DNA of 64,000 bases from Acidobacteriota bacterium (GTDB lineage Bacteria > Acidobacteriota > UBA6911 > RPQK01 > JAJDTT01). The stretch spans positions 352,001 to 416,000 of the forward strand of contig CBDCJH010000002.1 in assembly GCA_965217775.1 (NCBI GenBank), given 5' to 3'. Numbering within the stretch: the first letter of the stretch is position 1; each line of letters begins with the position of its first letter. The position numbers were made by a program, and so were the translations under genes. Under the pieces are notes generated by a model that was not told the origin of the DNA, made no database searches, and saw only the letters and a list, made by a program, of their open reading frames with translations. Below are positions 1 through 64,000 of the stretch, piece by piece.

Positions 1-1
1 G

Positions 2-277
2 GAGTACCTCACTCTGCTGGCGGTTGCGCGGATCTATCTGGACAACGTCCTCAACCTTCAGGTCTCCTGGTTGACCCAGGGACTGCAGGTGGGCCAGATT
101 GCGCTCCACTTCGGCGCCAATGACGTGGGCAGCATCATGATCGAGGAGAACGTGATCAGTACTGCCGGCGCCCACAACTCGGCACGGCGCTCGGACCTGA
201 TTCAGTTGATCCTCGACGCCGGCTTCATTCCCGCTCAGAGAAACTCCGTCTACAGCTCCTTCAAGAAAATCGCCTGA
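2..277 (+). CDS. mqnC: C-terminal part of CofH/MqnC-family radical SAM enzyme (cyclic dehypoxanthine futalosine synthase-like), truncated by the window start
   Basis: Frame 2 reads EYLTLLAVARIYLDNVLNLQVSWLTQG...ALHFGANDVGSIMIEENV...PAQRNSVY, the typical MqnC/CofH C-terminus. Confidence 0.75.
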   Translation, partial: EYLTLLAVARIYLDNVLNLQVSWLTQGLQVGQIALHFGANDVGSIMIEENVISTAGAHNSARRSDLIQLILDAGFIPAQRNSVYSSFKKIA

Positions 278-313
278 TTCCGGGCGCCCGCCCGGCTGCT
301 CACTCCCGTCACC

Positions 314-349
314 TTGACTCCGGGGGCAAATTGTGAATAAAATTGCATT
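314..349 (+). promoter_or_regulatory. Sigma70-like promoter overlapped by an ARG box
   Basis: TTGACT (314-319), 18-nt spacer, TAAAAT (338-343). TGTGAATAAAATTGCATT (332-349) resembles the ArgR box TGAAT-W4-ATTCA and lies directly upstream of argR. Confidence 0.65.
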
Positions 350-359
350 CTCCCTGGAA

Positions 360-799
360 ATGAATAAAAAACTGAGACAGGATGCCATCGTCCGAATCCT
401 GGAAACCGAGACCGTTTCCAGTCAGAAGTCTTTGAGAAAGGTGTTAATGGTTAAGGGGTTGAGTGTGACCCAGGCCACGCTCTCCAGGGATCTGAAGGAA
501 CTGGGCGTGATCAAGACTGTTGATGACGAGGGTGGGTATAAATATGCGTTCCGGGAGAATCGACGCGCCCCGCTCTTTCGGAGTTGCGAGGTCAGCGGCA
601 ATCTCCTCGTGGTGCGTACGGATGCCGGGATGGCTCCGGCAGTCGCCTACCGGATCGACGGGATGGGTCTGACGGGGGTCCTGGGCACCGTGGCTGGGGA
701 GGACACTCTCCTGGCCGTCGTCGCCGACGGCCACGACGCCCGTCAGGTGAAGCGCGAGCTGGGAGCTCGGGGTGGAGGTCCCGGCTGGCGGCGAGACCG

Positions 800-803
<4 letters not shown>
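360..803 (+). CDS. argR: Arginine repressor
   Basis: RQDAIVRIL...SSQ...VTQATLSRDLKELG winged helix; C-terminal GTVAGEDT. Start taken at ATG 360. Confidence 0.93.
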
Positions 804-2083
<1,280 letters not shown>

Positions 2084-2106
2084 GGATCGGAGGAAGAGGG
2101 AACACC

Positions 2107-3522
2107 ATGACCCGATCCCCTTGGGCAGGCCGTTTTACGGAAGATCCGGACCAGGCGGTCCAGGACTACACCCGGTCTCTCCATGTGGACCGGCGACTGG
2201 CCCGCTACGACATCCAGGGCAGCCGGGCCCACGTCAGGATGCTGTTCCGGCAGGGAATTCTCAGCCGCCGGGACCGGGACCGGATCCTGCAGGGACTGGA
2301 CCAGGTTCAGGAGGAGATCCGCTCCGGACGGTTTCCATACCGGGACGAATTGGAAGACATCCACATGAACATCGAGGTCCGCCTGTGTGAGTTGGTGGGC
2401 GAGGAGGGGCGCCGGCTGCACACGGGGCGAAGCCGCAACGACCAGGTGGCCGTGGATCTGAAGCTGTTCTGCCTGGACGCGGCGCTGGGATGGCAGGAGA
2501 TGATCCGGCGGGCTCAAGAGACACTCCTGTCCCGGACCCGGAAGCTGAAGCGGGAACTCTTTCCGGGTTGGACCCACCTCCAGGCGGCCCAGCCCATCTC
2601 CTGGGCCCACTACCTGCTGGCCTATTGCGAGATGTTCGAGCGGGACCACGAGAGGCTGGCCGGCTACCGGCGCCTCCACAGCGTCAGCCCCCTGGGCGCC
2701 GGCGCCCTGGCCGGCAGCACCTTGCCGCTGGACCCGGGCCAGACCGCCCGGGAGCTGGGATTCGCCTCCAGCTTCGAGAACAGCTACGACGCGGTGGGAG
2801 ACCGCGATTTCCTGCTGGAGCTACTGCAGATCGCCACCCAGATCATGCTCCACGCCAGCCGCATGGCCGAGGACCTGATCTATTTCTCCAGCACACCGGT
2901 GGGGTGGGTAGAGCTTCCCGAGTCCCTTTGCACCGGCAGCAGCATGATGCCTCAGAAGAAGAACCCGGATCTACTGGAGCTATGCCGGGGAAAGACGGCC
3001 TCGGTCCTGGGGCACGCGACGGCTCTGGCGACGCTTCTGAAGGGTCTGCCCAGTTCCTACCATCGCGATCTGCAGCAGGACAAGGAACACCTTTTTCCCG
3101 CCGTGGACACGGTAGGAGAGACGCTGGAGATATTGCGGCTGGTGGTGAGCCGGATGCGGGTGGTATCGAGTCGAATCGGACCGGCGCTGGAGCGAGGGTT
3201 CCTCACGGCCACCGACTTGGCGGAACACCTGGTTTCCCGAGGGGTTCCATTCCGAACCGCACACGAACAAGTGGGGCGGCTGGTGGCTTACTGCGTGAAG
3301 CATGAACTGACGTTACGGCAACTCTCCCTGCAGGAGATCCGCGAGCTGGCGCCCCAGTGCGGTTCGGATGTCCAGGGGGTGTTGAAGCCCGAGGGCGCTC
3401 TCGATCACAAGTTTCACTCGGGGAGCACCGGACTGGCCTCCATTCGCCAACAGGTCGCCCGCTGGGAGGACCGGCTCCGGACCCACGGGAACGGAAGCAT
3501 TCCAAGGGAGGAACAGCCATGA
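2107..3522 (+). CDS. argH: Argininosuccinate lyase
   Basis: WAGRF, EDIHMNIE, LHTGRSRNDQV and TGSSMMPQKKNPD signature. Confidence 0.96.
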   Translation: MTRSPWAGRFTEDPDQAVQDYTRSLHVDRRLARYDIQGSRAHVRMLFRQGILSRRDRDRILQGLDQVQEEIRSGRFPYRDELEDIHMNIEVRLCELVGEEGRRLHTGRSRNDQVAVDLKLFCLDAALGWQEMIRRAQETLLSRTRKLKRELFPGWTHLQAAQPISWAHYLLAYCEMFERDHERLAGYRRLHSVSPLGAGALAGSTLPLDPGQTARELGFASSFENSYDAVGDRDFLLELLQIATQIMLHASRMAEDLIYFSSTPVGWVELPESLCTGSSMMPQKKNPDLLELCRGKTASVLGHATALATLLKGLPSSYHRDLQQDKEHLFPAVDTVGETLEILRLVVSRMRVVSSRIGPALERGFLTATDLAEHLVSRGVPFRTAHEQVGRLVAYCVKHELTLRQLSLQEIRELAPQCGSDVQGVLKPEGALDHKFHSGSTGLASIRQQVARWEDRLRTHGNGSIPREEQP

Positions 3523-4478
3523 GGGACTTCATCTCTCTGGCGGACCTGAGCCCCAGGCAGTGGACCCAACTTCTGCATCTGAGCCGGGAGGTCAAGTCGC
3601 GCCCGTCCAATTTCAGGCGTATGATTCCGGGAAAGAGCATCGTCCTGATCTTCGAGAAGCCGTCGCTGCGAACCCGGCTGACCTTCGAGCTCGGCATCCA
3701 GCAATTGGGAGGCGATGCCGTCTATCTCGACTATCAGGAGGCCAATCTGGGAGAGCGGGAAGCCCTGCGGGACGTGGCCAAGAACCTGGAGCGATGGTTC
3801 GACTGCATGGTGGCCCGCACCTTCTCCCACCAGGTGCTGATCCAGCTCTCGGAGTATGCCCGTTGCTCGGTGATCAACGCCCTCACCGACGAGGAACATC
3901 CGTGTCAGGCCTTGGCCGACATCTTCACCCTGATGGAGAAGTGGTCGAGCGTGGAAGGCCGGACACTGGCCTACATCGGAGACGGGAACAACGTCTGCGC
4001 GTCCCTGATTCATGCAGCCGCCCTCTCGGGCATGTGCTTTACGGCCGTCACTCCCCGGAACCGGCAGCCCTATGCGGGTTGGGAAGAGGATTTTCGGAAA
4101 CTGTCCACCAACGCTCGCGCCACCTGCCGATGGAGCGATGCCCCGGACCATATCCGGGGAGCCGATGCCGTCTATACCGACACCTGGGTCAGCATGGGCC
4201 AGGAAGGCGAGGCTCAGGAGAGGCTGGCCGAATTCCGGCCCTATCAGGTGACCCCCGAATTGATGGCGCGGACCGGCAAGGATTCCTTCTTCATGCACTG
4301 CCTTCCGGCACACCGGAATCAGGAGGTGACCGACGCGGTCATCGACGCTCCCTATTCGCTGGTGTTCGAGCAGGCGGAGAACCGGCTCCATGTCCAGAAG
4401 GCGCTGCTGATGTGGCTGCTGGCCCCCAAAGAGGTGGACCGGTACCTGCACCTGGAGAAATGGGCGGCCTGGAAATAA
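3519..4478 (+). CDS. argF: Ornithine carbamoyltransferase
   Basis: FEKPSLRTR, HPCQALAD, GDGNNV, DTWVSMGQE, HCLP and QAENR motifs. ATG 3519 overlaps the argH stop. Confidence 0.92.
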   Translation: MRDFISLADLSPRQWTQLLHLSREVKSRPSNFRRMIPGKSIVLIFEKPSLRTRLTFELGIQQLGGDAVYLDYQEANLGEREALRDVAKNLERWFDCMVARTFSHQVLIQLSEYARCSVINALTDEEHPCQALADIFTLMEKWSSVEGRTLAYIGDGNNVCASLIHAAALSGMCFTAVTPRNRQPYAGWEEDFRKLSTNARATCRWSDAPDHIRGADAVYTDTWVSMGQEGEAQERLAEFRPYQVTPELMARTGKDSFFMHCLPAHRNQEVTDAVIDAPYSLVFEQAENRLHVQKALLMWLLAPKEVDRYLHLEKWAAWK

Positions 4479-4502
4479 CTTCGAGGGAATCGCCTGAAAG
4501 GA

Positions 4503-5219
4503 GTGAAGTCAGTGAACGATATTGAGACCGGTTCGTCCAATCCCGAGCCGATGCCGCTTCTTCAGCGCGTCACCGGCGTGTTCCACCAGCCACGGGCCGT
4601 GATGGCCGCGGTGGCCGAAAATCCCACTTGGATGGCACCTTTGCTACTGCTGTTGGCGTTGGGAGTGTTGACCGCATTCCTGATCCCCGAGGAGGTCGTG
4701 GAACAGTCGACTCGCAAGATGCTCTCCAAGTTGCCGGGGGGTGGCGCGGCCGCTGCTGAACTGGACTCTCACGACTTCAGCCCGACCAGCGTGACGAACC
4801 TCCTTTCCGGGGCCGTTGGAATGACTGTCGTCGTGTTGCTCACAGCTCTTTGGGCCCTGCTCCTGTTTCGAGGCATATTGGGGGGCGAAGGCCGTTTCAA
4901 ACAATATTTTTCTATGGTTCTGATCGCCGGCTTCATCGTCTACGCCGGTGGACTGGTCAGTATTCCGCTGCAGATTCGATCGAACGATCTCTTTGCGACC
5001 CTCAGCGTGGGAACGCTTCTGCCATTCCTGGACGAGGGATTCTTTCGGACCTGGATGAACGCGATCGGCCTCTTCACCATCTGGCAGTCCATCGTTCTGG
5101 GCATCGGCGCCACCTGCATCGACAAGGATCTGGGCCGGGTCGTCGCCACCTTGGCCTTTCTGCTTCCTTCCATCGCCATCGCCATGGTGGGTTCCGCCGT
5201 GTGGCAGATATTTTCGTAG
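4503..5219 (+). CDS. Yip1-family membrane protein
   Basis: RVTGVFHQPRAVMAAVAENPTW N-terminal pattern and about 5 hydrophobic segments. Confidence 0.7.
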   Translation: MKSVNDIETGSSNPEPMPLLQRVTGVFHQPRAVMAAVAENPTWMAPLLLLLALGVLTAFLIPEEVVEQSTRKMLSKLPGGGAAAAELDSHDFSPTSVTNLLSGAVGMTVVVLLTALWALLLFRGILGGEGRFKQYFSMVLIAGFIVYAGGLVSIPLQIRSNDLFATLSVGTLLPFLDEGFFRTWMNAIGLFTIWQSIVLGIGATCIDKDLGRVVATLAFLLPSIAIAMVGSAVWQIFS

Positions 5220-5280
5220 CGGATTGTAGGCCGTCGTCTAACGGTGCACCGGCAAAGGATCGCCCCGGCACTCTCCGAAT

Positions 5281-7320
5281 TCAAGGAGCCGAGTCGGGCT
5301 GGATGAAAAAAGCGTAGGTGTTGGTGTCGCGGCCGTCGTAAATGATGCTGTATTGGACCATCAACTCGTTCGGCGCGCCGTTTTGCCGATTGACGATGCA
5401 GTTGTGGCTGTACCCGTCGAGATACCGGGCGTCGCTGCTCACGATAATCCCCTTACCCCAGTTGATCCCGTCGTCGGACTGGTAGAGAACGAAACGGCCT
5501 CGTCCCTCTCCGACGCTTCCGGACCGCCCGTGCAGGTAATATTTGCCTCCCAGATAGGCCAGCTCCGGATCGCGGATCTTCTGGTCCACATAGGCCCTCT
5601 CCTGGGGGCTCCAGGTCTCTCCCTGATCCCCGCTGATGGTGTAGAAGAAATGGTATTCGTCGTGGTGGGTGTAGGCTCCGGCTAGCAGGCGGCCATCCTC
5701 CATGATGCACATGGCGCCGTACCACTTGTCGGGGTCCAGCGACAACGTACTCCGCCTGGTCCAGGTCTGCCCGTCGTCGGTGCTGACGTAAAGCACGTGG
5801 TGACCCGAATTGCTGTCGAAGAGGACGTAGTTGGTTCGGCCGTCCACCGCCACCGCGCACGGATACCCTGTGAAGTCGCCGTCGATGGGCGCGTACTCGG
5901 TCCAACTTGAGCCGTGGTCGCGGCTGACCATGATCCCGCTGCCGGTCCGGCTGTTGTCCAGAAGGAAATGGGTCAGAAACAGGACGGCGGTGCCCTGTTC
6001 CGTGACCAGGCCCTCCTCGACCCAGACCGGATGCTCCGGATCTCGCCTGTACTGGTCGTAGGAATACTGGAATTTGTTGTATCTCTGCCAACTCGTTGCT
6101 CCGTCGTCGCTGAAGGCATACTCACTCCAGCCGTCCAGGTTGTGGTCGCTGGCATTGGAATGGAAGGCCACGATTCGACCGTCGGCGTACTGCATGCAGA
6201 CGGGACCCCCATGGGAGTTGCGCCCCGGATCGTCGTTCTCGAAATCGACGATGACGTCGCCGAAGATCTCGTCCCCCAGGCGCGTTTCCGGATCGTGATC
6301 GTAGACCAGAGCACTTTCGATCCGGTCATACGGCTTCAAACTGTCCACCAGGATCTCGTCGCTCCACTGGATGTTGTTGCCGGTCTCGGTGATCCCGACG
6401 GCGATGATGGAGGCGCGGAAGTCGTTTTGGCCCTCCGGGACCTGCAGACACATCTCGATGATGGTGGGCTCGCTGAAATCCCAGGGAAACTGGGGATGAT
6501 GCCGTCCGGAAACGGGCAGTCCGCCAGGTTCACCGATGAGGTTCCCGTCCAGGTCGAAGGTTCGGTAGCGAAGTTCGGTGCCGGGCGGTGCGGATTGCCC
6601 CGGCTCTCCGGCCACCACGGCAAAACCCACGTCCCTGTCGGGGCCGAAGACCCCGGTCAGGACCCGGCAGTCGCCGTCGGAGAGCCACTCGTCCGGCGTC
6701 TGGCCCGCAACCGAAAAGACCTCGTTGATCTCTCCGGTGGTTTCGTGTTCCAGGAGATACCTGCCTTGAACGTCCAGTGAGTCGGAGGAGCAGGGAGCCC
6801 TGGTGAAGATTGAAACCGCTCCGACCACCAATTCCGCCGGATCGGCCGGAGTCAGGGTAAAGATTCGGGCTCCCCCTGCGGGCAGAGTCGTCCGGAAGAG
6901 ATTCCCCTCCGCCACCCGGCCGTCGAACAGGGCGTCCGGCGCCTGGGAAGAGCCCCGGTGAAAGAGTACCGCCAAGTCACATGCGCGCCCGACCGGCCCC
7001 GCGTTGGTAACGACGATCTCGGTCCGGGAGATATTCCGTCCCAAGGGTCCCATCACGACCTGGGGTAGAGTTGCCGCCGTGGCGCAGGCTGCGCCGTCCC
7101 AGACGGAACGGCAATAGGGAGTCGTCACTTGAAAGCTCGCCGCGTTCCGGGTTGTTTCTCCGCCCGTCGAGGCCCGCGCACTGGTGGAGGGGAGGGAATC
7201 CGGTCCTGGTGCCTTTCCGGTTTGGAAAGCAGCTCCGGGTGCAGCGGCGAACCATATGGTTAGGACCAATACCCCCGAAATCATGGGCAGAGAATAGGTT
7301 CCAGGAAGCCTCCGGCGCAA
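5281..7320 (-). CDS. Secreted BNR/Asp-box (sialidase-like beta-propeller) protein with an extra N-terminal domain
   Basis: Signal-like N-terminus; five Asp-boxes (SDDGATSW, SRDHGSSW, STDDGQTW, SGDQGETW, SDDGINW). The start may be ATG 7284. Confidence 0.72.
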   Translation of the reverse strand: MRRRLPGTYSLPMISGVLVLTIWFAAAPGAAFQTGKAPGPDSLPSTSARASTGGETTRNAASFQVTTPYCRSVWDGAACATAATLPQVVMGPLGRNISRTEIVVTNAGPVGRACDLAVLFHRGSSQAPDALFDGRVAEGNLFRTTLPAGGARIFTLTPADPAELVVGAVSIFTRAPCSSDSLDVQGRYLLEHETTGEINEVFSVAGQTPDEWLSDGDCRVLTGVFGPDRDVGFAVVAGEPGQSAPPGTELRYRTFDLDGNLIGEPGGLPVSGRHHPQFPWDFSEPTIIEMCLQVPEGQNDFRASIIAVGITETGNNIQWSDEILVDSLKPYDRIESALVYDHDPETRLGDEIFGDVIVDFENDDPGRNSHGGPVCMQYADGRIVAFHSNASDHNLDGWSEYAFSDDGATSWQRYNKFQYSYDQYRRDPEHPVWVEEGLVTEQGTAVLFLTHFLLDNSRTGSGIMVSRDHGSSWTEYAPIDGDFTGYPCAVAVDGRTNYVLFDSNSGHHVLYVSTDDGQTWTRRSTLSLDPDKWYGAMCIMEDGRLLAGAYTHHDEYHFFYTISGDQGETWSPQERAYVDQKIRDPELAYLGGKYYLHGRSGSVGEGRGRFVLYQSDDGINWGKGIIVSSDARYLDGYSHNCIVNRQNGAPNELMVQYSIIYDGRDTNTYAFFIQPDSAP

Positions 7321-7423
7321 GGCGCTCCTGATTCGGGCCGCGTTGACACTCGGAGCGCCCCTGTGCTAGTTATTGCCGTCTCCGGCGGTCACCTGACAAA
7401 TCTCCAACAATGAGGACGAGTGC

Positions 7424-8575
7424 ATGGCGCCAAAGAGTCGACACCTGTTTAGCTCGGAATCGGTCACCGAAGGGCATCCCGACAAGATTGCGGACCAGGT
7501 TTCCGATGGTGTTCTGGACGCGGTCCTGACGGAAGACCCTCAGGGACGGGTGGCCTGCGAGACTCTGGTGACGACTGGTCTGGTGGTCATAGCCGGAGAA
7601 GTGACGACCACCTGCACACCCGACTACCCGGGGATCGCCCGCCAAGTCATTCGAGACGTGGGATATACGCGAGCCAAATACGGGTTCGACTGCGAGACCT
7701 GCGGCGTGATCTGCTCCGTGGACCGGCAGTCGCCGGATATTGCCTTGGGCGTGGACACCGGGGGCGCCGGCGACCAGGGACTCATGTTCGGTTACGCCTG
7801 CACCGAAACCCCTCAGTTGATGCCGCTGCCCATCATGCTGGCCCACGCGCTCACCCGTCGTCTGTCCGAAAGCCGCCGCCAGGGAATCCTGAACTGGCTG
7901 CGTCCCGACGGAAAGTCCCAGGTGACGGTGGAGTACGACGGGACGAAACCGGTCCGCGTCGACACCGTCGTGGTCTCGACCCAGCACAGCCCCGACGTCT
8001 CCTACCAGGATCTGTGTGACGGCATCCGGGAACAGGTGATCCACGCCGTGGTTCCCGCCGGACTCATGGACGGGGACACGACGATCCACATCAACCCGAC
8101 GGGGCGGTTCGTGACGGGCGGGCCCCAGGGTGACTGCGGGGTGACGGGCCGGAAGATCATCGTCGACACCTACGGCGGAATGGGAGGGCATGGAGGGGGC
8201 GCTTTCTCGGGGAAGGACCCGTCCAAGGTCGACCGTTCCGCCTCTTACATGGCCCGTTACATCGCCAAGAACTGTGTCGCCGCGGGACTTGCCGAGCGCT
8301 TGAAGGTCCAACTGGCCTACGCCATCGGAGTGTCCGAACCGGTCTCCGTCGCCGTGGACGCGGAAGGGACCCAAGCCGTGGCTGAGGAGACCATCGGAAA
8401 TCTGGTTCGGGAGCACTTCCGTCTGACTCCCAGGGACATCATCGAGACCCTGCGGCTCCGGCGCCCCATCTTTCGGCAGACGGCCGCTTTCGGTCATTTC
8501 GGCCGGGAGGAAGAGGGCTTCACCTGGGAACGGACCGACAGGGCCGAAGCCCTGCGCCGCGCCGCCGGACTCTGA
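7424..8575 (+). CDS. metK: S-adenosylmethionine synthetase
   Basis: [17 protein letters not shown] and GGGAFSGKD signatures. Confidence 0.97.
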
Positions 8576-8602
8576 CGCCCTGGCCCTGGCATCCACCCAC
8601 TT

Positions 8603-8630
8603 CTCACTCCTCACTCCTCATCTTCCCTCC
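8603..8630. repeat. Short heptamer tandem repeat (CTCACTC)n
   Basis: ctcactc ctcactc ctcatct tccctcc between metK and xdhC. Confidence 0.5.
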
Positions 8631-8643
8631 GCTCCGGTAAACT

Positions 8644-9762
8644 GTGCCCATTGTGAGAGAGTCCGCCGAGCTGGCCGGAGCCATCGAGGAAATCCTGGAA
8701 AGCGGCCGCGGCGCCGTCCTGGCGACAGTCATCGAGATCACCGGCTCGGCATACCGCCGGCAGGGGGCCAAGCTCGTCATCGGCTCCGACGGCGACTTCC
8801 GGGGCATGATCTCGGGAGGATGTCTCGAACCTGAAGTCGCGCGGGCAGCAAGCCGGGTCTTCGAAACGGGACGAGCCGTCACGGAGGTGTTCGACCTCAC
8901 CGAGGACGCGATCTGGGGATTGAGATTGGGTTGCGGAGGAGTCGTCCGGGTCCTGCTGGAGACCATCGGCCGGGACCCGGTCTGGGAACGTTGGCTGAGC
9001 GCCCTGAAGAACGGCGAAAGGGCCGTTCGGGCCGTCGTTTGCGAACCCGACCCGAAACCCGAGTCCCTGGGGCGTTGGCTTTTTGTGGCTCCCGGCGAGT
9101 CGCCGGCGGGTCCCCTGGCCCAGGAAGCGTTAGGCCAGGAAGTGATTCCGGCAGCCCGTGAGATCCTGGGCCGACCTCTTCCGCAGTCCAGGGTCTACAC
9201 CTCGGGAAACGCGCGCGTCTTTCTGGACGTCAATCGCCCCCCCTTGGAGATCGTCGTTTTCGGGGCCGGCATGGACGCGGTTCCCGTGGTCCGGTTGGCG
9301 TTGAGTCTGGGCTTTTCCGTGAACGTCGTCGATCCCCGGCCCTCCTTGAACCGGCCGGAGCGCTTTCCGGGAGCGAGGATCACCATCTCCCATCCCACGG
9401 AATTCCCGGAGAAGGTGGCGATGCCGGCCGGCAGCTACGCTCTGATCATGAACCACCATTTGGACCGGGACGGCGCCGGAATCCGCTATGCCATGGAGAG
9501 CGGAGCCCTCTACGTGGGGGTGCTGGGACCCCGGCCCAGGTTCCGGAAGCTCATGGATGAGTTGGCCGACGAGGGTTTTCGCCCCGATGCGGCGGCCCGG
9601 GATCGGATTCACAACCCCGTGGGCCTGGACATCGGAGCCGAGGGTCCCGAGCAGATCGCGGTCAGTATTCTGGCGGAGATCCTGGCCGTCCACAATGGAT
9701 TCGGCGGCGGCTTTTTGGCGGCGCGATCCGGGGGAATCCACGAAATGTGCCGTACGCCGTAA
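8644..9762 (+). CDS. xdhC: XdhC/CoxI-family molybdenum cofactor chaperone
   Basis: GSAYRRQGAK, ISGGCLE, LGCGG, GVLGP and PVGLDIGAEGPEQIAVSILAEI motifs. Confidence 0.88.
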   Translation: MPIVRESAELAGAIEEILESGRGAVLATVIEITGSAYRRQGAKLVIGSDGDFRGMISGGCLEPEVARAASRVFETGRAVTEVFDLTEDAIWGLRLGCGGVVRVLLETIGRDPVWERWLSALKNGERAVRAVVCEPDPKPESLGRWLFVAPGESPAGPLAQEALGQEVIPAAREILGRPLPQSRVYTSGNARVFLDVNRPPLEIVVFGAGMDAVPVVRLALSLGFSVNVVDPRPSLNRPERFPGARITISHPTEFPEKVAMPAGSYALIMNHHLDRDGAGIRYAMESGALYVGVLGPRPRFRKLMDELADEGFRPDAAARDRIHNPVGLDIGAEGPEQIAVSILAEILAVHNGFGGGFLAARSGGIHEMCRTP

Positions 9763-9804
9763 TCCGGCGATGGAGGGAGGGCACGGGACTCGCGGCGCAC
9801 GCGG

Positions 9805-10515
9805 CTACTGGATCCAGTAGTCGTCCTTACGGTTCCGTCTCTTCTCGTCGAGCACCCGGAATCGGCTGCGCATTCGCTTCAGTTTCCACCGATGGTACGC
9901 CTGGCGCACGGCTCCGAGTGAGAGCCAGCGCTTCAGATAGAGGAAAGCGACGATCATGCCGCCCAGGTGGGCGACGTGGGCGATGGTGCTGCCGGGAGAA
10001 TCCAGGGCCGAAATGAAGGCGATGAGTCCCAGCACGGCCACGACGTACTTCACCTTGACCGGCAGCAGGAAGTAGAGATAGACGCGGCGCTCGGGGAACA
10101 TCATGCCGTAGGCCGTGAGGATCCCGTATATCGACCCGCTGGCTCCGATGGTGGGTATCGTTCCCATTGGATCCACCACGACCGACAGCAGCCCGGCTCC
10201 GATTCCGGTGATCAGGAAAAAGCGCAGGAACGACCGGCTGCCCCAGTATCGTTCCAGCTCGCGGCCGAACATCCAGAGCGTGAACATGTTCCAGAAGAGG
10301 TGCCAGAAGTCGGCGTGGAGGAACAAGTAGGTTCCCAGTTGCCAGATGTAGAGTTTCGACAGGACGGCTATAGGCGTCAGTCCGAAGATCCACAACAGAT
10401 CCGGACCGGCGGCCCACTGTAGAATAAAGGCCAGCCCGCAACCGACGACCAGGTACTTGACCATTGGCGTCAAGAGGGGACCGATCGTCACTTGGTACCC
10501 GGGACCAAACCTCAC
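9805..10515 (-). CDS. Rhomboid-family intramembrane serine protease
   Basis: WQLGTYLFLH, HLFWNM, IGASG (catalytic Ser) and AHLGG (catalytic His). Confidence 0.9.
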   Translation of the reverse strand: MRFGPGYQVTIGPLLTPMVKYLVVGCGLAFILQWAAGPDLLWIFGLTPIAVLSKLYIWQLGTYLFLHADFWHLFWNMFTLWMFGRELERYWGSRSFLRFFLITGIGAGLLSVVVDPMGTIPTIGASGSIYGILTAYGMMFPERRVYLYFLLPVKVKYVVAVLGLIAFISALDSPGSTIAHVAHLGGMIVAFLYLKRWLSLGAVRQAYHRWKLKRMRSRFRVLDEKRRNRKDDYWIQ

Positions 10516-10540
10516 TCATGAATCATAGCATGGGGAAGAG

Positions 10541-10575
10541 GAGGAGTGAGGAACGAGGAATGAGGAGTGAGAGGG
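10541..10575. repeat. Heptamer tandem repeat (GAGGART-like)n
   Basis: gaggagt gaggaac gaggaat gaggagt gagaggg; same family as the reverse complement of the 8603 array. Confidence 0.6.
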
Positions 10576-10716
10576 AGGTGTTGGCCCCAGATTGAGCTGG
10601 GCTGTTCTCGGCCGGGGATTCTGTTCGTGATGTGAAAAGGGGAGAGCCCAGCACCCGGGGATATAGTTCTATGGCCTGTCTTTTCTGTAATTTCCTCGTG
10701 ATTCCAAGAAAAGTGT

Positions 10717-10745
10717 TTGACAGACCTTGCAGCCGGTTGAAGAAT
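10717..10745 (+). promoter_or_regulatory. Possible sigma70 promoter for the cox cluster
   Basis: TTGACA (10717-10722), 17 nt, AAGAAT in an AT-rich intergenic stretch. Confidence 0.35.
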
Positions 10746-10795
10746 AGGGAGCGCCCTGAGTGGGAGCTTCTGATCACCGTTGTTCGAGACCTTTG

Positions 10796-11233
10796 ATGCA
10801 GCTATCGGGAACGCACCGACTGGCCTTATCCCGTCTCCGAGTCTGGCAGCTATTGAACGATCCCCAGGTGTTGGCCCGGGCCACTCCCGGTGTCAAGACC
10901 CTGGTGCCTGATGGTGAAGACCGTTTCAGAGCGGAGCTGGAACTGGGCCTCGGTCCGATTCGCGGCGTCTTCGGCGGACACGTGGAAGTGCGCGACAAGC
11001 AGGAGCCCTCGGACCTCACCCTGCGGGTCGAGGGAAATGGCAACGTGGGCGGGATCCGGGCCGAGGGAAAGTTGAGGCTGGAAGAGGCGGGCCAGGAGAC
11101 GGTGGTCCACTACCAGGGGAACGCCCTGGTGGCCGGAACCCTGGCGGCCGTCGGCAGCCGGCTCTTTTCCGGAATGGCCCGGAAGCTGGCGGCGGAATTC
11201 TTCGAAAATCTTCAACGGGAGGGGAGCGAGTGA
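10796..11233 (+). CDS. coxG: CoxG / SRPBCC-family protein
   Basis: MQLSGTHRL...VWQLLNDPQVLARATPG...VAGTLAAVGSRL...AAEFFENL. Confidence 0.85.
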   Translation: MQLSGTHRLALSRLRVWQLLNDPQVLARATPGVKTLVPDGEDRFRAELELGLGPIRGVFGGHVEVRDKQEPSDLTLRVEGNGNVGGIRAEGKLRLEEAGQETVVHYQGNALVAGTLAAVGSRLFSGMARKLAAEFFENLQREGSE

Positions 11234-11254
11234 ATCTTCGTCCTCCCTCCCTGG

Positions 11255-11412
11255 CAGCCCGTGGCAAAAGTCGTCACGGCATTCGACCGTCCCTGCATCC
11301 CGGCGGACTGCGTTGCGACTCGGTCACATACTCCCGGTATGCTCCCTCATCGCGCCTTGTCCGGCGGGCGCAGGAACGGTCTCGGTGCTCGCGAGACTTT
11401 CACCACGGACTG
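11255..11412 (+). mobile_element. 158-bp MITE, copy 1
   Basis: 18-bp imperfect terminal inverted repeats CAGCCCGTGGCAAAAGTC / GACTTTCACCACGGACTG. Flanked by a 4-bp direct repeat CTGG (11251-54, 11413-16). Near-identical inverted copy at 20475-20632. Confidence 0.9.
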
Positions 11413-11445
11413 CTGGGTTCGAACGACCATCCAAGGAGGTAGAAG

Positions 11446-11928
11446 ATGGCACAAGTGTCCATTGAGGTTCGAGTCAATGGGTCGACCTATCGGAGGGAGG
11501 TGGAGCCTCGATTGCTCCTGGTGCACTTGCTTCGAGATGTGTTGGGTTTGACCGGGACTCACGTCGGTTGTGACACCTCCAGTTGCGGAGCGTGTACCGT
11601 CCTGCTGGGCGATCTGGCCGTGAAGTCTTGCACGCTGCTGGCGGTTCAGGCCGACGGCGCCGAGATCACCACGGTGGAGGCGTTGGCCACGAACGGAGAC
11701 CTGCATGCGGTCCAGGAGGGGTTCTGGGAAGAGCATGGACTTCAGTGCGGGTTCTGCACGCCCGGCTTCCTGATGGCCACGGTCCAGCTCCTGGAGCGGA
11801 ATCCGGATCCCGACGACGCCGAGATCCGGCACGCGTTGGAAGGGAACCTGTGCCGTTGCACCGGGTATCAGCACATCGTCAACGCCGTCCGGAATGCGGC
11901 CGGCAAATTGCGGGAAGCGGCAAGCTAG
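11446..11928 (+). CDS. coxS: 2x[2Fe-2S] small subunit (CoxS/CutS)
   Basis: GCDTSSCGACTV, QCGFCTPG and GNLCRCTGY motifs. Confidence 0.92.
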   Translation: MAQVSIEVRVNGSTYRREVEPRLLLVHLLRDVLGLTGTHVGCDTSSCGACTVLLGDLAVKSCTLLAVQADGAEITTVEALATNGDLHAVQEGFWEEHGLQCGFCTPGFLMATVQLLERNPDPDDAEIRHALEGNLCRCTGYQHIVNAVRNAAGKLREAAS

Positions 11929-11940
11929 GAAGGAGGAAGG

Positions 11941-14286
11941 ATGGCGACCAAATTTTTCGGTACACCAGTCAAGCGCCGCGAGGATCGGCGTCTGCTCACC
12001 GGGGGCAGCCAGTACACGGACGACCTCGTGATCCCGGGAATGGTCCATGCGGCCATCGTCCGCAGTCCTCACGCCCACGCCAACATCAAGTCCGTCGACG
12101 TGGAAGCGGCTCGGTCGGCCCCGGGAGTCGTGGCCGTGTTCACCGGGAAGGATATGGAAGGAGTGGCCGGCATCCCCACGGCCTGGCTCATTCCCGACAG
12201 TGATCTCAAGACGCCCGAGCATCCGGCGTTGGCCCGGGACCGGGTCCGTTACGTCGGCGACGGTGTGGCCGTCGTTCTGGCCGAGGACCGTTACCTGGCC
12301 GAGGACGCCGCCCAACTGGTTCAGGTCGACTACGAGATCCTGGACGCGGTGGCGGATCAGGTTAAGGCAGTCGAGGAGGGGGCTCCCCAGGTCCACGACG
12401 ATGCGCCCTCCAACAGATGTTTTCTGTTCAAGCTCGGTGGCGGCGATCTGGACCAGGCGTTTCAGGACGCCGACCACGTCCTCAAGTTCCGGACGACCAA
12501 TCACCGCATGATTCCCAGCGCCATCGAGCCCCGAGGGTGCTTGGCCCAGTACAACGCCGCCTCCGGCGAGTTGACGCTGCGGATGACCAGCCAGAATCCT
12601 CATATCCATCGACTGCTGCTCTCCATCGTTTTGGGGGTTCCCGAGCATAAGTTGAGGATCGTGACTCCCGAGATCGGGGGCGGCTTCGGCAGCAAGATCG
12701 CCGTGTACGCCGACGAGGCCGTGATGGCATTCTGCGCCATGCAGACGGGCCGCCCGGTCAAGTGGGTGGAAACCCGGCGGGAGAACTTCCTGTGCACCAC
12801 CCACGGGCGAGACCATGTGACCGACGTGGAAGCGGCCTACACCAACGAAGGAAAGATCCTGGGTCTGAAGTTCAAGGCCTGGGCCAACATGGGAGCCTAC
12901 GTTTCCACGGCGGCTCCCGGCGTTCCGACCTGGTTGTACGGTCTGATGCTCTCCGGCGTGTATGACGTAGCGGCGGTGGGCGCGGAGGTGGTGGGAGTCT
13001 TCACTCACACCACTCCTGTGGACGCCTGCCGGGGCGCCGGCCGGCCCGAGGCCACGTACCTCCTGGAACGGGCCGTAGACCTGGTGGCCCAGCGGTTGGA
13101 CATGGACCCGGTAGATATCCGGCGCCGGAATTTCATCGGCAAGGAGAAGTTTCCGCATCCGGTGGCCACCGGGGTCATCTACGACAGCGGCGACTACGAC
13201 GCGGCCCTTGACCGGTGCCTGGAAATGGTCGACTACGAGGCTTTTCGAAACGAGCAGGCGGAGGCGCGGAAACAGGGCCGTTATCTCGGGATCGGTTTCT
13301 CAACCTACGTCGAGATCTGCGGGCTGGGTCCCAGCTCGATCGTGGGAAGCACCGGATTTCAGGGGGGGCTCTGGGAGTCCTCGGTGGTTCGGGTGCACCC
13401 CACCGGCAAGGTCACCGTCATGACCGGCGCCAACCCTCACGGCCAAGGGGAGGAGACGACCTTCGCCCAGGTGGTGGGAGACGTGCTGGGAGTGGACATA
13501 GACGACGTGGAGCTGGTTCACGGAGACACGGACCTGGTTCCCATGGGAATGGGGACCTACGGCAGCCGCGCCACGGCCGTGGGCGGGATCGCTGCTTTCA
13601 AGGCCGCCGAGAAGGTGGTGGACAAGGCTCGCAAGATCGCGGCGCATCAGCTGGAGGCCCGGGACGAAGACCTGGAGTTCGAGGACGGCCGCTTCCAGGT
13701 GAAGGGGACCGACCAGGGAATGAGCTTCCAGGACGTGGCTCTGCAGGCCTATCTGGCCTGGAACCTGCCCGAGGGCTTGGAGCCGGGGTTGGAGGCCCAG
13801 TCCTTCTACGATCCCAGCAATTTCGTGTTTCCCTTCGGAGCGCATGCCTGCATCGTCGAGGTGGACGCCGAGACCGGCCAGACCAAGATCGTCAGGTACG
13901 TGGCCGTGGACGACTGCGGCAAGGTGATCAATCCACTGATCGTAGACGGCCAGATCCACGGCGGCATCGCTTTCGGAATCGCCCAGGCGCTGTACGAACA
14001 CGCACAGTACGACGAGTCGGCACAGCTCCTGACCGGGACCATGATGGATTACGCGGTGCCCAAACCGGGTCAGATGCCCAGCTTCGAGCTGGATCGGACC
14101 GTCACTCCTTCTCCCGTCAATCCCTTGGGGCTCAAGGGGATCGGAGAAGCCGGCAGCATCGGCAGCACGGCCGCGGTAGCCAATGCGGTTGCCGACGCGC
14201 TGGGTCCTTTCGGAATAGATCATGTGGAGATGCCTTTCACGCCCCAGCGCGTGTGGCAGGCCATTCAGCAGGCACAGGGGAGGTAG
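11941..14286 (+). CDS. coxL: Molybdopterin large subunit, xanthine oxidase family (form II CoxL-like)
   Basis: KRREDRRLLTG, GGGFGSK, ACRGAGRPEA, HGQGEET, GTYGSR, GQIHGG and KGIGE motifs; S-L-M gene order. Confidence 0.88.
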   Translation: MATKFFGTPVKRREDRRLLTGGSQYTDDLVIPGMVHAAIVRSPHAHANIKSVDVEAARSAPGVVAVFTGKDMEGVAGIPTAWLIPDSDLKTPEHPALARDRVRYVGDGVAVVLAEDRYLAEDAAQLVQVDYEILDAVADQVKAVEEGAPQVHDDAPSNRCFLFKLGGGDLDQAFQDADHVLKFRTTNHRMIPSAIEPRGCLAQYNAASGELTLRMTSQNPHIHRLLLSIVLGVPEHKLRIVTPEIGGGFGSKIAVYADEAVMAFCAMQTGRPVKWVETRRENFLCTTHGRDHVTDVEAAYTNEGKILGLKFKAWANMGAYVSTAAPGVPTWLYGLMLSGVYDVAAVGAEVVGVFTHTTPVDACRGAGRPEATYLLERAVDLVAQRLDMDPVDIRRRNFIGKEKFPHPVATGVIYDSGDYDAALDRCLEMVDYEAFRNEQAEARKQGRYLGIGFSTYVEICGLGPSSIVGSTGFQGGLWESSVVRVHPTGKVTVMTGANPHGQGEETTFAQVVGDVLGVDIDDVELVHGDTDLVPMGMGTYGSRATAVGGIAAFKAAEKVVDKARKIAAHQLEARDEDLEFEDGRFQVKGTDQGMSFQDVALQAYLAWNLPEGLEPGLEAQSFYDPSNFVFPFGAHACIVEVDAETGQTKIVRYVAVDDCGKVINPLIVDGQIHGGIAFGIAQALYEHAQYDESAQLLTGTMMDYAVPKPGQMPSFELDRTVTPSPVNPLGLKGIGEAGSIGSTAAVANAVADALGPFGIDHVEMPFTPQRVWQAIQQAQGR

Positions 14287-14289
14287 AGC

Positions 14290-15162
14290 ATGTTTCCAGG
14301 CGAATTCGAATACCACGCTCCCGAGACCATCGAGGAGGCCCTCGACCTTCTGAGCCGTCATGGCTCCAATGCCAAGCTGCTGGCGGGAGGGCACAGCCTG
14401 ATCCCCATGATGAAGCTGCGTCTGGCCTCGTCCCAGCATCTGGTGGATCTGAGGAAGCTCAAGTCCAGCTTGAGCTACATTCGAGAAGAGAACGGCGATC
14501 TGGCCATCGGAGCTCTCACCACGCATTCGGAGGTGGAGTTCTCCGAAAGCTTGCAGCAGAAGGCGGCTCCCCTGGCCGAGGCCGCGGGAATGATCGGGGA
14601 TGTCCAGGTTCGGAACATGGGAACCTTGGGCGGCAGCCTGGCTCATGCCGATCCGGCGGCCGATCAGCCCGCTCCGGCTCTGGCGTTGGAGGCGCAGCTC
14701 GTTGCCCAGGGTCCCGGTGGGCGGCGGACCATTCCCGCCGACCAGTTCTTTTTCGGCTTCTTCTCCACGGCATTGCAACAGGATGAGTTGCTGGTGGAGG
14801 TGCGGGTTGCCGGCCTGGGCGCCAATGCTGGCGGCTCCTACCTGAAATGCCCCCATCCCGCGTCGGGATACGCCGTCTGCGGCGTCGCAGCAGTGGTCGA
14901 GACCGACGGCGGAGGAAACTGCGTCAAGTGCCGCGTCGGGGTGACGGGAATCTCCGACGGCGCCTACCGGGCCACCGGTGTCGAGTCGGCTCTGGAGGGA
15001 TCCGCCATCAGCGCGGACGCCATCTCGGCGGCCTCGGCCCACGCCACCGATGGAGTGGAGCCCTTGGACGATTACTTTGCCGGCGCCGACTACCGGAGAG
15101 CGTTGGCGGCCGCCTACGTGAGGCGGGCCCTCACCACGGCCTCGGAGCGCGCCGGCGGATAG
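14290..15162 (+). CDS. coxM: FAD-binding medium subunit (CoxM/CutM)
   Basis: LAGGHSLIPMMKLRLA, IGDVQVRNMGTLGGSLAHADP and ADYRR motifs. Confidence 0.92.
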   Translation: MFPGEFEYHAPETIEEALDLLSRHGSNAKLLAGGHSLIPMMKLRLASSQHLVDLRKLKSSLSYIREENGDLAIGALTTHSEVEFSESLQQKAAPLAEAAGMIGDVQVRNMGTLGGSLAHADPAADQPAPALALEAQLVAQGPGGRRTIPADQFFFGFFSTALQQDELLVEVRVAGLGANAGGSYLKCPHPASGYAVCGVAAVVETDGGGNCVKCRVGVTGISDGAYRATGVESALEGSAISADAISAASAHATDGVEPLDDYFAGADYRRALAAAYVRRALTTASERAGG

Positions 15163-15249
15163 TTCCCGGTGCTTCCAGACGCGCTTTAGCGCCGATTGTC
15201 TCGGGATCGGGCCCGGTCCACACCGGGCCCGCCGATCCCATTCTGTCCA

Positions 15250-16176
15250 ATGCACCCTGAAATCGAGCAGCTCCAACGCCGGTTGGAGCGCCAAGGCTAC
15301 ATTGCCGAACGCCCGGTGGCGACGGCCATTCATCTGGCGGCTGTCTTGGGACGCCCCCTTCTGGTAGAGGGACCCACCGGAGTGGGAAAGACGGCAATCG
15401 CCGGCGCCATGTCCGGCGTCCTGAGCACCCATCTGATCCGCCTGCAGTGCTACGAAGGTATCGATACCAGCTCTGCCCTCTATGAGTGGAACTATCAGAA
15501 GCAACTGTTGGACATTCGCCTGGCCGAGGCCAGCGGTTCCGGGCGGGCCGACATCTTCAGTGTCGACTACCTCTTGAAACGTCCTCTCCTGGAGGCCATC
15601 ACCTCCCCGAAGGCGCCGGTGCTTCTCATCGACGAGGTGGATCGGAGCGATGAGGAGTTCGAGGCCTTCCTCCTGGAGCTGCTCTCGGATTGGCAGGTCT
15701 CGGTTCCGGAATTGGGTACGCTCACGGCCCGGCAGATTCCCTATACGGTCCTCACCAGCAACCGGACCCGGGATCTGGCCGATGCCCTGAGACGGCGCTG
15801 CCTGTATCTCTGGATCGACTATCCGTCGTTCGACAAGGAGCTGGCCATCGTTCGAGCCCGGGTGCCCGGCGCCGGTGAGGCCATATCGGCCCGGATCGTG
15901 GCCTTCGTCCAGATGCTTCGGCGCCTCCCCCTGGAGAAGGCGCCTGGAGTCTCCGAGACCCTGGATTGGGTGGCGGCCCTCCTCTACCTGGACCGGAACC
16001 GATTGGGGCCGGAGGTGATCGAATCGACCCTGGGAGTGCTGCTCAAGCACGTGGAGGATCAACGGCGGGTCCGGAGCCGTTTTCTCCAGGCGCTGACAGC
16101 CGGACTCGGCGGCTTCGAGTCGGGAGGAATCACCCGGGCGGTGGAGCAGATGGAAGCTGTCCTGGCGCAATCCTGA
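15250..16176 (+). CDS. coxD: MoxR-family AAA+ ATPase (CoxD-like)
   Basis: EGPTGVGKT, RLQCYEGID, LYEWNY, LLIDEVD and LRRRC motifs. Confidence 0.88.
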   Translation: MHPEIEQLQRRLERQGYIAERPVATAIHLAAVLGRPLLVEGPTGVGKTAIAGAMSGVLSTHLIRLQCYEGIDTSSALYEWNYQKQLLDIRLAEASGSGRADIFSVDYLLKRPLLEAITSPKAPVLLIDEVDRSDEEFEAFLLELLSDWQVSVPELGTLTARQIPYTVLTSNRTRDLADALRRRCLYLWIDYPSFDKELAIVRARVPGAGEAISARIVAFVQMLRRLPLEKAPGVSETLDWVAALLYLDRNRLGPEVIESTLGVLLKHVEDQRRVRSRFLQALTAGLGGFESGGITRAVEQMEAVLAQS

Positions 16177-17294
16177 TGTCCTATCCGGGTCTCTTGGAGG
16201 AGAATGTGGCGGCCTTTGCCCGCATTCTACGCTCCGAGGGGATGCGGGCGGGACCCCGGGAGATCGGGGACGCCCTGACTGCGCTGCAGAGGTTCGGGAT
16301 CGCCGACCGGGGCGATTTCTTCCATGTGCTCCGGACCCTCTTCGCCGGAAGCCCCGGCGAAATCGAGCGTTTCGACCACCTGTTTCAAAGGTACTTTCAG
16401 GGTGGACTACTGGATGGGAACGGGCGAGCCGAACCGGGAACGGAAGAAAGTGAACGGATTCAAGCAGCCATACCCCGTTTCGGCTTGAGCCTGGTGGCTT
16501 GGTCCCAAGGTTCGGAGACCGAGGGGGAAACCCGGCAGGGCTCCTACAGTCCGCTGGAAGTCCTCTCGGGAAGTTCTCCTCCAGGCCTGTCCGAGTCGGC
16601 CCGATTGAAGCTCACGGTTCGCCGGCTGGCCAGGAAGTTGTCCCGCCGCAGGTCGCGGCGGCGGCGGCTCAGTTCCCGCGGGAGGGTCCCCGACCTGAGG
16701 CGCACCGTCCATCGGAGCACCCAGCGAGGGGGGGAGTTGATGGACCTGGTCTTCCGGAGACGCCGCCTGGACCGGGTCCGCCTGGTGGTCCTGATGGACG
16801 TGAGCGGCTCCATGGAGCTTCACAGTTCTTTTCTGTTCCAGTTCTCCCACGCCTGCGCCTCCCAGCGGGGACTGGGGCGGGTGGAGGTCTTCGCCTTCAG
16901 CACGCGGCTCTACCGCTTGACCCGAGCCCTTCAAGTGAGAGGCGCGCGGGGTGCACGCCAAGTGCTCTCCAGAGTCCTGCCCCGGAGAAGCACGGGCACC
17001 CGGATCGGGGCCTGCTTTCACGATTTCCTGGAACGGTACCCGCACCAACTGGGGTCGCAAACGGCGGTGCTGGTCCTCAGCGACGGTTGGGACACGGGAG
17101 ACCTGGACCTCCTGGAGCGGACACTGATACGCCTGAAGCAGTCTGGGTCCCGGCTCCTCTGGCTGAGCCCGCTGGCGGCGGCTCCCGGCTACCGGCCCAC
17201 CACCGCCGGCATCCGGGTCATCCTGCCCCATACCGACACCTTCGCCCCTGTTGTGGATCTGGCCAGTCTGCGGCGTTTCACGGATCGGCTGTGA
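16176..17294 (+). CDS. coxE: VWA-domain CoxE-like protein
   Basis: DLRRT, DVSGSM, EVFAFSTRL, GTRIG and SDGWDTGD motifs. Confidence 0.88.
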   Translation: MSYPGLLEENVAAFARILRSEGMRAGPREIGDALTALQRFGIADRGDFFHVLRTLFAGSPGEIERFDHLFQRYFQGGLLDGNGRAEPGTEESERIQAAIPRFGLSLVAWSQGSETEGETRQGSYSPLEVLSGSSPPGLSESARLKLTVRRLARKLSRRRSRRRRLSSRGRVPDLRRTVHRSTQRGGELMDLVFRRRRLDRVRLVVLMDVSGSMELHSSFLFQFSHACASQRGLGRVEVFAFSTRLYRLTRALQVRGARGARQVLSRVLPRRSTGTRIGACFHDFLERYPHQLGSQTAVLVLSDGWDTGDLDLLERTLIRLKQSGSRLLWLSPLAAAPGYRPTTAGIRVILPHTDTFAPVVDLASLRRFTDRL

Positions 17295-17860
17295 AGGTCG
17301 CCGGAATCGTTCTGGCCGCCGGCGAGAGCCGGCGCATGGGATTCGCCAAGCTCCTCCTCCGGCATCGCGGCCAGAGCCTTCTGGCCCGTGCCGTTGCCAC
17401 CGCCGCGCAGGTCTGCGACGCAGTGTGGGTCGTGGTCGGGGCCTACGACACGAGTTACCGGGATGAGGCCGAGGCCGCCGGAGCCAGGGTGGTGGTAAAT
17501 CCAGAATGGCGTGAAGGACTCGCCTCCTCCCTGCGCCGGGGCGTCCAGGCTCTTCCTCCCGAGTTCGGCGTGGTGCTCATCGTTCTGGCCGACCAGCCCT
17601 TTGTCGAAAGGGAGCACGTGGAAGCTCTGTTGGAGCGGCACCGCAGGGATGGCTGCGATCTGGTCCTATCCCGATACCAGAATGTGCTCGGAGCCCCGGC
17701 CCTGGTGGATCGGAGTCTCTTCTCACAGCTTATGGCGTTGCGGGGAGACCGCGGAGCCCGGGCTCTGACCCAGGTCGCATCGTCGGTAGGCGAGGTTTCT
17801 CTTGGAGCCTCCCACGACGTGGACACCCCCGAAGACGCCGCCACATGGCTGGAACCTTGA
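17291..17860 (+). CDS. mocA: Molybdenum cofactor cytidylyltransferase (MocA-like)
   Basis: IVLAAGESRRMG, NPEWREGLASS, LADQP, GDRGAR and DVDTPED motifs. Confidence 0.85.
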   Translation: MKVAGIVLAAGESRRMGFAKLLLRHRGQSLLARAVATAAQVCDAVWVVVGAYDTSYRDEAEAAGARVVVNPEWREGLASSLRRGVQALPPEFGVVLIVLADQPFVEREHVEALLERHRRDGCDLVLSRYQNVLGAPALVDRSLFSQLMALRGDRGARALTQVASSVGEVSLGASHDVDTPEDAATWLEP

Positions 17861-17909
17861 GTTTCCAGACGGTGTTGCTGGAGCCGGGACGTTCCGCGGG
17901 ATCGGCCCA

Positions 17910-19373
17910 TCAGGACGATGGGAAGAACTTCCGGAGGACCGCTTCCCGGGGCGGTTGCGTCAGCAGGGAAAAGACGATCATGGACAGGGCCGACACCCCG
18001 AGGATGGCCGCCACTGGCATGACGCCGGTTCCTCCCAGCGTGTACCCGGGCGATTCCCAGCCCAGCCGGAAAAAATAGATCCAGAGGACCACCACGCTCA
18101 GGATGGAGGCATAGGCGCCGTACTTGGTGCTTCGCTTCCAGAACAGGGCCGCCGCCACGACCGGGAACAGCGAGGCGAAACCGGTGAAGGACCAGACCGC
18201 CAGCTTGAAGATGCTCCGATCAATGACCAGAGAAAGGAGATAAATGACGGCCACTAGGCCGACCACGAACAGCCGTCCAGCCCGCACTTGCTGCTGCTCG
18301 GTCATCCGGTCGTGAAACCCGTAATGGCGAACGATGTCCTCGGTGAACATGCTTCCCAGCGAGAGGAACTGGGAGTCCAGAGAGGACATGACAGCGGCCA
18401 GAACCCCGGCGGCCAGGAGCCCGGCCACGATCTCCGGCGAGTGCAGGGCGATCATCTTGACCAAAACGGAATTGGCCTGTGCGACCGTCAATTCGGGAAA
18501 GTCGACTCGGCCCAAGACACCCAACAGGACGCTCGGCACCCAGACCGCCGCGATGCATAGCGGGTAGACCTTGAGAGGAAAACGAAAGGCCTCGGCCCGC
18601 CGTGCCGACAGCCAGTGCATGAACATGTGCGGGAACATCCCCACGGAGAGAGGGATGCAGGTGTAGGTCAGAAGCTGGAGCGGGGTGATCAGATCCCCTC
18701 GGATCAGGAGTTCGGGATGGGTTTCCATGACCCGTTCCAGGCCCTGGGACAGGCCGCCCAGCTTTCGGGTGATCACCACGAACGCCACGGCGCCCAGAAT
18801 CATGAACACCAAGGTCTGAAACGTGTTCACCCAGGCGGTGGCTCTCAAGCCGCTGGTGGACACATAGGTCAGCACCACCGCACAGATAATGAGCCCGCCC
18901 AGCCATTCGGGAATCTGGCCGTCAGTCACCTGGTTCAGGGTGACTCCTCCCGCCATGACGCCGATCAACAGGTAGGGGACGACCAACCCCACCAGTACCA
19001 CGAACAGGAGAAGCCCCAGGCGGTCGGAACCCCAACGTGCCCGAAAATACTGAACCTGGGTGATGTAGCCTTCCCGTTTCCCGATGGCCCAGAGCCGGGT
19101 CCCCACGAAGAAGAAAACACTGGGAATGATCAGGGCCGACGACGACGCCATCAGGGTAAAGACGCCGATCCCCTCGTGATAGGCCTCCCCCGATGCGCCC
19201 AGCAGTGCGAAGGCCGTCATGTTGGTGCCGAACAGGGACATGAGGAGGACGAACGGACCGATACTTCGAGTCGCGACGAAATAGTCCTCGCCGGTCCCGC
19301 GGAAGAGCCGGTGGCTTAAGCTGCCGACGAGAATCACCAGAGCCAGGTAGACGAAGATGATGGGGATGATCAC
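17910..19373 (-). CDS. Sodium:solute symporter (SSS) family protein
   Basis: About 13 hydrophobic segments; EDYFVATR, GLRATAW and AAVMSSLDS motifs. Confidence 0.88.
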   Translation of the reverse strand: MIIPIIFVYLALVILVGSLSHRLFRGTGEDYFVATRSIGPFVLLMSLFGTNMTAFALLGASGEAYHEGIGVFTLMASSSALIIPSVFFFVGTRLWAIGKREGYITQVQYFRARWGSDRLGLLLFVVLVGLVVPYLLIGVMAGGVTLNQVTDGQIPEWLGGLIICAVVLTYVSTSGLRATAWVNTFQTLVFMILGAVAFVVITRKLGGLSQGLERVMETHPELLIRGDLITPLQLLTYTCIPLSVGMFPHMFMHWLSARRAEAFRFPLKVYPLCIAAVWVPSVLLGVLGRVDFPELTVAQANSVLVKMIALHSPEIVAGLLAAGVLAAVMSSLDSQFLSLGSMFTEDIVRHYGFHDRMTEQQQVRAGRLFVVGLVAVIYLLSLVIDRSIFKLAVWSFTGFASLFPVVAAALFWKRSTKYGAYASILSVVVLWIYFFRLGWESPGYTLGGTGVMPVAAILGVSALSMIVFSLLTQPPREAVLRKFFPSS

Positions 19374-19621
19374 GGCTGTGCCTCGTCCTTATGCGATGTC
19401 CCGGCAGCAGCCGGCGAGGACTGTTGCGGAAGTGGCCAACAGAAGCGGATCAGGAGGTAAAGGATCACCGAGGCGGCCGCACAGAAGCCGACATGGTAGA
19501 GAAGGCCGACTGGAAGACCCAGAATGATTCTGGAATCGTGCCAGAGCCAGAGATCGTTGTGGAGCAGGTACGCGAGCAACAGAATCGCGTAGACGAGCCG
19601 TCGAGTTGACGCGTTCCCCAT
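19370..19621 (-). CDS. Small two-TM protein accompanying the SSS transporter (DUF3311-like)
   Basis: LHNDLWLW...ILGLPVGLLYH; its stop overlaps the SSS start. Confidence 0.7.
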   Translation of the reverse strand: MGNASTRRLVYAILLLAYLLHNDLWLWHDSRIILGLPVGLLYHVGFCAAASVILYLLIRFCWPLPQQSSPAAAGTSHKDEAQP

Positions 19622-19728
19622 GAATTCCTCCTCGTGATCGCCGTCGGGCTCGGATTTGACCACACGCGCGGGAGGGAAGGCAACCTGACTCGGTAATGCC
19701 GCCTACCGGGTGTCGGGTCCCATCACGA

Positions 19729-20472
19729 CTACGCCGCCGTGATTAGAATTGGCCTGCCCTTCGTGATCACGAGGGTGTGTTCGTAGTGAGCGGACAGGTC
19801 GCCGCCGGTCGTTCGCAGAGTCCACCCGTCGTCGTCCGCGAAGACTCTCTCCGACCGTTCGGCGACCAAGGGCTCGATGGTGAGGACGAGGCCGTCGGTC
19901 AATGGCTGCGTATCCGACGGGTGGAAAACGTTGGAAACGACCGGATCCTCGTGGATGCGTCTGCCGGTCCCATGACCCGCCAACTCGCCGAGCAGCGTAA
20001 ACCCGCGTCGGCTCACCTCCTGTTCAACCGCTCGACCAATACAATGGATAGGCCTTCCGGCCCGGGCAACAGCTACCGCCTTCTCGAAGGCTGTTCTCGC
20101 ACATTTGCATAATCTTGTGGCGTTTTCGGAAAACGGCGCCAGGGGAATGGTCGTGGCGGCGTCCGCAATATATCCATCCAGCTCGACGGTGACGTCGAGG
20201 CTCACCAGATCCCCCGGTTGCAGGATGCGATCGCCGGGAACACCATGAACGACCTCGTCGTTGACGCTGATCAGGTTGACGCCTGGAAATCCATAGAAAA
20301 TCTGGGGCGCGGACAGCGCCCCGTGGTGCCTGAGAACCCTTGCACCAACTCGATCCACTTTTGCAGTCGACACTCCTGGACGAACAAAGTCCGCCATGGC
20401 CTTCAAGGTCGCAGCTACAACCCTTCCGACGCGGATGAGGCCGTCATAGTCTGCAGGGGATTCAATTGACAT
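19729..20472 (-). CDS. map: Type I methionine aminopeptidase
   Basis: SVNDEVVHGVP, DLVSLDV, YIAD, GHGTG..IHEDP, TIEP and AHYEHT motifs. Native ATG at 20472 (MSIES). Confidence 0.93.
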   Translation of the reverse strand: MSIESPADYDGLIRVGRVVAATLKAMADFVRPGVSTAKVDRVGARVLRHHGALSAPQIFYGFPGVNLISVNDEVVHGVPGDRILQPGDLVSLDVTVELDGYIADAATTIPLAPFSENATRLCKCARTAFEKAVAVARAGRPIHCIGRAVEQEVSRRGFTLLGELAGHGTGRRIHEDPVVSNVFHPSDTQPLTDGLVLTIEPLVAERSERVFADDDGWTLRTTGGDLSAHYEHTLVITKGRPILITAA

Positions 20473-20474
20473 AA

Positions 20475-20632
20475 CAGTCCGTGGCGAAAGTCGCGCGAGC
20501 ACCGAGACCGTTCCTGCGCCCGCCGGACAAGGCGCGATGAGGGAGCATACCGAGAGTATGTGACCGAGTCGCAACGCAGTCCGCCGGGATGCAGGGACGG
20601 TCGAATGCCGTGACGACTTTTGCCACGGGCTG
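20475..20632 (-). mobile_element. 158-bp MITE, copy 2
   Basis: Reverse complement of 11255-11412 with a few substitutions. Flanked by a 4-bp direct repeat ATAA (20471-74, 20633-36). Confidence 0.9.
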
Positions 20633-20659
20633 ATAAGGCTCCTCCGCTGATCGCGGCCC

Positions 20660-20739
20660 GGAGCGGCGACTTCCAGTCGCCGAACTCCAGTGTAATGCCT
20701 CGCCGAGAAGTCACCGGGCGACTAGAAATCGCCCCCTCC
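20660..20739. repeat. REP-like inverted doublet (GGAG-type)
   Basis: GGAG-CGGCGACT-TCC-AGTCGCCG hairpin (20660-82) facing the related inverted copy GGGCGACTAGAAATCGCCCC-CTCC (20716-39). Confidence 0.65.
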
Positions 20740-20741
20740 GG

Positions 20742-21566
20742 CTACCCGCTCGCACGCCGTCGCAGCCGTTCGACGACCAGCATGAAAATCAACGCGAAGG
20801 CAATCAGAAAGGTGGCGACGGCCAGGATCGCCGGACTGATCTCCTCGCGGATTCCCGACCACATCTGACGCGGAACGGTGCGCTGTTCCAGCCCTCCCAT
20901 GAACAGCACCGTCACCACTTCATCGAACGAGGTGGCGAAGGCGAAGAGCGCCCCTGAAACCACGCCGGGTGCGATGATCGGCAACTGCACCCGCGCGAAG
21001 GTCCGCACCGGCCCAGCCCCCAGGCTGGCGGCGGCCCGGGTCAGATTGGGATCGAAACCGGCAAGAGTCGCCGTAACGGTGATCACCACGAACGGAGTGC
21101 CCAGCGCGGCATGGGCCAGGATCAGTCCCAGGTGGGTCTGGGCCAGACCCATTTTGGAGTAGAAGAAGAACATGCCCGCCGCCGAGATGATAACCGGCGT
21201 GACCATGGGCGAAATCAACAGGCTCATGGCCAGGGGCCGTCCGGGCATGGCGGGGCTTGCCAGTCCCAGAGCGGCCAGCGTGCCCAGGGTCGTGGCCAAC
21301 GCCGTCGCCGCGATGCCGATGATGAAGCTGTTGACCAGCGCCCGCCGCCAGCCTTCGTCTTCGGCGACGGTCCGGTACCAGCGGAGCGAATACGCTTCCG
21401 GATCCAGGCTCAACATCCCCTCGGTGAAGGTGAAATAGGGCTCCACGTTGAAGCTGAGCGGGATGATCACCAGGATCGGCGCGATCAGAAACAGAAAGAC
21501 CGCGGTGCAGAAGGCCAGGTGGGAGACTCGGCCGGCGCGTTCCCATCCACTCCCGGACACGGTCAT
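20742..21566 (-). CDS. Polyamine-type ABC transporter permease (PotC-like)
   Basis: SLRWY, AAASLGA (EAA-like loop) and FATSFDEVV motifs. Confidence 0.88.
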   Translation of the reverse strand: MTVSGSGWERAGRVSHLAFCTAVFLFLIAPILVIIPLSFNVEPYFTFTEGMLSLDPEAYSLRWYRTVAEDEGWRRALVNSFIIGIAATALATTLGTLAALGLASPAMPGRPLAMSLLISPMVTPVIISAAGMFFFYSKMGLAQTHLGLILAHAALGTPFVVITVTATLAGFDPNLTRAAASLGAGPVRTFARVQLPIIAPGVVSGALFAFATSFDEVVTVLFMGGLEQRTVPRQMWSGIREEISPAILAVATFLIAFALIFMLVVERLRRRASG

Positions 21567-21567
21567 C

Positions 21568-22767
21568 TCACCCCAACCTCATGCGATCGATGCCGACGAC
21601 GCGGTCGTAGAGCAGATAGAGCGCGACCACGCACCCCAGAAGGATGCTACCCAGGGCCGCCGCCAGTCCCCAATTCAACGATTGCTGCATGTGATAGGCG
21701 ATCATGTTGGAGATGAGCTGGCCGCTCTGTCCCCCCACCAATGCGGGAGTGATGTAGTAGCCGATGGACAAAATGAACACCAGCAGCGATCCGGCCCCCA
21801 CGCCGGGCAGCGTCTGTGGCCAGTAGACTCGCCGGAACGCCTGGGGAAAACTCGCTCCCAGCGAGGCGGCGGCGCTCATGTACAGCGGCGGGATGGTGCG
21901 CATGACCGAGTAGATCGGGAGCACCATGAACGGCAGCAGGACGTGGGTCATGGCCACCACGGTGCCGGTCATGTTGTAGATCATGGAGATCCGGTTTTCG
22001 TCGGCGATCAGTCCCAGCGCCACCAACAGGTCGTTGACCACCCCCTCGGTCTGGAGCAGCACGATCCAGGAGGTGGTCCTCACCAGCAGCGACGTCCAGA
22101 AGGGAACCAGCACCAGCAACAAAAGGAGGTTGGTTCTCCGGGGCGGCGCGTGGGCGATGAGATACGCTAGCGGATAGCCCAGCAGGAGACACAGTATGGT
22201 GATGCCCAGGCTCACGGCCAGGGTGCGCCTCAGGAGCGGCAGATAGACGCGCCGCTGCGGGGGCTGGAGAACGATGCCGCCGCCGGCGTCACGCTGCAGA
22301 TCCAGGGCATGAAGATAGTGCCGCGTCGTGATCCGCTCGCCCGCACGGCGAATCGCGCGCCAAGTCTTCGCCTCACCCCATTCGGGCGAGAGGGAGATCA
22401 TGGCATCGCGCCAGGAGTCGACCTCCTTCAGGCGCCGCAGCCTGCGGGCGCTCTTCATGATGACGCTGCGGAGTCCCGCTTCCACCCGGTTCACGCGCGT
22501 CGCCACCCGTCCCAGACTCCGCTCCTGGCGGGCCTTCAGCATTTCGCGCGAGGCTACCTCGAAGACCGCCTCGGCAGGAGCGTCCTCCCCGTCCCACTCG
22601 CGCAACAGAGCCAGGGTTTCGGGCAGCGTATCGGCGACCATGGGATCGTAGACGCTGCGTGTCAGCATGGTCACCAGCGGCGCCACGAAGGTCGCCAGGA
22701 TGAAAGCTGACAACGGCAGCACCAGGGCCGCCGCCCGGAACTGGGGCTTCCTCAGCGCGCCAGCCAC
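21568..22767 (-). CDS. Polyamine-type ABC transporter permease (PotB-like) with a large extracytoplasmic insert
   Basis: LGYPLAY, PFWTSLLVRT, LLPFMVLP and AAASLGA motifs. Start taken at GTG 22767. Confidence 0.85.
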   Translation of the reverse strand: MAGALRKPQFRAAALVLPLSAFILATFVAPLVTMLTRSVYDPMVADTLPETLALLREWDGEDAPAEAVFEVASREMLKARQERSLGRVATRVNRVEAGLRSVIMKSARRLRRLKEVDSWRDAMISLSPEWGEAKTWRAIRRAGERITTRHYLHALDLQRDAGGGIVLQPPQRRVYLPLLRRTLAVSLGITILCLLLGYPLAYLIAHAPPRRTNLLLLLVLVPFWTSLLVRTTSWIVLLQTEGVVNDLLVALGLIADENRISMIYNMTGTVVAMTHVLLPFMVLPIYSVMRTIPPLYMSAAASLGASFPQAFRRVYWPQTLPGVGAGSLLVFILSIGYYITPALVGGQSGQLISNMIAYHMQQSLNWGLAAALGSILLGCVVALYLLYDRVVGIDRMRLG

Positions 22768-23867
22768 GCGCTGAAGCGCTCGTTCATCTCGTCGGAGTAA
22801 TCGCTCCACCATTCCCAATCACTGTGCAGGGCATGGGCCACGTTTGCGGGGGTCGTGGGCATGTGTGGCCCCATGTCCACCCCGGTCTCCAGGTGCGTAG
22901 AAATCAGCGCCGTACCGGAACGCCGCACCGGACTATAGGAAATGTAGCGGCTGAGGGCAGCCATGGACTCGGTCCTGGCCCCAAACGCGACGAACTTCCG
23001 CGCCGCCTCCAGGTTCCGTGTTCCCGCCACGATGCCCGTCTGACCCCAATCCAGCACCTGACCGTCCCAGACCACCACGAAGGGCTGTTTCTCCAGGACT
23101 TGGGCATTGAAGATGCGGCCGTTGTAGGCCGTGCTCATGGCCACCTCGCCGTCGGCCAGCATCTGGGGCGGTTGGGCGCCGGCTTCCCACCAGATGATGT
23201 GTTCCTTGATGGTGTCGAGCTTGCGAAAGGCCCGGTCCACCCCCTCCGGGGTGTCGAGTGTGGCGTACACCTGCTTCGTGGGCACGCCGTCCGCCAGCAA
23301 CGCGAACTCCAGGTTGACCACGGGCGTCCGGCGCATCCCGCGGCGGCCCGGGAACTTCTCCAGATCGAAGAAGTCGCCGATGGTGGCCGGTTTCGAGCCG
23401 GGGAATTTTTCCTCGTTGTAGGCATAGATTGTGGAGTAGTAGACCACCCCGACTCCGCACTCGGTGAGCGTTTCGGGGAAAAAATCCTGTTCGGCGGGAG
23501 TGCCGTCCGGTCCCGGTGGGAGGTCGGCGTCGTCGATGGGTTCCAGGAGTCCTTCGTCACAACCCAGCACCGCGTCCGCCATTTCCAGATCGACCACGTC
23601 CCAATGCACATTGCCCGTTTCCACCTGGGCCCGGATCTGTGCCAGTCCGCCGTTGTAGTCCTCCATGCGGACCTCGATGCCGGTCTCGGCGGTGAAGGGC
23701 TCGTGGATGGCCTTGGTGCAGGCCCGGGCATAGGAGCCGCCCCAGGAGACGGCGGTCACCGATTCCGCGCCGGTGGCGTTCAGGGCGCAAGCAAGGAGGG
23801 CGAGGGAGAAAATCGCAACGGGGCCAGCCGACGGTGTTAACCGGTTCTCGAGTCGATACTTGGTCAT
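22752..23867 (-). CDS. Polyamine-type ABC substrate-binding protein (PotD/PotF-like)
   Basis: Signal peptide; SWGGSY, WDVVD, FPGRRG and YNGR motifs. Confidence 0.87.
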   Translation of the reverse strand: MTKYRLENRLTPSAGPVAIFSLALLACALNATGAESVTAVSWGGSYARACTKAIHEPFTAETGIEVRMEDYNGGLAQIRAQVETGNVHWDVVDLEMADAVLGCDEGLLEPIDDADLPPGPDGTPAEQDFFPETLTECGVGVVYYSTIYAYNEEKFPGSKPATIGDFFDLEKFPGRRGMRRTPVVNLEFALLADGVPTKQVYATLDTPEGVDRAFRKLDTIKEHIIWWEAGAQPPQMLADGEVAMSTAYNGRIFNAQVLEKQPFVVVWDGQVLDWGQTGIVAGTRNLEAARKFVAFGARTESMAALSRYISYSPVRRSGTALISTHLETGVDMGPHMPTTPANVAHALHSDWEWWSDYSDEMNERFSAWLAR

Positions 23868-23876
23868 GGAATGTCC

Positions 23877-24977
23877 TCACTCCTGGCCCGGAGCTTCGAG
23901 CGACCGGCAATCGGTCAGCAACCAGCCGATGCGGACCTGGTCTCCTTCCAACACGGCGCCGTGCCCCACGATATTGGGGATCTTGGCGATGAAGTCCGAG
24001 TGGCCGCAGACCGTCAGTCGGAGTCGCAGGTGATCTCCCAGAAACATGATGTCATTGACTTGGGCGTCGAACTCGTTGGGGTAGAGACCCGGCTTGGGAG
24101 CCAGGGAGACTCGTTCCGGACGAATGGCAATGGCCACGGTGTCCCCGAGCCGGCTGGGCGCGATCCGGAACGCCCTGACGATCCCACTGCCGACGTCCAC
24201 CTGGCAGTAGTCGCCGTCGACGCCGACCACTCTTCCGTACAGAATATTGTTGTCTCCGATGAATCGGGCGACGAACTGGCGTTCCGGCTCTTCGTAGAGG
24301 ACTTCCGGAGGGGCGACCTGCTCGATGCGGCCCTCTTCAAAGACGGCGACGCGATCGGACATGGCCATCGCTTCTTGCTGATCATGGGTCACGTAGACGA
24401 CGGTCACGCCCAGGTTCCGCTGGATGCGCCGGACCTCGAACTGCATTTCCTCGCGCAGCCGTCGGTCCAGGGCGCCCAGAGGTTCGTCCATCAAGACCAA
24501 ACGCGGCTCGAACACCAGCGCCCGGGCGATGGCGACGCGTTGTTGCTGGCCTCCGGAAAGATTGCCCGGACGCCGGTCCTCCAAGCCGTCCAGGCGCACC
24601 AATTCAAGCGCCCGCCGGACGCGCTCCCGAATCTGCTCCGGATCGAGACCCCGCACTTCCAGGGGAAAGGCCAGGTTTCCTCCCACCGTCATGTGCGGGA
24701 AGAGGGCGTAATTCTGGAAAACCACGCCGATTCCGCGCTTCCGGGGCGGCAGATCGTGCACCGATCGTCCGTCGATGCGGATGGCCCCCGACGTGGGAGC
24801 TTCGAAGCCTGCGAGCATCATCAGGCACGTGGTCTTGCCGGAGCCGGACGGTCCCAGCAGGGTCAGGAACTCCCCCTCGGCGACGGTGAGGTTCAGGTCC
24901 CGGACCACCAGCGTCCTTCCGTCGTAGCTCTTGCTGACGTGCTCGAATTCGACGTGGACGTTCTTGCTTGAATTCAC
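23877..24977 (-). CDS. Polyamine-type ABC ATPase (PotA-like)
   Basis: GPSGSGKT, FQNYALFPHMTV, LSGGQQQR, DEP motifs and a TOBE-like C-terminus. Confidence 0.9.
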   Translation of the reverse strand: MNSSKNVHVEFEHVSKSYDGRTLVVRDLNLTVAEGEFLTLLGPSGSGKTTCLMMLAGFEAPTSGAIRIDGRSVHDLPPRKRGIGVVFQNYALFPHMTVGGNLAFPLEVRGLDPEQIRERVRRALELVRLDGLEDRRPGNLSGGQQQRVAIARALVFEPRLVLMDEPLGALDRRLREEMQFEVRRIQRNLGVTVVYVTHDQQEAMAMSDRVAVFEEGRIEQVAPPEVLYEEPERQFVARFIGDNNILYGRVVGVDGDYCQVDVGSGIVRAFRIAPSRLGDTVAIAIRPERVSLAPKPGLYPNEFDAQVNDIMFLGDHLRLRLTVCGHSDFIAKIPNIVGHGAVLEGDQVRIGWLLTDCRSLEAPGQE

Positions 24978-25151
24978 AGGACGGTCACCCCATGCCTGCA
25001 GGGACTCGACTCCGCTTCAAGGCGCGAAGTTTCCCGGCGGGCACCGGCGAGTTTACATGCAAAGGAGTCTGGGTGCTCGCCACAATGCCCTTGATATGGC
25101 TCTACGGGTCAAATAGACTGTAGGCCCATATCACACAACACGGAGCCCCAT

Positions 25152-25397
25152 ATGAAGACCACCATCGAGATTGCCGACGGCCTCGCGAGAGAGGCAAAGG
25201 CCCATGCGGCCAAGGAGAACGTCACGTTACGATCATTGATTGAACGTGGGCTGCGCATGGCGTTAAGCGCCGACAGCCAGCGTACCCCCTTCAAGTTGAG
25301 AGATGCCAGTGTTGGCGGCCGGGGCTTGCAGCCGTCCTATCGCGGCGCCGACTGGCCGCGTATTCGTGAATCCATCTATAAGGGCCGAGGCAGTTGA
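25152..25397 (+). CDS. VapB-like RHH antitoxin
   Basis: MKTTIEIADGLAREAK...TLRSLIERGLR; overlaps the downstream PIN gene. Confidence 0.8.
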   Translation: MKTTIEIADGLAREAKAHAAKENVTLRSLIERGLRMALSADSQRTPFKLRDASVGGRGLQPSYRGADWPRIRESIYKGRGS

Positions 25398-25828
25398 TAG
25401 CCGCCGACACCAATATTCTTGTCTACGCTCACCGCGCCGACTCCGAATGGCACGGTCCCGCGAAATTCTGCCTGGAGTCCCTTGCCCAAGGTCGGGTGAG
25501 TTGGGGATTGCCGTGGCCGTGTATTCACGAGTTTCTGGCCATTGTGACCCATCCGCGAATCTACGATCCACCGTCAACGATCTCCGAAGCATTTGGCCAG
25601 GTCAATGCGTGGCTGGAATCCCCGGTTGCACAACTGCTTACGGAAACCGAGACGCACTGGAATCTCCTCAAAAAACAGATCGAGAACGGAAGAGTGAGAG
25701 GAGCCATGGTGCACGATGCAAGGATCGCGGCGATTTGTATCGGCTCTGGTGTCACGGAGTTTTGGACGGTCGACCGGGACTTCAGCCGTTTTCCCAGCTT
25801 GGTTACTCGGAATCCGTTGCAGGTCTGA
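25394..25828 (+). CDS. vapC: VapC-family PIN toxin
   Basis: DTNILVYAH, HEFL, HDARIAA and TVDRDFSRF acidic PIN residues. Confidence 0.9.
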   Translation: MIAADTNILVYAHRADSEWHGPAKFCLESLAQGRVSWGLPWPCIHEFLAIVTHPRIYDPPSTISEAFGQVNAWLESPVAQLLTETETHWNLLKKQIENGRVRGAMVHDARIAAICIGSGVTEFWTVDRDFSRFPSLVTRNPLQV

Positions 25829-25902
25829 ATTCCATGGGGCTGGACATTCTACTCGTTTCTTTTGGGACTGAAGGGAACTGGGATGCGATCGTGTCTCGGG
25901 TC

Positions 25903-26517
25903 TTACGGCAAGGCGTGCTCAAGGGTTGCGAACAGCCGGTCGCAGCTTCGACAACGTTGTCGCACTGTATGAGGGGCGAGCCTCTTGAGTAGGTCGGACG
26001 CGTGATGAATCTTGTGATATGGGCCTTTCCGCGTTTTGCGAGTCGCATTGTGCAAAGCCGTCGCCACGCTGGCTTTGGGCTCCACTTCCAGATCGTTGCG
26101 CTGAGGTAACGCAGCATCACGAAAACCCTGCCCGTAAAAGTTCGCGAGCGCGTCAACGTCGGCGACGATCCAGGTCTCCATGGTCTGAATCATCAGATGA
26201 ACCATCTTTTCCTTCGTGGGTCGGAGATCCCAATGGGGATCGCGGAACTTGAGGTGTTGCAATACAGGTTGGGTTACGGGGCCTTCAGCATCTATGAGCA
26301 ATATCGCTACAGCATGTTCTCCGTCTTGGACAGCACGCCGAAACCGGTCGAACGTCGCGTCGCGACCGCCCCAACAGGCGAATTTCCACTGCCAGGAGGC
26401 TTCTCTTGCCCGCTGCTTCACGCTTATGAGGAATTGTTCCATTCCCTGGCGCAACGCGGCGCGACCGGAGGATTTTGAGGGGCCACCGCCCTCCATGTAG
26501 ATCCCTATGCTGCTCAT
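25903..26517 (-). CDS. DUF4276-like (TOPRIM-like) protein
   Basis: IYMEGGG, LLIDAE, METWIVAD and YHKIHH motifs; translationally coupled to the upstream ATPase. Confidence 0.75.
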   Translation of the reverse strand: MSSIGIYMEGGGPSKSSGRAALRQGMEQFLISVKQRAREASWQWKFACWGGRDATFDRFRRAVQDGEHAVAILLIDAEGPVTQPVLQHLKFRDPHWDLRPTKEKMVHLMIQTMETWIVADVDALANFYGQGFRDAALPQRNDLEVEPKASVATALHNATRKTRKGPYHKIHHASDLLKRLAPHTVRQRCRSCDRLFATLEHALP

Positions 26518-27659
26518 GGATTGGCGCCAATCTCTCCCATACGCCAGAGATCTCCTAATTGGTACTCGCGGAGCCAATTTTGGAGCCTTTCCGGGTCCAG
26601 CCGGCGGAGAGTTGTGTTCAGATTCGGCTTTTCACAAGCGACAATGGCGTCCGGTTGGTTCGTCAGCGCCGAAACGAGCGCGTCGGAATGCGTTGTCACT
26701 ATGACCTGCATTCGGCTGGACGCCTCTACTAGGAGATCCGCAACTATGGTCAGTGCGTCCGGGTGCAAGCCCAGTTCCGGCTCTTCGATGCAGACCAGAG
26801 ACGGAGGATTGGGAGTCAACAGGGTTGCCAGAATGGCGATGAACCGAAGAGTGCCATCGGACAGCCGGGCGGCGGAAATGGGTGTGGACAGGCCCGTCTC
26901 ATGCAGAAAGAACTGCACGGTATTCCCGGACACCAGCGTCGACATCCTGTCGAATCTGGGCAGAAAGCGCTTCAACAGGTGGTTGAAGACTTGCCCGTCC
27001 GCGTGCTCGATCTGCAAGAGGATGAGAGCCAAGTTGCTGGCATCGGGCAGAAGGTGATTGTCGGGAAGATCGGCGCGTTGCGGCTGGCGAAGGTGGGTAT
27101 AGCGCCCGAATGTCCACTCGCGGAAAGTCTGAATGGAGCCGAAGATCTGGCTTAACGGAGCAATCAGATATGGTTCCGGATGTTGCGAAAGTATGGACTG
27201 ACCCGACTGAAACGACATCTCTACGGGAAAGGTCCCGTATGGGGCATGACACGTGAGTGTGCCGTCTGGGGCTCGATGCAGGGAGACGACATCGTCCTCC
27301 CTCGTGGACGGGTCTGTTTCAACGGATTCCTCAACGATCCGGACACGATGACGCAGGACTGAGAAAATGATCCGATGTCGGATCGTTTTCTGCGTCGGAC
27401 CTTCGACGGTAGTGTCCAGAGTGGCTGCCGCCGCGCCGCCCTCGCCTTTCCAGAGCCACTCCTGAGCGCCGCCGCCGTCACGAATAGCCGCCGCAAAGTC
27501 CCTGGGTGTTGCGCGCAGGAGCTCCAGCGCTTCCACGACGTTGGATTTTCCCGCCCCGTTCGGACCGATCAGGACATTGAGGTCGCGCAGGTCGAACCTC
27601 TCCGACCCGGGGCCGAACGAGAGGAAATTGTCGAGGCGGATGCTCTGAATCGTCCTCAT
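26514..27659 (-). CDS. ABC-type ATPase (AAA_21/COG4637-like)
   Basis: NFLSF, GPNGAGKSN, LSDGT, IEEPELGLHP and TTHS motifs. Confidence 0.88.
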   Translation of the reverse strand: MRTIQSIRLDNFLSFGPGSERFDLRDLNVLIGPNGAGKSNVVEALELLRATPRDFAAAIRDGGGAQEWLWKGEGGAAAATLDTTVEGPTQKTIRHRIIFSVLRHRVRIVEESVETDPSTREDDVVSLHRAPDGTLTCHAPYGTFPVEMSFQSGQSILSQHPEPYLIAPLSQIFGSIQTFREWTFGRYTHLRQPQRADLPDNHLLPDASNLALILLQIEHADGQVFNHLLKRFLPRFDRMSTLVSGNTVQFFLHETGLSTPISAARLSDGTLRFIAILATLLTPNPPSLVCIEEPELGLHPDALTIVADLLVEASSRMQVIVTTHSDALVSALTNQPDAIVACEKPNLNTTLRRLDPERLQNWLREYQLGDLWRMGEIGANP

Positions 27660-27880
27660 TCAAAACTCCAGGATACAGCACGACTTGGCTTGTCTTTGCT
27701 ACTCGGCGTGCTGGTAATGCAAGTCATGACTGTCCGGGACTCGTACCTTTCCCAACTGGTCTTCCATATTGTTGGACACATTTTAACCTGAATCGACTTG
27801 CGGAGTTGAGTTGGGTGATCGTGCCACGCGGCGTTCATTGGCCCCGGATCGAGGTGCGTGCTAACCTGCCTGCGGTTCCC

Positions 27881-29026
27881 ATGAAATCGTTCGTCTTCGA
27901 GGCTTCCACCCGGCTGATCTTCGGTGAGGGTTCGGTCCGCAAGTTGGCTCCGGCCGCGCGGGAACTGGGATTTCAACGGACGCTGCTGGTCTCGGACCCG
28001 GGACTGGTGGAATCGGGTCACGTCGAGACGGTCACCGGGATCCTTGCCGAGTCCGGAGTCCAAGTGCTTGGATTCCATGACTTCGGACCCGATCCGGACT
28101 CACGAATGGTGGAAAGAGGCGCCAAGTACGCTCGGCCTTTGGAAGTCGACTCAATGGTGGGCCTCGGAGGGGGCAGTTCCATGGACTGCGCCAAGGGGAT
28201 CAACTTCCTGCTCAGAGGTGGGGGAAGGATCCAGGACTACCGGGGATACGGCCGAATTCAGGGCAGGATGTTGCCCATGATCGGGATTCCCACGACCACC
28301 GGGACCGGTAGCGAAGCCCAGTCGTACGCCATCATCGCGGACGCTCGAACTCACGTGAAAATGGCCTGCGGCGACGCTCAAGCCGCTTTTCGAGTCGCCA
28401 TACTCGACCCCTGCCTGACCCTTTCCCAACCGGCCGCCGTCACCAGCGCCACGGGATTCGACGCCCTCTCCCACGCGGTGGAGTCGTATTGCAGCAAGCG
28501 GAGCACTCCTCTTTCCCAGTCCTTCTCCCGCGAAGCCTGGTGGCTGTTGGAACGGAACTACGAGCGGGTGCTGCGCGACCCCACGGACCTGGCAGCCCGG
28601 GGTGCGATGCAGTTGGGTGCCTTCTATGCCGGGCTGGCCATCGAGAACTCCTCGGTGGGTGCGGCCCATGCCTGCGCCAATCCCCTGTCGGCCCGGTATC
28701 GGACGCCCCACGGAGTCGCCATCGGCCTGCTGCTGTCGCCGGTCATCCGCTGGACGGGCAGGGCAGCTGAGTCCGCTTATGGGGATCTGATCCACCTTTC
28801 CGGCGGCAACTCCTGGAAGGGCAGTAGTGCTTCCGAGTCTCTGGCCCAAAGGTTGGACGAATTGGCCGCGTTGGCCCAGCTCCCCCGGGAACTGCGGAGC
28901 GAGGGCGTTGCGGAGGGGGATCTGGAAGGTTTGGCGTCGGACGCCTCCCGTCACTGGACCGTGGAGTTCAATCCGCGGCTACTCACCTCCCTGGACGCCA
29001 TGGAGATCTACAGGGAGGCTTGGTAA
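27881..29026 (+). CDS. Iron-containing alcohol dehydrogenase
   Basis: GGGSSMDCAK, PTTTGTGSE, DALSHAVES, AAHA and HG metal-binding motifs. Confidence 0.9.
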   Translation: MKSFVFEASTRLIFGEGSVRKLAPAARELGFQRTLLVSDPGLVESGHVETVTGILAESGVQVLGFHDFGPDPDSRMVERGAKYARPLEVDSMVGLGGGSSMDCAKGINFLLRGGGRIQDYRGYGRIQGRMLPMIGIPTTTGTGSEAQSYAIIADARTHVKMACGDAQAAFRVAILDPCLTLSQPAAVTSATGFDALSHAVESYCSKRSTPLSQSFSREAWWLLERNYERVLRDPTDLAARGAMQLGAFYAGLAIENSSVGAAHACANPLSARYRTPHGVAIGLLLSPVIRWTGRAAESAYGDLIHLSGGNSWKGSSASESLAQRLDELAALAQLPRELRSEGVAEGDLEGLASDASRHWTVEFNPRLLTSLDAMEIYREAW

Positions 29027-29069
29027 TGGCCGTCGCAACTATCCCTGACGGGGGACGGAGCGTGCCTTC

Positions 29070-31286
29070 ATGAGACCGGTTCTGACGCTGCTTCTGGTTC
29101 TGCTGGGAGGCGCTACGCAGGTCTGCTCGGCCGGCGTCGAGGAAGCCTCCAAAGGCCGATCCAACCGGCTGATCCAGGAGAAGAGCCCCTACCTTCTGCA
29201 ACACGCCTACAACCCGGTGGACTGGTACCCGTGGGGCGAGGAGGCCTTCCGGTTGGCCCGGGAAGAGAACCGTCCCATCTTTCTCTCCGTCGGCTACTCG
29301 ACCTGCTACTGGTGCCACGTGATGGAGCGGGAGGTGTTCGAGGATCCCGGCATCGCGGACCTCATGAACCGGTACTTCGTCAACATCAAGGTGGATCGGG
29401 AAGAACGTCCCGACGTGGATCGAATCTACATGTCGGCGTTGCTGGCTCTCGCCGGGAGTGGGGGCTGGCCCATGTCCATGTTCCTGACGCCCGAGCTGGA
29501 ACCCTTTTTCGGGCGGACCTACGTTCCGCCGGAGACCTTTCAGGCACTCATCGACCGGATTCACGAAGTCTGGGTCAAGCATCCGGACGACATCGCCAAG
29601 TCGGGCCGGCAACTCACCGAGTTCCTCCGGGAGCAGGCTCGGGTGGAGGCCGGCGATGCGCCCGTGGAGGTGTCGATTCTCAAGCAGGGGTACGAATCCA
29701 TTCGAGCCGGCTACGACGAAACCTACGGCGGCTTCGGACGCGGGAACAAGTTTCCCCGGCCCGTGGTGTTCAACTTTCTGCTCCGGTATCACCGGAGGGA
29801 GGCCGAGAGCCGGTCTCTGGAAATGACCTTGACCACGTTGAAACGGATGGCGACCAGTGGGATTTTCGACCACCTGGAGGGTGGCTTTCACCGCTACTCG
29901 GTGGACCGCCAGTGGCGGGTCCCCCACTTCGAGAAGATGCTCTACGATCAGGCCCAACTGGTGAACTCCTACCTGGAGGCCTACCAGTTGACCCGAAATC
30001 CGCTCTTCGCCTCCATAGCCCGGAGGACTCTGGATTACGTGAGTCGGCGGCTCACCCACCCGCCCGGGGGGTTCTATTCCGCCGAGGACGCCGAGAGCGC
30101 TCCCGATCCGTCCCAGCCCAAGCGGAAACGGGAGGGCGCCTTCTACGTCTGGACCAAGGCGGAACTGGACCGGATCCTGGGTCCGGAGAAGGGAGCCGTA
30201 TTCGCCCACAGCTTCGGAGTCGAGCCGGACGGGAACGCTCCGAGCGACCCGCACCAGGTATTCGTGAACCAGAACATTCTCTACCGGGCACATTCCCTGG
30301 AGGAGACGGCGCGCAAGTTCAAGCAGTCTCCGGACCAGGTGGATTCGGTACTCCGAGAGTCTCAGCGCCGGCTGCTCCGGACCCGGGACCGGCGGGTGAG
30401 GCCCCATCTGGACGACAAGATCCTGGTCTCGTGGAACGGCCTCATGATTTCCGCCTTCGCCCGGGCCCACCAGGTCCTGGGGGAGTCCGAATATTTGGGG
30501 CAGGCCCGTCGGGCGGCGGACTTCCTCCTGAAACATCTCTACCAGCAGGAGACGGGACGGCTTCTGAGGCGTTACCGGGAGGGGGAAGCCCGGTTCGAGG
30601 GGCACCTGGAAGACTACGCGTTCCTGGTGACGGGTCTCATCGACCTCTACCAGGCCGGTTCCGACATCCGTGACCTGAAGCGGTCCATGGAGCTGATGGA
30701 GGCGGCCGTCGACCTTTTCTACGACCAGGAAACGGGGGCCTTCTTCGACACCTCGGGACGAGACGCGTCGCTGATCCTGCGGACCCGGGACGACTACGAC
30801 TCGGCCGAGCCCACGGGGAACTCGGTCGCCGTCTGGAACCTCCTGCGCCTGGCGGAGATGACCCACCATCCGGAGTGGAAGAGACTGGCCGAGGCGTCCC
30901 TGAAGCATTTCGGGAACCGGTTGCGGGAGCATCCCCAAGCCCTGCCCCACATGCTCGCTGCCCTCGATTTCCATTTGGGCACTCCGAAGCAGGTGGTCCT
31001 GGCGGGCGAACCGTCGGCCGGCGCGATGCGGACTCTGCTCGACGTGGTCCATTCCACCTACGTTCCCAACAAGGTTCTCCTCTTTGCCGACGGTGGAACC
31101 GGACAGGAGTACCTCGGGAGGAGCAACCCGGCCATCCGGGCCATGATTCCCGCCGGAGGGAAGGCGACCGCCTACGTCTGCGAGAATTACGTCTGTCAGC
31201 TGCCCACCTCGGACCCGGTGGTCCTGGCCCGTCAACTCGAGGGAGGACCGGCGGCGCCCGGCAAAATACCCTCTGCGACCCGGTGA
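29070..31286 (+). CDS. YyaL/DUF255 thioredoxin-domain protein with N-terminal signal
   Basis: [49 protein letters not shown] and DDKILVSWN motifs. Confidence 0.9.
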
Positions 31287-31296
31287 GAAACTCAGA

Positions 31297-32673
31297 CTAG
31301 CGGCGGCCGCAGCACTTCTTGTACTTCTTGCCGCTACCGCAGAGGCAGGGATCGTTTCGTCCGGGGCGGCGTCTTCCCTGAACTGCCAGATCCTGCCGCC
31401 GGACCCAGGTCATGACGTTGGCTGGGGCTCGTCCCTGACGAAGCTCTCCCGCCATGAAACGCATATAGGGGTCGATATGCCCGAAGAAGAGTTTGTATCC
31501 GGCGCAGAGGTAGTTGAGCCCCTCCTCCCCCTGGGGTGTCCGGATGAAGCGGTGCTTGGGACACTCGCCGTTGCAGGCGAACCGGACCTCGCATTCCCGG
31601 CAGTAGCGGGGGAGGAGGTCCCGCTTGTTCTGGCCGAAACGGACCTGGCTGGAGGAGGTGACCAGGGACCCCATGGGGTCCTCCATGATGTTGCCCAGGA
31701 GGTTTTCGGGGTAGACGTAGTGGTCGCAGGAATAGAGGTCTCCGTTGTGTTCCAGGGCCAGGGCCGTGCCGCAGGTCTCGCGGAAGACACACAAGCTGGC
31801 GCTCATACCCATCCAACTCTCCAGGGCCACGTCGAAGATCTGCACGTAATACCGGCCCACGTCCCGCCGCACCCACTCGTCGAAAATGGTGCAGAGGAAC
31901 TTGCCGTACTGGACCGCTTCCACCGACCAGGGCGTCACCCGGGACGGCTCCCCCGAATCCGGGGAAATCAGCACCAGGCCGGCGTCGTCCGGCTGGTCCG
32001 AAACCCGCTCCACGATGGGAATGAATTGCATGAAGCGGCTACCCGCCTCCTTGAGAAAGCGGTACACCTCCAGGGGATGGCGGGAGTTGCTCCTTTGCAC
32101 CACGGTCAGCGTGTTGTACTCGACACCGTGTTTCCGGAGGTAGCCCAGTCCCCTCCTCACTCTTCGAAAGGAGGGGGCTCCCCCCTTGTCCACCCGGTAG
32201 CGGTCATGGAGACGCTCGGGCCCGTCGATGGAGATCCCCACCAGGAATCGGTTCTGGGCCAGGAACTCTCCCCAACGGTCGTCCAACAGGACGCCGTTGG
32301 TCTGAAAGCCGTTCTCGATCTTTTTGCCCGCCGCGTACTTGGCCTGTAGCCGGACCACCTTCCGGAAGAAATCCACACCCAGGAGGGTGGGCTCGCCCCC
32401 CTGCCAGGCGAAGCTGATGACCGGCGCGCTCTGGGACTCGATGTACTGGCGGACGTAGGATTCCAGGACCTCGTCCCGCATCGCCCACCGTGACGTATCT
32501 GCGTAGAGGTTCTCCTTTTCCAGGTAGAAGCAGTACTTGCAGTCCAGGTTGCAGATGGGTCCCGTGGGCTTGGTGAGGACGTGGAAGGCCTTGATTTCAG
32601 CGGGGGCAGCCGACGGGTTCATCTTGGGAGTCACCTGGGACAAGTCTACACCGCCACCGCTTCTGGTTGACAT
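31297..32673 (-). CDS. Anaerobic sulfatase-maturating radical SAM/SPASM enzyme with C-terminal SEC-C motif
   Basis: CNLDCKYC, WQGGEP, YSCDH, CxxC...CNGECPK, NYLC; tail GRNDPCLCGSGKKYKKCC. Confidence 0.9.
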   Translation of the reverse strand: MSTRSGGGVDLSQVTPKMNPSAAPAEIKAFHVLTKPTGPICNLDCKYCFYLEKENLYADTSRWAMRDEVLESYVRQYIESQSAPVISFAWQGGEPTLLGVDFFRKVVRLQAKYAAGKKIENGFQTNGVLLDDRWGEFLAQNRFLVGISIDGPERLHDRYRVDKGGAPSFRRVRRGLGYLRKHGVEYNTLTVVQRSNSRHPLEVYRFLKEAGSRFMQFIPIVERVSDQPDDAGLVLISPDSGEPSRVTPWSVEAVQYGKFLCTIFDEWVRRDVGRYYVQIFDVALESWMGMSASLCVFRETCGTALALEHNGDLYSCDHYVYPENLLGNIMEDPMGSLVTSSSQVRFGQNKRDLLPRYCRECEVRFACNGECPKHRFIRTPQGEEGLNYLCAGYKLFFGHIDPYMRFMAGELRQGRAPANVMTWVRRQDLAVQGRRRPGRNDPCLCGSGKKYKKCCGRR

Positions 32674-32676
32674 GCA

Positions 32677-34098
32677 TCAGCCGCGGCCTGCGGCCGTCCC
32701 GATAATATCGAGCTTCTCGTCGCTCAGATAACCATACCGGTTGATCCAGCAACCATGCCGGCTCGCCGCCATGGCGGTCTCCAGGCGGTTTCGGAAGTCC
32801 TTGGCCGGCCCGTAACCATGCGCCAGGGCGTAGACAGGGGTCTCGCCCGCTTCAAGCTGGGCCTGGACGATCTTGCGGTGCTGGGCCGCGGCGCCGGCCG
32901 GATGCGGTTCGTCGGGGGCCGGATAGTAGAGATCCTCCAGCCGTTCGGGAGCCCATTCATCGGAGATGCCGAACAGACGAACCAGCGCTCTCGCCAGTAG
33001 CGAACCGGAGATTCCCGGATTGGCCTGGCGCAGTTGGTCACCGTAGAACCGGAGCATCATGGGCCAGTGCATCGTATAGAGCTTGACCGAGATGGCTGAG
33101 CTGTACCGGCCGACCAGGCGGTAGTCCATTCCCGAGAACGTGTTCCAGGGAGGCGGAAACGCGTTGGACCACAGCTCCATATGACCTGCGCCCGTTTCAT
33201 CCATGGTCTTGCGGAACCCTGCGTGCAACGATTCCACCAGCTTGGCCTTGAATCGGATCCAGTCCGCTAGGCCGGCGGAATCCGGCAGGAGGCGCCGCCG
33301 GGCCTCGGCGGGGCTCCCGGCTTCGGCACAGGCCGACAGATCGGAATCGTCGAGGTCACCATGAAGCCGGGCGTAAGTTTTGGCGGCGGCGCGGCGCATC
33401 CGGTCGACATCGAATCCCATCGCTTCCGCTTCTCTCCGGGCCGGCTCGCCGAAGTCGAGGAAGATGGAGTCTAGGAGGTAGGGGGGATATTCGGGCCAGT
33501 CCACTCGAAGGCCGTTGAGGTCCGGGTACTGCCGGCAGAGGTCCCGGATCAGCGCGTGGGCATACTCCCGGATGTGAGGACTGGCCAGGCTTCCGTTGGC
33601 CGAGAGACGGCGTTTGGGAATGCTTCCGTCGGGCAGGCGAGGAATGTCTTCGAGTTCCGGTTTCCCGAACTGAACCCGGTAACCCGGGGGGATGGCCGCC
33701 TGAACCTGCAGGTAGACCTTCAGTCCCCGGGATCGGGCGGCCTGGATGAACCGCTCGACCATGGGACCTTGTTCGGCGGTCAGGCCGTCGGGCGACGGAG
33801 GCTGATAGCGCAGACCGCGATAGAGGCGGAAATCGGGGCGGAAGCTCGGGGCCGTCCGGGTCCGGAGTTCCTGCTTCCTCCAGAGCGGCCGATCCAGCCG
33901 CCGGACCTTCCCGGCTCCGGCGTCGATGGGAGGCTCCCGGAAACCGGACTGCGAGTCCGCCGGCTGCATCACGTACGGCGAAGTCGTCACCGCCGTGACC
34001 CCGGCACGACTCTGCAGGTTGTCGAGCACGCCGTTGACGGACTCGCTCTGGAAGTACTCGGGCAGCAGAGTGACGCCGATGAACTCTGAGCCGGCCAA
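32677..34098 (-). CDS. Hypothetical protein (possibly glycoside-hydrolase-like barrel)
   Basis: 473-aa ORF tightly spaced between vapC and anSME. The YPDLNGLRVDWPEY segment recalls GH-like proteins. Function not recognised. Confidence 0.6.
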   Translation of the reverse strand: MAGSEFIGVTLLPEYFQSESVNGVLDNLQSRAGVTAVTTSPYVMQPADSQSGFREPPIDAGAGKVRRLDRPLWRKQELRTRTAPSFRPDFRLYRGLRYQPPSPDGLTAEQGPMVERFIQAARSRGLKVYLQVQAAIPPGYRVQFGKPELEDIPRLPDGSIPKRRLSANGSLASPHIREYAHALIRDLCRQYPDLNGLRVDWPEYPPYLLDSIFLDFGEPARREAEAMGFDVDRMRRAAAKTYARLHGDLDDSDLSACAEAGSPAEARRRLLPDSAGLADWIRFKAKLVESLHAGFRKTMDETGAGHMELWSNAFPPPWNTFSGMDYRLVGRYSSAISVKLYTMHWPMMLRFYGDQLRQANPGISGSLLARALVRLFGISDEWAPERLEDLYYPAPDEPHPAGAAAQHRKIVQAQLEAGETPVYALAHGYGPAKDFRNRLETAMAASRHGCWINRYGYLSDEKLDIIGTAAGRG

Positions 34099-34107
34099 CG
34101 TATCTTC

Positions 34108-34482
34108 CTACATCAACTTGAGACCGGGCAGATCGCCGAAGTCGTCGTAGTTCAGAGTCCAGAGGGCAGCACCCTGCGCCAGCGCGCAGGCCGCCACGGC
34201 GAGATCGACCTCGCGCCCCCGGGGGCGAGGCGTCTGCCGGTAAAGCATCGCGGCTTGGGCGGCAGCTTCGGCATCGAGCGGGACTGCTGCGCGGCGCGGA
34301 AACATCTCCTCCTGCACCTGCAACTCTGCTGTCGTGCGGGGCCCGCGCAGCCATTCATACAGCACGATCGTCGACAGGATCACCCGGTGGCCTTCCGCCA
34401 CGAATGCCGACAGCCGTTCCAGCGAACGGCGAGGGCCTGTGAGCGCATCGATGAGCGCCGACGTATCGAGATGAATCGTCAC
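34108..34482 (-). CDS. vapC: VapC-family PIN toxin
   Basis: IHLDTSALID, VLYEW, DLAVAA and WTLNYDDF motifs; GTG start at 34482. Confidence 0.87.
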   Translation of the reverse strand: MTIHLDTSALIDALTGPRRSLERLSAFVAEGHRVILSTIVLYEWLRGPRTTAELQVQEEMFPRRAAVPLDAEAAAQAAMLYRQTPRPRGREVDLAVAACALAQGAALWTLNYDDFGDLPGLKLM

Positions 34483-34760
34483 GGCGTTTGCCCGGGTCGT
34501 CCGCCGTGGCGTCGCGCGGCCCGCACCGCGCGGATCTCGGCATCGACGCTCTGCTCGGAGCGGGTCACCGGTGCGTCGCGCAGGCGGTCGAGCACCGCCA
34601 GCAGACGAAGCCTTTCCCGTTCGCTGAGCCGATCCTTCCGGGCGGCGTAGTCGGCGACTGCTTCCCGGACGACATGGCTCTGCGCCATCCCGAGAAGGTC
34701 CGCCATCCGACGGATCTGCCGCACCGTCGCCTCGTGGAGAGAGTAAGTGACCTTTACCAT
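34479..34760 (-). CDS. RHH/CopG-like antitoxin
   Basis: MVKVTYSL...QSHVVREAV; overlaps the PIN gene start by 4 nt. Confidence 0.78.
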   Translation of the reverse strand: MVKVTYSLHEATVRQIRRMADLLGMAQSHVVREAVADYAARKDRLSERERLRLLAVLDRLRDAPVTRSEQSVDAEIRAVRAARRHGGRPGQTP

Positions 34761-34840
34761 ACTGATGCAATACTACCATAATAGCTGACCGGCTTCCCGC
34801 ATTCCGGCGGAGCACGACCAGGATATGCCTCCAACTTCGC

Positions 34841-37800
34841 TCAGATCCCCAGCAACCATCCTTCCGCCGGCTGTCCCATGATCTGTTTCAGTCCGTACAC
34901 ATACCACTGCACCTGGCGCAGGTAACCGGGATCGTCCGGTTTGAGGTGGACGTCGGTCTTGAAGTCCACCACGACCCAGCGGCCGTCCTCCAGATAGGCG
35001 AGATCGATCGTCCCCTCCAGCAGTTGGCCTTCCGCAACGGTGAGGAGAAATGGGAGCTCCCGGTGGCGCCTTGGGGCGGCTCGTGCCCGTTCCAGCAACG
35101 AATGGTCCAGGGCAGAGCGCACGGCCTGGATGGCGAACCTGCGCTCCGGGTTGGTCACGCCCAGGACCCTGCCATGGAGCCGCGCAAGCCTTCGGATCTC
35201 CGGCTCGTCGGCGTCCAGGTGGACGTCCCGCAACAGGGTGTGGACCAGGGTCCCGAACCTGGGTCCCGAGGGCCGGGAGTCGGGAATCGGATGAGTCTCC
35301 AGCCCCACGGAGGGACGCTCGGGAGGGTCACCCGGCGAGGGTTCCCCGGTGACCGTCAACACTTGCAGTGTTGGCCGGGACCCGGACTGAAGCGCCAGCC
35401 GTCGTCCTTCCCGCCACTGCCGGTAGCGGGCGAGGCCCTCTTGTCCGGCCCGGCCCCGTTCGTCGTCGGCCAGGATCCGTTCCCGCTGCAGGCCGAAGTT
35501 GGGACGAACCGTCAGGTCCAGCAACTCGGGGTCCCACCAGACCAGGGGATGATCCCCCGTCTGCGGTCGGTGGAGGCCGGGGCGGATGCAGGGCTGGATT
35601 CGGCCCTTGGGGTTCTGGAGCAGACTGCGAGGCCCGAAGCTGGGGCATCCTGGAGCCGGTTGTCCGCGGCTCCAGGCCGTCCGGGCCGGATAGATGGCCT
35701 GCTCCAGGGGAGCCAACCATTCCAGCTTCGATCTCGGCCTGGGGCCCACTCCCAGCCCGGGGACCACCAGCAGATCCCGGGCTCGCGTCGCCGCCACGTA
35801 GGCGAGGCGGACCCCCTCCGCCCGGTCCCGTGCCGCCTCGACGTCCTGATGGTCCAACAATTCCCAGGGGACGCATCCCATGAGGCTGAATGCCGCCAGG
35901 TTGCGGCTCGAATCGACGAATTTGTCGGGACGGAAGGAGGAGAGGTGGGCCGTCGTGTCGGCCAGGATCACCACGGGAAACTCCAACCCCTTGGCGTTAT
36001 GGACGGTCATCAGATGGACCCCGTCGACCCCTTCTTCCGACACCTGGGCCCCGGCCCCGGTCCGCCGCCGGGCCAGTCTCTCCAGATGCTCCACGAAGCC
36101 CCGGAACGAGCCTCCTCCGCCGGTCTCGAAAGCCCGGGCCAGATCGCAGACCCGTTGCAGGTTGGCCAGTACCTGGCGTCCGGCCGGGCGCAGGGCGAAT
36201 CCCGCATGAGCTCGAGTTTGAGCCAGGAGCCGGGAAAGGGTTTCGGCGACGGGGCGCCGGTTGCGCCGTCGATGCAGAAGGGCCAGGATCTCCAGCGCCT
36301 CGGCCACCGGCTTCAGGTCGTCATGCAGATCTTCGGGACGAGGACGGAACGGATGGAGTGAACCGTATCGGTCCCTGAAGCGCAGCAACAGCGAATCCCG
36401 GATCCAGAAGAGGGAGCCGCGGAGCGTCGCGTAGACCGAGAGTTCGTCGTCTGGCCGTTCGAGAGCGCTCAGGGCCACCCGCAGGGTCTCGACTTCTTCC
36501 CGCTGATGGAAGGATCGGGAGCCCATCAGGACGTGGGGCACCCCCCGGATCTCGAGTCCCCTGGCGTATTCACGCGTGACGTCCCGTCTCCAACTGACGA
36601 AGCGCCGGAACAGGATGCAGACGTGGCCGGGGGAAATGGGGATGCGCCGGGTGGGGTCCTCGGGGTCGCCCACCTGCCAGCCGCTTTCTCGCAACAGCCA
36701 GTCCGTGAAGGCGGCGACGGTCTGGGGGAGGCTCTGCTCGATGGCCGCGTTGGCCAGGTTCCCCCATTTGCTGTAGGGCTCCGGCACCGGAAGGGCGATG
36801 AGCGCCGGCTGGTCCGGTGCGGCCGTTCGGTGGCTCTCGAGGGGAACGTAGTCCGGTTGTCCGCTGACGGGGTCGGCCTTCATCTCCGGCGCGAAGGCCG
36901 CGTTGACGGCCAGTTGCAGAGGCCGCACGGAGCGGAAGTTTCGCTTCAGGTGGACCACTTTCACCCCGGCGGCCTCGAGGATCTCCTTGATCTCCTGGTA
37001 CAGGACCACGTCGGCGCGGCGGAACCGATAGATCGACTGCTTGGGATCTCCCACCAGAAAGAGCTTTCCGGGAGCGGGCCGGACCCTGCGCCAGTCCGTC
37101 TCCTGCGCGTCATCCGCCGACAGAAGCAGTAATATCTCCGCCTGCAGGGCGTCCGTGTCCTGGAACTCGTCGACGAAGATGTGGCTGAAGTGTTCCTGGA
37201 AATCCCGCCGGACGGACGGACGGTCCCGAATCAGGTTGCGAGTCTTGATCAGCAGGTCCATGAAGTCGAGTCGGCTGGTCTGTTCCTTGAGTGCCTCGTA
37301 GAACGGGGCCACCTCCAGCAGTTCCTCCCGGAGCAGAGCGGCCAGATCGGCGTCGGCGCATCGTATGAAATCCTCCAGTTCCCGGAGCAGATCTTCCCGC
37401 GCCCGGACCACCACCACCCGGGGCAGTCCCGGACCGTATTCTCCGGTCCGGCTCGGCCGGAAGAAGGGGGACCTCAACCGGCGCTTCAGACGGAGCAGTC
37501 GCCCTTCGAGGCGATCGTAGTCGCGGGGCCGTTCCAGTTCGAAGCGCCGGACCCAGGCGTCCAGATCCCGGACCGGACCCAGTTCCTGCCGCAGCCGATC
37601 CCGCCGGTTGGCCGCCCGATCGCTGGTGGCTGCCAATTCCCGGATCCGGCTGATCAGGTCGTCCAAAAGCGCTTCCCGGTCGAAGACCTCCCGTCTCCAG
37701 GAACTCCCGTAGTCGCGCCATTCCATGAGTTTCCAGGCGGCCGAGCGGAGCTGGTCCAGAGGCGAGCCGAAGTCGGCTCCCTGCCCGATCAGGGAGCGCT

Positions 37801-38314
37801 GGAGGGCCCGGGCCAGACCCGGCGCCGGGTGGGCCAGCCGGGTTTCCATCCATTGTCGAAAGGCCCTCCGGAAGAGACGGGACCCCTCATCCTCCGAGAG
37901 TTCCCGGAAATCGGGGTCGACGCCGGCCTCCACCGGCCGCTTTCGAAGCAGGTCCGCGCAGAAGGAGTGGATGGTGGAGATGCTGGCTTCCTCCAGCCCC
38001 GCCACCGCCCGCTCCAGATTCCGGATCTCGATCGGGTCCGAAGCATTCCGCCGGGCTCGGTCCAGAGCCTCCCGCAGACGCAGCTTCAGCTCCCCGGCCG
38101 CCTTGCGGGTGAAGGTGACGGCGGCGATCCCGTCGACACGGGCGCGGCCGCCGGCCAGAATGGCCACCAGGCGCCGGACCAGCTCGCTGGTCTTGCCCGT
38201 GCCCGCCGCCGCCTCCACCAGAAGGCTGACGTCCAGGGAGTTTCGGATGGCCCGCCGCCCGGCAGAATCGGAAGGAGAGGAAACCTGGGGACCGAACTTC
38301 AAGGAATCGTTCAT
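34841..38314 (-). CDS. addA: AddA/RecB-like UvrD helicase with C-terminal PD-(D/E)XK nuclease
   Basis: EAAAGTGKT, TFTRKAA, TIHSF, VDEFQD, VGDPKQSIYRFR, TVHNAKGLEF, YVAATRA and GTID...DFKT motifs. Confidence 0.85.
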   Translation of the reverse strand: MNDSLKFGPQVSSPSDSAGRRAIRNSLDVSLLVEAAAGTGKTSELVRRLVAILAGGRARVDGIAAVTFTRKAAGELKLRLREALDRARRNASDPIEIRNLERAVAGLEEASISTIHSFCADLLRKRPVEAGVDPDFRELSEDEGSRLFRRAFRQWMETRLAHPAPGLARALQRSLIGQGADFGSPLDQLRSAAWKLMEWRDYGSSWRREVFDREALLDDLISRIRELAATSDRAANRRDRLRQELGPVRDLDAWVRRFELERPRDYDRLEGRLLRLKRRLRSPFFRPSRTGEYGPGLPRVVVVRAREDLLRELEDFIRCADADLAALLREELLEVAPFYEALKEQTSRLDFMDLLIKTRNLIRDRPSVRRDFQEHFSHIFVDEFQDTDALQAEILLLLSADDAQETDWRRVRPAPGKLFLVGDPKQSIYRFRRADVVLYQEIKEILEAAGVKVVHLKRNFRSVRPLQLAVNAAFAPEMKADPVSGQPDYVPLESHRTAAPDQPALIALPVPEPYSKWGNLANAAIEQSLPQTVAAFTDWLLRESGWQVGDPEDPTRRIPISPGHVCILFRRFVSWRRDVTREYARGLEIRGVPHVLMGSRSFHQREEVETLRVALSALERPDDELSVYATLRGSLFWIRDSLLLRFRDRYGSLHPFRPRPEDLHDDLKPVAEALEILALLHRRRNRRPVAETLSRLLAQTRAHAGFALRPAGRQVLANLQRVCDLARAFETGGGGSFRGFVEHLERLARRRTGAGAQVSEEGVDGVHLMTVHNAKGLEFPVVILADTTAHLSSFRPDKFVDSSRNLAAFSLMGCVPWELLDHQDVEAARDRAEGVRLAYVAATRARDLLVVPGLGVGPRPRSKLEWLAPLEQAIYPARTAWSRGQPAPGCPSFGPRSLLQNPKGRIQPCIRPGLHRPQTGDHPLVWWDPELLDLTVRPNFGLQRERILADDERGRAGQEGLARYRQWREGRRLALQSGSRPTLQVLTVTGEPSPGDPPERPSVGLETHPIPDSRPSGPRFGTLVHTLLRDVHLDADEPEIRRLARLHGRVLGVTNPERRFAIQAVRSALDHSLLERARAAPRRHRELPFLLTVAEGQLLEGTIDLAYLEDGRWVVVDFKTDVHLKPDDPGYLRQVQWYVYGLKQIMGQPAEGWLLGI

Positions 38315-38322
38315 GGGGTCGC

Positions 38323-41300
38323 TCAGGGAAGATTCCGGATCTGCCGGAGTGGCTCCAAGGGCCGGCTTTCCTTCAGGCCGGTCCGAAGTTCTTCATACGG
38401 ACCGCAGACGGCCCGGTAATCGCAGGAGGCGCAACTCTCCTCGCGAGGTGCGGCCGGAAGGAAGCCCTCGCCCACGGCCCGGTCGATGGTCTCGAGGACC
38501 TCTCCGATCCGATGCCGGCCCTCCCGGTCGAGCCGGATCCGTTGGACCTGGAAGTTTCCCCTCTGGGTGCAGTAGTCGAGGCGGCCCCCCACGACCCGGA
38601 GACCGCGCAGTTCCTGCAAGGCCAGGGAGTAGAGAAGAGGCTGGAGCGTTTCCCCGCGTCCCACGGACTGGGGCACGGGATCCTTGGCCTTTCCGGTCTT
38701 GTGGTCGGTGATCCGGAGGACGCGGTGCGAGGGATGCATCTCCACCAGATCGATGATCCCCCGGAGCCGCATTCCGTCCAGGATGGCGGCTTCTTCGGGA
38801 GTGCTTTCGGGGTCCCGATCCTCCCCGCCGGCGAGGCCGAAGGCGTAGTCGAAGTGGATCGGCACCCATCCGTCGGGCTCCTGGCTGGCGCTTCGGATCC
38901 AGGTCCGAAGGTCGACCCGCAGGTCTTCGACCTCCGACTCCCACAGCGCAGGGAGAGTGGGAGCCAGCCGCTCCCGAAAGCTCCCGGCGACCTGGTTCAG
39001 CACCTGGTCCGCCCGGCTCAGGATCGGCTCCAACCTCCCTGCGTTCATGGGCAGCAGGTCCTCTTCCCGGAGGCGGCGAAAGAGCCGGAACTGCACTTCA
39101 TGGAAGAGGGAGCCCCGGGTCAGGGGGTCCAGGCGCTCCAGCGCCAGGGACTCCTCTCTGGGCCGCAACCTCTGGATCGAGTGAAGGAAGAAGCGGTAGG
39201 GACACGCCGCGTATTTTTCCAGGTCCGTGGCGGAATAGCTGCGGTTGCGGAGGCGGTGCTTGCGCAGAATCCGGAGGGTCGCGGGATCGGACCGGGCCAG
39301 GATCCCGTCGTCGTCCGACCAGGCGGGGCGCCAGCGCTTGTAGCGTGCCCGCAGCGAGCGGGCCAGCCACGGATTGACCAGGAGCAGGTACCGGCCCTGG
39401 CCGGTGTCCTGCGATTTCGGCGCCTGCAGGACCGGCCCCAGCGTCGCCAGATCGTACTCGGCGTCGTCGATGGCCCGAGCCGGATCCCGGGGCGCCGTCC
39501 AGCCCAGCCGGGTGCTGGAGGCCGCGGCGCTCTTCCGCTCCAGTTCCTGGAGGTCAGGCAATTGGCCCAGGGCCCCGCGCATGAGCTCCAGGGCGTAGAG
39601 GGAAGGGACCCGGGACCGTCCCCGCACCAGATCCATGCGCGGGTAGGAGGCGAGGAGCCGCCGAGAGGCCGCCGCCAGCGCGATGCGCAGCAACCGGCGC
39701 TCCTCCTGGATCTTGTCCGCCAGCAGAGGAAGGTGGGCCGAGACCCGACGGCGCAGGGGGTCCAGGAGCAGTGGGTCCTCGTATGCCTTGCGGGGGAAGA
39801 TCCCCTCCGAGAGTCCGGGCAGACAGATCACCTGAAAGGACCGGCCACACGCCTCCCGCGGCGTCCCGACGAAGACCCGGCCGTAGGGTCTTTTCGGGGG
39901 GTCCCTTCTCAGGACGCCGAGGCGTTGACTCAGGACCTCCCTCACCTCGGTGAGAGTCACGGGTCCCACTTGCCCCATGGGCTCCAGTTCGGCCAGGAGG
40001 GACAGCACCGGCTCCGGCCGGTGAAGAGCCAGTGCGGACAGCCGCCGGAGCCGGTCCAACCAGGCTCGCCAGTTCTGCTGGTGAGGAAAGTCTCCCAGAA
40101 ACTCGATGACGGGCAGTGCGAAATCCCTCAGGTTCCGGAGCCGGTCCAACCGGTCCTGGAGCGCTTGTCCGGCCGCTTCGTTCCCCTCCGCCTCCCTCCG
40201 TCTCTGCTTCAGGATGAGATCCGATTCCAGACCGGCGAGCCGGCCTTCCCAGCGGTCCCTCCCGCCGATGACGGAGGCATCCACCAGAAGCCGCTCCCAG
40301 TGAGCTGGAGTTCTGAGGGTGCCGGCGATCACCGGAGAGCGGTCGTCCTCCGGGTCCGAATCGCCATCCGCCGCCGGTATCGCCGCGTCGCCGCCGCTCT
40401 TGAAGTTCATTTCCATGTCCTCCCCCGGACCGATCCAGGGAGGTTCCTGCTCGAGTCGTTCCGGGGAGGGGTGGTCCCTCGGGACCTGACCCAGGGAGAG
40501 GTACTCGGCGAATCGGCTGGCCGTGAGGCCCTCCTCGGCGCACTCCAAGAGAGTCAGAAGAGCCCGGCCGGCCGGGTCGGGACGCGAGATGCCGCGGCTG
40601 AAGTAACCGGGGATGCCGGCCCGGGCCAGCGCCTCCTCCATCTGGGGCTGGTAGGTCTCCGGATTGCGCAACAGGACCGCCATCTGGTCGAAGGGGGTTC
40701 CCCGCTTGGCCTCCTCCAGGAGGGAACGGGCGATCTCCACGCACTCGTGCCCCTCACCCAGGGCCGAAAAGAGTCGAAAGCCGGAATCCATGGGGCCGCC
40801 GGCAACGTCGCCGGCAGCGAATAGGTTTCTCCGAATCCGGCTCAGAGTGGCGCCGGCGTCCCCGTCCTCGAGCTGGGCCGCCGCGGCAGCCGAGCCTCCC
40901 AGAAGCGTCTGGAAGGCCTCCAATGCCGGTGCTTCACTGGAGAGAACCAGGGCCAGGGTCGCCGGAGACCCATCAATGAGGGACCTGTAGAAGCGGAACT
41001 CGGTCCGCGATCGGGGAGGAACGTCCAATAGCACCAGGGGAAGGCCGGACCAGGGGGAATCCTCCTTCAGAGCCCGGGTGGCCAGCTCCAACAGCGTGGC
41101 CCGGTCGGCCAGGGAATGTACCTGAAGCTCCTGGGTGTACAACTCCAGCAGCAGGGCCAGGTCGGGTCCGGCCCCTTTGCATTGCGCCAACGGGTCGCCG
41201 TCGGCGTGAGACAGACGAAGGTCCAGCAGCGTGGACGCCAGAGAGCGGGAGAAGCCGGGCGTTCCCGAGACGGGAGCAAAATAGCCCGGCGTGTCTGCTT

Positions 41301-41604
41301 CCCGGCTCCGGTAGCTTGCCCGAGCAGCCAGGGCCTCCAGTCCCAGACGACTCAGGGGAGCCATACCCGCATTGGCCAACTTCGGGGTCGCCAGAGCCGC
41401 CGCCAGTTGAGCCGGTGTCCACCGATGGAGTCCCAATCGGCCCTGGTTACTCAGGGAAAGCGCCCGCGACAATTCGTCCGCGGCCGCGCGGGTCGAGCCC
41501 AGAATCAGAATCTCGCCGGGGCAGTCCAGGGAATCGAGCCAAAGTTCCACCGCAGCCGGAACAGACTCGTATCGTGTGACCTCCTGAATGCGATTGGACG
41601 ACAT
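38323..41604 (-). CDS. addB: AddB-like inactive helicase/PD-(D/E)XK nuclease with Fe-S cysteines
   Basis: SATDLEKYAACPYRFF, RGSLFH, LRGIID...DHKTG and CASCDYRAVC motifs; directly upstream of the addA-like gene. Confidence 0.8.
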   Translation of the reverse strand: MSSNRIQEVTRYESVPAAVELWLDSLDCPGEILILGSTRAAADELSRALSLSNQGRLGLHRWTPAQLAAALATPKLANAGMAPLSRLGLEALAARASYRSREADTPGYFAPVSGTPGFSRSLASTLLDLRLSHADGDPLAQCKGAGPDLALLLELYTQELQVHSLADRATLLELATRALKEDSPWSGLPLVLLDVPPRSRTEFRFYRSLIDGSPATLALVLSSEAPALEAFQTLLGGSAAAAAQLEDGDAGATLSRIRRNLFAAGDVAGGPMDSGFRLFSALGEGHECVEIARSLLEEAKRGTPFDQMAVLLRNPETYQPQMEEALARAGIPGYFSRGISRPDPAGRALLTLLECAEEGLTASRFAEYLSLGQVPRDHPSPERLEQEPPWIGPGEDMEMNFKSGGDAAIPAADGDSDPEDDRSPVIAGTLRTPAHWERLLVDASVIGGRDRWEGRLAGLESDLILKQRRREAEGNEAAGQALQDRLDRLRNLRDFALPVIEFLGDFPHQQNWRAWLDRLRRLSALALHRPEPVLSLLAELEPMGQVGPVTLTEVREVLSQRLGVLRRDPPKRPYGRVFVGTPREACGRSFQVICLPGLSEGIFPRKAYEDPLLLDPLRRRVSAHLPLLADKIQEERRLLRIALAAASRRLLASYPRMDLVRGRSRVPSLYALELMRGALGQLPDLQELERKSAAASSTRLGWTAPRDPARAIDDAEYDLATLGPVLQAPKSQDTGQGRYLLLVNPWLARSLRARYKRWRPAWSDDDGILARSDPATLRILRKHRLRNRSYSATDLEKYAACPYRFFLHSIQRLRPREESLALERLDPLTRGSLFHEVQFRLFRRLREEDLLPMNAGRLEPILSRADQVLNQVAGSFRERLAPTLPALWESEVEDLRVDLRTWIRSASQEPDGWVPIHFDYAFGLAGGEDRDPESTPEEAAILDGMRLRGIIDLVEMHPSHRVLRITDHKTGKAKDPVPQSVGRGETLQPLLYSLALQELRGLRVVGGRLDYCTQRGNFQVQRIRLDREGRHRIGEVLETIDRAVGEGFLPAAPREESCASCDYRAVCGPYEELRTGLKESRPLEPLRQIRNLP

Positions 41605-41612
41605 GCGTTAGT

Positions 41613-41830
41613 AGGAAAGAGTAAAGAGAAAAGAGGAAAGAGAGAAGGGGAGACATTCGCGTAGACGAGAAGAGACCCGGAAACGAGATTGTCGAGTCCC
41701 GTCAATCGAAGTTCACTTCCGATAGTGATATTGCCGCAAATTCTCCGGCCAGCACCCGGTGAGAGGTGCTCCCCACTCTTTTCTCTTTCCTCTTTTCTCG
41801 TTTCCTCATCCCGCGTTTCCTCATCCCGCC
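41613..41830. repeat. Inverted purine/pyrimidine heptamer arrays in a divergent intergenic region
   Basis: aggaaag agtaaag agaaaag aggaaag agagaag (~41613-41648) faces ctctttt/ctctttc runs (~41776-41805). These are followed by a doubled GTTTCCTCATCCCGC. Confidence 0.6.
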
Positions 41831-41852
41831 GTAGTAGACTGTCCCCAAGGCA

Positions 41853-42974
41853 ATGTCGGGTTTGCGAGTATCCGTCTGGTGGTTGGCTTTGGGGCTTCAG
41901 GTGGCAACCGTCGCCGGGCGGGACGCGGGGGAGTGGCCGCAGTTCCGGGGGGACCCCTCCCTGACCGGGGTTTCCGGCGCCCGGTTGCCGTCGTCTCCGA
42001 AACTCGCTTGGACTCATGACGCGGGCGATCCCATCGAGTCTTCGGCCGCCGTCGGCGGAGGGCGCGTCTTCGTCGGTTCGGCCGGAGGCGAGCTGCAGGC
42101 CGTCGACCTGGAATCAGGCGCGCTTGTCTGGAGGTACGAGGCGGAGGACGCCATCGGAGAGTCCTCGCCTGCGGTTTCCGGCGGCGGTGTTTACGTTGCC
42201 GATCTGGCGGGAGTTCTCCACGCCGTGTCCGAGGCCGACGGATCGAAGCGCTGGACCTTTCAGACCGACGGTGAAGTGAAGTCTTCGCCTGTCGTGGTGG
42301 AGGACTCGGTCCTGGTGGGTTCCTACGACGGGTACCTCTATTGCCTCTCCGCCGCTGGGGGAGACGTTCGCTGGAAGCAGGAGACGGACGGACCGGTCCA
42401 CTGTACTCCTGGAGTTCTCGGTGGGATCGCCTATGTTTCAGGGTGTGACGGCATGTTGCGCGGGATCCGGGTCTCCGACGGAGAGCAGGTGGTCACGGTG
42501 GATGTGGGCGCCTACACCGGGGCCTCCCCGTCCCTGGAAGGGGACCGGGCCGTCTTCGGCACCTTCGACAACCAGGTGCTGGCCGTGGGGCTGAAGTCCG
42601 GCGCCGTTCTCTGGCGCTACCAGCCCGCGGAACGCGCTTCTCCGTTCTACTCGTCCGCGGCCCAGATCGGAGGAAGAGTCGTGTTGGGGGGGCGGGACAA
42701 ATTGGTCCATTGCCTGGATGCGTCCACGGGAAAGGCGTTGTGGACCCATGCCACTCGGGCTCGAGTCGATTCCTCTCCGGCCATTGCCGATGGACGGGTC
42801 TGGGTCGGCTCCTATGACGGCCGGCTCTACTCGTTGGACCTCCAAACGGGAAAGCAGTTGTGGGAGTTTCGAACGGGCGGAAGGATTTCCGCTTCACCGG
42901 CGGTGGCCGCCGGCCGGATCATCGTCGGGTCCCAGGACGGGCTGCTCTACTGTTTCGGCGCCGGTCCGCGGTAA
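41853..42974 (+). CDS. Secreted PQQ-binding-like (BamB-like) beta-propeller protein
   Basis: Signal peptide, WPQFRGD, and repeated SSP...GS.DG.L..LD..G...W units. Confidence 0.88.
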   Translation: MSGLRVSVWWLALGLQVATVAGRDAGEWPQFRGDPSLTGVSGARLPSSPKLAWTHDAGDPIESSAAVGGGRVFVGSAGGELQAVDLESGALVWRYEAEDAIGESSPAVSGGGVYVADLAGVLHAVSEADGSKRWTFQTDGEVKSSPVVVEDSVLVGSYDGYLYCLSAAGGDVRWKQETDGPVHCTPGVLGGIAYVSGCDGMLRGIRVSDGEQVVTVDVGAYTGASPSLEGDRAVFGTFDNQVLAVGLKSGAVLWRYQPAERASPFYSSAAQIGGRVVLGGRDKLVHCLDASTGKALWTHATRARVDSSPAIADGRVWVGSYDGRLYSLDLQTGKQLWEFRTGGRISASPAVAAGRIIVGSQDGLLYCFGAGPR

Positions 42975-43010
42975 TTCCCGGCGCGAGGCCGGGAGCGATC
43001 CCCGGCTCCC

Positions 43011-44276
43011 TCACTTCATGATCCAGCGCCGGGACTTCATCTCGAAGCGGGGTAGAGTCCCCGGCGGCACCGGCGAGACGGGAATTCTCAGCGAGAAGGC
43101 GGCGTGAAGCTCCTGCTCCAGTTGACGCGCCCCCCCTTCGCCCAGGCTCGACTCGATCCGGATCTTCATTTCCCTGAGCACGCCCGAGTCGTGGACCTCG
43201 ACCCGGTACTCGGAGATTTCCGGCCGTCTCCGGATCACCTCCTCCACCGCGGCCGGGAAGAGGTTCACCCCCCGGATCACCACCATGTCGTCGACCCTCC
43301 CCAGAATGCCTCCTTCCAGCGCCAGCTCGGAGCGGCCGCAGGCGCAGGGGGTCCGCGGGGACGGCTTCACCAGGTCCCCGGTTCGATAACGGAGAACCGG
43401 GGACCCGGCCCGGTCCAGCGTGGTCAGGATCAACTCCCCCGTCTCCCCCGGCGTCGCGGGACGCGAAGTGGCCGGATCTACCACCTCGGCCAGATAGGCG
43501 TCTTCCAGGACGTGCAGGACGCCCCGTCGGGAAGGGCACTCGTAGCTGACGGGTCCCACCTCGGTCATGCCGTGATGGTCGCGAAGACGGGCCCCCCAGG
43601 TGGCTTCCAGTCGGGAGCGGGTGGCCTCGATGCAGCCCCCCGGCTCTCCGGCGGTCAGGAGGATGCGGACCGCGGACTGCTCCAGCGAGAGGCCGTTTTC
43701 CGCGGCGACCTCGGCCAGGTGCAGGGCGTAAGTGGGCGTGGCGCAGAGGACGTCCACGCGGTTGTCCAGGATGGCCCGAAGGCGCCCCAGGCTGCTCTGG
43801 CCGCCGCCCGGCAGGCACAGGGCTCCCAGGGACTGCGCCGAGTCGAAGGCGGTCCAGAAGCCCAGGAAGGGCCCGAACGAGAAGGCGAAGAAGATCCGGT
43901 CCCCGGGCCGCACCCCCGACCTCCGGTAGACGGTCTTCCAGCAGTCCAGCATCTTCTCCCAGCTCGCGGCGGTGTCCAGCCAGCGCAACGGTTCCCCCCG
44001 GCTCCCGCTGGTCTGGTTGAATCGCGTGTAGCGATACACCGGGAAGCTGAGGTTGCGGCCGAAGGGAGGATTCCGGATCTGGTCCTCCAGGAGTTCCCGT
44101 TTCCCGGTGAACGGAACACGGCGGCGAAACTCACGGAGGCTCAGAGGCCTCCCCGGCGGCGGCTCGGGACCCAGCTTCTCCCGGTAGAACGGGTTCGAGT
44201 CCAGGACCGTTTCCAGCAGATGCTGCAGTTTGACCTGCTGCCGCTTCCGGATTTCTTCCGGGCCGGGTGCATTCAT
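43011..44276 (-). CDS. Phenylacetate-CoA ligase (PaaK)-family adenylating enzyme
   Basis: NPFYR, TSGSRGEP, TPTYALHL, GEPG, GMTEVG, RYRTGD and GRVDDM motifs; ATG at 44276. Confidence 0.87.
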   Translation of the reverse strand: MNAPGPEEIRKRQQVKLQHLLETVLDSNPFYREKLGPEPPPGRPLSLREFRRRVPFTGKRELLEDQIRNPPFGRNLSFPVYRYTRFNQTSGSRGEPLRWLDTAASWEKMLDCWKTVYRRSGVRPGDRIFFAFSFGPFLGFWTAFDSAQSLGALCLPGGGQSSLGRLRAILDNRVDVLCATPTYALHLAEVAAENGLSLEQSAVRILLTAGEPGGCIEATRSRLEATWGARLRDHHGMTEVGPVSYECPSRRGVLHVLEDAYLAEVVDPATSRPATPGETGELILTTLDRAGSPVLRYRTGDLVKPSPRTPCACGRSELALEGGILGRVDDMVVIRGVNLFPAAVEEVIRRRPEISEYRVEVHDSGVLREMKIRIESSLGEGGARQLEQELHAAFSLRIPVSPVPPGTLPRFEMKSRRWIMK

Positions 44277-44280
44277 GGAA

Positions 44281-44733
44281 CTAACGTCTCGCCAAGAGGT
44301 GGGAGGGAGCGGCTTCGATCCGGGAGGAGATCTCCGGGGGAATGGGGATGGAGGACATCCGGCCCGTCTCCTCGGAGACTCGGACGCAGACGACCTTGAG
44401 AGCGCCGGCCGCCACCACCTGGAGACCGTCCTGCGACTGTTTCCGAAAGGTGAAATCCAGGAGCAGGGATTTTTCCTCCTTGGCCCGCACCAGGAGGTGG
44501 ATTTCCACCACGTCCTCGAAGCGGAGGGGTTTCCGGTAGTCGCAGCGAGCGCTGAGCCGGGGCCAGCCCAGGGTCCCCCGGGGCCCGCTGAAGTGCCCCG
44601 CGAATCCCAGCGAGCGGTAGAAATCGTGCTCCGTCTCCTCCATGAAACGGAAGAAGTTGGCGAAGTGGACGATGCCGGCCATGTCCGTGTCCGCAAACTG
44701 AATCCGGCGGCTGGCCTTGAATTCGTATGCCAC
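44281..44733 (-). CDS. Hot-dog fold acyl-CoA thioesterase (4HBT/YbgC family)
   Basis: FADTDMAGIVHFANFFRFMEETE motif. Confidence 0.88.
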   Translation of the reverse strand: MAYEFKASRRIQFADTDMAGIVHFANFFRFMEETEHDFYRSLGFAGHFSGPRGTLGWPRLSARCDYRKPLRFEDVVEIHLLVRAKEEKSLLLDFTFRKQSQDGLQVVAAGALKVVCVRVSEETGRMSSIPIPPEISSRIEAAPSHLLARR

Positions 44734-44742
44734 TGGGCTCGA

Positions 44743-46056
44743 CTACCCGATCGCTGGTTCGGTTGCGGTTGCGGCCCGTCGGGTGGGCGGACGAAAGCCC
44801 TCCCCGGCCAGCGGATGACCATGTTTGAGGGGCGGCGGCAGCTCCACCAGCTCTTCGATGGCGCCGAAGAGATCGGCAAAATCCCGGAAGAGGTGGCCGA
44901 TGAGGCAGTCGGTGAGGTCGCCTCTCAGGTCCGCATGGCGGTTCAGGAGCCGCCTGAAGCTGAACTCCTGATCGTAGAAGGCGTAGACGAGGCGCCGCAT
45001 GGCCTCGATACCCCGGGTCAGTTCGCGCCCATACCGGTTGAAACGAGACGCCCCGACGTCCCCCGCCTTGAGAGCGTCGTCGATGGCGTCGGCGGCCATC
45101 TCGCCGCTCTTGAGCGCCAGGAACACGCCGGAGGAGAAGATGGGGTCCAGGAAGGCGAAGGCGTCTCCCACCAGCACCAGGCCCGAGGCGGCGCAGTAGC
45201 GCGAACGGTACGAGTAGTCCCCCGTCAACTTCACCGCACCCTCTTGGCGTCCCGGCGCCACGTGCTCCCGGATCCACGGATTGCATTGGATCTCCCGGTC
45301 GAACACGACCTGGAGGTCCCGGGACTCACGGAACAGGTAGCTCTTGTGGGCCACCACGCCGACGCTGACCTGGTCTTCCGGGAGCGGGATGTACCAGAAC
45401 CACCCCTTCTCCGGCAGGTAGGCGATGGTGGTGGCTCCTTCGTCCAGACCCGGGTCCCGGAGAGCTCCACGATAGTAGGTCCAGAGCGCCGCCCGGTTCA
45501 GGGCCCGGTCCCGAATCCTCCAACGATTGGAGGCGGCGGACAAGGCGGCTCGGCCCGTGGCGTCGACGGTCATGGGTGCCCGTACCCGGAACCTCTCTCC
45601 GGCACGGGTGACGGCCTCCACGCCCCGCACCGAACCCGCTTCCCGGATCAGACGGGTGACCGAAACCTCTTCCCGGACCGTTGCCCCTTGGGCCCGGGCA
45701 TTGTCCAGCAGGAGTTGATCGAACTCGCTGCGCAGGACCTGCCAGGTGGTGGAGGCTTCATGGTCCAGGTGCTGAAAAAAGTAGAAGGGTTGGGAAACCC
45801 GTCCCCCGGTGGAGACGAACTGAACGCTGTGTTTGAGGGGAAAGGCGGACGCCTTGAGCTGCTCGATCAGCCCCAGCCGCTCCAGGGTGAAGTAGCAATA
45901 GGGCATCAGCGATTCCCCCACCGAGTAGCGGGGAAACCGCTCTTTCTCCAGGACCAGCACCTTCCAGCCGGCCTGGGCCAGCAAGGCGGCGGTGGTGGCT
46001 CCGGCGGGTCCTCCCCCGGCCACCACCACGTCGTAATCTCGGACTGTCTCCGTCAT
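44743..46056 (-). CDS. Flavin-dependent halogenase-like oxidoreductase
   Basis: GGGPAG, RYSVGESL, FPLK (putative catalytic Lys), WFWYIP (WxWxIP) and GDAFAFLDPIFSSG motifs. Confidence 0.8.
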   Translation of the reverse strand: MTETVRDYDVVVAGGGPAGATTAALLAQAGWKVLVLEKERFPRYSVGESLMPYCYFTLERLGLIEQLKASAFPLKHSVQFVSTGGRVSQPFYFFQHLDHEASTTWQVLRSEFDQLLLDNARAQGATVREEVSVTRLIREAGSVRGVEAVTRAGERFRVRAPMTVDATGRAALSAASNRWRIRDRALNRAALWTYYRGALRDPGLDEGATTIAYLPEKGWFWYIPLPEDQVSVGVVAHKSYLFRESRDLQVVFDREIQCNPWIREHVAPGRQEGAVKLTGDYSYRSRYCAASGLVLVGDAFAFLDPIFSSGVFLALKSGEMAADAIDDALKAGDVGASRFNRYGRELTRGIEAMRRLVYAFYDQEFSFRRLLNRHADLRGDLTDCLIGHLFRDFADLFGAIEELVELPPPLKHGHPLAGEGFRPPTRRAATATEPAIG

Positions 46057-47367
46057 TTAGGTGTATCGCGAATCCTGATGCTCCCGCAGGAAGAAGAGGG
46101 GCAGCAGCCGGTCCACCTGCAGAAGGCCCTCCCGGCTGAGTTCCAATCCTTCGGGGGAGGCCGTCATGAAACCCTCCTCGACCAGTTCGCCGATGGGACC
46201 CGCGAATCTCTCGAGAATGTCCACTTGGAACTTGTTCCGGAAGTATCCGGTCCGGACCCGGCCCAGCTTCAATTGCAGGATCAGCTCTCGAATCAGGCGC
46301 TCCTCTCCGGTCGGCGTCAGGGCGCGATGGAGGGGAAGCTCTCCTTGGCCGAGTCGTTGCAGGTAGGGCCCCATGTCGTGCTCGTTCTGGAAATGGGTGC
46401 CCCCGACGTGGGAAAAGGAGGCCACTCCCAGAGCCACCATGTCGGCTCCCGACCAGAGCTGGTCCCGGTAGAGGAATCGGCTCCGGTCAGGCGATCGGAC
46501 GGCCGTGTAGGCGCTGGCCACATGGTAGCCGTTCCGTTCCAATTCCTGGAAAGCCAAATTCACCCACCGGCGCTTGGTAGGCCAGTCGGCCACGGGGGCC
46601 CTTGTCCGGTCCTGCTCGCGCATTCGACGGTAGATCGTGGTGTTGAAGGGGATCTCCATCTGGTAGACGGTGATGCTGTCGGGTTGAAGTTGGAGGGTGT
46701 TCTCCACGCACCGGCGCCAGTTCTCCTCCGTCTCGTCCACCATCCCGGCGATGAGATCGATGTTGACCTGGGGGAAGTCCAGACGGCTGGCCCGTTCGTA
46801 GACGTCCCAGATTTCGCGGGAGCGGTGCGCCCGGCCGTTGATCTCCAGGACGTGGTCGTCGAAGTTCTCCACCCCCAGGCTGAGCCGGGTGACGCCGAGT
46901 TCGCGCAGAAGCTCCAGTTTCCCCGGGGTCAGCGTGCCCGGCTCGCATTCGAAGGTGATCTCGCGGGCGTGGTCCCAGGAAAAATGCTGCTTCAACTCCC
47001 CGACCAGGCCGGAGAGTTGCCGGGTGGAGAGGTAGGACGGAGTTCCGCCTCCGAAGTAGATGAAGTCCAGTTGCCGGCCGTCGACGAAGGGGCGGCGGGA
47101 GTAGATCTCCAGCTCCCGGACCAACGCGTCCAGATAGCCCAGGATCTCCCGCGAGCCCTTGCCCGTGTAGACCTTGAAGTAACAGAAATGGCAGCGCTTG
47201 CGGCAGAAGGGGATGTGGAGGTAGAGGCCCAGCGGCGTCTCCGGGTCGCTGGGGCGCTCCAGGGCCGCCAGGGCATCCTGCACGCCCTCCGGCTTCCAGA
47301 AGGAGAAGGGGGGGTAGTTGGCGATGAAGTAGTTGCTGGCGACGGTCTCCTTGTCGGACTGCATCAT
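46057..47367 (-). CDS. HemN-like (class C) radical SAM enzyme
   Basis: YLHIPFCRKRCHFC, YFGGGTPS, RLSLGV and NIDLIAG motifs. Confidence 0.85.
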   Translation of the reverse strand: MMQSDKETVASNYFIANYPPFSFWKPEGVQDALAALERPSDPETPLGLYLHIPFCRKRCHFCYFKVYTGKGSREILGYLDALVRELEIYSRRPFVDGRQLDFIYFGGGTPSYLSTRQLSGLVGELKQHFSWDHAREITFECEPGTLTPGKLELLRELGVTRLSLGVENFDDHVLEINGRAHRSREIWDVYERASRLDFPQVNIDLIAGMVDETEENWRRCVENTLQLQPDSITVYQMEIPFNTTIYRRMREQDRTRAPVADWPTKRRWVNLAFQELERNGYHVASAYTAVRSPDRSRFLYRDQLWSGADMVALGVASFSHVGGTHFQNEHDMGPYLQRLGQGELPLHRALTPTGEERLIRELILQLKLGRVRTGYFRNKFQVDILERFAGPIGELVEEGFMTASPEGLELSREGLLQVDRLLPLFFLREHQDSRYT

Positions 47368-47484
47368 TAAAAACCGGCCGCGGTGGGACCGGATCGCCGG
47401 CCGCCGCGCGGGGTCATTCTATCAGACGGAATGCCGACGCCCCTCTCGACGCCGGGGGCCTTCTTCTCGCACCTGCAAAAACAC

Positions 47485-47650
47485 GTAGGGCGCCCCTTGT
47501 GGGTGCCCTCTTACGTCCCAACCTCGGTGGTCGGCGGGGAAGGGCGACCACACACAAGGGTCGCCCCTACGAACGAAAAGGCAGCGGGGTCACCGGGGGA
47601 TCACAAATTCCAGCCGTGCGGTCGCCCCTACGAAGGAAAAGGTAGGGGTC
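47485..47650. repeat. GTAG-family REP cluster
   Basis: GTAGGGCGCCCCTTGTGGGTGCCC (47485-508), inverted GGGCGACCACACACAAGGGTCGCCCCTAC (47542-570), partial GGTCGCCCCTACG (47620-632) and GTAGGGG (47642). Confidence 0.8.
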
Positions 47651-50600
47651 TACTCCGACCGGAGGGACTCGATGATGGGAGTGCGCGCGGCGGCGACGAC
47701 GGCGGCCAGCGAAGCCAGCAGGCCCACCAGAAGAACCAGACCGGCGAGAGCTCCGGTGGGCGCCAGGGAGGGGCCGAGGTCCCGGGCGAGGAGAACCGGG
47801 GCCACCGCAACCAGGGCCGACGAGACCCCCGTCACCAGGGCGAATCCCACCAGCAGCAGGTTCTCGGCCAGCACCATGGTTCCCAGGTGGCCCGGCCCGT
47901 AGCCGACGGCCCGCATCAAGGCCAGCTCTCTCCGGCGCTCCAGCACGTTGCGAAGCAGGATCACCGCGGTGCCCAGCGTTCCCAGCAGCAGGCCCAATGC
48001 GCCCAGGCTCTGGAAGGTGGACAGGTACGTATTCTCGACGCGGTGGAAGCTGGCCAGACGGTCCGCGGTGGAAGTGGAGTCGAACCCGTAGTCGGAGAGA
48101 CTCCGTTCCAGGCTCTGAACCCAATTCCCGTCCTCCCGGTCGGGGGTCTCGATCAGGAAGTAGCGGTAACCCTGCTGTTTCGGGAACAGCTTCAGGAAAT
48201 TCCGCTCGGAGATCACGATCTCGCCTTGCAGCACGCTGTCGGACAGGGCTGCAACCAGTTTCAACCGGACCGGCTCCCCTTCCGCCCGCTCCAGAATGAT
48301 CTCCTCCCCCAAGCCCGTGTGCAGCGAATACGCCATGGAGGTGGCGTCGGCGATGGCGGGAACCGCCGAGTCTTCGGAGTCCGCCTCCAGCAGGCGCCAC
48401 GGATTGCCCTGATCTTCGGAAGCCAGCGAGGAACTGAAGCTGAAGCGCCCCAGGTCCAGAAACGCGGACGGAGCGCCCAGGATTCTCGGGTTGGCCGGAC
48501 GATAGAGGTTTCGGCAACTGGCGTCGTCCCCCGGACGGAGCCGGAACGACCAGAAGCGGAGCTTTTCGGGGGAGGGCAGACGGTCCAGATTCAGGTCCCG
48601 CCTGCTCTCCGGGTCGTCGGGATCCTGGAAGAAGGGAATCGAAGACTCGGCCGCCAGGGAGAACCCGCCGGTTCCCGACCCGGGCGCCAGAGAGGGGGTC
48701 CCCTCTCGGCGAAAGACTCCCACCGTCACGATGATGAATGTGGCCAGCGCGATGAGGCCGATGGAGAGGAGGGATCGAGCCGGCCGGTAACTCAGGTTCC
48801 GGAGTCCGATTCGGCACAGGGCCGGGATCCCCCGCCCGTGGAATCGCAGAGTCCGGCCCGAGGTGAGGAGCCACCATTGGAACGCCAGCAGGGAGACGAG
48901 CAGCAGGGCTCCGGAGCCGAAGAATCCGGCCGTCTGTCCGATCCAGCCCAGGGTCGCCGCCAGCAGGAAGATCAGTCCGGCCGCTCCCAGCGCCAGAGCC
49001 GCCAGCAGGGACCGGCGGCCGGAGCCGGTGGCCAACGGTTCCTTCTCGCCCGCCAGCAGGAGCCGGGGAGGCGCCTTGCGGAGTCTTCGAAGAGTCAACA
49101 GGATGCAGAGGAAGGCGGCCGTCACCCCGGCGGCGGCTCCCAGAAGGAGGGTTCCCGGTTCCACCTGCAGGGTCAGCCGCGTGGTTCCCACCGCCGAGAT
49201 CCAGCGGGTTCGCAGGCCCCACATCATCAGCCAGCCGTAGGCAGCGGCTCCCGCCAGCCCCACCAGGCTCCCGGCGATGGCCAGAACCAGACCTTCGGCC
49301 GCGAAGATCCGCCGGATCAGAGGCTCCGAAATCCCCAGGGCCTTGAACAGACCGACCTGGCGGAGCCGTTGCTCCAGCCCCAGCTTGAAGAACAGGACGG
49401 TCAGGAGCAGGGCGGAGACGACCAGGAAGAAGCTGAAGTAGAGGAAGTACTCGCCGAAGTCGGTGCTCCCGCGGGAGGCCTCGATGCCGGTCTCTCTCAC
49501 CCGGTGCAGGGCGAACCCCATGTCCTCGGGGGTGAGGTTCGCCAGCAGGCTCTCCCGAAAGCGGTCCAGAGCCTCGTCCAGGGTGAGATCCTCCGGTTTT
49601 TCGAAGCGTAGCGAGGTGACGTCGCCGAACCGGGACCCCCACAGTTCCTGGGCGGTTTCAAGCGGGAGGAAGGCCTTGGGAGTGGTGCGGTAGCGTTCCC
49701 AGTAGTCTTCGTCCTGATGCCGGATGCGGGAGAGGTCGACGGGAAAGGGCGGGTCCCAATGGGAGATGGACTCGGTCTGGCTGATGCCCTCGAACTCGGG
49801 AATCAGGTCCCTGTCGGCTGCCGCACCGGAGAGGGGAATGACTCCGGCCACTCGGAAGTCCGCCGTTTGCGTCGAGAGTCCGTGGCGGTAGTCCCATAGA
49901 AAGTACTCCAGTTTCACCGGTGTCCCCGGTCCGATCTCCAGGTCCCGGGCGGTCCAGTCGTTGATCCAGAGCGGCGCCGGAGACCCCTCTCCTTGGAAAG
50001 CGGCAGCCGCCTCTCCCGAGAGTCGGGCCAGATGGTCCGATTCCAGCCCCGTGACCAGCGAATAGGGGACGTTCTTTTCGCCCTGGGCGATGGAATTGAC
50101 GACGTAGCTGAAGATGGACTGGGACTCCAGCTGCAGGGCGTCGCCCGCCCGCCGGGCCGCGGCCACCACGGGCTTGTCCAGCAGGCCTCCTTCATGCTCC
50201 AGGGAGAGACAGGAACAATGGTCCAGGGCCCGGATCCTGAGTCCGGCATCTTCCGGTGTGACAGTGTCCCGAAGCAGATCCCGGAGCCGGTTCCCATCAT
50301 CCTCGGACCGGTTCCGGCTTGCGGACAGGAGCAACGCGTTGACCCGCCCCTCCTGGTCCAGGGCCCGCTGAATCTCAGCCAGGGGCAAAAACAGGGTCCG
50401 AACCGCGGCGCCTCGTTGCAGGATCGAGAACTCTCCGAGGTTTTCCGGCTGCAGGACGCGGCTGCCCCGGACCCGCAGTGTGGTCCCCGAGGAGTCCCTC
50501 CGGCCATGAAGAGTCTCAGCCGGAGTCGCAGCCTGCTGCTGTAAAGTCACCAGCAGGCTGTCGCCCTCGTTCCAATCCAGCTCCCGGGCCAATTCCGGAC

Positions 50601-51012
50601 TGAGCAGAGCGCTGCGGCGGTCCAGGGGCTCGGGCGGCCGCCCGTGGAAAGCCCAGAAACGGGGGTCCACTCCGTAGATCTGGACGCGGGACGCCAATCG
50701 TTGGGTGCCGGCGTGAACCACCGCACCTTCCGCCACCATGATGGGACAGGCGCCGCCGAAAGCCTGGGAGAAGCCGGGATGGGACTGGACTCTTCGGACC
50801 AGATCTTCGGGGAAGGGCATGGAGGCGGTGACGACGGTGTGGGTACTGCCCAAGCGCTCCAGCACCAGTGCCCTGAGGCTGGAGCGGACCGAATCTCCCA
50901 CCAGGAGGGCGCCGGCCAGGGTGGCGACGCTCACGGCCACGCCGCCCACGATGGCCAGCTGGGTGGGCCAGTAGTGGACCAGGCTTCGTACGACGATCCG
51001 GCGGAGTCTCAT
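47650..51012 (-). CDS. Large FtsX/MacB-type ABC permease (duplicated permease modules)
   Basis: Two FtsX-like TM blocks (EQRLRQVGLFKALG; ERRRELALMRAVG) with large extracytoplasmic domains. Confidence 0.85.
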   Translation of the reverse strand: MRLRRIVVRSLVHYWPTQLAIVGGVAVSVATLAGALLVGDSVRSSLRALVLERLGSTHTVVTASMPFPEDLVRRVQSHPGFSQAFGGACPIMVAEGAVVHAGTQRLASRVQIYGVDPRFWAFHGRPPEPLDRRSALLSPELARELDWNEGDSLLVTLQQQAATPAETLHGRRDSSGTTLRVRGSRVLQPENLGEFSILQRGAAVRTLFLPLAEIQRALDQEGRVNALLLSASRNRSEDDGNRLRDLLRDTVTPEDAGLRIRALDHCSCLSLEHEGGLLDKPVVAAARRAGDALQLESQSIFSYVVNSIAQGEKNVPYSLVTGLESDHLARLSGEAAAAFQGEGSPAPLWINDWTARDLEIGPGTPVKLEYFLWDYRHGLSTQTADFRVAGVIPLSGAAADRDLIPEFEGISQTESISHWDPPFPVDLSRIRHQDEDYWERYRTTPKAFLPLETAQELWGSRFGDVTSLRFEKPEDLTLDEALDRFRESLLANLTPEDMGFALHRVRETGIEASRGSTDFGEYFLYFSFFLVVSALLLTVLFFKLGLEQRLRQVGLFKALGISEPLIRRIFAAEGLVLAIAGSLVGLAGAAAYGWLMMWGLRTRWISAVGTTRLTLQVEPGTLLLGAAAGVTAAFLCILLTLRRLRKAPPRLLLAGEKEPLATGSGRRSLLAALALGAAGLIFLLAATLGWIGQTAGFFGSGALLLVSLLAFQWWLLTSGRTLRFHGRGIPALCRIGLRNLSYRPARSLLSIGLIALATFIIVTVGVFRREGTPSLAPGSGTGGFSLAAESSIPFFQDPDDPESRRDLNLDRLPSPEKLRFWSFRLRPGDDASCRNLYRPANPRILGAPSAFLDLGRFSFSSSLASEDQGNPWRLLEADSEDSAVPAIADATSMAYSLHTGLGEEIILERAEGEPVRLKLVAALSDSVLQGEIVISERNFLKLFPKQQGYRYFLIETPDREDGNWVQSLERSLSDYGFDSTSTADRLASFHRVENTYLSTFQSLGALGLLLGTLGTAVILLRNVLERRRELALMRAVGYGPGHLGTMVLAENLLLVGFALVTGVSSALVAVAPVLLARDLGPSLAPTGALAGLVLLVGLLASLAAVVAAARTPIIESLRSE

Positions 51013-53024
51013 CTCGGGTGGAGCCGGCATTCGCGGAGCTCATAGCGGTTGGGAAACCTGGCCGCCAGCTCCAGATTGTGGGTGACCACCATGAGAATCG
51101 TGCGCCGGCGCCGGTGCAGCTCCAGCAAGAGCTCGCTGACGGCTTCGGCCGACCGGCGGTCCAGATTGCCGGTGGGCTCGTCGCAGAGCAGCAGAAAAGG
51201 ATCCAGGATCAAGGCTCGAGCCAGGGCCGCACGCTGTTTCTCCCCACCCGAGAGCTCCCAGGGCCGATGCTCGAGACGATCGCCGAGACCCACCCGTTCC
51301 AGCAGGCCGCGGGCCTTCCGCACCTGTTCCCCGCCGTTGGACTCGGAGCGGGCGACCAGGGTCGGTATCAAGACGTTTTCCAGGACGGAGCATTGGGGCA
51401 GGAGGCAGTGGTCCTGGAAGACGAAACCCACCTGCCGGTTCCTGAATTGGGCCAGCTCCCGCGGCTCCAGCTCGAACGGATTCTGGCCCTCCAGCCGGAC
51501 GGTGCCGGCCGTGGGTGGCTCCAGAGCTCCCAGAATATGCAGCAGCGTGCTCTTGCCGCTCCCGGAGGGTCCCACGATCGACACCGCGTCTCCCCGGGAC
51601 AGGGACAACGACACGCCGGAGAGAACCGGCAGCGTGCCCCGGGGAGTGGCGTAGTCCTTGCTCAGGCCGCGGACCTGAAGTCCGCCCGGTCTCCGGGGCG
51701 AGCCGCCGCTCTTTGCAGCAGCGTGGCGGGACCCGGACGGGCTGGCCAGGCGCTCATAGGACCGTAGTGTGGCGGCCGCCATTTTTCGCGCGTCGTAATG
51801 CTCCCGCACGCCCTCCCGGCCGCGGCGGCCCAACTCCGCGGCCCGTTCCGGATCGCGGTGAAGATCCAGAATCCCCCGGGCCAGGTCCGCGGCGTCGTCC
51901 GGTTCCACCAGCAGACCGCCGCCGGTGGCCGCGATGATCTCCGGAAAGACGCCTCGCCGCGGCTGCACCACGGGAACGCCGCAGGCCTGCGCCTCCAGCG
52001 TGTAGATTCCCTTGGGCTCGTCGTAGCAGGTGGGGACCGAGAAAACGTCCAGTTCCTTGAGGAACCGGATCTTTTCCGCACGGCTCAGACAGCCCCGGTA
52101 CTGGAAGGAGTCCTCCAGGCCCCAGCGGCGCATTTTCTTTCTGATCCCACGCAGATAGCCGGAATGATCGGTGGTCGGGTCGCCTGCGACCAGGAGGCGC
52201 GTTTTTCCCGGACCCAACTCGCGGGCCACGCCGCGATAGGCATCGCAGAGCAGGTGCAACCCCTTCTCGGGAGCGATCCGGGCCAGGTATCCCACGTTGA
52301 AGGGGCGGGATGGATCGGGGCTGCGCGGCTGAAAGTCGTCGACGTGGATTCCCAGAGGAATCACGCCGACCTCGGAGCCGGGGATGCCCAGATAGTCCCG
52401 CATCACTCGTCCGTGGTAGCGGCTCACGGCGTGGAACTGATCGATGAATTCGGCGTTGGCCCGGATTCTCTCCCGAGCCTGAGACCGGTAGGGTTCCTTC
52501 AGCGCCTCCAGGAACAGGTCCTCTCCCTGGAGGGTGCAGCAGACGGGGCAGGAAAGGGCCTGCTTCAAGGGATGAGCCAGTCCGCTGAGCAGACTGTTTC
52601 CCAGGTGTACCAGGTCGGGACGGGGACGGGTTCGGAGCCAGCTGACGAGTTTTTCCAGCTCCTTGCGCTGGAAACCCGATTCTCCCCGGAGAACCGAAAT
52701 GGTGATCTCCCCCAGTTCGCCGGGATCGGTCTGAGCGCCCCAGCGCCCCGCCGAGTTCAACAGCCAGGACGAGTCCAGAATCCGATCCAGGTACCAGGGA
52801 GTGGATCGGAAAATGGAAAACCGCTGTTGCAGGTAGACGTTGACTCCACCGAAGAACGTGGTGCCGAGACTCACATTGGGTTCGTCGGTGACGGTCGGAG
52901 TGTAGAGGGGGACCAACTCGACGTCATGTCCCCGGGCAAGGAGGTCCGAGGCCAGGGTGTTGTCCCGAATGCAGGCGCCGCAGTACATGCCCGCGGCTCC
53001 CGCCGTGATGTACACGACCCTCAT
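51009..53024 (-). CDS. Fusion of a GT4 (GT-B) glycosyltransferase and a LolD-like ABC ATPase
   Basis: N-terminal MYCGAC, GYLARIAPEKG and EPKGIYTLEAQACGVPVV; short linker; C-terminal GPSGSGKST, LSGGEKQR, DEPTGNLD and VTH. No stop between the domains. Confidence 0.85.
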   Translation of the reverse strand: MRVVYITAGAAGMYCGACIRDNTLASDLLARGHDVELVPLYTPTVTDEPNVSLGTTFFGGVNVYLQQRFSIFRSTPWYLDRILDSSWLLNSAGRWGAQTDPGELGEITISVLRGESGFQRKELEKLVSWLRTRPRPDLVHLGNSLLSGLAHPLKQALSCPVCCTLQGEDLFLEALKEPYRSQARERIRANAEFIDQFHAVSRYHGRVMRDYLGIPGSEVGVIPLGIHVDDFQPRSPDPSRPFNVGYLARIAPEKGLHLLCDAYRGVARELGPGKTRLLVAGDPTTDHSGYLRGIRKKMRRWGLEDSFQYRGCLSRAEKIRFLKELDVFSVPTCYDEPKGIYTLEAQACGVPVVQPRRGVFPEIIAATGGGLLVEPDDAADLARGILDLHRDPERAAELGRRGREGVREHYDARKMAAATLRSYERLASPSGSRHAAAKSGGSPRRPGGLQVRGLSKDYATPRGTLPVLSGVSLSLSRGDAVSIVGPSGSGKSTLLHILGALEPPTAGTVRLEGQNPFELEPRELAQFRNRQVGFVFQDHCLLPQCSVLENVLIPTLVARSESNGGEQVRKARGLLERVGLGDRLEHRPWELSGGEKQRAALARALILDPFLLLCDEPTGNLDRRSAEAVSELLLELHRRRRTILMVVTHNLELAARFPNRYELRECRLHPR

Positions 53025-53196
53025 GGGAAGAAGATTACGCCGGGGCCGGTCCCCGCTGCAAGACATGAAAAAACCGGCGGGCGCGAATCATTTTCGCACC
53101 TATCTGAAATCCTGAACCAAAGCATCCAAGTGGGAGTTGGGAGGACTCCGAAGTCGCGCCAACTTGACGGTCCTCTGCGCATCATTGATTGAATAA

Positions 53197-53245
53197 TTTT
53201 CTATCGATAGTAAATGTCGGATTATATTTTACTATAGATAGTAAA
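53197..53245. promoter_or_regulatory. Tandem 18-bp palindromic operator candidates
   Basis: TTTTCTATCGATAGTAAA (53197-214) and TTTACTATAGATAGTAAA (53228-245). Each has one mismatch to the perfect palindrome TTTACTATCGATAGTAAA; spacing is 31 bp. Confidence 0.7.
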
Positions 53246-53390
53246 AAACATTCATTTGGGCGGAATTGGAAACGGCGGCTCTCCAACCGCCGGCCTACCG
53301 GCGCCAAACGACCGCGGTTTCCAATGCCGTGGAGACTTCATTGAAGGGCTGGTAACATGAGCACTCCTCGAACGTCTACCCGAACTTTGG

Positions 53391-56300
53391 ATGGAATCCA
53401 TGCCATTGGGACTGAAACCCAGAACCGAGTTGATCCTGATTCTCCTGCTCTGCGCAGGCGGCCCGCTTCGGGGCCAGACCGTCGAAGGGTCGCTGAGGCT
53501 GCTGATCGGGGACGGAACCGGCGCCGTGGCGGGAGCGGCCGCCGAAGCGGTGCAGGAAGAGACCAACCGGCGGCGGACCGGCGTCGCCGACCGGGACGGC
53601 CACCTGTTGATCCCGCTTCTCCCGTCCGGGACCTACCGTCTTGAAGTTTCCCACGCCGGCTACAGGAAGCATGTGGAGAAGTTCTCCCTGCGGGTCAACG
53701 AGCGGTTGGAGCTTCGAGTGACACTGCAGCCGGGTGAACTGACCGAAGAGGTGGTGGTCCTGGAGAGCCGGGGATGGCTCAAAAGGGACTCGCTGGCGCT
53801 GGGCAGCGTGATCGAGAACTCGCAGATCGCGGGCCTGCCTCTGGATGGGAGGAACTTCTTCGAGCTGAGCCTGCTGCTTCCGGGGAGTGCTCCGGCGGCG
53901 CCCGGATCGGCCGGTTCGGTCCGTGGAGACTTCGCGTTGAACATCAACGGACAGCGCGAGGCGTCCAACAGCTTCTTGTTGGACGGTGTCTACAACGGAG
54001 ACCCCAAGCTCAACGGCATCGGCGTCAATCCTCCCGTCGACGCCATCCGGGAGTTCGAAGTGCTCATGGGCACCTATGACGCCTCGTTCGGACGCAACGT
54101 GGGCAGTCAGATCAACGTGGTGACCAAGTCGGGCGGCAACCGGGTCCACGGTACCGTTTACGGTTTCTTCCGGAACGCGGCGCTGGATGCCCGGAACTAC
54201 TTCTCGTTGCCTCAGGGGCCTGACCCGGAGTATCGGCGAAGCCAGTTCGGGTTCTCGCTGGGAGGGCCCGTGGTCCCGAACCGGACCTTCTTCTTTGCCG
54301 ATTACGAAGGCCGGCGCGTTCGGCAGGGAGTCACCCGGGGCACCATGGTTCCCACTCTGGCCGAACGCTCCGGTGATTTTTCCGGCTCCTCCGGTCCGCT
54401 GCCGGTGAATCCTTTGACCCGCCAGCCGTTTCCCGGGAATGCGATCCCGTCCCCGTGGATTCATCCCACGGGCCACGCCATCGCTCAGCTCTATCCCGAC
54501 CCCAACCGGTCCGGGGAGGTTCCCAACTTCGTCTCCTCCCCCACCCTGCAGGATCGGGACGACCATTTCGACGTGAGAATCGATCACGCTGCGAGTCCAT
54601 CCTCGAATCTGGCCCTGCGCTACAGCTTCGGGGACCGGGACCTCTTCGATCCCTTTTCCGGTCCTCTCTTCTCAGCCGTGCCGGGATACGGAACCGATGT
54701 CCCGAGGCGGGCCCAGAACCTGGTCTTCAGCGAGTCGCATACCTTCACATCCCGGTTCCTGAATCAGGTGCGGTTCGCCTTCAACCGGGTTGCGGCCGGC
54801 GCTTTCCAGGAGAACATGGGCCGGAGCATCAACGGGGATGTGGGCTTGCCCGAGCTTTCCGACCGCCCCCGGGACCTGGGGATGAGCTTCATCACCGTCT
54901 CCGGATTTTCGTCCCTGGGGGACGAATACAACAATCCCCAGCACAGCGCTTCCGACACCTTTCAGATCCTGAACCATTCCACTTACGCCAGCGGCAAGCA
55001 TCTCTGGCAAGTGGGCGCGGACTTCCGGATCGTCCGGCAGGACGCCTACCGGGACGTCCAGTCCCGCGGCTTTCTCAACTTCGTGGGCCAGACCGGAATC
55101 ACCGGAAACGGCCTGGCCGATCTGCTGCTGGGTCTGCCCTCCCTGACGGGCGGAGCGCAGCTCGACAATCCCCAGCATCTGCGTAACCGGAGCTACAGTT
55201 TCTTCGTCCAGGACCATTTCAAGCTGAGGCCCAACCTGACGCTGGCTCTTGGGGTCCGCTATGAATACAACTCACCGCCCGTCGACAAGGACGATCGGGC
55301 CAACGTCTACGATCCGGAGAGCGGATCGCTGGTCGGTGTCGGAACCGGCGGCGTGCCCCGGGGAGGCTATCTGCCCGACCGGAACAACTGGGCTCCCCGG
55401 ATCGGCTTGGCCTGGGGACTTGATCGGGGTGGACGCACGGTGCTCCGGACCGGATACGGAGTCTTCTACGACCAGTCGCCCCTGGCGCCGGGGGAGGGCC
55501 TGTATTTCAATCCCCCGTATTTCGATTTCCGTCTTTTCTTCCCGCTGCCCGGGTTGCCGTTGACGCTGTATGACCCGTTTCCGAGGAACTACCCCTTTCA
55601 ACTGCCCCCTTCGGTCCTCTTCTACCAGCGGGACCTGGCCCAGGCCTACAGCCAGCACTGGAACCTGAATTTGCAGCGGGAGCTGGGAAGCCGCCAGATG
55701 ATCGAGGTGGGCTACGTCGGTTCCAAGGGGACCAAGCTCTTGACGGCGCGCGACTTCAACCAGCCGCGTCCCAGTCCCGTGTGGCCCAATCCCCGGCCGG
55801 TCCCGCAGTTCGACGACATCAACAAGCTGGAATCCCGCGGGAACTCCGGCTACCACTCGCTCCAGGCGAGGTTCAACCGCAGGTTGAGTTCCGGATTTTC
55901 GCTGCTTGCCTCCTACAGTTGGGCCAAGTCCATCGATGACTCTTCCAGCTTCTTCTCCAGCACCGGCGACCCCAACTTTCCCCAGGACAGTTGGAACGTC
56001 GGGACCGAGCGGGCTCGGTCCAACTTCGACCTGACCCACCGGCTTTCGGTGAGTTATTCCTGGGAGATTCCCATCGGCCGGGGGCGGTCCCTCCTGGGGA
56101 ACCTGGGGTGGTTTTCCACTCTGCTCGCAAACTGGCAGAGCTTCGGGATCCTGACCTTCCAGACGGGGCATCCGTTCACCGTGGCCCTGCTTCCGGAGAT
56201 CGACAACAGCAACACGGGACGATCGATTCTGGGTTTCGGAGCCAACGACAGGCCTCACCGGACCGGTACCGGAGCGATCTCCAACCCCGGCCCGGATCAG

Positions 56301-56585
56301 TGGTTCGACAGCCGGGCCTTCGTTTTCCCCCGCTACGGCAGTTTCGGCAACTCGGGAAGGAACATTCTCGAAGGGCCCGGATACGCGACGGTGGACCTTT
56401 CTCTGGTGCGGGATACGAGGATTTCCGAAGAGGCGACGGTTCAGTTCCGGGCCGAGTTCTTCAACCTCCTGAACCGGCCCAATCTGCACCTCCCGGATCT
56501 GTTTCTGGGCTCACCCACCTTCGGCCGGATCCTCTCGGCAGGCGAGCCCCGGCACGTTCAGTTGGGCCTCAAGCTGTTGTTCTGA
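53391..56585 (+). CDS. TonB-dependent receptor, Oar-like, with N-terminal carboxypeptidase-regulatory-like domain
   Basis: LPLDGRNF..L..LLPG, NSFLLDG, PPVDAIREF, NVVTKSG, NNWAPRIG and C-terminal PRHVQLGLKLLF. Confidence 0.92.
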   Translation: MESMPLGLKPRTELILILLLCAGGPLRGQTVEGSLRLLIGDGTGAVAGAAAEAVQEETNRRRTGVADRDGHLLIPLLPSGTYRLEVSHAGYRKHVEKFSLRVNERLELRVTLQPGELTEEVVVLESRGWLKRDSLALGSVIENSQIAGLPLDGRNFFELSLLLPGSAPAAPGSAGSVRGDFALNINGQREASNSFLLDGVYNGDPKLNGIGVNPPVDAIREFEVLMGTYDASFGRNVGSQINVVTKSGGNRVHGTVYGFFRNAALDARNYFSLPQGPDPEYRRSQFGFSLGGPVVPNRTFFFADYEGRRVRQGVTRGTMVPTLAERSGDFSGSSGPLPVNPLTRQPFPGNAIPSPWIHPTGHAIAQLYPDPNRSGEVPNFVSSPTLQDRDDHFDVRIDHAASPSSNLALRYSFGDRDLFDPFSGPLFSAVPGYGTDVPRRAQNLVFSESHTFTSRFLNQVRFAFNRVAAGAFQENMGRSINGDVGLPELSDRPRDLGMSFITVSGFSSLGDEYNNPQHSASDTFQILNHSTYASGKHLWQVGADFRIVRQDAYRDVQSRGFLNFVGQTGITGNGLADLLLGLPSLTGGAQLDNPQHLRNRSYSFFVQDHFKLRPNLTLALGVRYEYNSPPVDKDDRANVYDPESGSLVGVGTGGVPRGGYLPDRNNWAPRIGLAWGLDRGGRTVLRTGYGVFYDQSPLAPGEGLYFNPPYFDFRLFFPLPGLPLTLYDPFPRNYPFQLPPSVLFYQRDLAQAYSQHWNLNLQRELGSRQMIEVGYVGSKGTKLLTARDFNQPRPSPVWPNPRPVPQFDDINKLESRGNSGYHSLQARFNRRLSSGFSLLASYSWAKSIDDSSSFFSSTGDPNFPQDSWNVGTERARSNFDLTHRLSVSYSWEIPIGRGRSLLGNLGWFSTLLANWQSFGILTFQTGHPFTVALLPEIDNSNTGRSILGFGANDRPHRTGTGAISNPGPDQWFDSRAFVFPRYGSFGNSGRNILEGPGYATVDLSLVRDTRISEEATVQFRAEFFNLLNRPNLHLPDLFLGSPTFGRILSAGEPRHVQLGLKLLF

Positions 56586-56633
56586 AACCCGGATCCCGAC
56601 ATCAAACGGGACCAACCAAACCCGATCGTACGC

Positions 56634-56658
56634 ATAGGGGCACCCCTTGTGGGTGCCC
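56634..56658 (+). repeat. REP copy (duplicate at 57806-57830)
   Basis: ATAGGGGCACCCCTTGTGGGTGCCC, same family as 47485-47508. Confidence 0.75.
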
Positions 56659-56715
56659 TCTTTCCTAGGGGATGCTTTGCCTACGGAAAGTGCCTACGCC
56701 TACGCGCGCCTACGC

Positions 56716-56738
56716 GGAAAGGGACAGTCTCGATTCCC
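56716..56738 (+). repeat. 'Left' site copy 1
   Basis: GGAAAGGGACAGTCTCGATTCCC; also at 56904-56926, 57857-57879 (one mismatch) and partially at 59332-59345. Confidence 0.8.
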
Positions 56739-56754
56739 GGAACGGAACGGGAAC

Positions 56755-56890
56755 GAACAGTGGACCTTTGGCAAATGGATGGAAGTCCGGCGGACTTTCC
56801 GCACATTGGGAGGACAATTCAGTCTATTGGACGAGACAAGTGATCTGGGTCGTTCGGTGCCGCGGTGGCAGAATCGACGGACGGAGATCA
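56755..56890 (+). repeat. 136-bp duplicate of the region downstream of the transposase (57970-58105)
   Basis: Direct repeat at offset 1215 with two substitutions seen; contains the hairpin AAGTCCG-G-CGGACTT. Confidence 0.88.
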
Positions 56891-56903
56891 CGTACGCGCG
56901 CGC

Positions 56904-56926
56904 GGAAAGGGACAGTCTCGATTCCC
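56904..56926 (+). repeat. 'Left' site copy 2
   Basis: GGAAAGGGACAGTCTCGATTCCC, ending 9 nt before the start of the duplicated receptor fragment. Confidence 0.8.
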
Positions 56927-56935
56927 GCGCTTTGC

Positions 56936-57757
56936 CCGCGTCCCAGTCCCGTGTGGCCCAATCCCCGGCCGGTCCCGCAGTTCGATGACATCAACAAGCT
57001 GGAATCCCGCGGGAACTCCGGCTACCACTCGCTCCAGGCGAGGTTCAACCGCAGGTTGAGTTCCGGATTTTCGCTGCTTGCCTCCTACAGTTGGGCCAAG
57101 TCCATCGATGACTCTTCCAGCTTCTTCTCCAGCACCGGCGACCCCAACTTTCCCCAGGACAGTTGGAACGTCGGGACCGAGCGGGCTCGGTCCAACTTCG
57201 ACCTGACCCACCGGCTTTCGGTGAGTTATTCCTGGGAGATTCCCATCGGCCGGGGGCGGTCCCTCCTGGGGAACCTGGGGTGGTTTTCCACTCTGCTCGC
57301 AAACTGGCAGAGCTTCGGGATCCTGACCTTCCAGACGGGGCATCCGTTCACCGTGGCCCTGCTTCCGGAGATCGACAACAGCAACACCGGACGATCGATT
57401 CTGGGTTTCGGAGCCAACGACAGGCCTCACCGGACCGGTACCGGAGCGATCTCCAACCCCGGCCCGGATCAGTGGTTCGACAGCCGGGCCTTCGTTTTCC
57501 CCCGCTACGGCAGTTTCGGCAACTCGGGAAGGAACATTCTCGAAGGGCCCGGATACGCGACGGTGGACCTTTCTCTGGTGCGGGATACGAGGATTTCCGA
57601 AGAGGCGACGGTTCAGTTCCGGGCCGAGTTCTTCAACCTCCTGAACCGGCCCAATCTGCACCTCCCGGATCTGTTTCTGGGCTCACCCACCTTCGGCCGG
57701 ATCCTCTCGGCAGGCGAGCCGCGGCACGTTCAGTTGGGCCTCAAGCTGTTGTTCTGA
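56936..57757 (+). pseudogene. 5'-truncated duplicate of the TonB receptor 3' end (last ~273 codons)
   Basis: 56936-57862 matches 55764-56690 (offset 1172). Three substitutions found by eye, all synonymous. No native start. Confidence 0.9.
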
Positions 57758-57856
57758 AACCCGGATCCCGACATCAAACGGGACCAACCAAACCCGATCG
57801 TACGCATAGGGGCACCCCTTGTGGGTGCCCTCTTTCCTAGGGGATGCTTTGCCTAC

Positions 57857-59325
57857 GGAAAGGGACAGTCTCGATTTCCGGAACGGAACGGAACGGGAAC
57901 GGGGAACGAACGGGAACGCGGGAACGAACGGGAACGCGTTATAAGACTTGAGAATCCCGCCCGGAATCAGAACAGTGGACCTTTGGCAAATGGATGGAAG
58001 TCCGGCGGACTTTCTGCACATTGGGAGGACAATTCAGTCTATTGGACGACACAAGTGATCTGGGTCGTTCGGTGCCGCGGTGGCAGAATCGACGGACGGA
58101 GATCAGGCGAGTCTACGTGACAAATGCGTGCGAGCGCTGCTCCCGCAGGGAAAACAGCACTCCGCCCAGTTGGGGGATGGGGTGTCGGCGACGCCGATAT
58201 CGACCTTGCTTTCGATACGTCTCCAGCAGTTGCGCCACTTTCTCTGCCGGACCGACGGCCAATCCGTCCGTCAGAAATCGCAAACGACGGCGAAAGGCTC
58301 CGGCACGGGTAAATCCACGTCGCTGCTCCTGATGGAGGATCCACCGGGGGATTGCGGCCTGGTTCTCCCGGGTGGGGACGGCTCCTCGATAGTACAAGCG
58401 AGCCCGGTAACTCCTGTACACGTCGGTTCCGGGATCCGAGGGGAACAGTTCCTCCAATGGAATCAGGTCGTGATCCTTGCCGGTGAGTCTCCAGCGGGCT
58501 GAGCCCCACTTCCATTGCTCGGGCCGCTTGACCAGTCCGGCTCGGACGGCGTTGAGCTCCACGTAAAGAATGGCGTCTTGGACCGCTTCGGTTCCCAATA
58601 GTTCCGGGTTCTTGAAACGTTCACTCCAAAAATGGCCTCGCCGTCGAAACTGGTGGTTGAACCACACGGCATACAGCCCGTCCACGTTCTGCATCAGTTT
58701 CGACACGTCAAAGAGACGCTGGTTGAAAGCCTTCCATTGGGCGACGGTCCAATCGGCGGTTTTCTTCTCTACCTTTCGCCCATAAAGCTTGTCGGCGCTC
58801 TCCATCAACTCCTTGCGGGACAAGGAGCGAGGCTTCTCAAAATGGACGACGAAGTGGAAGTGATTGCCCATGATCTGAAACGCGGCCAAACGACACCGGT
58901 AGACACTAACGTAGAACAACATCATGTCTAGGAGTTTGCGACGGGCTCGCCGGTCTTCGAAGGGGAACCAATCGGTCCAGCCAGTGACTCGATTGGTGAG
59001 GTGATAGAAGGCGGCTTCCTTGCTTTTGTGTCGCGCGGTTCGGGGCATGGGCACGGTCCTCGGTTCACCGGACTCGGACTAGCAGGGGAGTCGGAGTCGG
59101 ATCACCCTCTCACCCTCTGATGACAACAACGATTCAGAACTGAGAAAAGCGAAGGAGACTAAAGTAATTCAGCACATCTCGCGTTTCCGGGAGCAACGGA
59201 GGCAATTCGACCAAGTGACCACCTAAGTCGTCATGGCAGCCGAAGGAGCCGGCACCTTTGTGGTCTGATCTGCCCCTGCCGTTCCTGCCGTTCCTGCCGT
59301 TCCAGAACAACAGACTGTCCCCTTC
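57857..59325 (-). mobile_element. Y1/HUH transposase unit bounded by imperfect inverted end sites
   Basis: Left AAGGGACAGTCT-N8-GGAACGG (from 57860). Right, read on the minus strand, AAGGGGACAGTCT-N8-GGAACGG (59323-59296). The two enclose the transposase gene. Confidence 0.65.
58113..59048 (-). CDS. Y1 (HUH) tyrosine transposase, REP-associated (RAYT)-like
   Basis: MPRTAR start, YHLTNR, IMGNHFHF (HUH), GHFWSERF, YVELNAVRAGLV (catalytic Tyr region) and WKWGSA. Confidence 0.88.
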   Translation of the reverse strand: MPRTARHKSKEAAFYHLTNRVTGWTDWFPFEDRRARRKLLDMMLFYVSVYRCRLAAFQIMGNHFHFVVHFEKPRSLSRKELMESADKLYGRKVEKKTADWTVAQWKAFNQRLFDVSKLMQNVDGLYAVWFNHQFRRRGHFWSERFKNPELLGTEAVQDAILYVELNAVRAGLVKRPEQWKWGSARWRLTGKDHDLIPLEELFPSDPGTDVYRSYRARLYYRGAVPTRENQAAIPRWILHQEQRRGFTRAGAFRRRLRFLTDGLAVGPAEKVAQLLETYRKQGRYRRRRHPIPQLGGVLFSLREQRSHAFVT

Positions 59326-59346
59326 TTTTTGCAGTCTCGATTCCCC

Positions 59347-60129
59347 TCACCTTTGGGCCGCATCCCTGGTTCCCACGATCAATACAGTTTGTATAGGCAA
59401 CAGGAAGTCTCCCCCCTTCCGCCTGATGTTCAAGGCCTCCAGGAATGAACTCGGGGCCTTCTGCAGACGAGCTCGGATCTCCGCTTCCGCCTCTGTTCCA
59501 GAGGATGCTATCTCGCACCACCTGCGTACAGTCTGCCCCTGAGGTCGCTCCGATAATCTAGCCTTCAACACTTCCACCTTCAGCCCCCTGCTCTCGAATA
59601 TGGATCTCCACCTCGCGGCCGTGTAGCTCCGAACGTGGGTTGGATCATGAAGAAGTTCCAGCTTGTGATTAAACTCGTCAACGTCAGCGTTTTCGTGTCC
59701 TTCGAGATCGATAATCGCTACCCGCCCGTCGCTCTTCGTGAGCCGAACCATTTCTGCCACCGCGCGATCCACATCATCGAAATGGTGGGGGGCCAGCCGC
59801 GATAAAACCAAGTCGAACTGGTGTCCCCGCAGGGGAATCGAATCAGCGTACGCCTCGACAGTCTCCACCTCGATCCCCCGCTCCACTGCCAATCGCCGAA
59901 AGGCGTCCAACATGCTGGGCGCCGGGTCAACTCCTACGAGTCTCCCGGCACAGGTGGCAAAGGACAGCGCCAGGTGGCCAGCGCCACACGCGACGTCACA
60001 TACGGATGCCCCAGGCTCCAGATTCACGAGCTGATGAAGAAGCCTGATCGTTGGGCTCATGGAGTGGACTTCGCTCGTCGCATAGTTATCAGCAAATTTG
60101 TCGAAGCGATCACGCGATTCGTTCGTCAC
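59347..60129 (-). CDS. Class I SAM-dependent methyltransferase
   Basis: DVACGAG, GVD, FDLVLSRLAPHHF, DPTHVR motifs; RBS AGGAGG upstream of the GTG start. Confidence 0.88.
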   Translation of the reverse strand: MTNESRDRFDKFADNYATSEVHSMSPTIRLLHQLVNLEPGASVCDVACGAGHLALSFATCAGRLVGVDPAPSMLDAFRRLAVERGIEVETVEAYADSIPLRGHQFDLVLSRLAPHHFDDVDRAVAEMVRLTKSDGRVAIIDLEGHENADVDEFNHKLELLHDPTHVRSYTAARWRSIFESRGLKVEVLKARLSERPQGQTVRRWCEIASSGTEAEAEIRARLQKAPSSFLEALNIRRKGGDFLLPIQTVLIVGTRDAAQR

Positions 60130-60278
60130 TTTGCACCCTCCTTCTGGAACCTCCGATCTCGACCCAGCGGTTCATCAGGGCCGAGTCCACTCGTTTTGAG
60201 AAGACTCCCATGTCCTCTTGCAAACCTGTTCAAGTGACCCGCCTATCCGTTGATGCATGAAGACGGCAATAATCTCCT

Positions 60279-60570
60279 CGTGGAATGCCTCCCCCAACAG
60301 TGTTGGCTTTAGCGGAAGAATGACTCCCCCGTGGAATGCTTCCCCCAACAGTGTTGGCTTTAGCGGAAGAATGACTCCCGTTAGCGGAAGAATGACTCCC
60401 CGAAAAATAGACTGTCCCCTTCTGGCTGTGCTGACTTCGCCGGCTGCGAACCGACGGGAGAGCCGGTCAGAGGGGAGAGAAGCGGACTGTCCCCTTCTGA
60501 GGGGAGAGAAGCGTGCCCAGGTCCGAGTTCATGCCCTGACTTCGCTGGCTGCGAACCGACGGGAGAGCCG
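60279..60570. repeat. Nested local duplications around two 'right' sites
   Basis: 51-bp unit twice plus a ~21-bp partial (60279-60401); AGACTGTCCCCTTC (60409-22); GACTGTCCCCTTC (60485-97) between two GAGGGGAGAGAAGCG copies; 35-bp repeat 60431-65 / 60536-70. Confidence 0.85.
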
Positions 60571-60571
60571 A

Positions 60572-62293
60572 TCAGGCCTCGACCGAAAGGGTCCGCATTC
60601 GGTTGACGGCCATGGCCACCTCGTAGCGCCGGGGCCGGGCCAGATTGCCCACCTTGAACCGAGACAGGATCTCCAGCCCTCCGGCGTCCAGATCGTCCAG
60701 GAGCCGGGTCAGAGCCTGCTCCAGGGTCAGATCGTCCGTAAAGTAACGAGTCGCCATATGGTGGATGGCGAGTCCGATGGCCCGGGTCTGTGAGGAATCC
60801 ACCAACTGTTCCAGGGCGGACAGATCGATGTCGGCGCGGCCGTAGGAGAGTTTGCGCAATCCCCTGGCGTCGATCTTGACGGCCCGCCTGCCCCGCCTGG
60901 CGTCGAAGCTGCGTGCCCGGGGACGGCGCCGGAGCACGCGCCCGAAGTCGTCACCTCCTTCCCGCCGGCGCCGGCTGGGCTGTTCCGCGACGATGGATCG
61001 GGCCTCGGCGCTGACGTCCAGGGGACGATATTCGTCCATCATCACCACCGAGTCGGCCACGTCGAAGTAGTCTCCGGACCCGCCCATGACCAGGATCGTC
61101 GAGACGCCGTAGTCTCGAAACATCTGCCGGACCTTGTCGATGAAGGGGGTGATGGGCTCCTTGGGTTTGGCCACCAATGCCTGCATCCGGGCGTCCCGGA
61201 TGATGAAGTTGGTGGCAGAGGTGTCCTCGTCCATGAGCAGGAGCCGGGAGCCCATTTCCAGGGCCTCCACGATGCCGGCCGCCTGTGAGGTGGACCCGGA
61301 CGCATTCTCGGTGGAAAAAGTCTCCGTTTCTCTACCGAGCGGGAGGTTTCGAATGAAGGGGGACAGATCCACGTTCTCCACGGAGCGTCCGTCTTCGGCC
61401 CGTATCTTGAGAGCGGACCCGATGGTGACCACTCCTTCCCGTCCGTCGCCGGGGATCTGGTTGTAGACGCCCCGCTCCAGTGCGTTAAGCAGAGTGGTCT
61501 TTCCATGGAAGCCCCCTCCCACGATGAGGGTGACGCCCGATTTCAAACCCATTCCCCGAACCGGTCCCGCGTTCGGCCTTTCGAGTTCGACTTCCAGGTT
61601 CGCGGGAGATCGGAAATCGATCACCGGTTGCGCTGGGGTGGGGACGAGAGGGCGATCGTCCACGCCGCTGCGGCGTGGCAGGGAGGACCCGTTGGCCAAG
61701 AAGGCCACGAGTCCCCGCTTGACAAGCTGGTTGCGGAGCGCTTCCTGGTCTTCCACGACCCGGATCTGCCTCCGGAGCTGCTCTCGAGGAAGGCGGGCGT
61801 AGAAGACGGACCGGCGAACGATCCGGGGGAGTTCCGAAAGCAGCATCTCCGCCGCTTGGCGGCCACGGATCGACCGCCCGGCGGCGGGAAGACCGGCCGT
61901 GAAGCGGGCCTCCAGAAATCTGCGGTGGATGACGACGCTGTTGGCCTCCAGGACCTCCTGGTTCCCGCGATCGATCTCGAAGAGGCCGCTGCGTCCGGTC
62001 CCGCGGCGCCCCGAGGAGGTCACGCGGATGGCCCGATGAAAGGCCCGGGTCAGGAAGTCGGCCAAGGCAATGCGCCGGACCCGGCTCGTGCTCAGGGAAT
62101 CGGGAAAGCCGGCTCGGGCCGACTCCACGCGAACGCTCATCCGGGAGGGAGCGGCGAAAGGGTCCCCTTGCACGTGGTCGACCGAGAGCTGGAACCCGCC
62201 CAGGTCGTACGTTCCCCGGATGTCCCGGTAAGCCTTGTAGCCGCGGCCGTCGATCCGTCTGAGGATCGTTTCCAGATCCGCTCCCGTCGCCAT
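60572..62293 (-). CDS. ABC-class ATPase domain protein (COG3044-like)
   Basis: IDGRGYKAY, DHVQGDPFA, GGGFHGKTT, IRAEDGR, ASGSTSQA and DEDTSATNF motifs. The start may be 62308. Confidence 0.85.
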   Translation of the reverse strand: MATGADLETILRRIDGRGYKAYRDIRGTYDLGGFQLSVDHVQGDPFAAPSRMSVRVESARAGFPDSLSTSRVRRIALADFLTRAFHRAIRVTSSGRRGTGRSGLFEIDRGNQEVLEANSVVIHRRFLEARFTAGLPAAGRSIRGRQAAEMLLSELPRIVRRSVFYARLPREQLRRQIRVVEDQEALRNQLVKRGLVAFLANGSSLPRRSGVDDRPLVPTPAQPVIDFRSPANLEVELERPNAGPVRGMGLKSGVTLIVGGGFHGKTTLLNALERGVYNQIPGDGREGVVTIGSALKIRAEDGRSVENVDLSPFIRNLPLGRETETFSTENASGSTSQAAGIVEALEMGSRLLLMDEDTSATNFIIRDARMQALVAKPKEPITPFIDKVRQMFRDYGVSTILVMGGSGDYFDVADSVVMMDEYRPLDVSAEARSIVAEQPSRRRREGGDDFGRVLRRRPRARSFDARRGRRAVKIDARGLRKLSYGRADIDLSALEQLVDSSQTRAIGLAIHHMATRYFTDDLTLEQALTRLLDDLDAGGLEILSRFKVGNLARPRRYEVAMAVNRMRTLSVEA

Positions 62294-62424
62294 CGGTCGT
62301 AACCTCATCGAACTCTCCAGCCGGCCGCCGCTTCCGGTCGTCCACATCGCGCAGCGTCCGGCCGACCCACTGTACCGGCGCGTTCCGGGTATAATCCACC
62401 CCGTTTGGTGGCGTCTCCACGGGC

Positions 62425-63096
62425 GTGAGAAATGTGGTGCAGGAACTCCCGGTGAAAGTCTCGTCGAGCACGGGCCGTACGCCATGGGGGGTCTTGTCCG
62501 GGGCTCTTGGCGTCGTCCGGGGCCTCTACGATTGGGTGCTCTCGTTGGCCCACCGGCGGTACGCGGCCGCCATTCTGTTCGTGATCGCCTTCGCCGAGTC
62601 GTCCTTCTTCCCGGTTCCCCCCGACGTGCTTCTGATCGCCCTGGCTTTGGGCGCCCCCGGCCGGGCCCTGGGATTCGCGGCCATCTGTACGGCCGGGTCG
62701 GTGGCGGGGGGCGCGTTGGGCTACGTGCTTGGCCTCTACTTCTACGAGCTGGTGGGCCGGCCCATCATCGAGATCTACGGCGCCCAGAGTGCGTACCTGG
62801 ACGTCCAGGCCCTATACCGGGAATGGGACGCCATCGCCATCTTCGTCGCGGGCTTCACACCGCTTCCGTACAAGGTCTTCACCATCGCGGCGGGGGCGTT
62901 CCGGATCGATTTCCCGACCTTCATCCTGGTTTCGGCCGTCAGCCGGGGAGCTCGATTCCTGCTGGTCGGGGCACTCATTTTCCGATTCGGTCCCGGGGTC
63001 AAACAGATCATCGACCGCTACTTCAGTTGGCTGACCGTGGTCTTCGCGGTTCTCCTGATCGGTGGATTCCTGCTCCTGAGATATGCTATTTTTTAG
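62425..63096 (+). CDS. DedA/YqaA (VTT-domain) membrane protein
   Basis: [34 protein letters not shown] and SRGARF motifs; start uncertain. Confidence 0.88.
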
Positions 63097-63110
63097 CCGT
63101 TCTCCTGCCT

Positions 63111-63187
<77 letters not shown>

Positions 63188-63260
63188 GACACAATCTGGT
63201 TACCGAAGGCTTTTCTCAGCGTCGCCCGGAATCGGAACGGGCGAATCACGGGTGGATGTC

Positions 63261-63530
63261 ATGGCTGCTCGCCGCTATCGATTGACGGGCCGGGTCCAAG
63301 GCGTGGGCTTTCGGTATTTCACATACAGGTCGGCCCAGCGCCTGGGGGTGAAGGGTTGGGTCCGCAACCGGGACGATGGGGACGTGGAGGTCCACGCCGA
63401 GGCTGAGTCCCCCATCCTGAAGGAATTTGAAGGGCACCTGCGGTCGGGTCCATTCTTTGCCCGGGTCCTGGGCCTGGAGTGGACCAACGTGTCTACGGGT
63501 CCGTTCCTGAACTTTTCCATCGAGAGGTGA
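63261..63530 (+). CDS. acyP: Acylphosphatase
   Basis: GRVQGVGFR and GWVRN..DG.VE motifs. Confidence 0.92.
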   Translation: MAARRYRLTGRVQGVGFRYFTYRSAQRLGVKGWVRNRDDGDVEVHAEAESPILKEFEGHLRSGPFFARVLGLEWTNVSTGPFLNFSIER

Positions 63531-63533
63531 GCC

Positions 63534-64000
63534 GTGGAGGAATTGAAGAAGAAAATCCGGGAGATCCCTGACTTTCCCAAGGAGGGGATCCTCTTCTATG
63601 ACGTGACGACCCTGCTGAAGGACGCTGACGGACTGCGTCAGGCCATCGATCTCATGGTGGACCCTTATGTCGGCGCCGGAATCGACAAGGTGGTGGGGAT
63701 CGAATCGAGGGGATTCATCCTGGCGCCGGCCATGGCAGTTCGTCTGGGAGCCGGATTCGTCCTGGTCCGAAAGCCGGGCAAGCTTCCCGCCAAGACCATC
63801 GAGGTCGCCTACGATCTGGAATACGGACAGGATCGCATCGAGGTCCATGAGGACGCCATCGAAGCCGGTGAGCGGGTCCTGATCGTGGATGATCTGATGG
63901 CCACGGGGGGCACGGCCGCCGCCTGCGTCGAATTGGTCCGCCGTTTGGAGGGGAACCTGGTCGGCGCGGCCTTTCTGGTGGAGCTGGAGTTTCTTCAGGG
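63534..64000 (+). CDS. apt: Adenine phosphoribosyltransferase (runs off the window end)
   Basis: Translated by hand from GTG 63534: [42 protein letters not shown] and [11 protein letters not shown]. Confidence 0.93.

What the first reader, a model, noticed from the sequence alone, without database searches (positions are those of the whole stretch)
56716..60500. Candidate HUH-transposase-associated gene-cassette array delimited by short left and right sites
Seen: one core (AGACTGTCCC / GGGACAGTCT) recurs with a strict orientation. Left sites GGAAAGGGACAGTCTCGATTYCC lie at 56716, 56904 and 57857, with a partial CAGTCTCGATTCCC at 59332. Right sites (A)GACTGTCCCCTTC lie at 59312, 60409 and 60485. 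This gives [L 57857 - transposase - R 59325], followed about 6 nt later by [L' 59332 - methyltransferase - R 60422]. Both genes are on the minus strand, and the methyltransferase stop (59347) is 1 nt from L'. Established: Y1/HUH enzymes (IS200/IS605 TnpA, RAYT) act on ssDNA hairpins or REP palindromes; I do not know of a described case that builds gene-sized L-gene-R units. Inference: the enzyme may capture, excise or reorder passenger genes in an integron-like way using these sites.
Basis: partly seen in the sequence, partly recalled or inferred. Interest (0 to 1): 0.85.

Follow-up and report, generated by a model that had tools for sequence, protein, structure and literature searches.

The report
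Tyrosine transposase sites bounding gene cassettes
A known kind of transposase gene framed by short inverted repeats sits here, and the same short repeat also marks the borders of gene-sized blocks that differ between related bacteria, which hints at a gene-shuffling system not yet described.

Summary
GGGACAGTCT occurs 6 times in the window against 0.2 expected, at the stated places.

The unit [L-transposase-R] is a known arrangement, a "TIRtron". This is a RAYT-like Y1/HUH gene (TIRYT) framed by inverted repeats that carry GGGGWSAS, here GGGGACAG (PMC3733652, passages). G000 holds 11 full copies, all framed this way. The copy in the window is syntenic in 6 of 8 congeners.

The cassette idea is partly supported:
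- The methyltransferase is a discrete 877-bp unit lying between two directly repeated R-type sites.
- It is absent from this locus in the 7 congeners where the locus can be read, and present elsewhere in all 8 congeners, usually starting at a site.
- Genome-wide, 178 sites cluster in arrays. Neighbouring sites share orientation in 64 pairs against 13.
- In one array, 56 of 96 homology end-points between species fall within 40 nt of a site, where 4.5% is expected.
- A second array is 10.4 kb in G000 and empty in G001.
- No integron integrase was found.

Catalysis by the Y1 enzyme, circular intermediates and the cleavage point are inferred, not shown. The site hairpins are weak.

The parts
53391..56585 (+). 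TonB-dependent-receptor-like outer membrane protein gene (left conserved flank)
   Evidence: Pfam OMP_b-brl_4, E 1.6e-236. It is 89-92% identical at the DNA level in 7 congeners, with a partial match in G008.
55764..58107 (+). Two tandem copies of a 1172-bp unit. Each holds the last 820 bp of the receptor gene, the spacer, an L (RE-type) site and about 170 bp of the transposase 3' untranslated end. The new joint itself carries a site (56904-56926).
   Evidence: D1, D2. One search gives the start of identity at 55764/56936 and 3 mismatches before the sites. The duplication is not present in G007, G006, G005 or G004.
56716..56738 (+). L (RE-type) site, copy 1: GGAAAGGGACAGTCTCGATTCCC
   Evidence: D4
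56904..56926 (+). L (RE-type) site, copy 2. It lies at the novel joint of the tandem duplication.
57857..57879 (+). L (RE-type) site, copy 3. It is the inverted repeat downstream of the transposase gene and is followed by GGAACG-type short repeats (57880-57936).
   Evidence: I1. The same placement, 158-317 nt (one copy 778) after the stop codon, is seen at all 11 gene copies.
58113..59054 (-). Y1/HUH tyrosine transposase of the TIRYT (RAYT-like) kind. It is 311-313 aa long (ATG at 59048). The HUH motif is at H65/H67 and the catalytic Tyr at Y164.
   Evidence: Pfam Y1_Tnp at 30.4 bits against a cut-off of 23. NCBIfam REP_Tyr_transpos at 48.2 bits against a cut-off of 80. Nearly invariant N64 H65 H67 Y164 N168 in 41 sequences. 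AlphaFold model with pLDDT 90.8. Best fold match is 4ER8, TnpA-REP, with E 2.8e-6 and TM 0.74 over the target.
59304..59326 (-). R (LE-type) site. It is the inverted repeat upstream of the transposase gene and is preceded by CCGTTCC repeats (59277-59303).
   Evidence: I1, D8. The same placement, 121-290 nt before the ATG, is seen at all 11 copies.
59332..59345 (+). L' remnant, CAGTCTCGAT + TCCC. It is the right part of an RE-type site and begins exactly after GGGA. The last 4 bases are shared with the methyltransferase unit.
   Evidence: (D10)
59342..60218 (-). The 877-bp methyltransferase unit. It holds the class I SAM methyltransferase CDS at 59347-60129, a 90-nt leader, and 5 nt (GGGGA) after the stop codon.
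   Evidence: Pfam Methyltransf_11, E 1.2e-20. A second copy in G000 is 91% identical with the same ends. There are 1-3 copies in each of 8 congeners with ends at about the same points and in different contexts.
60276..60401 (.). Tandem repeats (51 nt x2, 21 nt x3) between the methyltransferase leader and the next site
   Evidence: D5, D9
60399..60423 (-). R-type site 2, in the same orientation as 59312. It is the upstream border of the methyltransferase unit.
   Evidence: D8
60424..60484 (.). Short site-bounded filler made of rearranged copies of the sequence downstream of the third site (60431-60470 = 60536-60575; 60467-60484 = 60496-60513)
   Evidence: D11, D12
60485..60498 (-). R-type site 3 (GGACTGTCCCCTTC). 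Its right flank equals the right flank of the single LE site in G007.
60572..62485 (-). ABC_ATPase / MRB1590-type P-loop protein gene (right conserved flank)
   Evidence: Pfam ABC_ATPase, E 9.6e-122. It is 88-95% identical in 8 congeners.

Best explanation
The window holds one of 11 paralogous 'TIRtrons' of this genome. A TIRtron is a gene for a RAYT-like Y1/HUH tyrosine transposase (TIRYT) framed by inverted copies of a 14-nt word, GAARGGGACAGTC. Further site-bounded pieces of DNA have been added at its outer sites. On the R side these are an 877-bp methyltransferase unit and a 76-bp filler, each followed by another copy of the site in direct orientation. On the L side the addition is a 1172-bp duplication whose joint carries a site.

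The same word occurs about 180 times in the genome. It punctuates arrays of co-oriented, gene-sized, mostly accessory units: toxin-antitoxin pairs, oxidoreductase, methyltransferase and unknown genes. These units are present, absent, duplicated or re-ordered between species, with borders that fall inside the site.

Most likely mechanism (inferred):
- The Y1 enzyme nicks and rejoins one strand within or next to the invariant GGGACAGTC.
- Two directly repeated sites can therefore release the DNA between them, and a site can receive it.
- The enzyme's own gene sits between inverted sites and so is not released.

What is shown: the anatomy, the copy numbers, the link between enzyme gene and word, and the coincidence of homology breaks with sites. 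What is not shown: catalysis by this enzyme, single-stranded or circular intermediates, and the exact cut.
For: 1. Enzyme:
- It has the Y1/HUH fold and motifs.

2. Link between gene and word:
- 11 of 11 full gene copies have a + site 121-290 nt before the ATG and a - site 158-778 nt after the stop codon.
- 42 of 178 sites lie within 1 kb of a transposase gene.
- RAARGGGACAGTC occurs 149 times in G000, 27-127 times in the 8 congeners and 57 times in G023. G023 belongs to another family but has a transposase 79% identical. The other 31 genomes hold 10 copies or fewer; the reversed control gives 0-3.
- Homologues of 38-59% identity keep GGGGACAG about 120-340 nt upstream, and 4 of 8 loci have it in inverted copy downstream, with different following bases.
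- The sister-genus variant AAGGGGACAGAC occurs 10-22 times per genome and clusters within 40-60 kb of its transposase gene.

3. Site-bounded units:
- G007, G006, G005 and G004 have receptor-TIRtron-ABC without the methyltransferase.
- The right flank of G007's LE equals the right flank of the third R site in G000. The extra DNA therefore sits exactly between repeated sites.
- Methyltransferase copies in 8 congeners share the ends 59342/59343 and about 60218. 8 of 12 copies examined start directly at a GGGACAGTC site or a one-base-degenerate one.
- A 1383-bp oxidoreductase unit occurs twice in one array with identical site-to-site spacing.
- In the array at 2.11 Mb, 56 of 96 BLAST end-points lie within 40 nt of a site against 4.5% expected. 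Counted as distinct clusters this is 10 of 38 (binomial P 5e-6).
- Unit order differs in G006, and units are missing in G004 and G001.
- The array at 1.81 Mb is 10.4 kb in G000. It is 184 bp with no site in G001, two sites in G007 and three sites in G002.
- Away from transposase genes, neighbouring sites within 6 kb share orientation in 64 pairs against 13. 43 of those 64 spacings are 400 bp or more.
- Sites occupy 46 of 129 50-kb bins against 84 expected.
- The 58 genes inside units are short (median 161 aa against 360) and have atypical codon use (P 5e-8).

4. No integron integrase:
- The best match scores 80.6 bits against a cut-off of 265, and no tyrosine recombinase match lies in the arrays.
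Against: - There is no direct evidence of excision or insertion. Only metagenome contigs were available. They show a form joining 59326 to 60503, which may simply be another strain.
- The arrays are not next to a transposase gene.
- The site hairpins are weak as ssDNA (-0.5 to -6.1 kcal/mol, z from -1.5 to +1.05).
- The test of whether the two arms of a released unit would pair better than other arm pairs of the same array was negative (mean difference -0.4 kcal/mol, Wilcoxon P 0.88).
- Strand bias relative to replication is modest: 55 against 30 sites, with mixed clusters.
- The 3' end of the methyltransferase unit (…TGAGGGGA) is followed by unrelated sequence in all 12 copies, never by CAGTC. 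A simple site-by-site exchange in the core does not explain that end.
- Several insertions are flanked by long direct duplications of the target. A plain conservative exchange does not predict this.
- In G001 the transposase body is inverted although the outer sites keep their own inner arms. That inversion did not cross over in the core.
- The congeners are related, so the counts across them are not independent.
Confidence: 0.55

Rival explanations
1. This is an ordinary TIRtron plus a passive family of dispersed short repeats. The repeats spread into intergenic DNA of accessory islands as REP-like elements do. The mosaic arises from host recombination, replication slippage or deletion at these short repeats. 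There is no dedicated capture or release of genes.
For: - Dispersed TIR repeat families around TIRYT genes, in dimers and clusters, are already described (PMC3733652).
- Dense runs of sites with 30-200 bp spacing and no genes occur next to transposase copies and in G023.
- A naive locus in G007 and G002 has 2-3 sites and no gene units, so sites can arrive on their own.
- Long flanking duplications look like replication errors.
- The arm-pairing test was negative.
Against: - Recombination between 14-27-nt repeats is inefficient. Yet the same unit ends recur in many contexts: the methyltransferase in 12 copies, and the oxidoreductase and TumE/HTH units in several genomes.
- Neighbouring sites share orientation in 64 pairs against 13. 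Passive spread does not predict this.
- Units are re-ordered, not only lost.
Confidence: 0.27
2. The sites are core sites of another recombinase, for example a Xer-like tyrosine recombinase as with pdif modules of Acinetobacter plasmids. They would have 7-bp inverted arms around a 9-bp spacer, and the TIRYT gene would merely be a frequent cargo or neighbour.
For: - The array-type consensus GAGAAGG-GGACAGTCA-CCTTCTC has the arm-spacer-arm layout.
- The genome encodes several tyrosine recombinases.
Against: - None of the recombinase matches lies in or beside the arrays examined.
- The word tracks close TIRYT homologues across 41 genomes, including the separate lineage G023.
- The word varies together with distant TIRYT clades.
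- The L and R types lack a matching second arm.
Confidence: 0.08
3. The sites act at the RNA level, as terminator or stabiliser stem-loops at gene ends. They are co-oriented only because the genes are co-oriented.
For: - 149 of 185 sites are intergenic.
- Array-type sites usually lie about 50 nt after a stop codon, and their orientation correlates with that of the flanking genes: 35 opposite/opposite against 17 same/same.
Against: - The loop is invariant while the stems vary and are weak.
- No T-run follows the stem.
- The same word forms the inverted repeats of all 11 transposase genes.
- Homology between genomes breaks at the sites.
Confidence: 0.05
4. The three L sites and the 1172-bp repeat are an assembly artefact, so the local 'array' is smaller than it looks.
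For: - The two copies differ at only 3 of 927 positions.
- No contig shown bridges 56716-56940.
Against: - The copies differ by a 25-nt insertion and by a distinct joint that carries its own site.
- Contigs of public runs match 57734-58049 and 60350-60590 without a difference (records 20, 24, 32).
- The genome is in 2 contigs.
Confidence: 0.05

Closest known systems
TIRtron / TIRYT (TIR-associated tyrosine transposase; Di Nocera, De Gregorio, Rocco 2013, PMC3733652). Equated with TnpA-Y1 subclass 2.1 by Quentin et al. 2018, PMC6006769.
   Same: - It is a RAYT-like Y1/HUH gene framed by inverted repeats at similar distances on both sides.
- The repeats hold GGGGWSAS, here GGGGACAG.
- A sharply defined group occurs in Acidobacteria.
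- The repeats can form moderately abundant dispersed families, in dimers or clusters.
(Passages read.)
   Different: - There are 11 copies per genome at 86-99% identity. Subclass 2.1 averages 1.9 copies and subclass 2.3 averages 3.9 (Table 1 text).
- The protein is 311-313 aa, with about 98 residues between HUH and Tyr. That is closer to subclass 2.3 (325 aa), for which no flanking repeats were found.
- The passages I read do not describe repeats as borders of shuffled gene-sized units.
- I could not see the figures and supplements that list the published TIR sequences.
REPtron: RAYT with REP/REPIN (Nunvar 2010; Bertels and Rainey 2011; Bertels 2017, PMC5581495; E. coli TnpA-REP structure 4ER8)
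   Same: - The best structural match is 4ER8.
- The gene is framed by inverted copies of a repeat that is also dispersed in intergenic DNA.
- The gene is syntenic, and apparently vertically inherited, across a genus.
   Different: - There is no GTAG/GT[AG]G tag and no stable palindrome.
- The score is below NCBIfam's cut-off.
- There are many gene copies, against 1.3-1.8 per replicon.
- Dispersed sites are single and co-oriented at kb spacing, not inverted pairs (REPINs).
IS200/IS605 (IS608 TnpA 'peel and paste')
   Same: - Y1/HUH fold and a Pfam Y1_Tnp match.
- The proposed chemistry is the same: one-strand cleavage, a covalent 5' link to Tyr, and rejoining of two sites on the same strand to release a circle.
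   Different: - The ends here are inverted, not direct subterminal hairpins.
- The Tyr motif is YVELNA (class 2), not Y...Q.
- There is no TnpB.
- The gene copies are not near-identical.
- The resident gene does not look mobile.
Integrons and CALINs (IntI with attC-bounded cassettes)
   Same: - Arrays of co-oriented short sites separate mostly single-gene units.
- The units are rich in toxin-antitoxin and unknown genes.
- Content and order differ between related genomes.
- Unit borders fall inside the site.
   Different: - There is no IntI.
- Sites are about 27 nt, against 55-140 nt for attC (size recalled from my own knowledge), and have no R/L boxes.
- There is no attI or common promoter.
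- Arrays sit at many loci, unlinked to the enzyme gene.
- Genes lie in either orientation relative to the site.
pdif (XerC/D) modules of Acinetobacter plasmids (recalled from my own knowledge, not read here)
   Same: Short recombination sites frame discrete gene modules that recur in different contexts.
   Different: - Those sites are 28-bp Xer sites in alternating orientation and are acted on by host tyrosine recombinases.
- Here the sites are co-oriented and tied to a HUH enzyme gene.

Membership tests
TIRtron / TIRYT | Y1 transposase homologous to RAYTs, with HUH motif and catalytic tyrosine | tested here: met
   H65, H67 and Y164 are nearly invariant in 41 sequences. Pfam and NCBIfam matches. 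Fold match to 4ER8.
TIRtron / TIRYT | Gene framed by terminal inverted repeats unrelated to GTAG REPs, at similar distances on both sides | tested here: met
   Inverted repeat I1, 29 nt at 79%. 11 of 11 copies are framed. No GTAG tag in the consensus.
TIRtron / TIRYT | TIR carries GGGGWSAS | tested here: met
   R-type, LE-type and array-type sites read GGGGACAG. L/RE-type sites read AGGGACAG, with one G fewer. Distant homologues keep GGGGACAG or GGGGACAC.
TIRtron / TIRYT | Belongs to the published Acidobacteria TIRYT group (T. saanensis, K. versatilis and others) | not tested
   The sequences of that group were in a supplement I could not open. Sources name relatives 'transposase [Acidobacteriota bacterium]' and 'REP element-mobilizing transposase RayT'.
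RAYT / REPtron (NCBIfam NF047646) | Score at or above the curated cut-off of the equivalog model | tested here: not met
   48.2 bits against a cut-off of 80, although the whole profile (3-145 of 146) is matched.
RAYT / REPtron (NCBIfam NF047646) | Flanking REPs: stable palindromes with a GT[AG]G tag | tested here: not met
   No tag is present. ssDNA folding energy is -0.5 to -6.1 kcal/mol, z -1.5 to +1.05.
RAYT / REPtron (NCBIfam NF047646) | About one gene copy per replicon | tested here: not met
   11 full copies and 1 fragment in G000. Congeners show 3-11 matches. Published mean is 1.3-1.8.
IS200/IS605 | Subterminal hairpins of like orientation at both ends on one strand | tested here: not met
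   The two ends are inverted copies.
IS200/IS605 | Class 1 tyrosine motif (Y...Q) and near-identical copies within a genome | tested here: not met
   The motif is YVELNAVRAG. Copies are 86-99% identical in protein.
Integron | IntI integrase | tested here: not met
   TIGR02249 best match is 80.6 bits against a cut-off of 265.
Integron | attC sites (long imperfect palindromes with R and L boxes) | tested here: not met
   Conserved sequence at unit borders is limited to about 27 nt.
Integron | Co-oriented sites separating gene cassettes whose content and order vary between relatives | tested here: met
   64 pairs share orientation against 13. Two arrays were compared across 8 congeners.

The most novel reading that the evidence does not exclude
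A family of domesticated Y1/HUH enzymes (TIRYTs) runs a gene-cassette system analogous to integrons but mechanistically unrelated. Short GGGACAGTC-type sites are cut and rejoined on one strand. Any DNA between two co-oriented sites can then leave as a circle carrying one reconstituted site and can enter another site. The enzyme genes are kept in place by inverted sites. This would give Acidobacteriota, and perhaps other phyla with TIRYTs, many small chromosomal cassette arrays that exchange toxin-antitoxin, defence and metabolic genes.
Probability: 0.3. Interest if true: 0.9.

Novelty: new variant of a known kind. Interest (0 to 1): 0.7.

Why it matters
TIRYT and subclass 2.1/2.3 Y1 proteins are common, yet no role has been assigned to them. 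The 2018 survey found no DNA partner for these subclasses (passages).

This genus offers three things:
- a clear partner, a 14-nt word;
- many gene copies;
- natural 'before and after' states of site-bounded gene units across nine genomes.

If the enzyme does move these units, it would be a second, independent route to cassette-based genome plasticity. It would use HUH chemistry, and its sites are short enough to be useful as tools. If it does not, the case still shows that TIR repeat families mark the borders of accessory DNA. That helps in reading genome islands in Acidobacteriota.

Tried and rejected
- Arm-pairing test. I asked whether the 5' arm of the next site pairs better with the 3' arm of a given site, as a released circle would need. 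Against genome-wide random pairs the result looked positive (-10.6 against -8.8 kcal/mol, P 0.002). The effect vanished with within-array controls (P 0.88), so I dropped it.
- Replication-strand bias. The split was 55 against 30 sites, with clusters going both ways. This is too weak to use.
- Sequence search of solved structures with the single protein found nothing relevant. The fold search replaced it.
- Public runs. All 12 holders are kept as contigs of metagenomes, and 4 were laid.
  - Joints 56591/57763 to 60572 only reproduce the receptor-3'/ABC-3' fragment junction known from congeners.
  - Joints from 59153-59327 to about 60398 most likely come from paralogous copies.
  - Parts without cover, and the habitat labels of small-share runs, are not used as evidence.
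- The exact cut. The methyltransferase end (…GGGGA) and the L' remnant (CAGTC…) suggest GGGA^CAGTC. The core is identical in all partners, however, and the 3' end is never followed by CAGTC. The position therefore stays open.
- Site-specific inversion in G001. I rejected this as a core crossover because the inner arms did not swap.
- The window match at 41836 and about 75-89 further GGGACAGTC matches genome-wide are chance level.
- I did not request the supplements and figures of PMC3733652 and PMC6006769, because supplements are closed. They may list the same TIR for Acidobacteria and could lower the novelty.
- My memory that S. maltophilia REPs border genomic islands was not confirmed in the passages read.
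- G016 is an unpublished genome. It is one of the 31 'other' genomes, and the statement holds without it (30 of 30).

Full report
**1. The observation.**
GGGACAGTCT lies at 56721, 56909 and 57862 on the + strand and at 59312 and 60409 on the - strand. That is 6 matches in the window against 0.20 expected, and none of 100 shuffles reached 6. The sixth match, at 41836, has no purine arm and is probably chance.

The third 'R' site (60485) has a one-base variant of the core. The partial L' is at 59332-59345. L and R are inverted copies of one word, GAARGGGACAGTCT (I1 and I20-I22).

There are three L sites because 55764-56935 is repeated in tandem. This 1172-bp unit holds the receptor 3' end, the spacer, a site and the transposase 3' untranslated end. 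The novel joint itself carries a site.

**2. The genes.**
- 58113-59054 (-) is a Y1/HUH protein. Pfam Y1_Tnp scores 30.4 bits (cut-off 23). NCBIfam 'REP-associated tyrosine transposase' scores 48.2 bits, below its cut-off of 80 but over the whole profile.
- N64, H65, H67, Y164 and N168 are nearly invariant in 41 sequences down to 22% identity.
- An AlphaFold model (pLDDT 90.8) matches E. coli TnpA-REP bound to a REP hairpin best (4ER8, E 2.8e-6, TM 0.74 over the target). IS608, ISDra2 and IS200 transposases follow.
- Residues 185-313 form an extra C-terminal part.
- Sources name relatives 'REP element-mobilizing transposase RayT' or 'transposase [Acidobacteriota bacterium]'.
- 59347-60129 (-) is a class I SAM methyltransferase.
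- The flanks are a TonB-dependent-receptor-like gene and an ABC_ATPase/MRB1590-type gene.

**3. [L-transposase-R] is a known arrangement.**
- G000 (6.43 Mb, 2 contigs) has 11 full copies of the gene at 86-99% protein identity, plus one fragment.
- In gene orientation every copy has an 'LE' site, RGAARGGGACAGTCT(A/G)TTTTTCC, 121-290 nt before the ATG. Every copy also has an inverted site after the stop codon, mostly 'RE' GGGAATCGAGACTGTCCCTTTCC at 158-317 nt (778 nt in one copy). These sites are often present in 2-4 tandem copies.
- Di Nocera et al. 2013 (PMC3733652; passages) named exactly this a TIRtron. It is a RAYT-like 'TIRYT' gene framed by inverted repeats that share GGGGWSAS. They reported a sharply defined Acidobacteria group and 'moderately abundant' dispersed TIR families.
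- GGGGACAG fits that consensus.
- Quentin et al. 2018 (PMC6006769; passages and sections 20 and 22) equate TIRYTs with subclass 2.1. They also describe a long (325 aa), multi-copy subclass 2.3, and they found no REP-like partner for either subclass.
- Our protein (NHFH, YVELNA, about 98 residues between the motifs) resembles these two subclasses.

**4. This copy is an old resident.**
- The order receptor-TIRtron-ABC-ATPase is kept in G007, G006, G005, G004, G003 and G001.
- In G002 the two halves lie apart, each beside a transposase copy. G008 is too fragmented to tell.
- DNA identity of the gene (81-94%) is like that of the flanks (88-95%).
- None of the 7 congeners in which the locus can be read has the methyltransferase or the 1172-bp duplication there.

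**5. What was added in G000.**
- In G007 the single LE site is followed directly by GAGGGGAGAGAAGCG…. In G000 that same flank follows the third R site (60485).
- Between LE (59312) and that point lie two site-ended pieces. They are the methyltransferase piece (59326-60422) and a 76-bp filler made of rearranged flank sequence (D11 and D12).
- The methyltransferase unit proper is 877 bp (59342-60218). A second copy in G000 (C2:4422509-4423385) is 91% identical with the same ends.
- Each of the 8 congeners has 1-3 copies elsewhere, with ends at about the same points.
- In gene orientation, 8 of the 12 copies begin directly at a GAGAAGGGGACAGTCACC-type site or a one-base-degenerate one. Upstream of the site the sequence differs between contexts.
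- All 12 copies end at …TGAGGG(G)(A), a few bases after the stop codon. In 5 copies another site follows within 12-21 nt.
- Upstream and downstream contexts are combined in different ways. L019 and L022 share the upstream side, while L021 and L022 share the downstream side.

**6. The word genome-wide.**
- GGGACAGTC occurs 255 times in G000, where about 78 would be expected from base composition (my arithmetic). About 178 occurrences belong to families with a purine-rich 5' arm.
- The families are LE-type (52), RE-type (15 + 5) and an array type, g.GAGAAGGGGACAGTCAC.TTCTCTC (68-94 depending on the filter). A separate palindromic family, GGGGGACAGTCTTGTCCCCC, has 14 members.
- 149 of 185 sites are intergenic.
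- 42 sites lie within 1 kb of a transposase gene. The other 136 occupy 46 of 129 50-kb bins, against 84 expected.
- Neighbouring sites within 6 kb share orientation in 64 pairs against 13. 43 of the 64 spacings are 400 bp or more.
- The 58 genes inside such units are short (median 161 aa against 360) and atypical in codon use (P 5e-8).
- Their products include BrnT, TumE with an HTH partner, HigB/HigA, a VapBC-like pair, a Gfo/Idh/MocA oxidoreductase, and many without a Pfam family.

**7. Are the sites borders of movable units? Array 1 (C2:2.110-2.1226 Mb, 10 sites, all in one orientation).**
- Array 1 follows conserved genes for a nitrilase-like protein, a CcmH-like protein and a hydrolase.
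- Against 7 congeners, 56 of 96 BLAST end-points lie within 40 nt of a site, where 4.5% is expected. Counted as distinct end-point clusters this is 10 of 38 (P 5e-6). Kin and an internal duplicate inflate the raw count.
- A 1383-bp oxidoreductase unit occurs twice in the array with identical site-to-site spacing.
- In G006 the units stand in another order. In G004 and G001 several units are missing.
- Junction alignments show that sequence on one side of the 9-nt core goes with one unit and sequence on the other side with the neighbouring unit. The break therefore lies inside the site of about 27 nt.

**8. Are the sites borders of movable units? Array 2 (C2:1.8137-1.8228 Mb).**
- Array 2 is 10.4 kb in G000.
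- In G001 the same flanks are 184 bp apart, with no site between them.
- In G007 two sites and no genes lie between the flanks.
- In G002 three sites and about 0.7 kb lie between the flanks.
- Units of array 2 recur at other loci in other genomes.

**9. Link between enzyme and word.**
- RAARGGGACAGTC counts are 149 in G000, 27-127 in the 8 congeners, and 57 in G023. G023 belongs to another family of the order, and its transposase is 79% identical.
- The other 31 genomes have 10 copies or fewer, and the reversed control gives 0-3. G016, an unpublished genome, is one of the 31, and the result stands without it.
- Homologues of 38-59% identity keep GGGGACAG or GGGGACAC about 120-340 nt upstream in 6 of 8 loci. 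4 of the 8 have an inverted copy downstream. The following bases differ.
- The sister-genus variant AAGGGGACAGAC occurs 10-22 times per genome (control 1-7) and is clustered within 40-60 kb of the transposase gene.
- No integron integrase is present. The best match scores 80.6 bits against a cut-off of 265, and no tyrosine recombinase match lies in the arrays.

**10. Mechanism.**
Established for relatives (IS608 TnpA, E. coli TnpA-REP; titles of the solved structures, the rest from my own knowledge): Y1 enzymes cut one DNA strand, stay linked to the 5' end through tyrosine, and rejoin ends. Two sites on the same strand can therefore yield a circle and a sealed donor.

Inference for this system:
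- The invariant GGGACAGTC with its 5' purine arm is the recognition and cleavage element.
- Co-oriented sites allow release and insertion of the DNA between them.
- The enzyme genes are framed by inverted sites and therefore stay put.

Against a simple form of this model:
- The hairpins are weak.
- The arm-pairing test was negative.
- The methyltransferase 3' end is never followed by CAGTC.
- Long target duplications flank several insertions.
- G001 has an inverted transposase body without arm exchange.
- Sites are joined to arbitrary sequence in some places. One site joins an internal point of the receptor gene, and four sites join different points of an IS1380-like gene fragment. This suggests one-ended or replicative events as well.

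**11. Literature on the cassette behaviour.**
- Searches for RAYT or REP-associated tyrosine transposase with 'gene cassette', for HUH, integron-like and cassette array, for Acidobacteria with REP or RAYT, for TIRYT or TIRtron (3 papers hold the terms, 2 works), and for Y1 transposase, gene cassettes, IS200 and integron gave no paper that describes gene-sized units bounded by TIRYT or RAYT repeats.
- That statement covers listings and the passages named above. It does not cover subscription journals or supplements.

**12. Verdict.**
- The transposase unit is a new member of a known kind.
- The cassette-like use of its sites is well supported as a pattern and unproven as a mechanism.
- I rate it a new variant of a known kind, with interest 0.7.

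Noticed in passing
G000 genome-wide, e.g. C2:4379831, 2132807, 3528897: A separate palindromic family, GGGGGACAGTCTTGTCCCCC, has 14 copies, 13 of them intergenic. It shares the core but forms an 8-bp stem with a 4-nt loop. Its role is unknown.
   Followed up: no
L001:15578-16022 (G000 C2:2122578-2123022) and 9 further places in G000: Fragments of the C-terminal end of an IS1380-like transposase gene abut GGGACAGTC sites and are cut off at four different points (query positions 1, 97, 100, 249). Up to 15 or more copies occur in G006.
   Followed up: partly
L027 (G005), L028 (G004), L026 (G006), L025 (G007): In congeners the TIRtron between the receptor and ABC-ATPase genes is flanked by a direct duplication of the old receptor-3'/ABC-3' junction. 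In G004 and G005 this is 50-65 bp plus 56-59 bp. In G006 and G007 only the ABC fragment is repeated (235 and 87 bp).
   Followed up: partly
L029 (G001:C1:1652000-1656700): The transposase gene body is inverted relative to the flanks, while the outer RE-type and LE-type sites keep their place and their own inner arms. Four tandem LE-type sites are present.
   Followed up: partly
G023:C1:1.42-1.49 Mb: A genome of another family, with a 79% identical transposase, holds 57 copies of the word. Many lie in dense runs (14 sites in 1.5 kb, 20 sites in 2.2 kb) around its transposase gene. This looks like an acquired island.
   Followed up: no
G000 C2:4741165-4742624: An RE-type site and an inverted LE-type site lie 1459 bp apart and enclose a 236-aa non-transposase gene instead of the transposase. 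A remnant of the transposase 5' leader lies between the next two LE sites.
   Followed up: partly
G000 C2:1201932-1202870: One of the 11 transposase copies carries an in-frame TAG. It lies in a 10-kb cluster with two intact copies and six co-oriented LE-type sites.
   Followed up: no
window 60276-60401: Tandem repeats (51 nt x2, 21 nt x3) lie between the methyltransferase leader and the next site. They are absent from the second methyltransferase copy in G000.
   Followed up: no
window 59326 / 60503: Logan contigs of two metagenome runs of one study join these two points. This is a form with the transposase LE site followed directly by the ABC-side flank, as in G007. It may be another strain.
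   Followed up: no
G000 C2:5635604-5635789 and C2:4665981-4666208: Two further Y1_Tnp genes of other families (open frames of 240 and 225 aa) have no GGGACAGTC sites nearby.
   Followed up: no
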